Shown here: positions 1 through 35,419 of the stretch, one piece after another | Layout of the letters: every line of letters starts with the position of its first letter | Numbering within the stretch: the first letter of the stretch is position 1 | IMG/VR virus record: IMGVR_UViG_3300032275_000010 | Location: 1-35,419 of that record | From: a virus | Lineage: Duplodnaviria > Caudoviricetes | Strand: one strand, 5' to 3' | Length of the DNA: 35,419 nt | Notes under the pieces: generated by a model | The model's input: the letters and a program-made list of their open reading frames with translations, nothing else | What the model was told of the DNA's origin: nothing | The model's database searches: none | Made by a program: the position numbers and the translations under genes

Positions 1-127
1 GCTGATGTCATGGTACCACCTTAAAAAAAAGCCCAGCGTGATAATGCGCCGGGCTGAAATCGGCTTTCACCGAGGGGACTGCAAAAAATTAATTCTCGAC
101 GTAATCAACCTCGACGCGAACGTCCTG
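1..127. repeat. Terminal direct repeat (copy 1), likely circular-assembly overlap
   Basis: 1-127 is identical to 35293-35419. 127 is a standard assembler k-mer size, and the repeat spans a gene start and a gene end. Confidence 0.93.
23..55 (-). terminator. Rho-independent terminator-like hairpin after the capsid-associated gene
   Basis: Minus strand reads AGCCCGGCG-cattatca-CGCTGGGCT followed by a T-run. Confidence 0.65.
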
Positions 128-550
128 ATTAGCGGCCAGTACTGCACCGGCCACGGTCAAGTAAATTTCGTCATCTTCTGTCGTAACTGCATCAACACCA
201 GCTGCGATCAGGGTGCCATTGTTGGCAACTGTTGGGACAGTCGTTGCGGTAGCAATTGCAGTTTGAATTGCAATCGCGGTAGCGCTGACAATCGTTTTTG
301 CTGCATCCGTCTTACGCAATCCAACTGCGATTGTGCATGATGCTGTACCCGTACCATTACCGATTCGGCAGCCAATGATTCGGCTGCCTTTTGGGATAAT
401 CTGCCCGCCGGCAATCGTGTCAGCAATAGCCAATTGTGCAAATGTTGCTGGGGTTGTGACAATTGCAGTACGAACGCGACCACGATCATAGTGGTTGATT
501 TTCTGGTTTGCTGCAACGAGTGCTGCTTGTGCGCTGTTAATTTCTGCCAT
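89..550 (-). CDS. Capsid-associated (cement/decoration, Bbp16-like position) protein
   Basis: Ala/Thr/Gly-rich, probably beta-rich protein directly after the major capsid gene. AAGGAG RBS precedes ATG at 550. Confidence 0.65.
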   Translation of the reverse strand: MAEINSAQAALVAANQKINHYDRGRVRTAIVTTPATFAQLAIADTIAGGQIIPKGSRIIGCRIGNGTGTASCTIAVGLRKTDAAKTIVSATAIAIQTAIATATTVPTVANNGTLIAAGVDAVTTEDDEIYLTVAGAVLAANQDVRVEVDYVEN

Positions 551-581
551 GATATTGCTCCTTAAAAATAAATAGTTTCGC

Positions 582-605
582 AAAAACCAGAGCCTAAGCC
601 CCGGT
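582..605 (-). terminator. Terminator-like hairpin after major capsid gene
   Basis: Minus strand ACCGGGGC-ttag-GCTCTGGT followed by TTTT, just past the capsid stop codon. Confidence 0.55.
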
Positions 606-611
606 CATTTA

Positions 612-1481
612 TTATGCGGTAAAGTCAATCTGAACGACTTTAAACTCGTCCTGACGGCCTGCACCGTATGAAGCACCCATAGAAACCTGCCACAAGTCCT
701 TCTTGTCGCCGCGGCGAGTCACGTTGCCCTCTTCGTATCCCTTGCCAAGATGTACCCCAGACTTACACCATGCAAATGAGGTGTATGTAGTCGATACCAG
801 CGTCATGGCCTGATATGGAATCCATGTAAAGCCAAGCCATTTCGTTGCAACTTTGCCGTCTTGAATCATCTGGGTTGATACCCAATCAGAGCTCGTAAGC
901 GTTGTATCGGACAAGATTGTCGACATTGCCTTGTCGTTGTACATGATAAACAACTCTTCGCCAGCTTCATCGTCTGCTTCGTTTGCACGGAAGATAGAAC
1001 GCGCCTGGATGATCTTTGCTTTTGTGAATGCCGTACCGCCTACCGCAATCTTCTGGCCTGCTGGCAATACGTTCGCTGTCACACCGTCTTTACTGTTGAT
1101 CGTACCACCCAATGCCGCATAAATAATTGAGTCAACCTTGCGATTGCGCGCAGTAATCAACTGATTCATGTAGTCGCCACCGGTTACGGGGTTGACAATC
1201 ATTTTCGGAATGTCGTTGCGATCCAGCGGCAAGGCCTTATAGAAGTCCTGCATAACACCCAGTCGGTTTGTATGGTCAATGTTGCCCCATTCCGTATCGC
1301 CGTGGCGCACTGTGTTTGCATCCAGTTCAACAGTTCCCAGGTTATTGATCGTGAACCCGTCGCCAGTAATTGTACCGCGATCTGTTACCGCTTTCATCAA
1401 GCGTGAATCTTTTTGTTGCGCAGCCGTGCGGATACTCGTGTCCCATTGCTGCACGAAGGCATTTGTAATTTCTCCAGCCAT
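612..1481 (-). CDS. Major capsid protein (BPP-1/podovirus type)
   Basis: N-terminal 'ITNAFVQQW...AQQKDSRL' and C-terminal 'WLGFTW...GAGRQDEFKVVQI' motifs typical of this capsid family. Strong RBS, and it follows the scaffold gene. Confidence 0.9.
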   Translation of the reverse strand: MAGEITNAFVQQWDTSIRTAAQQKDSRLMKAVTDRGTITGDGFTINNLGTVELDANTVRHGDTEWGNIDHTNRLGVMQDFYKALPLDRNDIPKMIVNPVTGGDYMNQLITARNRKVDSIIYAALGGTINSKDGVTANVLPAGQKIAVGGTAFTKAKIIQARSIFRANEADDEAGEELFIMYNDKAMSTILSDTTLTSSDWVSTQMIQDGKVATKWLGFTWIPYQAMTLVSTTYTSFAWCKSGVHLGKGYEEGNVTRRGDKKDLWQVSMGASYGAGRQDEFKVVQIDFTA

Positions 1482-1525
1482 GATAGTTACTCCTTAAAAG
1501 GTTGATATTCAATTTTTCAGCCTCT

Positions 1526-1625
1526 CAGGGTGTCCGGTTATCCGGGCCTGCTACGTTCTTGATACGGGCTTACTGCATCAAGATGCGGGAAATTGCTCAG
1601 AGTATCCGGCTCCATGCCGGGTCTG
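1526..1625 (-). promoter_or_regulatory. Structured 5' leader of capsid gene with two copies of a bulged hairpin
   Basis: Minus-strand CAGAC-CCGG-catggag-CCGG-ATAC-TCTG (1598-1625) and CAGGC-CCGG-ataa-CCGG-ACAC-CCTG (1526-1550). Confidence 0.55.
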
Positions 1626-1650
1626 TGAGCGTCACAATATGATAAAGCGT

Positions 1651-1668
1651 GTGCAAATTCTTGACTTT
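1651..1668 (-). promoter_or_regulatory. Putative late promoter/activator site, copy 1
   Basis: AAAGTCAAGAATTTGCAC, identical to 8423-8440 and near-identical to 23425-23440. Lies upstream of the capsid gene. Confidence 0.7.
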
Positions 1669-1681
1669 CTTTAGGGGCATG

Positions 1682-1708
1682 AAAAAAGCCCATCTAAATG
1701 AGCTTTTT
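1682..1708. terminator. Terminator-like hairpin downstream of scaffold gene
   Basis: AAAAAAGCCCAT-ctaa-ATGAGCTTTTT, with A/T runs on both sides. Confidence 0.6.
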
Positions 1709-1770
1709 GTCAACCATCCGACTATGCTTATAAAAGCACTGGCTGATGCGGTTGAGGAGACCTGCCAAAA

Positions 1771-2661
1771 TTACAAGGCTGGAGAAGCACCTGCCTTCTC
1801 GGCAATCGCAGCCAGCTTCTCAAAGTGCTGTCTTACCTGCGTGCTGACACGAACATGATCAGGGTGTTTCGGCTGATTATAGGCTTCCGATGCCATGATT
1901 GAATCAATACTTGATTGACCCATCTTGCCCTCAAAGTTGACCGATTTATCCTCGCCCATTTCATTACCAAGTTTAGCCAGGCCGCGCACGATACGCGCAT
2001 CATTGCCATATTCCTTGATGATTGCATCCGCATCTGCGCCGAAATAACCGACTGCAGCCTTATACGCCTTGCCGACCTCGGACTTATACTGATCGTCCGT
2101 TTTCCAGACCGTTTTAAGTTCGGCTGCGCAGGCATCCGCATCCATCTTGTGACTGGCTTGCACCAACTCAGGGGCAATTTCCATATACTTTGATACCAGT
2201 ACATCAACCTGTTTCTGGGTCATTCCGGTTGTATGCGCCTCTTTCAGAAATGCCTGTAGCTTTGGATCATCGGCTGGCTTCCAGTCGGGAAATTGCTCCG
2301 GTATCTTAATTTTGTAATCACCTACCTCTTTTGGCGGAAGATCACCGGTGCCTACGCGCTTTTCCAAGTGTCCATACGCCTCTGCCAACTTTAAGGAACT
2401 TGCCTCGATGTCCAGCGTTCCATCGGGCTTCTTGACCTGGTATTTTTCAGGGATGACGACCGGTGGCGGAAGGTTAGCGGCGGCACCTGTGGCGAGCGCT
2501 GTAGATTCTCCAGTACCATCATTTGTAATAGGAGTGTTAACAGGTGCAGCATTACTAGAGCCAGCAGCAGGATCAGCAGCGCCATCCTGAATATCAGTAC
2601 CAGCGCTTCCATCAGCACCATCGACAACTGCGCTCTGAAAAAACCATTTTCGTTTAAACAT
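1771..2661 (-). CDS. Capsid scaffolding/assembly protein
   Basis: Low-complexity N-terminus, then 'IPEKY', 'LAEAYGHLEKRVG', 'GMTQKQV' and a C-terminal 'AY..PKHPDH' motif. Located just upstream of the capsid gene. Confidence 0.85.
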   Translation of the reverse strand: MFKRKWFFQSAVVDGADGSAGTDIQDGAADPAAGSSNAAPVNTPITNDGTGESTALATGAAANLPPPVVIPEKYQVKKPDGTLDIEASSLKLAEAYGHLEKRVGTGDLPPKEVGDYKIKIPEQFPDWKPADDPKLQAFLKEAHTTGMTQKQVDVLVSKYMEIAPELVQASHKMDADACAAELKTVWKTDDQYKSEVGKAYKAAVGYFGADADAIIKEYGNDARIVRGLAKLGNEMGEDKSVNFEGKMGQSSIDSIMASEAYNQPKHPDHVRVSTQVRQHFEKLAAIAEKAGASPAL

Positions 2662-2663
2662 TC

Positions 2664-2903
2664 TCACTCTCCTTCGGTTGGTTGTACGTTGTTCGCACGG
2701 TTGATCTGGTTGGCAATAAAGTCGAGCACCTCACGTCGGCCCATAAATTCATGTGTGTTAAGTATGCGGTCTATTCCCGTCGCGGTTGGTGGTGAGCGGT
2801 AGAATCTCAAGATTAAATCTTCGAGGATGCGCGCGCCGCGCCGGTCGGTCTCGAATAGTTCTAGGTATTCTTTCGGGCCGGGGCGAATGTCGGGTGCGCT
2901 CAT
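2664..2903 (-). CDS. Bbp19-like small phage protein
   Basis: 'YLELFE...GARILEDL...GRREVLDFI' pattern, in the usual position before the scaffold gene. ATGA overlap with the upstream gene. Confidence 0.7.
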   Translation of the reverse strand: MSAPDIRPGPKEYLELFETDRRGARILEDLILRFYRSPPTATGIDRILNTHEFMGRREVLDFIANQINRANNVQPTEGE

Positions 2904-3451
2904 TCGCAACTCCACACATCCATCTGCCGCTTAAGCTCAGTAGGGAATGTCATATCCTTATTGCGTGTAAAAGAACGATCACGATAAAGTAAATGATTTG
3001 TAGGCTGGATGGTTAATCTGTTATTTTTCAATTTAATAAATGAGAATTCTTTGGCCTGTTCTGGATATGAACTATATCCGTCACCAATCGGTGCGACAGT
3101 AAACAGATAATCGCCCATTTTTTCCCATCCGTTCCACCGCGCCTTAACATCAAGGCCAGACAAATATGAATATTCCATGCATGAAAATGTTTCTCCGTAA
3201 CAATCCCATGCCTGCGCATCCTTGTTTGTCCATTGTTTCTCAGGATTATCCGAGAATGCCACTGCATGTGGTGGAAGATTTCGGTAAATTGCGCCAGATT
3301 CCAGCATTACGGTACAGCCCCACATTCTCCCATGAAAACTAACTACACCTATCCAGACAGCAGGGATAAAGCCAATTGATTTCTGATGCGTAAATTCACT
3401 ATCAATAAAAATGTAGTGATGACGTGGAATTGCTCCAATCAAATGATTCAT
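2900..3451 (-). CDS. Conserved phage hypothetical protein
   Basis: 183-aa ORF coupled by ATGA overlaps. Motifs 'GAIYRNLPPHA', 'WDC', 'YLFTV' and 'QPTN' recall a family common in environmental phages. Function unknown. Confidence 0.65.
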   Translation of the reverse strand: MNHLIGAIPRHHYIFIDSEFTHQKSIGFIPAVWIGVVSFHGRMWGCTVMLESGAIYRNLPPHAVAFSDNPEKQWTNKDAQAWDCYGETFSCMEYSYLSGLDVKARWNGWEKMGDYLFTVAPIGDGYSSYPEQAKEFSFIKLKNNRLTIQPTNHLLYRDRSFTRNKDMTFPTELKRQMDVWSCE

Positions 3452-3624
3452 TGTTTTCCGTTCTGAGTATTAGTATTAGCCATCATTGCTTGCTGCAATT
3501 TAAAATGATCGGCAACCTGCTGGCTGGTCTTTGCATGATCGGGGTGAGACTTGTTCTTGTAGGCATCGGATGCAAGCAATTCATGAATTGCCAGTTTTGC
3601 GTTTGATAGCGATGAAGTTTTCAT
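3448..3624 (-). CDS. 58-aa protein resembling the scaffold C-terminal motif (not in ORF track)
   Basis: MKTSSLSNAKLAIHELLASDAYKNKSHPDHAKTSQQVADHFKLQQAMMANTNTQNGKQ. AGGGG RBS, fills the gap between its neighbours, ATGA overlap with the next gene. Confidence 0.75.
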   Translation of the reverse strand: MKTSSLSNAKLAIHELLASDAYKNKSHPDHAKTSQQVADHFKLQQAMMANTNTQNGKQ

Positions 3625-3631
3625 AAGTCCC

Positions 3632-3943
3632 CTATGCTGCCCTCTTAATTGGTTCTTTCCAGATTTTCAGGCCCGGCCGGCCATTCACTTTTTGGTCTGT
3701 AAAGTGCACTGGCCCGGATAACAACATCTTAACAAGCGTCTGAAATCTCCTAAATTCAGCTTCGGTCAACGGGCGAGTAAATTGTGATCCGTAATCTATC
3801 ACAAAAAGCTGTTCAATTCCAGCAGATGAAAGCACTTCGGGTATCGGCACACCTTCGGGTAAGTCCCCAGCAAGACCGAAAGCAACGATTGATGAACCCG
3901 TACTGACATCCCCAAGCCCCAGCCCATGCAAAACAATGCTCAT
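3632..3943 (-). CDS. Hypothetical protein, probably virion-associated
   Basis: ATGA-coupled to the upstream gene. N-terminal 'IVLHGLG...IVAFGL' repeat. Confidence 0.6.
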   Translation of the reverse strand: MSIVLHGLGLGDVSTGSSIVAFGLAGDLPEGVPIPEVLSSAGIEQLFVIDYGSQFTRPLTEAEFRRFQTLVKMLLSGPVHFTDQKVNGRPGLKIWKEPIKRAA

Positions 3944-5019
3944 ACCATGCGCTGACGCCGTTCCGCACCAGTCCCGGCATAGGTGATTGTCCCGGCTGCA
4001 TCCTTGTAAAGCTGCGCCGATAGATAAACAGTCGTGTTGTCATCGTCATATACGGTCAGGATGCCTGTTGCCGGGTCAGTGATAACCTTATTGCGCAGTA
4101 TTTTCGCCACAATCACGAGGTTTGCAAGCTGGGTGTCGAGGTTTGCGGTAGCCAGCCCGATCGCAGCGCGCACGCCAGCGGCATCAAGTCCACCTCCGCC
4201 CAATAGTGCATTTGCATCAACCTTGTTAGCGACTGTAAATACAAGCTGATCCGTCTTCGCTTTTATTGCAGCCACTTCAGTATCAACATAACTGGCAATT
4301 GCGGCAATCGTCGCATTGTCCGGCGCTGTATATCCTGAGGTCGCAAGCCGTGTGCTGACGGCCGCATCCAGATTAGCCAGCCGTGTATCACCAAGTGCAG
4401 TTAATCCGGCACCAGCTACGCCGATACGTGCGAATGAATCACCAGTTTGCGGCGTGTTTCCTGTGTATGTAGTAATCGTGCCACTATCTACAATGACATG
4501 CTGGTTAACAGCCAAAGCAATACCAGAGGCCGCTGTTATATTTGTGGTGCTTGCTGGTGCGGCTGGAATTAAATCCGTTTTTGCTTTGATGGCTGCATTG
4601 TCACCAGTACCGCCAGCAGTGACAATGGCGAAACTGTCGCCAGTTTGAGGAAAAGAAGTCTCGGCCTGAATTGAGGCATTGCAAGCGGCGGTATTGACGA
4701 ACGTAAAAGCGATCAGGTCATAGTTTGTCTCGGCCTGTGCGGGCGCGTATGACCAATATCCATTACCCTCATGCGTACAGACACCGGCACCGACTGAGCC
4801 CACTGCCTGCGTACCAGCATCACCAGTCACATAGATTGTCGTCGTGCCGGTCGTGACAGGGCTACCATCCGTCTTGCTGATAAGCTGTGCCCCGATTGTC
4901 TGACCTGCTACGTTCTTTTTCATCGTATTACCCAGAATTATGTCGTTGCATTGTGTAGCCCATGCTGGTTGAAATATCGGGGATGGGCCAGCTACTTGAA
5001 GGGCTAGTAGTAATGACAT
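3940..5019 (-). CDS. Putative virion fibre/decoration protein
   Basis: Ala/Thr/Gly-rich with internal repeats (PQTGDSFA x2, AAIKAKTD x2). TAATG overlap at 5019, alternative start MKKNVAGQ at 4923. Confidence 0.65.
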   Translation of the reverse strand: MSLLLALQVAGPSPIFQPAWATQCNDIILGNTMKKNVAGQTIGAQLISKTDGSPVTTGTTTIYVTGDAGTQAVGSVGAGVCTHEGNGYWSYAPAQAETNYDLIAFTFVNTAACNASIQAETSFPQTGDSFAIVTAGGTGDNAAIKAKTDLIPAAPASTTNITAASGIALAVNQHVIVDSGTITTYTGNTPQTGDSFARIGVAGAGLTALGDTRLANLDAAVSTRLATSGYTAPDNATIAAIASYVDTEVAAIKAKTDQLVFTVANKVDANALLGGGGLDAAGVRAAIGLATANLDTQLANLVIVAKILRNKVITDPATGILTVYDDDNTTVYLSAQLYKDAAGTITYAGTGAERRQRMV

Positions 5020-5858
5020 TATGTACCTACATAATAATCCACATTGCACCGCCAAAGAACAGCGGCACCTGGTACTGGCATGACAATGGTCGTTGCTGTG
5101 TTTGCAACTGATGATTTGATAGGGCTATCTCTATTAATATTCACATCTATTTGTGTCCCTCCTGCATTCATTGCATTTCCCACTGACCATGCTCTTGAGC
5201 CTGATAAATTTGTTGTTGTAATCACCAATGTGGCAGTACCAGCTAATGCAGCGGTCGCATTACGAGTAATTTCAATGCCTGTAATATAGTGGAATAGACC
5301 AGCACCCGCAGCGGGCAGAGTTACAGTTAATCCCGTATTTGCAGCGGCAGTTGCAGATTGGCATAAAGTACTGGATTGAGGGATAGCCCTAACGACAAGT
5401 GCTTGTTCACTACCGGTAGTTGCGGCAGATAAAGTCCCTTGTTCCATTGAAAATATACTACCACTTGCTGTTGCTACCAAGAATCCTATAATTGAACCAG
5501 ATGTTAGAGCAGTAGCACGAACACGGAAATATGTAACCCCTACACAATCGAATTGCCACGCTCCTGCTGCTGAGGCTCCACTTACAGTACCCCCAGTTGG
5601 GTTAACAACACCATTCATCGCTGTCCAATTTGTGTTATCGCTAGACCCTTCAAATACAACTACACCCCCAGTTCCAACAGAAAGAATCTGGACTCCTAGT
5701 CCAGCACAGCCATTGAGAGCAATTACTTGCGTACCTGTGGAGGTAGGTATATTTATTGCCGTACTAATAGGCGGGATAACTACTTGTAGATTAAATGATG
5801 AATCTACATTTGGTGAGCCGGGTGTATTTGCGCCAGATTCAATTTTTATTCCTGCCAT
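5019..5858 (-). CDS. Putative virion structural protein (beta-rich)
   Basis: 279 aa, Thr/Ala/Gly/Ser-rich, with 'VVFEGSSDNTNW' motif and AGGAG RBS. Confidence 0.65.
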   Translation of the reverse strand: MAGIKIESGANTPGSPNVDSSFNLQVVIPPISTAINIPTSTGTQVIALNGCAGLGVQILSVGTGGVVVFEGSSDNTNWTAMNGVVNPTGGTVSGASAAGAWQFDCVGVTYFRVRATALTSGSIIGFLVATASGSIFSMEQGTLSAATTGSEQALVVRAIPQSSTLCQSATAAANTGLTVTLPAAGAGLFHYITGIEITRNATAALAGTATLVITTTNLSGSRAWSVGNAMNAGGTQIDVNINRDSPIKSSVANTATTIVMPVPGAAVLWRCNVDYYVGT

Positions 5859-5866
5859 AACATCTC

Positions 5867-6160
5867 CTAATCAGCCCACACAAATCTGCAAGCTATGGTT
5901 CCTGTTAAACTTAATGTACTAATAGCCTCAGCATCAAATGTTCCCGCACTTTTCACAGTTGGATAGGCTCCAAAACCCAAAGCACCAATCAATCGATGTT
6001 CATCTGCATTATGTGTTGCTGTTGTATCAGTACCACCAATATATATTTCCAGGTTACTTGTAGCACTTATCCCTGTTGCTGTAACACCAGTTACAGTTGC
6101 ACGAGTTGATCCGGGCTGTGCACCAAAATCAAAAGTAACAGTTCCTTGTCCAGTAGCCAT
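5867..6160 (-). CDS. Putative small virion protein
   Basis: Start MATGQGTVTFDFG lies just after the portal stop. The longer ORF-track version overlaps the portal gene. Confidence 0.65.
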   Translation of the reverse strand: MATGQGTVTFDFGAQPGSTRATVTGVTATGISATSNLEIYIGGTDTTATHNADEHRLIGALGFGAYPTVKSAGTFDAEAISTLSLTGTIACRFVWAD

Positions 6161-6161
6161 A

Positions 6162-7787
6162 TCAAGCCGCTGCCTGTTTATTAATCGCAGCGACAGCGCC
6201 TTGCTGCAATAGCCCTTGTTCAAGCTGCTTTTGCTGTTGCTCTTCCTGTACAGCCTTGCGCTGTTTACGTAGTTCGTCAACCTTCTGCTGTGTACGCAAC
6301 ACAGACTTTGGCACACCCAGGAATTCTGCACGTTCACGCGCAGCAATCTCAAAATCGTAAATATCCAGCACGCCAGGGTCAGCGTTGGCCTCAGAAATCA
6401 GCGTCGTCTCAAGCCGATCCATCGCGGTCACATCCTCCAGGCGTTGCGCACGGGCCAACGGCGAAATATAGCGAACAGTGAATATCTTGCCTTGCAGTGA
6501 AGGTGGCGCTACACCGAGGATACCGGCACGGTACGCAATGCCAAAGCAGCGCTCGATCAATGGCTTCAAATACTCGGATTGCAGCCGGCCATAGATCGGC
6601 CCGAGCAATTGGCGAATCAGTGCGACACGCACATGCACTTCGGTTGCGGTCATGGCTGGTCCGCCTTGTGGTTGCAACTGGTCAGCCAGCATTATTTTAC
6701 GAATGGTCGCCTGCAAGTGCTCTTTCGCGCTGAAAGAAACGTTGAAATCAGCACCGGTGCGAAGTTCTTGCATTGAGTTAATATCGTTCATCGGAATGAT
6801 GATTCGCGGCCCGAGCTTGATTGTTCCAGGATTTAGCACGCCATCATCCACTGCTTTGAACATTCCGCCAACTGCTATATCCAGCGAGGCAAGTTCCATG
6901 CTGCAAATATCGTTTATCGTGCGTATTGATCCCAGCGCGGTAGACATTGGGCCAGTTGCGTAACTAGTGCCAGGAGTGAGCATCCAGCGCGGCACGACAC
7001 ACGGAAATTCATGATAGCCGGATTCGCGTAATAGTTTCAGCGTTGAAATTTCAAAGTGGCATGATGCAAACGGCAGATTCTTTACCAGCAATGATCCCGG
7101 TACGTGCATTGGGCGCGGATAGATTGCAGTGCAGATTTTTATTTTTTCATCTAGCTTTTCATTATAGTATTTTGTGGCTACTTCAGGCGATACATTATCA
7201 ATCCCGTACTCGGTTACGAGCTGCTCGACAGTAGACTCGTCTTCGCGAAATATCGTATCAACCAGACCGCCTTTTTTTGATGCCGAAATAAAACATTGTG
7301 CAATGGGCCACTGCTCGAAATTGTACCCGCCCTCTTTGGCCTCGTCGATGTACAGAACAAACCACCCAACCGGCACCATGTCAATGCAGCATTCGTAGGC
7401 ATTACTATCAAAATTCGCAGCATGGATATTTTCAAAAATAATACGCGCTGAATCGTCTAGGAATCGATCCTCTTCGTCATCTTCCTGGCTGTTCTCATCC
7501 TTCTGCTTACTGCCAGAGTCTAGACTAAACCATAGTGAACTGGATGGTGTTGTGCCGCTTACCAGCCCAGCGCTGAGTATGCGGGCAGAGTCAGCGGCGG
7601 TGTCGTCGAGGATGCGATTTTTTTTGGTTTGCGCGTCTTGCGGCAGCAGTGGTGTACCGAAATTCAGGCCACTACCACGCTCGGGGAATGAGAAATCATA
7701 ACATTCTTGCCAGCCCTGCTCCATCGGCTGACGTATCTGTTTGAGCGCCGACAGTCTGCGGTTTAGCGCTTTCGGATCAGCAGCCAT
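6162..7787 (-). CDS. Portal (head-tail connector) protein
   Basis: 541 aa with T7 gp8/Bbp21-type motifs 'ESGYHEFPCVVPRW', 'MTATEV' and 'YISPLARAQ'. Confidence 0.93.
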   Translation of the reverse strand: MAADPKALNRRLSALKQIRQPMEQGWQECYDFSFPERGSGLNFGTPLLPQDAQTKKNRILDDTAADSARILSAGLVSGTTPSSSLWFSLDSGSKQKDENSQEDDEEDRFLDDSARIIFENIHAANFDSNAYECCIDMVPVGWFVLYIDEAKEGGYNFEQWPIAQCFISASKKGGLVDTIFREDESTVEQLVTEYGIDNVSPEVATKYYNEKLDEKIKICTAIYPRPMHVPGSLLVKNLPFASCHFEISTLKLLRESGYHEFPCVVPRWMLTPGTSYATGPMSTALGSIRTINDICSMELASLDIAVGGMFKAVDDGVLNPGTIKLGPRIIIPMNDINSMQELRTGADFNVSFSAKEHLQATIRKIMLADQLQPQGGPAMTATEVHVRVALIRQLLGPIYGRLQSEYLKPLIERCFGIAYRAGILGVAPPSLQGKIFTVRYISPLARAQRLEDVTAMDRLETTLISEANADPGVLDIYDFEIAARERAEFLGVPKSVLRTQQKVDELRKQRKAVQEEQQQKQLEQGLLQQGAVAAINKQAAA

Positions 7788-8059
7788 TATCCACCACCAC
7801 TGCTCAACACATTGCCAGTGGCTGGCGCACCGGTTGAAAGCACGTTAACGCCAGCAAGCAATCCCTTTTGCGCACGTTTTCTACGGGCATTTTCAACCAA
7901 AGTTAAATTTGCGGCATCAGTTGCATCAGCCTCTGCCTTGAGCCGCTCTTTAGTCGGATCGGGCGAGGCTTTCGGCGATCCGAAGGTGTCTTGTACGGTC
8001 GTGGAATACGCATCCCGAACCTGCTTGAGCGGATTTTTTATCAGGCCATCGTCGCACAT
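7787..8059 (-). CDS. Small virion/tail-assembly protein upstream of portal
   Basis: MC- start, Gly-ending low-complexity C-terminus and TAATG overlap with the portal gene, as in T7-like gp7.3-position genes. Confidence 0.6.
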   Translation of the reverse strand: MCDDGLIKNPLKQVRDAYSTTVQDTFGSPKASPDPTKERLKAEADATDAANLTLVENARRKRAQKGLLAGVNVLSTGAPATGNVLSSGGG

Positions 8060-8062
8060 GAT

Positions 8063-8365
8063 TTATTTCAGCGCGTTAGGGTGAGAGCCGTATTTCTCGG
8101 GTACGAGCCAACCGGTTTTTGTGAGCACGGGAGATTTGAGCGTAGACACGTCGATGTCGCTTGCGTTCGGCAGCATGTACTCATCGTTCGGCTTGCGCTG
8201 TGGCTTGCCAGCGGTCTGGACTTGTACCGATAGCCTGGCAATCTGCACTTGCAGATCAGCCAGCACTGAGGCGGATACGGTGATCTGATCATCCAGTGAT
8301 TGAGGTGCTTGCTCAACGTCGGGGACTTGCGATTCGCCGGGAATTTGCGGTTGTTTCTGTACCAT
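8063..8365 (-). CDS. Hypothetical protein, first gene of late operon
   Basis: AGGAG RBS before ATG at 8365, C-terminal 'PVLTKTGWLVP', downstream of the late motif at 8423. Confidence 0.65.
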   Translation of the reverse strand: MVQKQPQIPGESQVPDVEQAPQSLDDQITVSASVLADLQVQIARLSVQVQTAGKPQRKPNDEYMLPNASDIDVSTLKSPVLTKTGWLVPEKYGSHPNALK

Positions 8366-8405
8366 TTTAAGCACTCCTATCAGGTGTTGAACTGCGACAG
8401 AGCGA

Positions 8406-8636
8406 TTATTGCCTGATTCGAGGTGCAAATTCTTGACTTTTTGCGTTTACCTGCGCCCAGAGGGCTATGAGCCGCTCGCCATCCTCGTATCGTGGCTCCC
8501 CAATATCCCGCCAATAGCGTACCGTGTTTTGCGTAACGCCGATTGCAGCAGCGAGGCGGCAATAGGTATATCCCCGCTGGTTTAGATCAGCGATCAGCCT
8601 AAACCAGTCGATACGCTCATTGCGCTCATTTCTCAA
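8406..8636 (-). CDS. HTH DNA-binding protein, candidate late regulator
   Basis: 'LAAAIGVTQNTVRYW...EPRY..GERLIALW' helix-turn-helix. Confidence 0.7.
   Translation of the reverse strand: MRNERNERIDWFRLIADLNQRGYTYCRLAAAIGVTQNTVRYWRDIGEPRYEDGERLIALWAQVNAKSQEFAPRIRQ
8423..8440 (-). promoter_or_regulatory. Putative late promoter/activator site, copy 2
   Basis: AAAGTCAAGAATTTGCAC followed by AATAAT, upstream of the portal operon. Confidence 0.7.
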
Positions 8637-9018
8637 TTCCGCCCTCCCACTGCGTCACTGTGACCGAGATTGCCCCATTTTTCACTGGCGCGCCTATCCT
8701 GGCATGCAAATCAACAATTTGTTTGTCGTCAACCCACGCCACGCCGTTTAGCGCGTCACCCAGCACCTTCAGCGCGTTGTCCAAGTCAACTCGCACCTTG
8801 CTGGCCTCGCCCTTGACAGTGAGCTTCGGGTGCAGCACATACGACACGCTGACATCGCCCTCCAGTACCCTAACGCCAAGCGATTTAGCCAGCCATCCAG
8901 CCTCGGATTTGTACAGCTTCGCGGCTGGGCTAACGTAGGTCATTACGCGGCCCTTGACCACCGTAGTGCGCCAGTAGACGTTATTCGAAATTGGGTACGG
9001 CAGCATCAGGGTAATCAC
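8626..9018 (-). CDS. rusA: RusA-family Holliday junction resolvase
   Basis: 'LPYPISNNVYWR' and 'DLDNALKVLGDALNGVAWVDDKQI' catalytic motifs. Confidence 0.92.
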   Translation of the reverse strand: MITLMLPYPISNNVYWRTTVVKGRVMTYVSPAAKLYKSEAGWLAKSLGVRVLEGDVSVSYVLHPKLTVKGEASKVRVDLDNALKVLGDALNGVAWVDDKQIVDLHARIGAPVKNGAISVTVTQWEGGIEK

Positions 9019-9248
9019 TCTTCCGTCCGCCCAGAGCCATCACACGATGAGCATTTAACCCGTACACCTACGGCACCCATGCAACCGACGCCACCGCATT
9101 CCTCGCTGCGAGATTTACCGCAGCACATGGGCCGCAGCTCGTAACCATCGCCTCCGCACGACTGGCAAAGCACCGAAACGCGCGCGCGGACAGGACTGAG
9201 TTGAGAATGATTCGCATTACCATTAGCACTTAAATTTTCTAAGCTCAT
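9015..9248 (-). CDS. Small Cys-rich zinc-finger-like protein
   Basis: CxxCxGxG motifs ('CQSCGGDG', 'CSSCDGSG'), coupled by overlaps. Confidence 0.55.
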   Translation of the reverse strand: MSLENLSANGNANHSQLSPVRARVSVLCQSCGGDGYELRPMCCGKSRSEECGGVGCMGAVGVRVKCSSCDGSGRTEE

Positions 9249-9490
9249 GATTTAATTAACTTTCCAAAATTGAACACTTCTTCTCGTTTTGTTTTCCATG
9301 CCTCTTCGACATTTTGCCGGATGATTGCCGCCTGAATCTTACCGCAATGTCGCTCAACATACGCCAAATTGATGTTTCTGTGCGTTTTTGTTGGTGCACT
9401 GAGCACAAACCTGGTCAAGCAACATTCGTTTCCGAAATCGTAAATCCCGAGGTTTTTTTTGCAGTCTGCGCAAGGTTCTAGTTTTGTCAT
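9245..9490 (-). CDS. Hypothetical protein
   Basis: 81 aa, CxxC...CC, ATGA overlaps on both sides. Confidence 0.6.
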   Translation of the reverse strand: MTKLEPCADCKKNLGIYDFGNECCLTRFVLSAPTKTHRNINLAYVERHCGKIQAAIIRQNVEEAWKTKREEVFNFGKLIKS

Positions 9491-10431
9491 AAATCGCGGC
9501 TCACACCGTAATCTTTGGTTGCGTAATCCTCGACTGGCAGGCGCTTGGCGGGTTTTGGCGGTGATCTGATAATACTGTCCATGAGGCCCGAGTTAACTGC
9601 TTGGTATGAGCCGTCTTTCGAACGGCGATCCCTGGCAATTTCAAGCGCTTCCAGCAATTTCTTGTCGCTGATACCGGCAAGCGCCCATTGGCGAACATGC
9701 GGATTGCTGGCTGAATTGATCGGCGGAGCGGCTTTGTGGAGCAAAATCACAATTTCGACGGCTCGTTTAGTGATTGCAGATTCTGACTTATCAATGTCTG
9801 TTAAGGTTGACGGGGAATTTTCCTCTGGAAGCGTTGATTTTAGGAGGTTGTTATTTTCAGGTTTCGTCGTCGTTTGGATAAGTGGTTTTATATGCTCTGT
9901 ATCTGTATCTGTATCTGATGTCCGTGACGTTACGGTAAGATTGTTTTTTTGTATCGTAACATCTTGATTTTGTTCAATTATAATTTTTTCGTTTACCGTT
10001 ACATTTTCGTTACTGTCACGAACTGTCACGCTCATGTCACGATTTGTCACGCGTGACATAGAGTTATCCACAGGACTGTTGCCTGCTTCTTTTGCGAGTT
10101 TTTCCAGTTTTTTAGCTCTGAATCGTCTTTGTCTTTCTGCCGCCGTTGGGTCTTTTTTGTCGCTGATAAACTGTCTTTTATTCCATCCATTTATTGATCC
10201 ATCAGGGAGTAATAAATTGCGATCTATCAATTCAGCTTTTGTTTGCATATAGTCGTTATAGGTTATACGTAAGGAAAGGGCGATTTCGTCGTCAGGACGT
10301 GAAATGTAATATTCTGCGCACTGCAGGCACAGCAACATAACGTAACGCCGCTGTAATATTTCTGAGAGCACCTGCACCTTGGGATCGCTTGCAAATTCTG
10401 CATACATGCGGAACCATTGATTAGTGGACAT
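9487..10431 (-). CDS. Phage replication initiator (lambda O-like/replisome organizer)
   Basis: 'WFRMYAEFASDPKVQ', 'GWNKRQFISD...AAERQRRFR' and 'DTDTDTE' linker. Contains iterons. Confidence 0.85.
   Translation of the reverse strand: MSTNQWFRMYAEFASDPKVQVLSEILQRRYVMLLCLQCAEYYISRPDDEIALSLRITYNDYMQTKAELIDRNLLLPDGSINGWNKRQFISDKKDPTAAERQRRFRAKKLEKLAKEAGNSPVDNSMSRVTNRDMSVTVRDSNENVTVNEKIIIEQNQDVTIQKNNLTVTSRTSDTDTDTEHIKPLIQTTTKPENNNLLKSTLPEENSPSTLTDIDKSESAITKRAVEIVILLHKAAPPINSASNPHVRQWALAGISDKKLLEALEIARDRRSKDGSYQAVNSGLMDSIIRSPPKPAKRLPVEDYATKDYGVSRDL
9920..10072. other. Putative replication origin (iterons, AT-rich tract, DnaA box)
   Basis: TGTCACG at 10014, 10024, 10035 and 10045, with an inverted copy at 10052. 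TTATCCACA at 10064-10072. AT-rich tract at ~9937-9990. Confidence 0.75.
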
Positions 10432-10684
10432 AGTTTTCACCTTCCAGACCATAATAGATATGTAGATTAGGCCCGTATATTGCTGGATCAACCGATCCTG
10501 ACGATTCAAGATCAATGAATGCGATTATTTCTTTTTGATTTTGTTTTGCCCATTCAAGCAGCTTGGTAGGGAAATAATTTTCAGGTGTATTGTGTACCGT
10601 AGTAAATACAAGATGATTATTTTCATCTACGCCAATCCAGCAACCACGACGCCTTAATCCCAGGACAACATCGCTTGCGTTCAT
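10421..10684 (-). CDS. Small protein, TubC N-terminal docking-domain-like
   Basis: 'MNASDVVLGLRRRGCWIGVDENNHL...LLEWAKQNQKEIIAFI' pattern. Overlaps the start of the initiator gene. Confidence 0.55.
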   Translation of the reverse strand: MNASDVVLGLRRRGCWIGVDENNHLVFTTVHNTPENYFPTKLLEWAKQNQKEIIAFIDLESSGSVDPAIYGPNLHIYYGLEGENYVH

Positions 10685-10849
10685 ATAAACCCTTTTTGAA
10701 TCCCACAAAACAAGGTCAAATTTCCCCGAAAGTTCTGGCTAGCAGCTAATTGTAGGGTCTTGAGATATGGGATTCGTAAAAGATTCATTCTACTTTTTTC
10801 TTTCGTTTGGGCATTTTGACGGCCAGAACTGAAATCTAATCCATATCCA

Positions 10850-11038
10850 CTATTGTTGCAAGGGCGATTTCAATTTGTGCTGCTTTTTTAAAGCAGATTC
10901 GATCAGCACAGCCTGGCTCTCCGGCTGGACGCGCATCCATTCCACTAGCCAGCGGGGCAATTTGTACCCTACTGGTACCTTGACCAGTCGCGGGTCAATT
11001 GGGGGGCGACCAGCCCCATCACGTTTCCCGCCGCTCAT
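10850..11038 (-). CDS. Ribbon-helix-helix-like DNA-binding protein
   Basis: 'GGKRDGAGRPP' arm followed by 'VPVGYKLPRWLVEWM...QAVLIESAL'. Confidence 0.7.
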   Translation of the reverse strand: MSGGKRDGAGRPPIDPRLVKVPVGYKLPRWLVEWMRVQPESQAVLIESALKKQHKLKSPLQQ

Positions 11039-11277
11039 TGAGATACCGGAGCCAACATTAGTTTGAATACTGCATCATCAATTGCGAGTTGCAATTTTTC
11101 ATCCGCAATTTTTCGTGCAGCTAAAATGTTTCCATAGCTGCCCGTGTACTCCGCATTGTCAATTTCAACCCGATGGTTTTGGTGCGCCAGAGCCATCATG
11201 TTGCAATAGTTATTGCGGTCAATCTCGCACACGGAATCAAAATGTTTTGTTATTTGCTGGGCTGTGTAGTTTTTCAT
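11035..11277 (-). CDS. Hypothetical protein
   Basis: GAGG RBS, ATGA overlaps with both neighbours. Confidence 0.65.
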   Translation of the reverse strand: MKNYTAQQITKHFDSVCEIDRNNYCNMMALAHQNHRVEIDNAEYTGSYGNILAARKIADEKLQLAIDDAVFKLMLAPVSQ

Positions 11278-11495
11278 TCCCCATCCTCCTCGCGTTTTGC
11301 CTGAGCCTCATCACGGGCGCGCTGCTCGTAGTCAATTGGGTTTGCTACCAAAAATTTAAAATCTTTTTCGATTTTTGCAAACGTCATTTCATCATCGCCC
11401 CTATCAACACCGGAATTTACGCGATCTAGGTATGCCCGCAACATGCGGTTGTATTGCAATGTACCTGCTGATTTCCAACTATCTGTATTTGCCAT
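11274..11495 (-). CDS. Hypothetical protein
   Basis: AGGAG RBS before ATG at 11495, downstream of a sigma70-like promoter. Confidence 0.65.
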   Translation of the reverse strand: MANTDSWKSAGTLQYNRMLRAYLDRVNSGVDRGDDEMTFAKIEKDFKFLVANPIDYEQRARDEAQAKREEDGE

Positions 11496-11543
11496 GTTCG
11501 CTGCTCCTGTTTTCGGTTCGCGCCAATCGCTAACCATGAATAC

Positions 11544-11572
11544 AGTCTAGCCTGTTATTTAATTATCGTCAA
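11544..11572 (-). promoter_or_regulatory. Sigma70-like promoter
   Basis: TTGACG-17 bp-TAGACT on the minus strand. Confidence 0.7.
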
Positions 11573-11607
11573 TACCTAAATCAAAATATATTTTCATCGA
11601 AATACGG

Positions 11608-11674
11608 GCATAACCAGTCAATCCAGCGGGACTAGCCGATAAAGCTTGGCTAGATGGTTAACTTTACGTTAGGG
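11608..11674 (+). mobile_element. attC-like site A1
   Basis: GCATAAC ... CTAGCC/GGCTAG stem ... TTAACTTTAC-GTTAGGG. L-box pairing is imperfect. Confidence 0.7.
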
Positions 11675-11871
11675 CGCAAGTATGCAGTACACCGGATAAT
11701 CACTTGCCCTTCCGTAGTTGTGCCGATCACGGGCATTGTTTCAAACTCCATGTGGCTGCAATTTGCGTTTACCCATATACATGTCGCGCACATCCCGCCT
11801 TTCGGTTGATAGCATTCGCGCTCTAACTTTACATTCAAGCGGAGCGCGTTTAACGTGGTTCCTTCAGTCAT
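11650..11871 (-). CDS. Cassette-borne Cys-rich hypothetical protein
   Basis: GAGG RBS and ATG lie inside attC A2. Contains 'YQPKGGMCATC'. Ends PNVKLTI inside A1. Confidence 0.75.
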   Translation of the reverse strand: MTEGTTLNALRLNVKLERECYQPKGGMCATCIWVNANCSHMEFETMPVIGTTTEGQVIIRCTAYLRPNVKLTI

Positions 11872-11907
11872 AATTTTTCCTCGCGCCCGCTTAATTCCAC
11901 GTTAGTC
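11821..11907 (+). mobile_element. attC-like site A2
   Basis: CTCTAAC-tttac-ATTCAAGCGGAGCGCG ... CGCGCCCGCTTAAT-tccac-GTTAGTC, with the extrahelical TT(C)AA/TTAA asymmetry of aadA-type attC. Confidence 0.85.
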
Positions 11908-12054
11908 CCTGCCATCTGATTCTTCTGTAAAATGTTTTCCATCATGCCAGTAAACATTAATTGTTACCCTTGCTCTCATGTTCTTTGCAATCCATTCGAC
12001 AAAATATGAAATTAAATTTTCCAAGCTTGGTGGTGGTATAAAAAGTTTTGACAT
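11902..12054 (-). CDS. Cassette-borne 50-aa protein (not in ORF track)
   Basis: AAGGAG RBS. MSKLFIPPPSLENLISYFVEWIAKNMRARVTINVYWHDGKHFTEESDGRD, with the TAA stop inside the GTTA core of A2. Confidence 0.7.
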   Translation of the reverse strand: MSKLFIPPPSLENLISYFVEWIAKNMRARVTINVYWHDGKHFTEESDGRD

Positions 12055-12078
12055 TCAGCTATCTCCTTTATCATTCCG

Positions 12079-12141
12079 AGCTAACCCGGCGTTCAACCAG
12101 ACCGCCCAACAGCGGGGCGGCTGGTTAACTCTACGTTAGAG
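12079..12141 (+). mobile_element. attC-like site A3
   Basis: AGCTAAC-ccggc-GTTCAACCAGACCGCCC-aacagcg-GGGCGGCTGGTTAAC-tctac-GTTAGAG, a textbook 63-bp attC layout. Confidence 0.9.
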
Positions 12142-12147
12142 CGCATG

Positions 12148-12363
12148 TTAAACTTTTGTATTGTCCATTGCCCTTATAACGCAGGAACGTATAGCCTGCT
12201 TTGCAATGTCTTTGCCCTGGCTGAATACCAAATCAAGCGCATTGCTCAACATGTGGTAATCAGCGAAGCATTGAAGTCGAATAGAAAAATCCATCCCTTC
12301 AATCTTAAATTTAGCAATTCCATTTTCATTTTCTATATTGCCTATCCATTCGCTTCGGTACAT
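12148..12363 (-). CDS. Cassette-borne hypothetical protein
   Basis: GGAGAG RBS before ATG at 12363. Lies between A3 and A4. Confidence 0.65.
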   Translation of the reverse strand: MYRSEWIGNIENENGIAKFKIEGMDFSIRLQCFADYHMLSNALDLVFSQGKDIAKQAIRSCVIRAMDNTKV

Positions 12364-12386
12364 AGTCTCTCCGTTGTAAAGTTGCG

Positions 12387-12436
12387 CTTTAACCCATCGG
12401 TGAAGCGGGAGCCGCAAAAGCGCGGCCCTTAATTTA
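12387..12436 (+). mobile_element. Truncated attC-like site A4
   Basis: CTTTAAC-ccatc-GGTGAAGCGGGAGCCGC-aaaagc-GCGGCCCTTAA. Resembles B3 but lacks the final GTT. Confidence 0.65.
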
Positions 12437-12760
12437 CTTCTGCTTCGCTGCCATCAGTTTACGGTAGCAAGTCCATCTGTGCCCGTATCCATTGTCTAGC
12501 ATCCACACCATTAAACGCATCTGGTCTATCGGATTTTTCCATCGAAGCCGCGGCATTTTTGCCAGTACTTTCATTTCATTAAATGTTGCTTTTTGAAACT
12601 GAGCAATTCCCACACTGATACCGCCTGGCCCATCTGCATCATCGCCAACTGCGTTATATCTACCACCAGATTCACATTCGATAATATCAACCATCAGGCT
12701 TGCATCCATTGCTTGCGCGTCAAAACAAAATAACGTACAACAGATGATTAATATTCGCAT
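12434..12760 (-). CDS. Lytic transglycosylase/SLT-like protein with signal peptide
   Basis: 'IIECESGG' catalytic Glu motif, 'GIAQF', C-terminal 'WTC', and a hydrophobic N-terminus ending AQA. Confidence 0.75.
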   Translation of the reverse strand: MRILIICCTLFCFDAQAMDASLMVDIIECESGGRYNAVGDDADGPGGISVGIAQFQKATFNEMKVLAKMPRLRWKNPIDQMRLMVWMLDNGYGHRWTCYRKLMAAKQK

Positions 12761-12773
12761 GTCGTCCCCTTGT

Positions 12774-13130
12774 TTATTCAGCGCCAACAATCCGCTGCTT
12801 TATGTAACTTTTATTTGTGCGGATATTATCAATTTCTTTTATTGTGTGGATGCAACTTTTTGGCACTGATTTTAAAATAAATTGCATGTGTTGCAGCATC
12901 TCCAAGTCACGCTCAACATATAACCCTAATCCTGCCTTGTTAATTTTTATCTTCTTGATTTTTTCTTTGCGGGCATATTCGCTTGATATTTTTTGCGCGT
13001 ACCCTTTCGATATATTGTATTTTTCTGCCAACTGAGCTGAGGTCATGCCGCGTTTTGAATCCGCAATTATTTTAATATTACGCTCGGATAGCGGGCGACC
13101 ATTCTGGTTTCCTGTCTTTTGATAACTCAT
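12774..13130 (-). CDS. HTH DNA-binding protein
   Basis: 'ERNIKII...GMTSAQLAEKYNISKGYAQKI'. Confidence 0.65.
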   Translation of the reverse strand: MSYQKTGNQNGRPLSERNIKIIADSKRGMTSAQLAEKYNISKGYAQKISSEYARKEKIKKIKINKAGLGLYVERDLEMLQHMQFILKSVPKSCIHTIKEIDNIRTNKSYIKQRIVGAE

Positions 13131-13891
13131 AATTTTCCCCTACCTGATTCCCAATCAAAAACAATGCACTTTCCACCATCTTCACGCAGCCTATCAAATA
13201 TCCGATCGCCAAGTATAGGCCTAATTTCATCAGCTGAAAAATTTGATAACAGCAGACACGGCAAGCGTTTTTCGTAACGCTCATTTAATACATCAAACAA
13301 TAGATTGCGCTCAAATTCAGTGCCGAATTGCACCCCGATTTCGTCCAGTATCAGCAGATCAGGACTGACCAGCAGTCGGATTACATCGCTTTCCGACTCG
13401 ACAGAATCCTTGGCCCACGAATCCTTGATACGCCGGATCGCACGCTGGGCAGTAATGAACAGAGCCAACTTGCCAGTTTTCATAATTTCGATTGCGATGC
13501 CATTCGCCATGTGAGTTTTGCCGGTGCCAGGCTTGCCACAGAATATCGCGCTGCGCCCAGTTTTGAGCACTTCATCAAACTGTGCTACATACGTCCTGCA
13601 GAACGATAGGGCGCGCTTCTGCCCGTCATTGTCGGCGCGATAGGTATCCAGTGTCCGGCCTGCGAAACGTTCAGGGATCGCAGCCATGCACAGCTTGCGC
13701 CGCCATTCTGCACCGCGCTTAATTACTTCTTGCCGAAGCTGGGCAGCAATATCTGCTTTTTTCTGCTCGCTTGAGCATACTGGACACTTAGACCAGACAT
13801 TCGCAAATAAATTATGACTTGTAAATATGCCATGTGCAATGCAAGAATTTTGTCTATCTGCTTTACGACTAAATAATGGTTGCATGATCAC
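13127..13891 (-). CDS. DnaC/IstB-like AAA+ helicase loader
   Basis: N-terminal 'CIAHG...CPVC', Walker A GKPGTGKT, Walker B LLILDEIG, 'LGDRIFDRLRE' and 'FDWES'. Confidence 0.92.
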   Translation of the reverse strand: MIMQPLFSRKADRQNSCIAHGIFTSHNLFANVWSKCPVCSSEQKKADIAAQLRQEVIKRGAEWRRKLCMAAIPERFAGRTLDTYRADNDGQKRALSFCRTYVAQFDEVLKTGRSAIFCGKPGTGKTHMANGIAIEIMKTGKLALFITAQRAIRRIKDSWAKDSVESESDVIRLLVSPDLLILDEIGVQFGTEFERNLLFDVLNERYEKRLPCLLLSNFSADEIRPILGDRIFDRLREDGGKCIVFDWESGRGKL

Positions 13892-14094
13892 TCCAGATTA
13901 TGTTTAACCACGAGCTTGAGCAGGCTTACGACCAGGCTATATGCACAGTCCGGAGCATTGCCTGATGACAATCGGCTGATGGTTGATTGTGTTACCCCTA
14001 CTTTATGCGCGATGTAGGCTTGTGAATAGCCTGCCTTACTCAGCTTACCGATTAGTAAACGCGGGTGAATCGGAACTACTTTAATAATTGTCAT
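13888..14094 (-). CDS. Cro-like XRE HTH regulator
   Basis: 'SQAYIAHKVGVTQSTISRL'. AGGAGG RBS before ATG at 14094. First gene of the leftward early operon. Confidence 0.8.
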   Translation of the reverse strand: MTIIKVVPIHPRLLIGKLSKAGYSQAYIAHKVGVTQSTISRLSSGNAPDCAYSLVVSLLKLVVKHNLE

Positions 14095-14119
14095 TGCTAA
14101 ACCTCCTGAAAGTAGCTGC

Positions 14120-14148
14120 ACTATAAACATGTTTTTTATGCAATGCAA
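14120..14148 (-). promoter_or_regulatory. Leftward sigma70-like early promoter
   Basis: TTGCAT-17 bp-TATAGT on the minus strand. Confidence 0.6.
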
Positions 14149-14158
14149 CATATTTATG

Positions 14159-14192
14159 TTGACAGCGCATAATGCGGGGACGCATAATGCGG
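14159..14192 (+). promoter_or_regulatory. Rightward sigma70-like early promoter with two operator-like repeats
   Basis: TTGACA-18 bp-CATAAT. CGCATAATGCGG (palindromic CGCAT-A-ATGCG) occurs at 14166 and 14181. Confidence 0.7.
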
Positions 14193-14255
14193 CTGCAATA
14201 ACGCAACACACTGATCCGCGCTAATTAAACGCCACGTAATCAAAGGAGCAATAAA

Positions 14256-14495
14256 ATGAAAAACTATATGACAGAAGTTGCAATAATTGAAAATGCTACC
14301 GTGTACGAGGAAAAGATTTTTGATAACGGTAGCCGTTATGAATACCGTTATTTCGGGAAGGATGCAGACCTCGTGGGCAAGCGTGCTTTACGAGCAAAAG
14401 AAAAGATTGACCCGTATCGCTCTCCCAGCCTATCACCTGTTACACCGTTCCTCGACGGTTATTCATGTATTTTAAAATTTTACGGATTGGACTAG
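14256..14495 (+). CDS. Hypothetical early protein
   Basis: AAGGAG RBS, first ORF after the rightward promoter. Confidence 0.7.
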   Translation: MKNYMTEVAIIENATVYEEKIFDNGSRYEYRYFGKDADLVGKRALRAKEKIDPYRSPSLSPVTPFLDGYSCILKFYGLD

Positions 14496-14498
14496 GCT

Positions 14499-14864
14499 AT
14501 GACAAAATTCGAACTTGCAAAAAAGTCAGCAGAATTCGCCTCAATGCTTGACGATGAAAAAAATACTTTGCAGCCATTGGACAAATCAATTGCGCAATGG
14601 TTGGTAAATCAAATCCATTTTTTTGCAGAAAATATTGCCGGTAATCGTTCAAACGAAATTTATTGTCCCGATGATACGCAGACTGCGATTACTGAAATTG
14701 CAATGCTTGAGCAGTACTTGGAGATGTTGAAAAAAACAACACAATCATTTCTGGAATGGCAGCATAAATTTGAAACTGAAATGATTAATCCATTATTGGC
14801 TAAGTGCGCGGTACTAATGGCCGGACAGTGTACATGCAGCGATATTGACGAGGTGAAGAAATGA
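14499..14864 (+). CDS. Hypothetical protein
   Basis: In operon, ATGA overlap with the next gene. Confidence 0.65.
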   Translation: MTKFELAKKSAEFASMLDDEKNTLQPLDKSIAQWLVNQIHFFAENIAGNRSNEIYCPDDTQTAITEIAMLEQYLEMLKKTTQSFLEWQHKFETEMINPLLAKCAVLMAGQCTCSDIDEVKK

Positions 14865-15790
14865 AAATAGGAATCTTCAGTATCCCGTCAGAGCAGTATC
14901 ATGCTGACGATCTGGGCGATGTGCCGACGCTCTCATGCAGCCTATCTAAAATTCTGCTAAATAACACGCCATCGCATGCAATGATGGCGCACCCCCGGCT
15001 TAATGCTGCTTACAAGCCCAAAGAATCGGGCCGGTTTGACATCGGCACCGCCGCGCATGCTGCGCTGCTGGAGGGACTAGACATCATAACCGTATGCGAC
15101 TTTCCAGACTGGCGCACAAAAGCCGCACAGGCCGCAAGGGATGATGCCTATGCGCTGGGAAAAACACCGCTATTGCCTGACCAGTATCAGCAAGTTCAGG
15201 ATATGTGTACATCGGCCAAGCTGGCAATTACGCGCTGCGCTGATCTGAGTAGGTTGCAGCTATCGCAGGGAAAACCTGAGCAGACTATATTGTGGATCGA
15301 CCCAACCGGTGCACATTGCCGCGCTCGGACTGACTGGCTGCACGACGATCGATCATTGATCATTGATTACAAAACTACGGACATTAAAAACCCTGTGGCC
15401 TGGATGCGTGCGATACCCGGCAATGGCTACGATGTGCAGGCAGCATTTTACAAGCGCGGGGTTAAAGCCGTGACTGGCAATGATCCTGACTTTGTGTTTT
15501 TCGTGCAGGAAACAGACGCGCCGTATAATTGCTATTTCGTCGGCATGCCGCCCGTCTATCTCGAAATCGGGGAATTAAAAGTGCAGGCCGCAATGACAAA
15601 GTGGGTGGAATGTCTGCGCACAAATACATGGCCCGGTTATCCCTCGCGCATTATGTACCCTGACCCTGCATCCTGGGTGATGGCAGAGGCTGAAGAACTA
15701 GCGGCAGAAATGGAAAGTGGGCTTATGTTGTACGATCCGCATGCGCCAGGTGCGAAGGAAAATTTCCTATTCGGAAAAGTATCAGATTAA
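14861..15790 (+). CDS. RecE/exonuclease VIII-like PD-(D/E)XK nuclease
   Basis: 'IGTAAHAALLE', 'CRARTDWL', 'IIDYKTT' and 'YDVQAAFY'. Confidence 0.88.
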   Translation: MKIGIFSIPSEQYHADDLGDVPTLSCSLSKILLNNTPSHAMMAHPRLNAAYKPKESGRFDIGTAAHAALLEGLDIITVCDFPDWRTKAAQAARDDAYALGKTPLLPDQYQQVQDMCTSAKLAITRCADLSRLQLSQGKPEQTILWIDPTGAHCRARTDWLHDDRSLIIDYKTTDIKNPVAWMRAIPGNGYDVQAAFYKRGVKAVTGNDPDFVFFVQETDAPYNCYFVGMPPVYLEIGELKVQAAMTKWVECLRTNTWPGYPSRIMYPDPASWVMAEAEELAAEMESGLMLYDPHAPGAKENFLFGKVSD

Positions 15791-15808
15791 TTTTTTAACC
15801 CAAGGAGC

Positions 15809-16873
15809 ATGAAAATGACACAAGAATTGACTCTCCCTGAACGCGCAGCACTTGCGCTTAAAGGAAACGATGCAGAATTGATTGAACTTGCAAAAAAATC
15901 ATCTGACATTAAGTCCATCGAAAATAATGCTGGCTATCAGCAAGCGCAGTCATGCCGGATGGTGCTGCGTAATACTCGCACGAACCTGGAAAAACGCGGC
16001 AAAGAAGCCCGCGAAGATGCGCAATTATTTTCAAAGGCAATTATAGCCGAAGAAAAAAGACTGATCGACCTGATCCGTCCAGAGGAGGTACGGCTCGACT
16101 CTATTCAGGCCGCATGGGATTCAAAAATTGAAGCTGAAAAGCAGGCCAAAATCGATGCTGAAAATAATCGCAAAGCAGCGCTTGAAGAGCGCATAATTGC
16201 GCTGGATGCGAATCTGCAATTTGGTGATGATTCAAAAATTATTCAGCGCAAGATTGACCACATATCGCAAATCGATGTTGATGCCAGCTTCCAGGAGCGC
16301 CGCGAAGAAGCTGCAGAAAAGCAAAAAAATTCACTGGCAGAACTTCGCGCCGCGCTCGAAACTGTGACTGAACAGGAAGAAGTCCATGCAATGCGTGAAG
16401 CCGCACGGGTTAAGGCAGAGCAAGAGGCAGCGGAGCAACGCGCTGTTGCAGAGAAAGCGGCACGCGAAACCGCCAGAATCCAGGCTGAAGCGAATGCAGA
16501 AAAAGAAAAGCAACTTGCACTACAACGCGCTGCCGAAGAAGAAAAGGCGCAGGCACAGCGCAAAATTGAACAGGAACAACAAGCGGCAGAGCGCGCTGCC
16601 AGGGTAAAGGCGGAACAGGAAGCGGCTGCATTACGGGCTGAATTAAGCGCGGCAGCAGCACGCGCCAATGCAGAAAAAGCCGCGGTCCTCGAACAAGAAC
16701 GCCGCGCCGCTGCCGCCCCTGACAAGGAACGCATGCTGACTTATGCGGATTCATTGCTTGCGCTCACCGTCCCGGCAATGTCTACGCCGGCAGGCCATGA
16801 GGCTGCTCTCGGCATTGAGCAGGCAGTATTGAGCCTGCATAAACGCATCGTAGCAAAGGCAGGGGAACTATGA
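15809..16873 (+). CDS. Coiled-coil protein of the recombination module
   Basis: Ala/Glu/Lys/Gln-rich helical protein between the RecE-like and Sak4-like genes. Confidence 0.7.
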   Translation: MKMTQELTLPERAALALKGNDAELIELAKKSSDIKSIENNAGYQQAQSCRMVLRNTRTNLEKRGKEAREDAQLFSKAIIAEEKRLIDLIRPEEVRLDSIQAAWDSKIEAEKQAKIDAENNRKAALEERIIALDANLQFGDDSKIIQRKIDHISQIDVDASFQERREEAAEKQKNSLAELRAALETVTEQEEVHAMREAARVKAEQEAAEQRAVAEKAARETARIQAEANAEKEKQLALQRAAEEEKAQAQRKIEQEQQAAERAARVKAEQEAAALRAELSAAAARANAEKAAVLEQERRAAAAPDKERMLTYADSLLALTVPAMSTPAGHEAALGIEQAVLSLHKRIVAKAGEL

Positions 16874-17832
16874 GCTTCATATTCAGAAAAGCCGAACGTG
16901 AAAACGTGGCGCTGCTGATCGGCCTGGTTGGTGGCACCGGATCGGGAAAAACATTCACCGCGATGCGGCTGGCCAGCGGAATATGCGGAGATCGTCCTTT
17001 CGCGGTGATCGATACCGAGGCGGGTAGGGCCAAGCATTATGCCGACCAGTTCAATTTTGATCATGGCGACCTTGCGCCGCCATTCAGGCCGGAAGCCTAC
17101 ACCGAAGCAATCCACGCAGCCGACAAGGCCGGTTATCCGGTAATCGTGGTGGACAGCACATCGCTGGTCTGGGCAGGCGATGGTGGAGTGCTGGATTGGC
17201 AGGAAGAGGAGCTTAACCGCATGGCAGGCGACGACTGGAAAAAGCGCGAAGCTGTTAAGATGGCCGCGTGGATCAAGCCCAAGATGGCCCATAAAAAAAT
17301 GGTGCAATCGCTGCTCCAGGTGCGCGCCCACTTGATCCTGTGCTTTCGCGCAGAGCAAAAAGTGGAAATGACCCGCGACCCTGAAACAAAAAAGATGATC
17401 ATCCAAGCGAAACAATCACTGACCGGGCTGGATGGATGGATTCCCGTGTGTGATAAATCCCTTCCTTTTGAACTTACGACCAGCCTGCTATTCACCGCTG
17501 ACGCGCCAGGCATCCCGAAGCCAATCAAGTTACAGGAACAACATCGCGCGCTATTCCCGCTAAATCAGCAGGTAAACGAGGATTCAGGCCGGCGGATCGC
17601 TGAATGGGCAAAGGGCGGAGCCAAGAAAGTACCAAATATAGCACCGGCTGAGTGCATCACCGTGGATCAGGTCATTTTCCTGACCGACTCCCTGGCTGAA
17701 AAGGGCGTAGCAAAAGAACGTTTACTGGCTGCCGCTGGCAAAGCACTAGGCCACGAAGTCAGCACGCTTGCTACCTTACCCTCTGAATTTTACGACAAGG
17801 CTAAAATGTGGATAGAAAGGGCTGCGACATGA
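16870..17832 (+). CDS. Sak4-like / AAA_24 P-loop ATPase (putative recombinase)
   Basis: Walker A GGTGSGKT, 'VIDTE', 'VIVVDS' and 'HLILCFRAEQK'. Confidence 0.85.
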   Translation: MSFIFRKAERENVALLIGLVGGTGSGKTFTAMRLASGICGDRPFAVIDTEAGRAKHYADQFNFDHGDLAPPFRPEAYTEAIHAADKAGYPVIVVDSTSLVWAGDGGVLDWQEEELNRMAGDDWKKREAVKMAAWIKPKMAHKKMVQSLLQVRAHLILCFRAEQKVEMTRDPETKKMIIQAKQSLTGLDGWIPVCDKSLPFELTTSLLFTADAPGIPKPIKLQEQHRALFPLNQQVNEDSGRRIAEWAKGGAKKVPNIAPAECITVDQVIFLTDSLAEKGVAKERLLAAAGKALGHEVSTLATLPSEFYDKAKMWIERAAT

Positions 17833-17912
17833 GAACTGATCCGTTTATTTATTTCTGCTGGGGCTGCATTTTTGTGGTTGTTGTGGCCTGTGCGCTGGTA
17901 GCGATACTTTGA
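17829..17912 (+). CDS. 27-aa putative membrane peptide (not in ORF track)
   Basis: MRTDPFIYFCWGCIFVVVVACALVAIL, ATGA overlap with the ATPase stop. Confidence 0.45.
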   Translation: MRTDPFIYFCWGCIFVVVVACALVAIL

Positions 17913-17938
17913 TGATCAAGACCTAAATGGAGATAACC

Positions 17939-18142
17939 ATGAAGTATGAATATAGAACCGGAGTGCCGATTGAAGATTGCCCATTTTGCGCTAACTCATG
18001 GGGGCCACCACAACCAGAACAAGCGCCTGATAATGGCCGCTGGCACGTCGGATGCATGAACCCGCATTGCGGAGCGAGCAGCGGATTTTGCGATTCCGAA
18101 AACGAGGCAATTGAACATTGGAACAAACGGCCTAACGTGTAG
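17939..18142 (+). CDS. Lar-family restriction-alleviation-like zinc-ribbon protein
   Basis: 'CPFC...CMNPHCGA...EAIEHWNKR' and GGAG RBS. Ends PNV inside attC B1. Confidence 0.75.
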   Translation: MKYEYRTGVPIEDCPFCANSWGPPQPEQAPDNGRWHVGCMNPHCGASSGFCDSENEAIEHWNKRPNV

Positions 18143-18209
18143 ATAAGAGGCGCACCGATTAGCAGCAACACCCCGACGATATTACGTCTGGTTGATGTAA
18201 CTGTTAGGC
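18130..18209 (-). mobile_element. attC-like site B1
   Basis: Minus strand GCCTAAC-agttac-ATCAA ... TTAT-ctacac-GTTAGGC. The inner stem is weak. Confidence 0.72.
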
Positions 18210-18230
18210 AAATTACGAAAAGGTAGGTAT

Positions 18231-18437
18231 ATGAAAGTGTGGATTCTGACAAGCGAATACAACGACTACGACCAGCATGGTGAGGTCTTTGAAGGGGTAT
18301 TTGCAAAAAAACCAACGTCTGCGCAAATACAAAAGTTCTGTGGAATAACCGAGAGCGGCGCAGATCATGTACTAGCAGGTGGGGGCAGACAGAGACACGA
18401 GGATAGCTGGTACATCTTAAAAGAATACGATGCCTAA
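18231..18437 (+). CDS. Cassette-borne hypothetical protein
   Basis: AGGTAGG RBS. The stop TAA is part of the GCCTAAC of B2. Confidence 0.75.
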   Translation: MKVWILTSEYNDYDQHGEVFEGVFAKKPTSAQIQKFCGITESGADHVLAGGGRQRHEDSWYILKEYDA

Positions 18438-18554
18438 CGTTAAATTAAAGGGCTGCCCCATAAAAGAAAAGATAACAGAGAAATGAAACCTGATGACGAA
18501 TTGAATAAAACAAAAGACGCAGAGGGGCAGTCACACTTGAATGGTGGGTTGGGT
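18432..18554 (-). mobile_element. attC-like site B2, loop carries RBS and ATG
   Basis: Minus strand ACCCAAC-ccacc-ATTCAAGTGTGACTGCCCC ... GGGGCAGCCCTTTAAT-ttaac-GTTAGGC. Confidence 0.82.
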
Positions 18555-18668
18555 ATCACTTCATGCAAAACTTGCAAAGATAAATCTTGCCATAGCAAGT
18601 ATTTTTATGAGCGTTTCATGGCTATACCGTTTTGCGGCGCCCACACAGACTATGAGCCTAGAGCATGA
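18483..18668 (+). CDS. Cassette-borne Cys-rich small protein
   Basis: Starts inside the B2 loop, with leader 'EGQSHLNGGLG'. Confidence 0.65.
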   Translation: MKPDDELNKTKDAEGQSHLNGGLGITSCKTCKDKSCHSKYFYERFMAIPFCGAHTDYEPRA

Positions 18669-18669
18669 T

Positions 18670-18734
18670 ACCCAACGTAGAGGTAAGGGGCTGACGCGCT
18701 TCTGCGGCAGTCCCGCTTCACCGCCGGGTTTGGC
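18670..18734 (-). mobile_element. attC-like site B3
   Basis: Minus strand GCCAAAC-ccggc-GGTGAAGCGGGACTGCCGC-agaagc-GCGTCAGCCCCTTACC-tctac-GTTGGGT, 65 bp. Confidence 0.87.
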
Positions 18735-18748
18735 AATGAAAGGATGAT

Positions 18749-19090
18749 ATGAGCTTATTTCAGTGTGATAACTGCGGGTGTGCAGAGAATACAGCACTCG
18801 CGGCGCAAAGCGTACCAGAAGTATTTGCACAGTTTTACGACTGGGAAGGAATTGAAGAAAAAAAGGCCATGAGACTGTGCAGCGCATGTGGGCCGGAGAA
18901 ATATTATGATGGTACGCCGACTGAATATGGTAAATGGCACGGGCGATTTGCGCGAACATTTTTACCTCTCGGGATGTTTAAAACAGCGAGAAATGGAAAC
19001 CTTGAACATAAGGAAACCGGCGAACAGGATTATCATAAATATGCAGTGCCCAACGATAAATTAAGGGGCTGCCCCATAGAGAAAGGATAA
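18749..19090 (+). CDS. Cassette-borne hypothetical protein with two CxxC pairs
   Basis: 'MSLFQCDNCGCAENTAL...LCSACGP...GKWHGRF'. The C-terminus reads into B4. Confidence 0.8.
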   Translation: MSLFQCDNCGCAENTALAAQSVPEVFAQFYDWEGIEEKKAMRLCSACGPEKYYDGTPTEYGKWHGRFARTFLPLGMFKTARNGNLEHKETGEQDYHKYAVPNDKLRGCPIEKG

Positions 19091-19169
19091 CAGAGAAATG
19101 AATAATCAGACTGAAGTGAATGACAAAAAACACGTAGAGGGGCAGTCCCGCTTGAATGTAGGGTTGGAT
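19048..19169 (-). mobile_element. attC-like site B4 (paralog of B2), loop carries RBS and ATG
   Basis: Plus strand GCCCAAC-gataa-ATTAAGGGGCTGCCCC ... GGGGCAGTCCCGCTTGAAT-gtagg-GTTGGAT. Confidence 0.85.
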
Positions 19170-19451
19170 GCCATAGCATACATGATTTATTTATCGACGT
19201 GGACAAATGAAAATGAGTCTATAGAGAATTTCGATGATGCACTGTTACAGAAACTTTATGCTAAATGGATAGATAACTGGCTACCTGCAAAACATGAAGC
19301 ACATTGCGGCGATTGCATCGGAATAGCAGCATCATGCTTGCGTTGCAACGTAGAGCAAATATACACGGATGCGGAGAGAATAATCAAGGCGTCCAACGTA
19401 GAGTTAACCAGCTTGCCATTAACTGAAGGAGAAAATAGCAATGACAAATGA
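19098..19451 (+). CDS. Cassette-borne hypothetical protein
   Basis: Starts in the B4 loop (leader EGQSRLNVGLD), contains 'HCGDC...SCLRC', and ends inside B5. Confidence 0.75.
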   Translation: MNNQTEVNDKKHVEGQSRLNVGLDAIAYMIYLSTWTNENESIENFDDALLQKLYAKWIDNWLPAKHEAHCGDCIGIAASCLRCNVEQIYTDAERIIKASNVELTSLPLTEGENSNDK

Positions 19452-19521
19452 AACGATAGCAGCACCACAACAAACTAGCAAGCCAGCAGATGGCGAGTCC
19501 GAGTTGAACGCAAGGTTAGAA
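19391..19521 (-). mobile_element. attC-like site B5, loop carries RBS and ATG
   Basis: Plus strand GTCCAAC-gtaga-GTTAACCAGCTTGCCAT ... ATGGCGAGTCCGAGTTGAAC-gcaag-GTTAGAA. Confidence 0.83.
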
Positions 19522-19761
19522 CTCGAACTTTCAGCCCTCAATATGGCTGTGGATGTTTTCGCCGCACACATGAAGGTGAAGCTCGCAGAAAAAGCAGCTG
19601 CAGGTTGGTCAGGATGGAATGTCAACGGGTACTCATCAATAATTGCGTCCCGATTACTACATAAAGCGAACCTTGTAGAGTATGACCGGAAGCAGGCTGT
19701 CGATGTGGCAAACTTAGCCATGATGCTGTGGTATAAATCAGAGAGTTCTAACGTAGAATAG
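19441..19761 (+). CDS. Cassette-borne phage protein (possible all-alpha NTP-pyrophosphatase-like fold)
   Basis: AAGGAG RBS in the B5 loop. 'FAAHMKVKLAEK...GWSGW...VDVANLAMMLW' motif. The fold call is tentative. Confidence 0.7.
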   Translation: MTNETIAAPQQTSKPADGESELNARLELELSALNMAVDVFAAHMKVKLAEKAAAGWSGWNVNGYSSIIASRLLHKANLVEYDRKQAVDVANLAMMLWYKSESSNVE

Positions 19762-19765
19762 ACGA
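19746..19765 (-). mobile_element. attC/attI-like half site B6
   Basis: TTCTAACGTAGAATAG matches the arm of the other sites, but no partner arm is visible. Confidence 0.55.
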
Positions 19766-19782
19766 CATAAATTTCTTATAAT

Positions 19783-20307
19783 CTACCAGCGATACGACAA
19801 TGAGCCTCCGATGATACTTGTTGAGTCAGTAGCAATACTGGCTGTTACTCCTAGATTAAAGCCTTTTACCTGAGCAAGTTCCCATGAACCTTGAAGGATA
19901 CCTATTCTTTCAGTTCCTTTTAGCCCATAGATAATTTTAACCTCTTTGGTATTTCTTGCTGCAAAAAATGGGTATGGCTCAATTCGCTGCAGTGTAGTGA
20001 AAGCATTAGTATTAAGGTCAAGTGTTGTCGTTACCGTAATTGGCCGTTCGCTGGGTTGAATACTCCGTGAAGATACCACTACCACGGATTTATTAGCGAT
20101 AATCTCAGCCGGCAACTGTAATTTTTCTTTGGCCTCTGGTTTGAATATCCGTATCTTGGCTTGGATAACCTCAGTAGGAACCATTTTAAGCTCTTTGGAT
20201 TGCTTTGGTTCAGTCCATTGACCAACAGGTGCGGGTGATGGCTTAAAGTACCACCATGAGCCTGCTATGATGGCTAGAATAAGTATCTCAGCTATGGTGC
20301 GGTTCAT
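19783..20307 (-). CDS. Lysis-module membrane protein (spanin-position)
   Basis: N-terminal TM helix, last gene of the lysis cluster, C-terminal amphipathic beta strands ending in W. Confidence 0.55.
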   Translation of the reverse strand: MNRTIAEILILAIIAGSWWYFKPSPAPVGQWTEPKQSKELKMVPTEVIQAKIRIFKPEAKEKLQLPAEIIANKSVVVVSSRSIQPSERPITVTTTLDLNTNAFTTLQRIEPYPFFAARNTKEVKIIYGLKGTERIGILQGSWELAQVKGFNLGVTASIATDSTSIIGGSLSYRW

Positions 20308-20549
20308 TTATCACGTAGAGCTGATTTTGTTTTAAACCGAAGGATGATATTCAGGACAATCAATATACCCATTGCGTTTTTGTAAAAGTTTGGATGAATA
20401 TAATTCTGAATTGCTGGAAAGTTTTCTTGTATATATGGAAGGGCACTAATCAGCGTCAGAGCTACGCTATTAACCCAGATAGTCAAAGATACATAAGCGC
20501 GTTTTAAATCGCTCCAAAGTCCATTTAGTAAGTCCTTAAGCCATTCCAT
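20304..20549 (-). CDS. Putative holin
   Basis: 81 aa with two hydrophobic segments and a basic C-terminus, adjacent to the endolysin. Confidence 0.7.
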   Translation of the reverse strand: MEWLKDLLNGLWSDLKRAYVSLTIWVNSVALTLISALPYIQENFPAIQNYIHPNFYKNAMGILIVLNIILRFKTKSALRDK

Positions 20550-20952
20550 GATCTTTCCTTTCTTGTTCTAGTGATTTGCCTTCTCGCAATTGGCAATGTG
20601 CAGTTTCTTTCAATTTCCCTGCCCATCTTCCTGCCCACTCCAAACCTATCTCTTCTGCAAGCCTTCCGCATCGTGAATACAATACTGAATTATCCCATTG
20701 AGGCTTACCAGCAATAAGAGGCACGAAATCAAAAGCACGACCAAAATTGTGCCAGCTATAACCGCCTCTAGCATTAGTAACGATTTTGCCACTAATAGTC
20801 CTGCCTTGAGCATATAAAACATCTTGCTCCTCCTTGCTTCTTAGTGTGCAGTAGATTAATACATCTATCATATTCTCCGCGCATAATTGGATAAACTCTT
20901 CCGCTTTCAATTGTACTTGTGGCAATAAATCTTTCAGGCTTTTTGAGGCCAT
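20536..20952 (-). CDS. Endolysin, M15 family L-Ala-D-Glu peptidase
   Basis: 'RSKEEQDVLYAQGRT', 'VTNARGGYSWHNFGRAFD' and 'GLEWAGRW...ETAHCQ'. Confidence 0.92.
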   Translation of the reverse strand: MASKSLKDLLPQVQLKAEEFIQLCAENMIDVLIYCTLRSKEEQDVLYAQGRTISGKIVTNARGGYSWHNFGRAFDFVPLIAGKPQWDNSVLYSRCGRLAEEIGLEWAGRWAGKLKETAHCQLREGKSLEQERKDHGMA

Positions 20953-20993
20953 TTGTTAGCTCCTTGAATAATTCAACGCTTCTTGTTTCAAAA

Positions 20994-21392
20994 TCACTTT
21001 CTAATCTTTCTGATTTCATTCAATATCTGTTCCTGTTTTTCATTGCTGTATAAATTACGATCTTTATTTTCTATTCTGATACTGGCGATAAGCCCAAGAT
21101 ATTCAATCCTATTTATATTGGTAATTCTGTTTGACTCTACAACTTTTTCATCAATCTTTTCAATCAATGAATTCTGTTTTTCAATAATTTCATTTTGTTT
21201 TAAAATAACACGCTCGATATAGGCACTTTGCAGCACCTGATTTGCTTGCGCGGCAGACAAGCCTATTCCCCATTGAACAATCCAAACAAGGCCGCTAAAA
21301 GCTGCCAGCACTGCTGCTGTGTTTCCGAAAAATGTAAGCTTTGCGTATTTCAGCAGGCTCCAGCGTTCAGGTATTGTGCGTTTTTCGTTCAT
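20994..21392 (-). CDS. Membrane protein with coiled coil (holin/antiholin-position)
   Basis: One TM segment plus a coiled coil, between the tailspike and the endolysin. Confidence 0.55.
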   Translation of the reverse strand: MNEKRTIPERWSLLKYAKLTFFGNTAAVLAAFSGLVWIVQWGIGLSAAQANQVLQSAYIERVILKQNEIIEKQNSLIEKIDEKVVESNRITNINRIEYLGLIASIRIENKDRNLYSNEKQEQILNEIRKIRK

Positions 21393-21398
21393 TTTTCA

Positions 21399-23384
21399 CT
21401 ATGTTATTGAATAGAATCCACCAATTTCAATAATCGCACCATCTACCGCAGGATATGAGTTGTCATACTTTCTAATAAGCATAACAGTAGCCCCTGGACC
21501 AATTGAACAAGTTAATGCAGCGCCAGTAACGCCAGATTCTCTTCCTGATCCTTGCGCTTTTGTTGCTCCATTAGCAATTGGTAATGTCACACTAAGTGAC
21601 CCAGAACCAGTTCCATTTGTTGTTATCGTTATTGACCCTGAAAAGAATACCGTACTCCCAATCACAGAATATTTAACTGCAATTGTACCGACTGTTGTTA
21701 TTGTTCCTACAGCTGCAGTAACAGTTGGCGTCCATGGTGCCCATGTTGTTGCTAAAGCAAGGGGTGTCCATGTCCCGGGTGTTCCAGCAGCAGTACATAT
21801 CCATGCAGGGATACTGGTTGATGCTGCTGCGTTATTCCATGCTATGTCACCTACTCTATATTTACCAACAGAAGGTACTGCATTAGCTATCAATTGAGAA
21901 CGACCGTTACCATCATTGACGTCACTTATACAGTCAAAAATATTCGTCCCAGTTATGAATGTGATTTGACTTGCGTTAAATGTTGGTATTTTGAATAAAT
22001 TATTAGACCCATCGCTAATAATTAATTTACCTGCCCCAGTAACCCCAGCATCCCACGACCTAATTGTAAATTTATTTCTATTACAATTTGCATCCAGCAT
22101 GATTCCATGCGCCCCTGGATAACTTGGGCCACAAGATATAATATCAAATACGTTATCGACTTTAACTGTAGTGCCGCCGCCAGCTAGAGAAATAGCGGCC
22201 GTAGTAAACCCATACATATACTCAACAGTAAATCTATTTGATTCACAGAAAAGTCCGATAGTAGATGGAGTGTGCAGCAATATACCTATATCACACTCGT
22301 ATAAATGTGATATGTAAATATTATTTGTGCCTTGATGGTTATTATTGGTATTGCCATCTAACCAAATACCTTTTGAGCACCCACGAATAACTTTTATATA
22401 AATAGAGGCTTGATCAAGAGCAGAACAATAAACCCCATTATTGATTTTAGTATTATCAGGAGAACCAATAATTTCATATATATTAAAACTATTCCAATAA
22501 TTTAATTCAGTTACCCCAGAACCGTAAGTAATAGGATATTCACCCTCGTATCTAAGATTAACAATCCAATTGTCAGCTGAATAGCTTGAACCAATAATAG
22601 TAGCCTGCGGGCCGTAGACTGAGCACTTAAATGGGTTAACCGCGCCAGGCGTAACGATATACATCCCAGCTGGGATTTCTAAAATTTTAGTTTTACCACA
22701 ATATGCGATGGCTAAATTGAACGCAGCAGTGTCGTTTGTCCCAGTTAATACACCAGCAACTAAAGCCCCATCACCCATAGCACCAAAGTCTTTAACTGAA
22801 ACATATTCCCTGGTTTTATCTTGCACTGTCCTAGTTACTGCTCCAGTACCAGATTGAATGAAGCCTACCAAGGATGAACCAGAAGATGCGGCAAGGTTGA
22901 CAAGTGATGTTCCCGTCTGCATCACAAACAATTTCAGTGCACCGAGCGTGTCGAAACCAATCATTTTGTTAGCGCGATCAGCAGCGGTTTCAGTAATCAC
23001 CTGATCCGTTACTGTATCCTCTCGTAGCTTGATTGAGCGGCTTGTATTTTGAAATACGGCCTGCAATGCTAACCATATACGGTCAAATTCATTATTTACA
23101 GTTGCTGCGATCCAGTCGCCAAACTGTTGAAAATCAACAGTCCGATTCAGTATCGGCACGAGCCGCAGAGTTAAGACAGTACCATTAACTGGTGCTACTG
23201 TGAAAGTGACATTGCCGCCAGTTCCGCTCCCAATACCGCTAACAGTAAAACCTGTCACTGTTACTACGTTATTGACCAGCACTTGCAAATCAGCAGCCGC
23301 AAGAATTTTAAAACCATAGGGGAATACTGTTGTTGCGCCGTTTGCCGTATAAGCGTTGAACGTTGTTTGTACTGGGACTGTCAT
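21399..23384 (-). CDS. Tail fibre/tailspike with predicted beta-helix depolymerase
   Basis: T7 gp17-like N-terminal anchor ('YTANGATTVFPYGFKI...NNEFDRIWLALQ'). 'VSVKDFGAMGDG...NDTAAF' start of a pectate-lyase-like beta helix. Confidence 0.88.
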   Translation of the reverse strand: MTVPVQTTFNAYTANGATTVFPYGFKILAAADLQVLVNNVVTVTGFTVSGIGSGTGGNVTFTVAPVNGTVLTLRLVPILNRTVDFQQFGDWIAATVNNEFDRIWLALQAVFQNTSRSIKLREDTVTDQVITETAADRANKMIGFDTLGALKLFVMQTGTSLVNLAASSGSSLVGFIQSGTGAVTRTVQDKTREYVSVKDFGAMGDGALVAGVLTGTNDTAAFNLAIAYCGKTKILEIPAGMYIVTPGAVNPFKCSVYGPQATIIGSSYSADNWIVNLRYEGEYPITYGSGVTELNYWNSFNIYEIIGSPDNTKINNGVYCSALDQASIYIKVIRGCSKGIWLDGNTNNNHQGTNNIYISHLYECDIGILLHTPSTIGLFCESNRFTVEYMYGFTTAAISLAGGGTTVKVDNVFDIISCGPSYPGAHGIMLDANCNRNKFTIRSWDAGVTGAGKLIISDGSNNLFKIPTFNASQITFITGTNIFDCISDVNDGNGRSQLIANAVPSVGKYRVGDIAWNNAAASTSIPAWICTAAGTPGTWTPLALATTWAPWTPTVTAAVGTITTVGTIAVKYSVIGSTVFFSGSITITTNGTGSGSLSVTLPIANGATKAQGSGRESGVTGAALTCSIGPGATVMLIRKYDNSYPAVDGAIIEIGGFYSIT

Positions 23385-23424
23385 GGTTGTGCACCTCCGT
23401 TTTTGTGATTATGGTTATTTCCCC

Positions 23425-23440
23425 GTGCAATTTCTTGACT
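23425..23440 (-). promoter_or_regulatory. Putative late promoter/activator site, copy 3
   Basis: AGTCAAGAAATTGCAC, then CATAAT 11 bp later, upstream of the tailspike GGAGG RBS. Confidence 0.68.
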
Positions 23441-25088
23441 ATCTGGAAAACTCAGCAATGTGCGTGCCTGTATTGGGCCGCCAGCTTACTATTTTTTGCT
23501 TGCCGTCATCATCCTTTACTACAACCTTGATACGCTCCGGCGTAGCGGAAATCGCCCCTGCAATGGCATCCATGTAGTCATCCATCTGATTTTGCGTGTC
23601 TGGTTGCCAGTCCTTCATTTGATCCCATGTCGGGCCAGCAAGTACGTCAACATGGGCCCAGAGCATATTTGAATTTAATGGCGGCTCGATAGATTCCAGG
23701 ATGCGCTTGTTCTTGTTCGTGAAAGCGGCCTCCTCCTGTACCCCGCAAATCAAGTGCCGCTGTTTCAGGCAGGCCATTAGCCACTTTGGGGCGAAGGCGC
23801 CCACGCCATTCGTTTCAACCACGATCCGCGGGATATGATATTTTTCTACTAAATCGCAAATCTGCCAGACCTGGCCGCCAATCACCTTGATAACTGATCC
23901 ATGTTCCAGAAGTTCTGCTACCTCGCCAGTGAGTTGCGCGGCCTTGTGGATATAACGCCGCCCCTGTTCATCCTGCAGAATCACCGCAAAGGCTGACACG
24001 TCGCTATTGAGTTTGGCAGCTGATGGATCCCAACGCGCAGCCATGCCCATTATTTTGGCGCTGCCAAGATACATCGATGCCGTTTTGTTGGCATACCGAA
24101 TTTCAGGTTCAACCTGGTAAGGAATGATTTTTGAAGGGTCTAGCCGCGTCTCTCCGATTGGCTTCGATTCCAGCATATACTGAGAATCCCAGCCATTCAG
24201 CGTCTTGGTGCCCTTGCGCCGTACCTCAATTTCAGCCCGGTTAAAACGCTCTGGCCATACGCACTTGCTATAAATGTCGATCACCACACACGGCGGCGCG
24301 GCGAAGACAATATCTGTACCTTCTATCCGGTAATCAGTTTTTTCAACCAGCATACGTCCAAACTTACCAATTCCAGATAGCACGTAAATCCCGTCTTTTC
24401 CGACTGGATGCGTGAAAGAATAGCGCGTCTTGACGTTCGTAATTTCATAGCGGGTTGCATACTCAAATAGAGATATTTTCAGTGACGCGGCGCCGGCTTC
24501 GATCTGTTCGGTATAGATCGAGTCATATGTGTGCGGTGTGCCAATGTATGTTTTCTGCCCGCCAGGCGTCAAAATATGGGTAGGTTCTTCGATCTTTTCG
24601 CGGATCATCATCCTGGCATCAGCCGTCTTGATGTTCTTCGGTACTTCAATATCATCAAAATCCACCGCATCCGCACGCGAACCTGTCGAGTTTGAATTGA
24701 TCCCGACCGCCTCCATGCTGGGATTACGGGCATCATCTGAGCCGTTAATCCAGAAGCTGAATGCGCCAGGCTTACGCGGAAGCATGCCCTTGCATAATGG
24801 GTGCCTGCGCAGCACGGCAAGAGTGTCGCGGGTCAGTTTACCGGCCAGCTTGTCATCAGCCGCATAGACTAGTGATTTATGAGTGCGGTCTCGATATAAG
24901 CGCCATGCCTTATATACTGCGTAAATCGTGGACTTTGCCGCACCGCGGAACACCATCAGCACGCGCACATTTGAATCGCATTCGTCGATCCAGACACAAA
25001 TCCGAACGTGTAATAGGGGTACGTCCCAGCCTTTAAACTTAGCCCAGATCAGGAAAAAGGTCAGGAAAGATACTTTAGGGGTTTCCAT
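23439..25088 (-). CDS. terL: Terminase large subunit
   Basis: Walker A 'FRGAAKST', Walker B 'GSRADAVDFDDIE', 'YIGTP', nuclease 'WDPS', 'VVETNG' and 'DDYMDA'. Confidence 0.92.
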   Translation of the reverse strand: METPKVSFLTFFLIWAKFKGWDVPLLHVRICVWIDECDSNVRVLMVFRGAAKSTIYAVYKAWRLYRDRTHKSLVYAADDKLAGKLTRDTLAVLRRHPLCKGMLPRKPGAFSFWINGSDDARNPSMEAVGINSNSTGSRADAVDFDDIEVPKNIKTADARMMIREKIEEPTHILTPGGQKTYIGTPHTYDSIYTEQIEAGAASLKISLFEYATRYEITNVKTRYSFTHPVGKDGIYVLSGIGKFGRMLVEKTDYRIEGTDIVFAAPPCVVIDIYSKCVWPERFNRAEIEVRRKGTKTLNGWDSQYMLESKPIGETRLDPSKIIPYQVEPEIRYANKTASMYLGSAKIMGMAARWDPSAAKLNSDVSAFAVILQDEQGRRYIHKAAQLTGEVAELLEHGSVIKVIGGQVWQICDLVEKYHIPRIVVETNGVGAFAPKWLMACLKQRHLICGVQEEAAFTNKNKRILESIEPPLNSNMLWAHVDVLAGPTWDQMKDWQPDTQNQMDDYMDAIAGAISATPERIKVVVKDDDGKQKIVSWRPNTGTHIAEFSR

Positions 25089-25470
25089 GAACCGATTTTT
25101 TTACTTTTGGCTTGTCGGCTTCCCGGTCAAGTAATTCGCGCAGCAACTTTGCACCCTCTTTTTCAGCCGCTTTTACTTCGTCATCAAGCAAGCGCTCTTC
25201 ACCGGTCTTTACCCCTGGCGGCGCTCTGCCCATTTCTGTCTGTGCTTTAAGGTATACCGCCTGAGTGATCAGCGTCACCATACGCCCGAGAACAGAGAGG
25301 GTAGACAGCGCAACCTTGCGGCACCATACCGCATCTCCTCGGTCTTCCTGTGTTAAGTCCATCGGCAAAACGCCATGCCCAACCCAGTTTTTAGGATCAG
25401 CATCAGACAAGGCAACCTCTGCCAGTTTTTCACTGAGTTCGTTTAATCGTTTCAGTTGATCAGGAGTCAT
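25075..25470 (-). CDS. Putative terminase small subunit
   Basis: 131-aa helical protein overlapping the terL start. Positional inference. Confidence 0.6.
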   Translation of the reverse strand: MTPDQLKRLNELSEKLAEVALSDADPKNWVGHGVLPMDLTQEDRGDAVWCRKVALSTLSVLGRMVTLITQAVYLKAQTEMGRAPPGVKTGEERLLDDEVKAAEKEGAKLLRELLDREADKPKVKKSVHGNP

Positions 25471-28400
25471 TTTTCAATCCTTTTCATAATTTCATCAGCA
25501 ATTCGCTGCATTTCAGTTGCCCGTTGCTCTGGTGGTATTGCCTGCACAGTGGCAACTTCCTGCGCCTTGTGAAACACTTTTTCATAAACCTGTTTTTTTA
25601 CCATGTCTGGCATATTGTCCCAAGCCGGTTGATTGACAATTGGCACCAGTATTTCATGCGCCATCTGGCCGGATAGTATGGTGAAGTCATGTTGCTGTTG
25701 TTGAGTCAATTCAACCTTGCCTATATCCTTTTGACCCATCGCAGACAATTCGATTTTCTTCGGTGCCAGCGCAGATGCTACGCCTAGCCTAGCAGCCTCA
25801 GTACGCACCTTGTCTGTACTGATCGTTGTTTCAGTTACAGGAGATACAATTCCAAGCCGTTCTTTGCTTTGTATTGGTTCACCGAACATATCAAGTTTTG
25901 GTAAGAGGTCGCCACGCAGTCCAGGAATTCTTGCCTCAACTGCTTGGCGCACGCTATCGACTTCACGGGTGAAAGGATCAAGCATCGCAGTCGGTTGCGC
26001 GACAATATTCGGCACGGTTGACCCGGCGAAAGATTGAATCAGGCGTGGCCCGAAGCGTGAGGGATCAGACATTGCATTCATAACGTTGGTAATACCCTGT
26101 AAAAATGTTTGACTCGTAATCGCATTGGCAAAAGCTACAGACAACATTTTCGGCACCCTATCCGATTCGCTATCATTCATGTGCTCCCAAACCTCGGCAA
26201 TATCTGAAGCCATCCCCATCAGTGTCCCAATAGGCTGCAAGCGCTGGTAGTTGTACCATGTATCACCGATTTTTATAGAGTACGGCTGCCAGCCAGCAGC
26301 AAGCTGAGCTCTGCGCTTTGCCGGATCAGGATCACCGGCACCGCTGATATGTCCATCCAGTGCGAAAGCGAACACGGTAGACATAATTGCAGAACCAACC
26401 AGAACTTCAGCCATTGCACGGTCAGCTTCAATACCACCAGATGCAAGAGCCGTGCGCCATTCTTTGACTGCTGGCGCAAATGGTGTCAACCTAATCAGTT
26501 CTTTTGCAATGTTACCCGGTGTCCTGATAAACGGCACCATAAATTCAAGATGAAATTCCTTAACCAGTTTTTGCACAGCCTGGCCTTTGGGGCCTAAATC
26601 CATGTTAAATGTGTATCGTTTCCCAGCCGTGTCGATTGCTTGCTGCATTTCGGTTGGCGGGTTCTGCATTATATCCACAACCCTTTCTTTGAATTCCCTT
26701 GTTCTAATATCTATGCCTTCGATTATCGCTTGCCGTGTTGCTAGTGAATAGGCTTCGCTTCGTTCGTTTATAGTTTTGAATAATGCATCTTCAGCACCTA
26801 GCGCACGGAATGGAAGCCGGATAATTTGACCCTTTTCCCCATCAATTGCATGGCGGAATGATTCAGATTTACCCTGCTCTTGCAAAGCATCTTCATTGGC
26901 TATCATTGCCGCCGCAATCTTTGCGCCGTCCTTGGCCCCCTCAATCATGCCTGTAATACGAGCTAGCGGCTCATGGATTGAAATACGTTCTTCAACGGGT
27001 GCACCACGCAGCTTGCCGATTGCTGCAGCAACTGTATCTATCGGCAAACGCATAGTAGCAAAAGTACCATTACCCATTAGGTTGGCGACATGGGTAACTG
27101 GACCAGATAGAATTCCAGCCTTCCACCCTTCTACCAGCTTTTCCCAAGTGGTTGCCTTTGATGCTTCAGCTGCAAATTTTGCCATGCCTTCTTTGGTGCC
27201 AATCTCCCCAATCATGCGTGCAAGTTCTTGCGGATCATGGCCGTATTGCGCAAATAGGCTTTGCGTATTCTTCGCAATATCACTCATTTGCTTCGCAGCT
27301 TTTCGGGCATTTAAGGCGCGCGCAATCTCGGCCCCATTACCCTGGTCAATCGCTTGCAGAAATGCAAGGCTTTCGATTGCCACAACTAGCGCCCTGTCAT
27401 CTTCGGGTGTTGCCTCTGCGGCTTTAGCGCGGACATTACGGGCAGCCTCCGCCACATCAAAAGCGGCTTTCTGCGCCATTGCCTCCCAAGCCATCGCCTT
27501 CCCAGCAAGATTTTCAAAGTCTCCCCCGCCAGCCTTCAGCCCTGAATTCTTTATGATATCCATCGCCTTCGCTTGCGTAGCGTCCCATGATTCCTTGCCG
27601 CGTAATTCAGCAATTTGCTTTTCAAACACCTGAGAAATACGGGCATGGATAGCCTTCACATCTTCGGGACTATCAACATATTTGTAATTGATATGGTTCG
27701 GGGCTTTTTCAGAAGTGATCTGCCCGAGTGATTGATTCTCAATCACCTGATTAACATTCAATTCGCGGTCAGTCCCGAAAAGGACATTTTCTATCATCCT
27801 CTCACGTGCTGCGGGGATATAGGCGCGGGGTATTCCAGTGTCGATTGATTCTCTGATCAGCGGGTCTACTGCTTCGGCCGGCTTTGCTTGCGCTTTGTCA
27901 AATTCCTTTCTTGCTGCATAATCTACTCTTCGATTATCAGTTATATCTGGGTTCTTTGGATCAAATAATCCGCTGTTGTCTGTAGCGGATTTTATTTGCG
28001 ATGATGAAAATACAACCCATGCCTCTGATTCTTCAGAGAAATTGCCATCTGGGAAGTGCACGCTGTCAAACCCTTTTTTTTGCGCGTACTTTACAATATC
28101 AATGTTATTATCGAAATCAAGCGCTTCCCCATTAGCAAACGGCTTTAGCTTGTTATTGCGATAGTCAAATGTTACTGTCAACGGGTTTTTTGAATTAAGA
28201 TAGACCTTGTAAATCTCGCCATCCTGACTTTTTGCATAGCTATTAGCATATTCAATGCTGCGCGTAAACCATGCCCCAGGTTCATCTCTGCCTGGGGTTA
28301 TTTCAGTGAGTCCTGCTGTCATGCTGCCGTGGTACATAACCAGCGGATTACCCTCTGCATCTACTACCTTACTATCACCAAACCAGCTCTTAAATTCTGG

Positions 28401-30062
28401 CGTGTCAATTTGTTTTATTGTCTCCGGTCTTGCAGCTCCGGTCGCATCAGGTATTCCACCAGGTAATTTTGCTGCTGCTCCGATGTCATTCCCTGCATTT
28501 CCTGTGTCCGCTTTTCCGCCAGTCGTTGCAGCATCAACTCTGTCGAACCTGAGGCCGCGAGCTTTTCTGTCGGCTTTATCTGTGTACTGATTCGCTTCTG
28601 CTGACTTAAAGTCTTTTCCTGTCCCATAGCTGAACCCTACGCCTTTCTTGTGAACCTGATTCCCGTTTTTATCGGTATAGTAAAACCCTTCCTCCATGAA
28701 TCTATCACGGGCGATATTCATTACTTTATTGGCATCTGCTTCTGTATGAAACTGAGCCTTGAATTCGTCGCCTGATATGTGGTAGACCTCTTGAGTTACG
28801 TTTTCAATCTGTTTCGCCATTGCTTTAATAGCAGCATCACCTGCATCATGACCGAGTGTGTCATTTAAGGTTTTCAGTCCATCAATGTCAGCGAATACCT
28901 TAACCGGCAATTCTTGAGCAACGTCAAGCGCTGCTTTATTTGGTATCCCTGTTAATGCACTGGTATAGTGCCTGCGGTCATGAGCAATTAATTCCTGAAG
29001 TCTTTCATCAGGAGACATGCTTTCATAGCGGGTACGGCGTTCTGTTTCTGTGCTACGTCGATTCTGGAAAAGCAAATCATTTTTTATTGTTGGATCAGCC
29101 ATTGCATCAGCTGCAACCTTACCCGGTTCGATACCTGTTTTCTCCATTATAGTACTAAGTTTACCGGTCAAAGCCTCTGTATCCTTACCCTCTCCTATGG
29201 CTATTGCGGCATTTGTAATATCCTTTGTCTTTGCCATGCCCGGATTACCACGCGGCCCTATGACACCTATACCAGCCGCAAATACACCATTCAGAAGCAT
29301 ATCCTCGAAAGAGTACTGCGAGCGCATGTCTACGGGCATGTTTGAATTCATATATTCCCTGGATAATTCGCCCATTGCAATGCCTGATGCAAAGCTCGTA
29401 CCGACACGCGTCGCCATGCTGCCGCCGATATTAAGCGGAAGAATTATATTTGCGGTAGTTGAAAGATATGATGCTTTTGCTGCATTGAATGCAGCCATTC
29501 CATCATTGGTATGATCGTAAACTTTCTGTCCAACATCTATTGCGCTGGCAAGTGCAGGCGCAGCAGCAGCACCAGTTCCATGTCGGATCATCTCAGCAAT
29601 AGCGGGCCACATTTCATTTGCAGCCATAACCGAACCAGTTGCTTTGGCTGGTGCAGACAGATACATTTCTGCGACCTGCCCCGCCATATTTCCAATAGTG
29701 TGAGAAACCTTGCCAATAATCCCCGCATCAGGGCGAATCTCAGAGCGTGAGATTGCAGCATCAAGAGGTGCGACTGTGTAATCAAAATATTTTGTTGTCA
29801 GATCAGTGCCGAAAGCGTGATCAAATAATCTAGGAAGTATAGAACCGGCCAGCGCTGGAGCCTTCCAAAATGTACCAGCTGCCTTGTTTAGACCGCGCAT
29901 TGTGTCTGGAAACATTTTCGCCAGATCATTTACAATATGAGATTCATTATCATTTATTATCGGCTTTGCTGTGGATAAGTCAAAGCCTGTATTTTGTGCC
30001 TCTGTTGGCTGCAGGGCTGTATTTTCTGCAATAGGTTGTGCTGTTGCCAAGTCAAACGCCAT
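25467..30062 (-). CDS. Large internal virion/ejection polyvalent protein with GGDEF-like, ART-like and LPD38-like regions
   Basis: 1531 aa in the gp16 position, with N-terminal FDLxTAxPI repeats. 'LTGIPNK...FADIDGLKTLNDTLGHDAGD...SGDEF', and 'FKSWFGDSKVVD..GNPLVMYHGS...WFT...ESE...QIKS'. Confidence 0.85.
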   Translation of the reverse strand: MAFDLATAQPIAENTALQPTEAQNTGFDLSTAKPIINDNESHIVNDLAKMFPDTMRGLNKAAGTFWKAPALAGSILPRLFDHAFGTDLTTKYFDYTVAPLDAAISRSEIRPDAGIIGKVSHTIGNMAGQVAEMYLSAPAKATGSVMAANEMWPAIAEMIRHGTGAAAAPALASAIDVGQKVYDHTNDGMAAFNAAKASYLSTTANIILPLNIGGSMATRVGTSFASGIAMGELSREYMNSNMPVDMRSQYSFEDMLLNGVFAAGIGVIGPRGNPGMAKTKDITNAAIAIGEGKDTEALTGKLSTIMEKTGIEPGKVAADAMADPTIKNDLLFQNRRSTETERRTRYESMSPDERLQELIAHDRRHYTSALTGIPNKAALDVAQELPVKVFADIDGLKTLNDTLGHDAGDAAIKAMAKQIENVTQEVYHISGDEFKAQFHTEADANKVMNIARDRFMEEGFYYTDKNGNQVHKKGVGFSYGTGKDFKSAEANQYTDKADRKARGLRFDRVDAATTGGKADTGNAGNDIGAAAKLPGGIPDATGAARPETIKQIDTPEFKSWFGDSKVVDAEGNPLVMYHGSMTAGLTEITPGRDEPGAWFTRSIEYANSYAKSQDGEIYKVYLNSKNPLTVTFDYRNNKLKPFANGEALDFDNNIDIVKYAQKKGFDSVHFPDGNFSEESEAWVVFSSSQIKSATDNSGLFDPKNPDITDNRRVDYAARKEFDKAQAKPAEAVDPLIRESIDTGIPRAYIPAARERMIENVLFGTDRELNVNQVIENQSLGQITSEKAPNHINYKYVDSPEDVKAIHARISQVFEKQIAELRGKESWDATQAKAMDIIKNSGLKAGGGDFENLAGKAMAWEAMAQKAAFDVAEAARNVRAKAAEATPEDDRALVVAIESLAFLQAIDQGNGAEIARALNARKAAKQMSDIAKNTQSLFAQYGHDPQELARMIGEIGTKEGMAKFAAEASKATTWEKLVEGWKAGILSGPVTHVANLMGNGTFATMRLPIDTVAAAIGKLRGAPVEERISIHEPLARITGMIEGAKDGAKIAAAMIANEDALQEQGKSESFRHAIDGEKGQIIRLPFRALGAEDALFKTINERSEAYSLATRQAIIEGIDIRTREFKERVVDIMQNPPTEMQQAIDTAGKRYTFNMDLGPKGQAVQKLVKEFHLEFMVPFIRTPGNIAKELIRLTPFAPAVKEWRTALASGGIEADRAMAEVLVGSAIMSTVFAFALDGHISGAGDPDPAKRRAQLAAGWQPYSIKIGDTWYNYQRLQPIGTLMGMASDIAEVWEHMNDSESDRVPKMLSVAFANAITSQTFLQGITNVMNAMSDPSRFGPRLIQSFAGSTVPNIVAQPTAMLDPFTREVDSVRQAVEARIPGLRGDLLPKLDMFGEPIQSKERLGIVSPVTETTISTDKVRTEAARLGVASALAPKKIELSAMGQKDIGKVELTQQQQHDFTILSGQMAHEILVPIVNQPAWDNMPDMVKKQVYEKVFHKAQEVATVQAIPPEQRATEMQRIADEIMKRIEK

Positions 30063-31555
30063 TATTTCACCTCTTCAAATTGCTTGCCATCAGGGCTTAC
30101 ATAGGCTTTATTGCCTTTGACATCGGTCTGCAATGCCCATCCTTTTGCATTTTTTTGTACAGCAGTACCACTCTTGAACCGTGCCACATAGTCAGCGGTC
30201 TGCTGATTGAAATCGCGCTTATAGCCGTCAATTGTTGAGCCCAGATATTCTTTACTTTTTGGGTCAAGCAGATCATGCATCGGAATACCGGACTTGCGTT
30301 TCTGTGCAAGAACCTGATCAAAGTATGCATTCCACTGGTAAAAGTTCTGCTCACCTGCTGGGTCTTTGCCGAACATTGTCGAGCCGCTGATTTGCGCCTG
30401 CGCCATTGTCTTAAAGTTTTTAAGCAATTCCCCTTCGGGCTGGTTTTTGCCATCTACCTCGGCACGCAGTCTTGCCATATCCGTAATTGACAATCCATTG
30501 CCAACATACGGATAAAGCTGATCTGCTGAGGTAATGGCATTTTTCGCATCAGCCGGGCCGTGGATGCGCTGGAATAAGTCGCCAAATATTCCAGCATCCG
30601 TTCTGTCCATCTTGTTAGATTGCGCTTCGATAATACTTTTCATGTGCAATTTTTGGGTAAAATCAAGCGTATCATTTTTTAGAACTTCACCGACAGTTAG
30701 CTTACCGGCTACCGTTCTAACGAGGTAGCCTTGCATGATTTTATCTTGCTGCTCTTTCTGCGCACGTTCAGCGATAACACGGGCATTGTTTTCATCAATT
30801 ACTACCCCGTGTATATATTGATCAGTCTGCGCAATCAGGGCGGTGCGCTGATTCGTATCCAGTTTACCGACATAGGTGCCATCAGTTGTATTCTGCAAGT
30901 CTTGTTTGATTGCTTTCAGCGCATCCATGCTGCTGCTGTTTTGCTGCAATCTTGATTGCCCTACCTGGAACCATGTCTTGTCAAGAAATTCCTGCTTCTT
31001 TGCTGCCCAGTTCTTACCGTATGACTTCAATCCATCAGCATCATACGCATCAAGTGCAGATAATTCCTTAACTGGATCAGCACCAGGCAATCCAGCCAGT
31101 TTGCCAATCTTATCCATGCCTAGGTCAACGGTCGATTTTTGCTCCAGCACTTGCGCTTGCGAAATCATCGGGCGGATAGCGTTCATGCCTTCCGCCTGGG
31201 CCTGTATTATTCCACGAGAAACATTTTCAGCAGTTACTGGGTCAGCATAGGACGCATCCGGCTTTTGAATTGCAGCAATTTTTTCCTTGTATTTCGCACC
31301 CGCATCAGCAGCGCTTAATGTTCCATCAGCCAGCGATGGAGCAAGATCAAGACCGGCAGTATGCACAGCGATTTTATAATCCTGAAAATCATTTGCAGCT
31401 TTGGTGCGATTCAGTGCCCGCTGTTCCTCCAGCATCTGCGCCCCTATCTGCATACCCACATTGCCAAATTGCGCGAGCCCAGTTCCTTGCGAACTATTTA
31501 CTGCTGGCGCGGGTGCCGCGATTGCATTGCCAAAATTACCGATTGGGATATTCAT
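30062..31555 (-). CDS. Internal virion/ejection protein
   Basis: Helical Ala/Gln-rich protein in the gp15 position, TAATG overlap with the next gene. Confidence 0.75.
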   Translation of the reverse strand: MNIPIGNFGNAIAAPAPAVNSSQGTGLAQFGNVGMQIGAQMLEEQRALNRTKAANDFQDYKIAVHTAGLDLAPSLADGTLSAADAGAKYKEKIAAIQKPDASYADPVTAENVSRGIIQAQAEGMNAIRPMISQAQVLEQKSTVDLGMDKIGKLAGLPGADPVKELSALDAYDADGLKSYGKNWAAKKQEFLDKTWFQVGQSRLQQNSSSMDALKAIKQDLQNTTDGTYVGKLDTNQRTALIAQTDQYIHGVVIDENNARVIAERAQKEQQDKIMQGYLVRTVAGKLTVGEVLKNDTLDFTQKLHMKSIIEAQSNKMDRTDAGIFGDLFQRIHGPADAKNAITSADQLYPYVGNGLSITDMARLRAEVDGKNQPEGELLKNFKTMAQAQISGSTMFGKDPAGEQNFYQWNAYFDQVLAQKRKSGIPMHDLLDPKSKEYLGSTIDGYKRDFNQQTADYVARFKSGTAVQKNAKGWALQTDVKGNKAYVSPDGKQFEEVK

Positions 31556-31556
31556 A

Positions 31557-32024
31557 TTAAAATCCGCTATTCTGTTCATCAATCATCTGCTGTTGTGTTG
31601 GGCCTTTCTTTTTACTTCCCCAACCACCCTTTGCTACCTGCGCGCCACTGCTCAACACCGATGATGCAGCGCCAAAATATGAATTCATGCGTGCATTATC
31701 CGCCGCACGCTGTGCAGAATTCTTTGCACGCTGTCCGCTCAGGATGGCAGAGAGCGCATCTTGCTGTACATTTTGATCAATGGTATTTTTTATTTCAAGC
31801 GCCGTTCCTTCGCCGAGTTTAACCCCGGAGGCAGCCAGCGCGACATTTGCAGAGCCTTGTTGGCGTATTCCTGCTTTACGGATGTTTTTTGCGGTCTGAT
31901 TCGCTTCATCCAGCGCATAGGCACCCTGAATCTCAGCTTGCCTTGCCTGATCTTCGCCAGCCATCAGTTGCCCGCCCATTGATAGCGCTGTTGATGCCAA
32001 TATTATTTCTAATCCTGTGCACAT
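31557..32024 (-). CDS. Internal virion protein (gp14-position)
   Basis: MC- start, hydrophobic N-terminus and 'ALAASGV...GT' motif. Confidence 0.78.
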   Translation of the reverse strand: MCTGLEIILASTALSMGGQLMAGEDQARQAEIQGAYALDEANQTAKNIRKAGIRQQGSANVALAASGVKLGEGTALEIKNTIDQNVQQDALSAILSGQRAKNSAQRAADNARMNSYFGAASSVLSSGAQVAKGGWGSKKKGPTQQQMIDEQNSGF

Positions 32025-32479
32025 GGGTTAACCTCAAATCCTATTGAACATTTTTGAAATCCGAACGATTCATAAAGCTGTGCTGTCCGGTCAAGATGTA
32101 TACCTGTTGATATTCCAGCTTGAATCAATTTCGCACCATTTTCCCTTGCCCATGCAACATACATATTGAGCATCGTTTTTGCCAGCGATCCGCCACGGTG
32201 TTCCTTGGTAACAAATACAAGCAAATCAGTTGCGACAAGATCGTGCGAAAAGAAGTGCTCTGCAATTATGGCGCAAATCAACCCGATTAAAATATTATCT
32301 CGCTCAACAACCAGAATAAAATACTGCTTCTGCTCAATCAAGTTCACAAATAAATTAATCATTTTTTCAGCAGAGAATTCAAGTTTTGAATACCGCGGCG
32401 ATTCTGCATGCATCGCAACTGCAAGATTAAGCAGCAAGTCTAAATCGTCATTTGTAGCAGGTCTGAAAGTTGTTGTCAT
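32009..32479 (-). CDS. GNAT-family acetyltransferase (gp13-position)
   Basis: 'FRPATNDD', 'FVTKEHRGGSLA', 'WARENGA' and 'LYESFGF'. Confidence 0.85.
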   Translation of the reverse strand: MTTTFRPATNDDLDLLLNLAVAMHAESPRYSKLEFSAEKMINLFVNLIEQKQYFILVVERDNILIGLICAIIAEHFFSHDLVATDLLVFVTKEHRGGSLAKTMLNMYVAWARENGAKLIQAGISTGIHLDRTAQLYESFGFQKCSIGFEVNPCAQD

Positions 32480-32481
32480 GG

Positions 32482-34737
32482 CTATCCCTGATTCGATGAA
32501 ATAGAGCGTATCACAGCCAGTAGATGGAAAGGGAAAGGATCGTCCTGCGTGATGGTCATCTCTGCTTTACCCTTGGCCCAGCCAAGTGTTGATATTGACT
32601 TGTCACCTGTAAATAATTTCGGGGCAACATCAAGCTGTGTAGGGCCAATAATCCGGCCAGGTAATACCTGATCGCCGTTCACTGATAATCCGATGGTATT
32701 GTGCACCCGCACTACGGCTTCATTCATACTAAGCGCATCAGATTGCATAGAGCCAGTGCCAGTCTGCACCTCGGGCGTCAGCATGATAATAGTAGGCTTG
32801 TACATCAGCCCGATCAGTACGCGTTTGGCCGCACGCGGTAGTGTCACTTGCCCAGTACCGACATCAACCACCATTGGCGGCATATCTACACCATCTGCCA
32901 AGCAACGCACCGTTTTCCCTTTCAAGTGCTGTACATCCCACACCGTTTTTCCCACTGCATCATCGCCTGTAATCGCGCAATCAAGCTGAAATCCCCAGTC
33001 CACGGGGTAATCGCCTGGCGGGAATACATCCAGGCTTGGGGTAGCGGTGCCATAAATAGGATACCAGCTTGATTTCATGCGCTCGACATAACGCACAAAC
33101 GCGCCATTGACCGAGCGGCGAACGATCATCCATACCTGTTCCTCTGCGCCCGATGGTAACACCGCGAGAGATTCCACCGCGCCGTCTGTCTCGTGGTCAC
33201 TCCATGCAATCACCTCAAGCGATCGATCCAGCGTCACACTGAGCAATCGTCCACTGTTAAGCGCAATCCATACTATCGGTTCTGGTTCCTGCTGAAATGC
33301 CATACTGGCTATGCCTGATTCAGTGATCGTGTTCGCAAGTGTTGTAATATCTGTTGATTGTCCACTATCATCTACTGCAGTATTTCCAATAGCGATAATC
33401 TTCTTACCCGCACGCTGTACAAAAAGCGTTTCTTTATTTGCCTGCACAGGTCTTACTATAGCAGAACCATGTTTAGATGATGGATCGACTTGAATATTTG
33501 TCGGGGTAAGTGGCTTCTCAATACCGCCATAAATTGAGAACTCTCGCCCGTAGGTCAGTGCTGTTAGACGTTTTGAGGAAACCAGATAATTTATTTTATT
33601 GACCTGATCATCCTCTCCCAATAGTGTGTACGAGAATGAATCATCGTCATTTACACCGGGTGTAAATTCTAATGGCTCTCCTGATTTACTAGCCCATATT
33701 TTTTGTGGGTATTTTGTTGATCCACCTGCAACTATGCGCTGCTGGTAAAATGTCCCTGTGCTCGGGTAACCATCGCGGCTATTCCAGACAAAATCCTCAA
33801 GTGTCCATGAAAGTGCAGGAGCAGCAGTCAGCGAAGTAAGAACACGCATCACAATGCCATTGCATACAGTGTCTGATGTATAGCCTGTAATTTTAACTAA
33901 CCCACCGTTAACTCTTACATATTTCCCGATCGTATTATTAACCCGCCATCCAGCGGCTGCAAGTGTCAATGTGATGGCGCTGCCAATGGGTGTAGCTGCG
34001 CCGGTTAGTGATAGGGTTGTTTGTGGCGAAGAGTCCAAATTCCATAATCTAACTGGGATATCTACGCTTGGATAAATTATTTTTACCTCAACAGTCACCA
34101 ATATTGTGCTTGTATATCCTGTAATGACAGCCAATCCGCCGCTATATGTCACAGCGCGACCAACATCTGAGGCCAGGAATGTTGCTCCAACCGCTGACAT
34201 AGTTCTTCCTGGGCCAATAGTATTAGAAGAAAGTGTTATTATAGTGGATGGATAATCACCTATTTCATCGAATGGTAACGTAGTAAATGGAGCGGCAGAT
34301 ACATCCCATTGTGTATCTGTAAAACATCTTATTCTGTATGGGAATACGGCACTGTGAAATACGTACATTGCATCATCATTGCTTGAGTAATCCATCTCTA
34401 GCACTTGCGCAATTGTCCATGGTGTTGCAACTTCGTAAGGTGCGCCGATTGGTGTTCCCGTCGATGAAAACACCCTTATATAATTAACACCAACTTCCAG
34501 CATATAAGCAAGGTCTTTGCTGATAATGAATGGGATTAAGCGGGACTTATTCGCTGAATTTTTTGTTGCAGCAAGGTACTGCATACCAAAACGTTTTTGT
34601 GCGCCGCCAAGCGTACGGCAAATAATATTTCGTAGTTTCTTAGCTGCATGTGGATAGCGCGCAATATCAACACGCCCCATCGCTTCCGGTGATAACACGC
34701 CTGCGCTGAATGTACCTTGTAGCCCCTTGAATTTCAT
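32482..34737 (-). CDS. Tail nozzle (tail tubular protein B, gp12-like)
   Basis: 751 aa with 'FSAGVLSP...GRVD', 'GYPSTGTFYQQR', 'LFVQRAG' and 'PFPFHLLAV'. Confidence 0.9.
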   Translation of the reverse strand: MKFKGLQGTFSAGVLSPEAMGRVDIARYPHAAKKLRNIICRTLGGAQKRFGMQYLAATKNSANKSRLIPFIISKDLAYMLEVGVNYIRVFSSTGTPIGAPYEVATPWTIAQVLEMDYSSNDDAMYVFHSAVFPYRIRCFTDTQWDVSAAPFTTLPFDEIGDYPSTIITLSSNTIGPGRTMSAVGATFLASDVGRAVTYSGGLAVITGYTSTILVTVEVKIIYPSVDIPVRLWNLDSSPQTTLSLTGAATPIGSAITLTLAAAGWRVNNTIGKYVRVNGGLVKITGYTSDTVCNGIVMRVLTSLTAAPALSWTLEDFVWNSRDGYPSTGTFYQQRIVAGGSTKYPQKIWASKSGEPLEFTPGVNDDDSFSYTLLGEDDQVNKINYLVSSKRLTALTYGREFSIYGGIEKPLTPTNIQVDPSSKHGSAIVRPVQANKETLFVQRAGKKIIAIGNTAVDDSGQSTDITTLANTITESGIASMAFQQEPEPIVWIALNSGRLLSVTLDRSLEVIAWSDHETDGAVESLAVLPSGAEEQVWMIVRRSVNGAFVRYVERMKSSWYPIYGTATPSLDVFPPGDYPVDWGFQLDCAITGDDAVGKTVWDVQHLKGKTVRCLADGVDMPPMVVDVGTGQVTLPRAAKRVLIGLMYKPTIIMLTPEVQTGTGSMQSDALSMNEAVVRVHNTIGLSVNGDQVLPGRIIGPTQLDVAPKLFTGDKSISTLGWAKGKAEMTITQDDPFPFHLLAVIRSISSNQG

Positions 34738-35303
34738 TATCTGTACCTATTTCCCAATAATGGAGAATCGCCAAGTGTTTCAGGTGCGCTTTCTTGCCCG
34801 TCAACATTACGCGCCAACTTAAGCGCAGCTTTAACAATCTCTTCCTCTGTTGCCTGCTTTGCGGTTGATTTTGTGATTGTGTAGGTCAGCGCGGCAACCA
34901 TAACCTGTGTCATTACATCAACTAGAAGTGCATCCCAAGTTTCCTCAGCATTATTCCGCCATATGTAACGCAACCGGCAGATATTCGTATTCATCAGGAT
35001 TTTTTTATTCTCGATCAGAAAATCATCCGTTGAGCCTTTCAGTCCAACGCTGATATTGCGCAGCCAGTCATCCGGCAGCGTGAATTGATAGGACCAGTCG
35101 AAGGGAGGGGCGTCAACATCGGGAGATAACACCACGCGTTTTGATGCGCAATTCCACGGATGCAGGCGCAACACACGGTTGCGCTTGTATGAATAGAGGT
35201 TTGACACAGCCCGCGTGCGGTCATTGGCCTCGTCAAAGCTGGAAATAGGGGAATCACCAAGCAGCAGCAAGGCATTTGAGCAGATTGACACGGCTGATGT
35301 CAT
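34737..35303 (-). CDS. Tail adaptor (tail tubular protein A, gp11-like)
   Basis: 'VSICSNALLLLGDSPISSF', 'HPWNCA' and 'YQFTLPDD'. Confidence 0.9.
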   Translation of the reverse strand: MTSAVSICSNALLLLGDSPISSFDEANDRTRAVSNLYSYKRNRVLRLHPWNCASKRVVLSPDVDAPPFDWSYQFTLPDDWLRNISVGLKGSTDDFLIENKKILMNTNICRLRYIWRNNAEETWDALLVDVMTQVMVAALTYTITKSTAKQATEEEIVKAALKLARNVDGQESAPETLGDSPLLGNRYR

Positions 35304-35419
35304 GGTACCACCTTAAAAAAAAGCCCAGCGTGATAATGCGCCGGGCTGAAATCGGCTTTCACCGAGGGGACTGCAAAAAATTAATTCTCGACGTAATCAA
35401 CCTCGACGCGAACGTCCTG
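35293..35419. repeat. Terminal direct repeat (copy 2)
   Basis: Identical to 1-127. Confidence 0.93.

Follow-up and report, generated by a model that had tools for sequence, protein, structure and literature searches.

Array B of this phage genome consists of five integron-type cassettes that carry small genes. The model we propose, to which we give a probability of roughly 0.7, is that these are reversed cassettes, read on the bottom strand of their attC sites and ending in a likely attI, in a phage that has no integrase of its own; insertion and excision of the units at AA|C are likely the work of a host integrase (IntI), and their transcription likely starts from an early phage promoter. 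We regard the phage array as a new variant of the integron, in which the genes are reversed, each of them lying on the strand opposite to that used by normal bacterial cassettes. This reversed layout dominates the phage arrays (68 units to 0) as well as the viral loci that bear IntI (48 to 1).

Organisation of the two arrays

The whole stretch of DNA analysed, hereafter the window, has 35,419 nucleotides and is a complete phage genome (IMGVR_UViG_3300032275_000010; 35.4 kb, DTR class, 100% complete) with a 127-base terminal repeat, in which profile matches identify the virion genes: capsid, head-tail connector, terminase and T7-like tail. Array B forms the 3' end of a rightward operon comprising an exonuclease VIII-like gene, an AAA ATPase gene, a Lar-like gene and the five small genes. 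This early operon is headed by a sigma-70-like promoter, TTGACA-18-CATAAT, at 14159..14188 on the + strand, the best of 14 consensus matches in 11300-20000 (11/12 bases), the total of such matches in that interval being equal to chance. Lying at the far end from attI, this predicted early promoter would replace Pc for the expression of the cassettes. A search for Pc found no sigma-70-like match in 19400-20000, where it would in any case be antisense to the genes, and a search of sequencing runs yielded no RNA dataset among those listed. The left border of the array is the Lar-like gene (17927..18142, +; Lar in Pfam and PHROG), in whose 3' end the AAC of the first site is contained; the contigs of two sequencing runs (X1 and X5) match the window up to 18136-18137 and then continue into a different site.

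The sites and genes of array B are all given on the + strand. B1 (18130..18209; AAC at 18134, GTT at 18203) is a degenerate attC read on the bottom strand, which has an attC-type left arm and scores 17.3 bits with CM R1 (E 0.054); it precedes C1 (18231..18437, 68 aa, phrog_6933; cassette unit 18136-18437). B2 (18432..18554), of the long type with 123 nt, holds in its loop the start codon at 18483 and is absent from the CM matches listed; C2, which begins inside it (18483..18668, 61 aa; unit 18438-18675), has no family match in Pfam or PHROG. A contig joint skipping 18454-18670 was considered as a deletion and rejected: one of its sides has 21 bases, and it probably comes from the repeats. B3 (18670..18734), a short attC of 65 nt, reaches 66.7 bits with the CM, but belongs to its training set. 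C3 (18749..19090, 113 aa, phrog_11861; unit 18676-19053) runs on across the left arm of B4 (19048..19169), a long site of 122 nt with AAGGA and the ATG at 19098 in its loop, which encodes about 22 N-terminal residues of C4 (19098..19451, 117 aa; unit 19054-19396). B5 (19391..19521; long type, 131 nt, with GGAG and the ATG at 19441 in the loop) is absent from the CM matches listed and folds solely as a circle junction. It encodes about 25 N-terminal residues of C5 (19441..19761, 106 aa; unit 19397-19751), whose match to phrog_8298 begins at residue 29. The PHROG families of C1, C3 and C5 are of unknown function.

B1-B5, as well as A2-A4 of the second array, have R and L boxes with AAC...GTT, an unpaired central spacer and a variable terminal loop. 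The extrahelical bases, G and T, by which the recombinogenic bottom strand of an attC is recognised are on the 3' side of the hairpin when the coding strand is read; G is found in B1, B2, B4 and B5, and C in B3. The loop of the long sites would hold the ribosome-binding site and the start codon and would supply the N-terminus of the protein, its C-terminal tail being given by the next site; among 19 long viral sites, 13 have a loop start whose reading frame continues beyond GTT. C3 (19080-19104) and C4 (19430-19451) traverse the left arm of the next site and stop at or just past the ribosome site of the next gene, and these stop positions suggest a translational coupling built into the long sites. 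The folding of the sites within the array is weak (z from -2.1 to +1.3), and long loops are reported to lower recombination under replicative conditions (PMC8946536). An Rfam search of the window gave no match to an attC model, and neither circles nor exact cassette deletions of this phage were found in the contigs, as distinct from reads, that were examined.

Array A lies on the - strand in a leftward early region (11608-12443) and has the same reversed layout, with three full sites, one truncated site and three small genes. A1 (12387..12443), truncated and without the AAC arm (15.2 bits with the CM, E 0.17), is followed by a gene of 71 aa that has no PHROG match (12148..12363); A2 (12079..12141), which belongs to the CM training set, by a gene of 50 aa (11902..12054) whose ends pair poorly (3/7); and A3 (11821..11907; 87 nt, 43 bits), with a start codon in its loop, by a gene of 73 aa that starts inside it (11650..11871). 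Pairing across the ORFs is the same as in array B in two of these three units. No closing AAC or attI was found after the last site, A4 (11608..11674, 23.7 bits); the promoter-like stretch found there resembles one that follows a site in another locus (L173).

The definition of a CALIN requires two or more attC sites in the absence of an integron integrase (PMC9024848). The window has 5 + 3-4 sites and no IntI. Indeed, Pfam detects no tyrosine recombinase among the 51 ORFs of the complete genome, a six-frame search of the genome with PF00589 gives no match, and tblastn of the whole genome with three IntI query proteins gives a best E of 0.25. The intI that a complete integron has beside its array is absent from this complete genome. 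Array B is by definition a CALIN, with a probable attI, and not a complete integron, and it breaks the canonical polarity rule.

Unit-specific ends and the attC family

An earlier note on this sequence had read the units as integron-type cassettes bearing a footprint of recombination in their unit-specific inverted ends, a view that is supported by the pairing of these ends and by the recurrence of the C3 cargo elsewhere. The five GTT and five AAC ends on which it was built each occur once, at the positions given for them, and direct comparison returns the same pair counts across the successive ORFs (8/8, 11/11, 9/11, 9/10 and 10/10). With GTT/AAC left out, the variable positions 4-10 match at 30/35 across the ORFs versus 18/35 within the sites. 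The note had asked for a permutation of the ends: among the 720 assignments of five GTT to six AAC ends (mean 17.2), the true one alone reaches 30, and at lengths of 7, 12 and 16 the assignments that do as well number 4/720, 2/720 and 1/720. The ends of B2-B5 do pair worse within a site, as had been claimed (2/4 within, 3-4/4 across the ORF); for B1, omitted from that claim, the two pairings are equally good at length 7. When the 8 closed units of arrays A and B are taken together, 45/56 positions match, a value reached by 2 of 40,320 permutations. Furthermore, pairing across the ORF beats pairing within the site in 80/91 viral units, 6 of which are those of the window, and in 116/129 bacterial units. 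R' and R'' are complementary within one cassette over 7 to 11 bases, 9-11 paired bases at cassette ends being usual (PMC2727003), and the complementarity of the ends is in itself ordinary integron biology and not surprising.

The array sites are ordinary attC sites. Their relatives were sought in IMG/VR with a gapped pattern drawn from the window sites, about half of the 54 matches viewed being true; a 15-base exact pattern was rejected as a site finder, its matches being mostly due to chance (about 5/73 true). A related form of the gapped pattern is present at 129 loci of bacterial genomes, mostly those of Gallionellaceae, Nitrosomonadales and kin; the 80 that have flanks were analysed, and IntI adjoins the array in many of them. 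One integrase from bacteria and four from viruses were tested, and all five score above the TIGR02249 cut-off. In an alignment of 41 sites, both partners vary in 11 of the 17 pairs and 94.5% of the cells pair, a covariation that is partly circular because these sites were chosen as hairpins. The best bacterial matches, 0.88 for B3 (L292) and 0.95 for A2 (L240), both belong to Gallionella MAGs. The CM built on the phage coding strand also makes seven matches in two class 1 integrons, all opposite to the cassette genes, and its top match, at 74 bits, is the attC of blaOXA-198 (NZ_MG958650, NZ_MN699848). The position of the sites between small genes in an operon would suit hairpins of an ordinary kind (terminators or processing sites, for instance) or a chance resemblance, but this explanation is refuted by the matches to annotated integrons: the sites belong to one family with the attC sites that adjoin intI in bacterial genomes and with those of class 1 integrons, and no site was called in six shuffles of the window.

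Strand and position of the crossover

The complementarity across an ORF is identical whichever end is cut, so that pairing does not tell the side of the crossover. The earlier note had placed the crossover at G|TT of the + strand and had proposed to fold the bottom strand of the circularised cassettes. The circles do fold, but both crossover models fold equally well (R-box pairing at the circle junction of 0.80-0.99 for AA|C and of 0.86-0.98 for G|TT), and the bottom strand to be folded is the + strand. As for the G|TT position, it does not hold: the cut is placed at AA|C of the + strand, which on the - strand reads G|TT, by the strand asymmetry, the attI-like end and the breakpoints of the homologues. 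With the cut at its left end, a site goes with the gene that follows it.

The strand is indicated by the class 1 matches, which are antisense to the genes, and by the published bottom strand of attC-aadA7, which reads like the array sites; it follows that the phage coding strand corresponds to the attC bottom strand. A test for a ribosome site and a start codon assigned 68 of 91 viral units (6 of the window included) to the bottom strand, none to the top strand, 2 to both and 21 to neither, the corresponding figures for 129 bacterial units (2 plasmid units included) being 8, 32, 1 and 88. The longest-ORF test gave, in the same order, 29, 3, 49 and 10 for the viral units and 2, 88, 22 and 17 for the bacterial ones. 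The 66 units of the IntI-bearing viral loci, in an analysis from which two minus-strand matches of 124 were left out, are distributed as 48, 1, 1 and 16. Cassettes are held to enter in the single orientation that lets Pc express them (PMC2727003). All eight cargo genes of the window lie on the bottom strand and after their site, and depart from the canonical rule of a gene followed by attC and oriented for Pc.

The homologues of the cargo show where the units break. Ten metagenome loci (the L431 family) carry a C3-family cassette with about 60% identity to C3, in which the upstream site and leader agree at 61-65 of 65 positions; the 30 bases to the left of AAC form 6 distinct sequences and those to the right of the closing AAC form 4, and since the ten loci may come from related samples it is the number of distinct neighbours that counts. 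Flanks were viewed for 29 of the 56 loci from the metagenome scan, L422, which is the window itself, not being counted. The earlier note had proposed a search for the same cassettes beside different neighbours in other phages, and the C3 cargo does recur with other neighbours, with 92-98% protein identity and the same closing AAC (L423, L424, L426); changed neighbours are found for the C3 family and, at the protein level, for C4 and C5. Two homologues differ from C5 and C4 in their tails: P0002 keeps the site-encoded N-terminal leader of C5, which P0004 lacks, and P0007 keeps the site-encoded N-terminus of C4 with another C-terminal tail. The closest copies of C3 do not keep B3, L423 having another upstream body and L424 an attI-like site instead; B4- and B5-like bodies occur on other cargo too (L424, P0005), so that site and gene are not always linked. 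In L424 (~1950-2300) the attI-like site is directly followed by the C3 gene and further cassettes, a layout that suggests two arrays in tandem.

These data bear on two other explanations. Canonical cassettes, in which a gene is followed by its own attC and the crossover falls at G|TT of the + strand, would fit the cross-ORF complementarity and the folding of the circles equally well; L424 shares part of the downstream arm, and one published phage array, TJE1, has the canonical polarity, as we verified. Against this explanation, the bases left unpaired are on the 3' side of the hairpin in the coding strand, the attI-like site closes the array on its 3' side, the upstream site contains in-frame start codons and the homologues keep that site. 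It is largely refuted by the strand matches and the C3-family breakpoints, and we judge it very improbable. On the other hand, IntI could have made the cassettes once, their present shuffling being due to homologous recombination between look-alike sites, promoted by exonuclease VIII and the neighbouring ATPase. An exonuclease VIII-like gene (14861) and an AAA_24 ATPase gene (16870) are at hand, the upstream body is swapped in L423, and in L424 the downstream left arm is shared over 17 bases, after which the sequence diverges. We hold this to be quite unlikely: the breakpoints of the ten-locus family fall at AAC, with a left identity of 6-12/30 in the eight loci that differ from L431, crossovers inside the bodies would yield chimaeric bodies more often, and the ends have stayed specific to their unit in 80/91 units.

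The attI-like end, source of the integrase and origin of the cargo

The right end of array B is likely an attI, judging from its position and from a profile. This attI-like site (19746..19768, +), a putative insertion point, has no hairpin; its AAC at 19750 is followed by GTAGAATAGAC, and bacterial integrons have a stretch resembling GTAGAATAGAC after their closing AAC and upstream of intI. The attI-minus-attC score is +8.6 at 19750 versus -7 to -21 for B1-B5, no bacterial attC arm out of 37 scores above zero, and a score as high as that of 19750 is obtained at 2 of 1040 AAC positions, 19750 included. The raw attI score of 14.1 does not beat the best scores of whole-window shuffles (11.5-16.4), and the profile is made of 9-10 sequences, one of nine training sites failing leave-one-out, with a match that covers the 5' part of the bacterial attI alone. 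At least seven other phage arrays end in an attI-like manner (L048, L091, L190, L195, L215, L220, L221). At 19768, immediately past the attI-like core, the sequences of related backbones join that of the window.

In the model proposed here, a cassette would be composed of C + site body + GTT + gene + RYYYAA. The cassette circle would fold on the coding strand, and IntI would cut between A and C and join the unit to attI at 19751|19752; insertion at this point would make C5 the newest cassette and C1 the oldest. The integrase would be provided in trans by a betaproteobacterial host (Gallionellaceae/Nitrosomonadales-like, an assignment made from site likeness alone) or by a co-infecting phage with intI. 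IntI is present in one of 23 array-bearing viral records and in none of the five near-complete ones. Chromosomal integrons that have intI, near ABC-transporter, RecG and methyltransferase genes, hold bottom-strand cassettes of the phage type beside canonical ones: a DUF5131 gene behind a long site (L240 1357-2866), an RNA ligase gene (L268 178-912) and a DUF7167 gene (L257 5374-5568). The presence of these cassettes suggests that the host IntI handles such units and serves the phage in trans. A terminase was not found in five MAGs, which are incomplete genomes and uninformative in this respect. One viral contig (L195 4194-8324) bears a complete integron with five sites, methyltransferase-like cargo, an attI-like site and an IntI codirectional with the cassette genes.

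A reversed array could also be a relic, built by an intI of the phage itself located to the right of attI, as in L195, and since lost, so that the array now only decays. A search with a phage IntI found 66 other viral loci with an IntI relative, 39 of which have their sites on the same strand as intI. Both B1 and A1 are degenerate, no closing site was found for array A, and the backbone junction at 19768 falls after the attI-like core. We nevertheless find such a loss unlikely, as 22 of the 23 array-bearing records, including the five near-complete ones, are without IntI and several keep an attI near the bacterial consensus, copies of the same cargo with high identity lie beside different neighbours, and reversed cassettes are present in host integrons. 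An integrase acting in trans is the reading that we retain.

With regard to the origin of the cargo, C1 is a plain phage gene without sites in all six viral loci of its homologues. The earlier note would have taken it as a refutation if homologues were never bounded at these cores, as seemed to be the case in viral_contigs, where 0/30 homologues of C1 and C3 have sites, until bounded metagenome copies overturned this impression. C3 occurs as a cassette with at least three unrelated upstream sites (window, L423, L437, L431 family), and its gene is the sole blastn match to cultured phages. The simple reading of these sequences would be that phage genes such as C1 and C3 gained sites. Both being also plain genes, and C3 having at least three unrelated upstream sites, the repeated birth of cassettes could be traced in sequence. 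An all-against-all comparison of 220 units revealed no viral cargo shared at the DNA level, and the PHROG match rate does not separate viral (16/73) from bacterial cargo (10/70, sampled from 103). As a tentative extension, which we hold to be possible but doubtful, phages might build cassettes from ordinary genes by placing attC in front of them and share the integrase of the host; the resulting mirror-image pool would be expressed in phage early operons and, being antisense to Pc and thus silent in host integrons, would be kept there as a depot for later phages.

The phage arrays have counterparts in the literature. Qi, Rajabal, Ghaly, Tetu and Gillings (2023) reported 17 phage CALINs and the recombination of phage sites by IntI1 as bottom strands (PMC9892861). 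Like the window, these CALINs are attC clusters without integrase and with small cargo, and DNA methyltransferases occur in related arrays; the text consulted does not mention the gene-to-site polarity or attI in lytic phages, and its figures and Dryad files may show the polarity. The CM makes four matches on the ORF strand of PH101 (L481 / NC_029094, 75900-78000), reversed as in the window, and two of them correspond to the bottom strands of the published PH101_attC1 and attC2, sites recombined by IntI1 (PMC9892861); these PH101 sites are detected weakly, at 18-28 bits. MW202573 (L480, 2069-3738) has five matches on the ORF strand and is also reversed. No description of reversed phage cassettes was found in the literature searched, the coverage of which was thin for subscription papers.

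The sedentary chromosomal integrons of Gallionellaceae/Nitrosomonadales (GTDB, L224-L303) share with the window the attC family and the cross-ORF pairing; their attI core is similar to the attI-like core of the window, and the intI-attI-attC geometry is the same where intI is present. Unlike those of the window, the genes of the Gallionellaceae integrons are mostly on the top strand (88 versus 2 by longest ORF); the median cassette has 453 nt in bacteria versus 269 nt in viruses, and sites of at least 100 nt are rare in the former (4/279) compared with the latter (19/127). Class 1 integrons (IntI1, attI1) have the same bottom-strand architecture as the window, but there the gene lies before its attC and is expressed from a Pc located at attI, whereas in the window the gene lies behind its site and is transcribed toward the attI-like end.

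Phage arrays of opposite polarity that keep a likely attI and have no integrase imply that phages use a gene-shuffling enzyme of the host for their accessory genes and that units are exchanged with chromosomal integrons. How cassettes are first made has been called largely unknown (PMC5371416), and genes that exist both with and without sites offer a handle on cassette genesis.

Two further features were noticed outside the arrays. On the - strand inside the terminal repeat, at 23-80 and 35315-35372, Rfam gives a weak similarity to a betaproteobacterial toxic sRNA, at 29.5 bits, which does not reach the gathering score; the element is probably a terminator. Lastly, the virion gene block contains a polyvalent-type protein of 1531 aa (25467-30062, -) that combines GGDEF-like and ART-PolyVal ADP-ribosyltransferase domains.

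Follow-up and report, generated by a model that had tools for sequence, protein, structure and literature searches.

The locus examined here raises the question of whether an attC site can form the front end of a gene, with the start codon inside its hairpin loop, and still travel as part of an integron-type cassette. The window, i.e., the whole stretch of DNA analyzed, is the complete 35,419-base virus record IMGVR_UViG_3300032275_000010. An initial annotation had proposed that long attC loops in it hold an RBS and an ATG, that unrelated proteins thereby share attC-encoded N termini, and that the site body leaves with the gene it initiates. The analysis below suggests that the sites are probably integron attC sites in inverted orientation, that the long ones likely start genes and couple them to their upstream neighbors, and that a host IntI likely moves core, leader, and gene as a cassette.

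Results

Two arrays of attC-type sites in a podovirus genome

The window is a complete podovirus genome with a 127-nt terminal repeat. Pfam matches among the 49 ORFs scanned included capsid, portal, T7-like terminase, and tail proteins, as well as a DnaC-like ATPase, a PDDEXK exonuclease, and an AAA_24 ATPase. A tyrosine recombinase or intI was sought as well, and no PF00589 match was obtained at E <= 1 anywhere in the complete genome. An array of small genes spaced by attC-type sites closes each of two divergent early gene blocks. The right array (B1 to B6) occupies positions 18130 to 19780 on the plus strand, and the left array (A4 to A1) occupies positions 12445 to 11608 on the minus strand. 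With five full sites on the right, three on the left, and no intI, the arrays are CALINs as defined (at least two clustered attC sites, no intI). The gene just upstream of the right array (17927-18142, +) gave a weak Lar-like restriction-alleviation match, and different cores come after it in other contigs; the gene just upstream of the left array (12434-12760, -) encodes an SLT-like transglycosylase.

Two further features of the genome were recorded. A 16- to 18-nt repeat is present in three copies (1651-1668, 8423-8440, and 23425-23442; 0.01 expected by chance), all close to where minus-strand late gene blocks begin, and is a candidate late promoter or regulator site. The virion gene block encodes a 1531-aa protein (25467-30062, -) with ART-PolyVal and GGDEF domains, which is of the polyvalent-protein type and is possibly injected into the bacterial host.

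The sites have attC boxes and inverted polarity

Terminal boxes RYYYAAC and GTTRRRY, 52 to 150 nt apart, were present in B1 to B5 and A1 to A3 and were incomplete in B6 and A4. On the gene strand, the L boxes of B2, B4, B5, A2, and A3 pair as TTAA/TTGAA, with one extra base. By the strand rule given in the part of PMC5027507 (Nivina et al. 2016) drawn on here, the extrahelical base opposite the AAC marks the bottom strand of an attC site. On the gene strand, the extra base is in the 3' arm and faces the AAC, which makes this strand the bottom (recombinogenic) one in both arrays. The inverted polarity claimed in the initial annotation was thus upheld. Because both arrays are inverted despite lying on opposite genome strands, polarity follows transcription and not the replicon. 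The ordinary cassette rule, a gene on the top strand followed by its own attC, failed: all cassette genes in the window are on the bottom strand, with the site first. Rfam gave no match at the window sites.

An arm pattern blind to loop content found 19 viral loci, 66 genome-contig loci, and at least 125 metagenome loci (about 420 stretches). Among 124 bounded cassettes in viral contigs, 35 were inverted, 6 were standard, 56 were ambiguous, and 27 were unscored or neither. The 104 bounded cassettes in genome contigs comprised 8 inverted, 57 standard, 18 ambiguous, and 21 neither; six of these eight inverted cassettes are on L034, L040, and L072, and L034 and L040 have phage-type genes.

Bottom strands of attC sites are described as purine-rich in the portion of PMC5027507 used here, and such a strand would be a plausible preadaptation for an RBS. 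With regard to attI and Pc, B6 stands at the attI position but is a bare box, and 4 promoter-like sites were counted against 4.3 expected. On that count, the loop as a promoter was rejected.

Long sites of the window hold candidate starts in their loops

B1 (18130-18209, +) is a short inverted attC-type site with weak L-box pairing. It lies before cassette gene 1 (18231-18437, +; 68 aa, phrog_6933), whose RBS and ATG are outside the site and whose stop, TAA, is within the 5' box of B2. B2 (18432-18554, +), a long site of 123 nt, has a loop ATG at 18483 that is overlapped, as ATGA, by the stop of the frame that reads the AAC of the box as Asn (the AAC frame). From this ATG runs cassette gene 2 (18483-18668, +; 61 aa), a 22-aa site-encoded leader and a Cys-rich body with no family match, overlapped by an alternative ORF (18541-18747). 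B3 (18670-18734, +) is a short site with the 3' box GTTT, and again the RBS and ATG are outside. The frame of cassette gene 3 (18749-19090, +; 113 aa, phrog_11861) continues past the AAC of B4 and ends 7 nt short of the ATG at 19098, which lies with an SD in the open loop of B4 (19048-19169, +; 122 nt, 71% identity to B2). Cassette gene 4 (19098-19451, +; 117 aa) has a 22-aa leader and reads through B5 (19391-19521, +; 131 nt), its stop overlapping the first codons of gene 5. An SD and the ATG at 19441 lie in B5, and cassette gene 5 (19441-19761, +; 106 aa) has a 25-aa leader and a phrog_8298 body from about residue 28. The array ends with the half site B6 (19746-19780, +), which has a 5' box only, the exact complement of the B5 3' box, and is either a primary target or a decayed site.

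The left array, on the minus strand, begins with A4 (12387-12445), a decayed site that kept its stem and 3' box and lost the AAC of its 5' box. A 71-aa cassette gene from the ORF list (12148-12363) lies between it and A3 (12079-12141), a short 63-nt site with the RBS outside. The next cassette gene (11902-12054) encodes 50 aa. A2 (11821-11907), a medium site of 87 nt, carries GAGG and the ATG at 11871 in its loop, with the AAC-frame stop overlapping the ATG. The 73-aa cassette gene from this ATG (11650-11871) has a 15-aa site-encoded leader and reads through the AAC of A1 (11608-11674), a short site that ends the leftward array with no cassette gene after it.

The four loop ATGs reported earlier (18483, 19098, 19441, and 11871) were thus confirmed inside loops, with ORFs of 61, 117, 106, and 73 aa, and the leader peptides quoted for them (EGQSHLNGGLG, EGQSRLNVGLD, DGESELNARLE, and NALRLNVKLE) proved correct. 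The RBS and ATG of the short sites B1, B3, and A3 are just outside the site, as claimed. The further claim of a purine-rich RBS in all long loops was true of B4 (AAGGA, 10-nt spacing), B5 (AAGGAG), and A2 (GAGG) but not of B2, which has only an A-rich tract and no canonical SD. In predicted mRNA folds, the loop start regions are mostly unpaired (0.65 to 0.80, against 0.47 to 0.53 overall).

Loop starts recur in other phage sites

Sites of 84 nt or more were classed as long, the viral set including the four of the window. A loop ATG opening at least 35 codons past the site was found in 29 of 35 long viral sites, against 6.2 ± 2.3 in 1000 loop shuffles (maximum 14), and a loop ATG plus an SD was found in 22, against 0.95 ± 0.97; these counts are of sites related by descent, scored with a matrix trained on the seed sites. 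Long sites in bacterial genome contigs had a loop ATG in 27 of 115 cases, 7 with an SD (Fisher p = 3e-10 versus viral). Among distinct seed sites, 15 of 17 qualified, the two exceptions being a site whose loop ATG is frameshifted and a site with a closed stem whose start lies outside. In metagenomes, among the matches listed, 24 of 38 open-loop sites qualified (23 with an SD), as did 29 of 125 closed ones (11 with an SD). With a second arm pattern, 73 loci were found, which left 67 distinct sites once those at locus edges were dropped; of these, 30 had a loop start, against 8.1 by shuffle, and 22 also had an SD, against 1.3. Co-occurrence of leader motifs with attC arms in other genomes, a check named in the initial annotation, was therefore found. 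The exact 18-nt B4 arm had no match in viral contigs, scans of viral contigs for loci related to the B5 and A2 genes gave none that was confirmed, and site DNA searched against cultured phages gave chance-level matches or none, one search matching gene 3 alone.

An out-of-frame case was also seen. In L001/L004, a site at position 1197 of the scanned strand has a loop SD and an ATG out of frame with the downstream gene, and the short frame from this ATG ends in the 3' arm; this is either a frameshift or a case of reinitiation as with ORF-11.

We also considered mobile cassettes whose genes truly start downstream of the site, with the loop ORF as a short upstream frame or an annotation artifact and with proteins lacking the leader. 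Leader-free homologs (P0004 and XPQ49870.1) would fit such downstream starts, as would B2 without its SD and the 37 of 67 sites of the second, mid-length arm family that have no loop start. At B4, the ATG that occurs six codons beyond the site is retained in P0015, and there an internal start may be the one used. Against this reading stand the 22 long sites with an SD and an in-frame ATG, where shuffling gives about one, and the first internal ATG or GTG of the 29 loop-start genes, which is preceded by an SD in 3 and missing from 3. In cultured phages, alignments of the B5 body with its homologs begin at residue 28, and P0004 is without the leader; the first internal ATG of the B5 gene comes after conserved residues, is without an SD, and is replaced by Lys in P0002, and the start is therefore expected in the site. 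The same holds for A2, where an internal start would cut conserved residues. Downstream starts as a general explanation are therefore improbable, and the loop ATGs are likely the best start candidates. Database protein starts are gene-caller output and hence carry no independent evidence for start positions.

The leaders are site DNA read as codons

Because a loop start lies inside a shared site, unrelated genes are predicted to agree in their first 15 to 25 amino acids. In P0009, the B4 leader is followed directly by a DUF551 domain, and two unrelated bodies (P0005 and P0013) carry the B5 leader. The leader motif is the DNA of the 3' arm read as codons, and of the arm frames, one has a stop and two are open. 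In the arm family of the window, the LNxxL frame is used in 25 of 29 cases; in the second family, the other frame is used in 20 and the LNxxL frame in 10 (n = 30). With both open frames in use, the idea that the GTT box always fixes the leader in one frame was rejected. The shared attC-encoded N termini noted earlier are thus likely and site encoded, but what is conserved is arm DNA in one of two open frames and not a peptide. A search with a leader-peptide profile, also proposed earlier, gave eight matches at E <= 0.001, five of them N-terminal and three internal repeats in very long proteins; with only five of eight N-terminal, the profile is a weak detector, and DNA patterns are far better. 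Since homologs without the site lack the shared N termini, these are probably a tolerated by-product. An AlphaFold model of the B5 protein was set aside (mean pLDDT 59, residues 1 to 15 under 50).

Read-through frames mostly end near the loop start

The ends of the genes upstream of viral sites were analyzed together with the loop starts. Of these genes, 23 stop before or in the 5' box, 17 read through with AAC as Asn, and 1 uses another frame. In 69 open-loop sites with a loop start (a set that leaves out four Saprospiraceae loci), the AAC-frame stop is at most 12 nt from the loop ATG in 57, against 20.7 ± 3.6 in shuffles (maximum 32), and overlaps it as ATGA in 21, against 10.4 ± 2.8 (maximum 20). 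The loop ATG itself was in the AAC frame in none of the 69. After clustering to 23 loop families, 17 kept the coupling, against 6.0 ± 1.9. The second arm family had it in 27 of 30, with the ATG in the AAC frame in 3. Since the read-through frame ends beside the loop ATG, the loop looks like a stop-start coupler.

In the window, as described above, the end of gene 3 lies close before the start in B4, and gene 4 runs into the start in B5. The ATGA overlap is present in B2 and A2, whose current upstream genes, however, terminate in the box, so that only two of the four window loop starts are read into today. Stop-start coupling in the loop, which the initial annotation had missed, is likely a function of these sites judging from reading frames.

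Cassettes run from AAC to AAC, and cores are also exchanged

The expectation that the site body leaves with the gene it initiates was borne out in several comparisons. In L072, a cassette is duplicated within the contig and is identical from the AAC via core, leader, and gene to the next AAC, and the cassette shared by L268 and L288 likewise runs AAC to AAC with core and leader included. P0002, P0015, and P0017 keep leader and body, and their tails change just past the Asn of the next AAC. Phage G001 has the 50-aa gene of the A3 cassette at about 99% identity, which stops at the AAC of the next site. Contigs of runs X1 and X3, which are short pieces that may come from related phages (X1 may be the source of the window itself), track the window to the AAC at 18136, 18137, and 19055 and then enter other cores. 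Two features of run X1 were discounted: a gap over 19056 to about 19394 is no finding, only about 87% of the run having been read, and a 217-nt skip at 18453-18671, with a side of 21 letters, is explained by arm similarity.

The expectation did not stand in full, however, since cores were found swapped on identical genes. L168 and L020 share a gene, its downstream DNA, and the 3' arm and differ in loop and leader. The A3 cassette, nearly identical in G001, has a different loop there, and the A3 core is unchanged in L320 before a methyltransferase-like gene (gene identity judged by eye). Among near-identical phage cassette pairs whose context changed on both sides or inside the site, core swaps account for two of four. 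The start signal and leader are therefore not permanently bound to a gene, and the L168/L020 and A3 comparisons point to a second exchange point in the 3' arm.

Box complementarity links neighboring sites. In the window, the 3' box and the next 5' box are perfectly complementary for B2-B3 and B5-B6; B3, B4, and A2 have one mismatch to the next box against two to their own, and B1 and A3 are ties. The 3' box fits the next site better in 82 of 124 viral cassettes (own site 9, tie 33) and in 67 of 104 genome cassettes (own 6, tie 31). Since both crossovers predict it, complementarity links two gene ends and cannot tell the side of the core, and its use as proof of a bottom-strand crossover was rejected on logic.

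Folding of the sites varied. P(AAC:GTT) was 0.96 for B1, 0.89 for B4 and A2, 0.62 for A3, 0.52 for B2, 0.14 for B3, 0.02 for B5, and 0 for A1 and A4; B5, A1, and A4, which fold poorly on their own (0.02 or less), may thus be inactive. These values bear on the possibility that the sites are fossils: the arrays would be integron made, the long sites would no longer recombine, the loops would have decayed into A-rich start regions, and exchange would proceed by short homology between arms via the phage exonuclease and ATPase. The three barely folding sites agree with this, as does the far weaker folding of long phage sites than of genome-contig ones (median -0.13 versus -0.26 kcal/mol per nt). 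The core swaps lie within shared arm sequence, both enzymes (PDDEXK and AAA_24) are encoded, and P0018, a relative of the A2 protein, has dropped the 3' arm in frame and kept the loop start, a cassette fixed in place. Fossil sites are nevertheless unlikely: junctions are mostly at the AAC, even with unrelated next cores; box complementarity is maintained as in bacterial arrays; and B4 and A2 still pair AAC with GTT. We therefore continue with sites that are probably mobile cassette ends.

A host integron integrase is the likely recombinase

Sites of the same pattern are found beside integron integrases, in standard orientation, in L036, L039, and L076 (above the TIGR02249 cutoff) and in L023 (below it on the fragment tested). 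In the one host family searched, that of a Gallionella bin, 29 of 151 genomes matched A3 and 45 matched the B4 query, nearly all in its 3' arm. Most of these matches are 63-nt sites with genes on the opposite strand, and IntI adjoins them in bins G076, G164, and G053. A host IntI acting in trans is the simplest reading, and the sequence evidence makes IntI the likely recombinase.

A non-IntI recombinase, phage encoded or from a helper element and acting with opposite polarity, was weighed as well. A tyrosine recombinase is present in 2 of 15 other array-bearing virus records, of which only 4 are at least 90% complete, and the matched fragments gave no integron-integrase match. The complete genome studied here has none, and the side of the crossover fits IntI bottom-strand chemistry. 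We consider such an enzyme very improbable and retain the host IntI.

Two sets of bacterial bins are of separate interest. Four loci on one Saprospiraceae bin contig (L061, L062, L065, and L074) form a bacterial array, mostly in standard orientation, of 120-nt sites with open A-rich loops, bottom-strand ATGs in mixed frames, and rare SDs; these are a possible precursor state of the phage sites. Phage-type leader sites are carried by L020, L028, L034, and L040, from bins labeled Ignavibacteriaceae, Moraniibacteriota, Paceibacterota, and Ohtaekwangia; three of the four have phage-family genes, and the contigs are prophages or misbinned phage contigs.

Discussion

Inversion of the sites, loop ATG and SD motifs above chance, read-through stops, and AAC-to-AAC cassettes are each evident in the DNA. 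A working model can be framed on them. The open loop would start the downstream gene and couple it to the upstream one, and a host integron integrase would move site core, leader, and gene as one cassette. Since the crossover at the AAC is upstream of the loop, a start would arrive with the cassette wherever it inserts, and an upstream gene left without a stop by the junction would terminate at that start and never fuse with it. A second, less defined exchange in the 3' arm, by top-strand recombination at the GTT or by short-homology recombination with the phage's own enzymes, would allow one leader to occur on several genes and one gene to carry various leaders. We infer from this pattern that the ATGs are in use, that IntI is the enzyme, and that these sites are still active.

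An extension of this model is that the site core is an autonomous plug-in, cut at the AAC on one strand and at the GTT on the other, and that phages graft this stop-start adaptor onto accessory genes, thus building cassettes. Relatives of gene 3 in viral contigs are without site arms at 23 of 23 loci (150 nt upstream and 130 nt downstream inspected, one locus being short), so ordinary phage genes appear to become cassettes. Together with the same core before unrelated genes and different cores before identical genes, this makes a plug-in core conceivable, though doubtful. If true, it would make a route of cassette genesis visible and amount to gene exchange run by phages and driven by the host integrase.

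The arrangement amounts to an integron cassette turned around, in which the recombination hairpin is the front end of the gene and gives it start and coupling; with both supplied by the hairpin, genes would still be expressed however they were reshuffled. The arrangement also suggests that environmental phages harbor a pool of cassettes, which would make use of the host integrase. Recurring N- and C-terminal peptides in otherwise unrelated phage proteins would be by-products of a DNA site and can mislead protein clustering. To our knowledge, how cassettes are first made is an open question in the field; phage genes that are cassettes here and siteless elsewhere offer a testable handle on it.

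Compared with known systems, the arrays share with integron cassettes, as treated in the part of PMC5027507 used here, the RYYYAAC/GTTRRRY boxes, the L-box stem with an extrahelical base, complementary ends, the AAC crossover, and a purine-rich bottom strand, and the same arm family is found beside IntI. They differ in that genes are on the bottom strand, the site precedes the gene, and the genome has no intI; long loops are open and A-rich instead of paired, and start signals and the first 15 to 25 codons are inside the site. Phage CALINs are likewise attC clusters without an integrase, and IntI1 recombined five of six tested sites (Qi et al. 2023, PMC9892861). In the portions of that paper covered here, the arrays are described as bacterial typical or divergent, with no inverted polarity rule, loop starts, or shared leaders, and "start codon" occurs 0 times in its main text; its supplements could hold such sites unremarked. 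A literature search covering few subscription journals found no description of inverted phage arrays with loop starts.

The initial annotation knew of no such architecture in bacterial integrons, which appears to hold for this form but not for translation inside att sites as such. According to the part of PMC8876359 consulted, ORF-11/ORF-17 in attI1 and short ORFs in attC raise expression of the next cassette by coupling or reinitiation. Those are short, separate top-strand ORFs in the platform or in the site of the upstream cassette; in the phage arrays, by contrast, a bottom-strand start is joined in frame to the gene of its own cassette and would move along with that gene. SALINs, as far as the part of bioRxiv 10.1101/2022.09.11.507474 used here describes them, arise by IntI insertion at GWT sites in bacterial chromosomes with no strand bias. 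They offer a route by which a host integrase could place attC sites in attI-less DNA, and the phage arrays differ from them in being strongly biased to inverted polarity. The locus thus works like an integron cassette array, falls within the CALIN definition, and departs from the polarity of ordinary cassettes.
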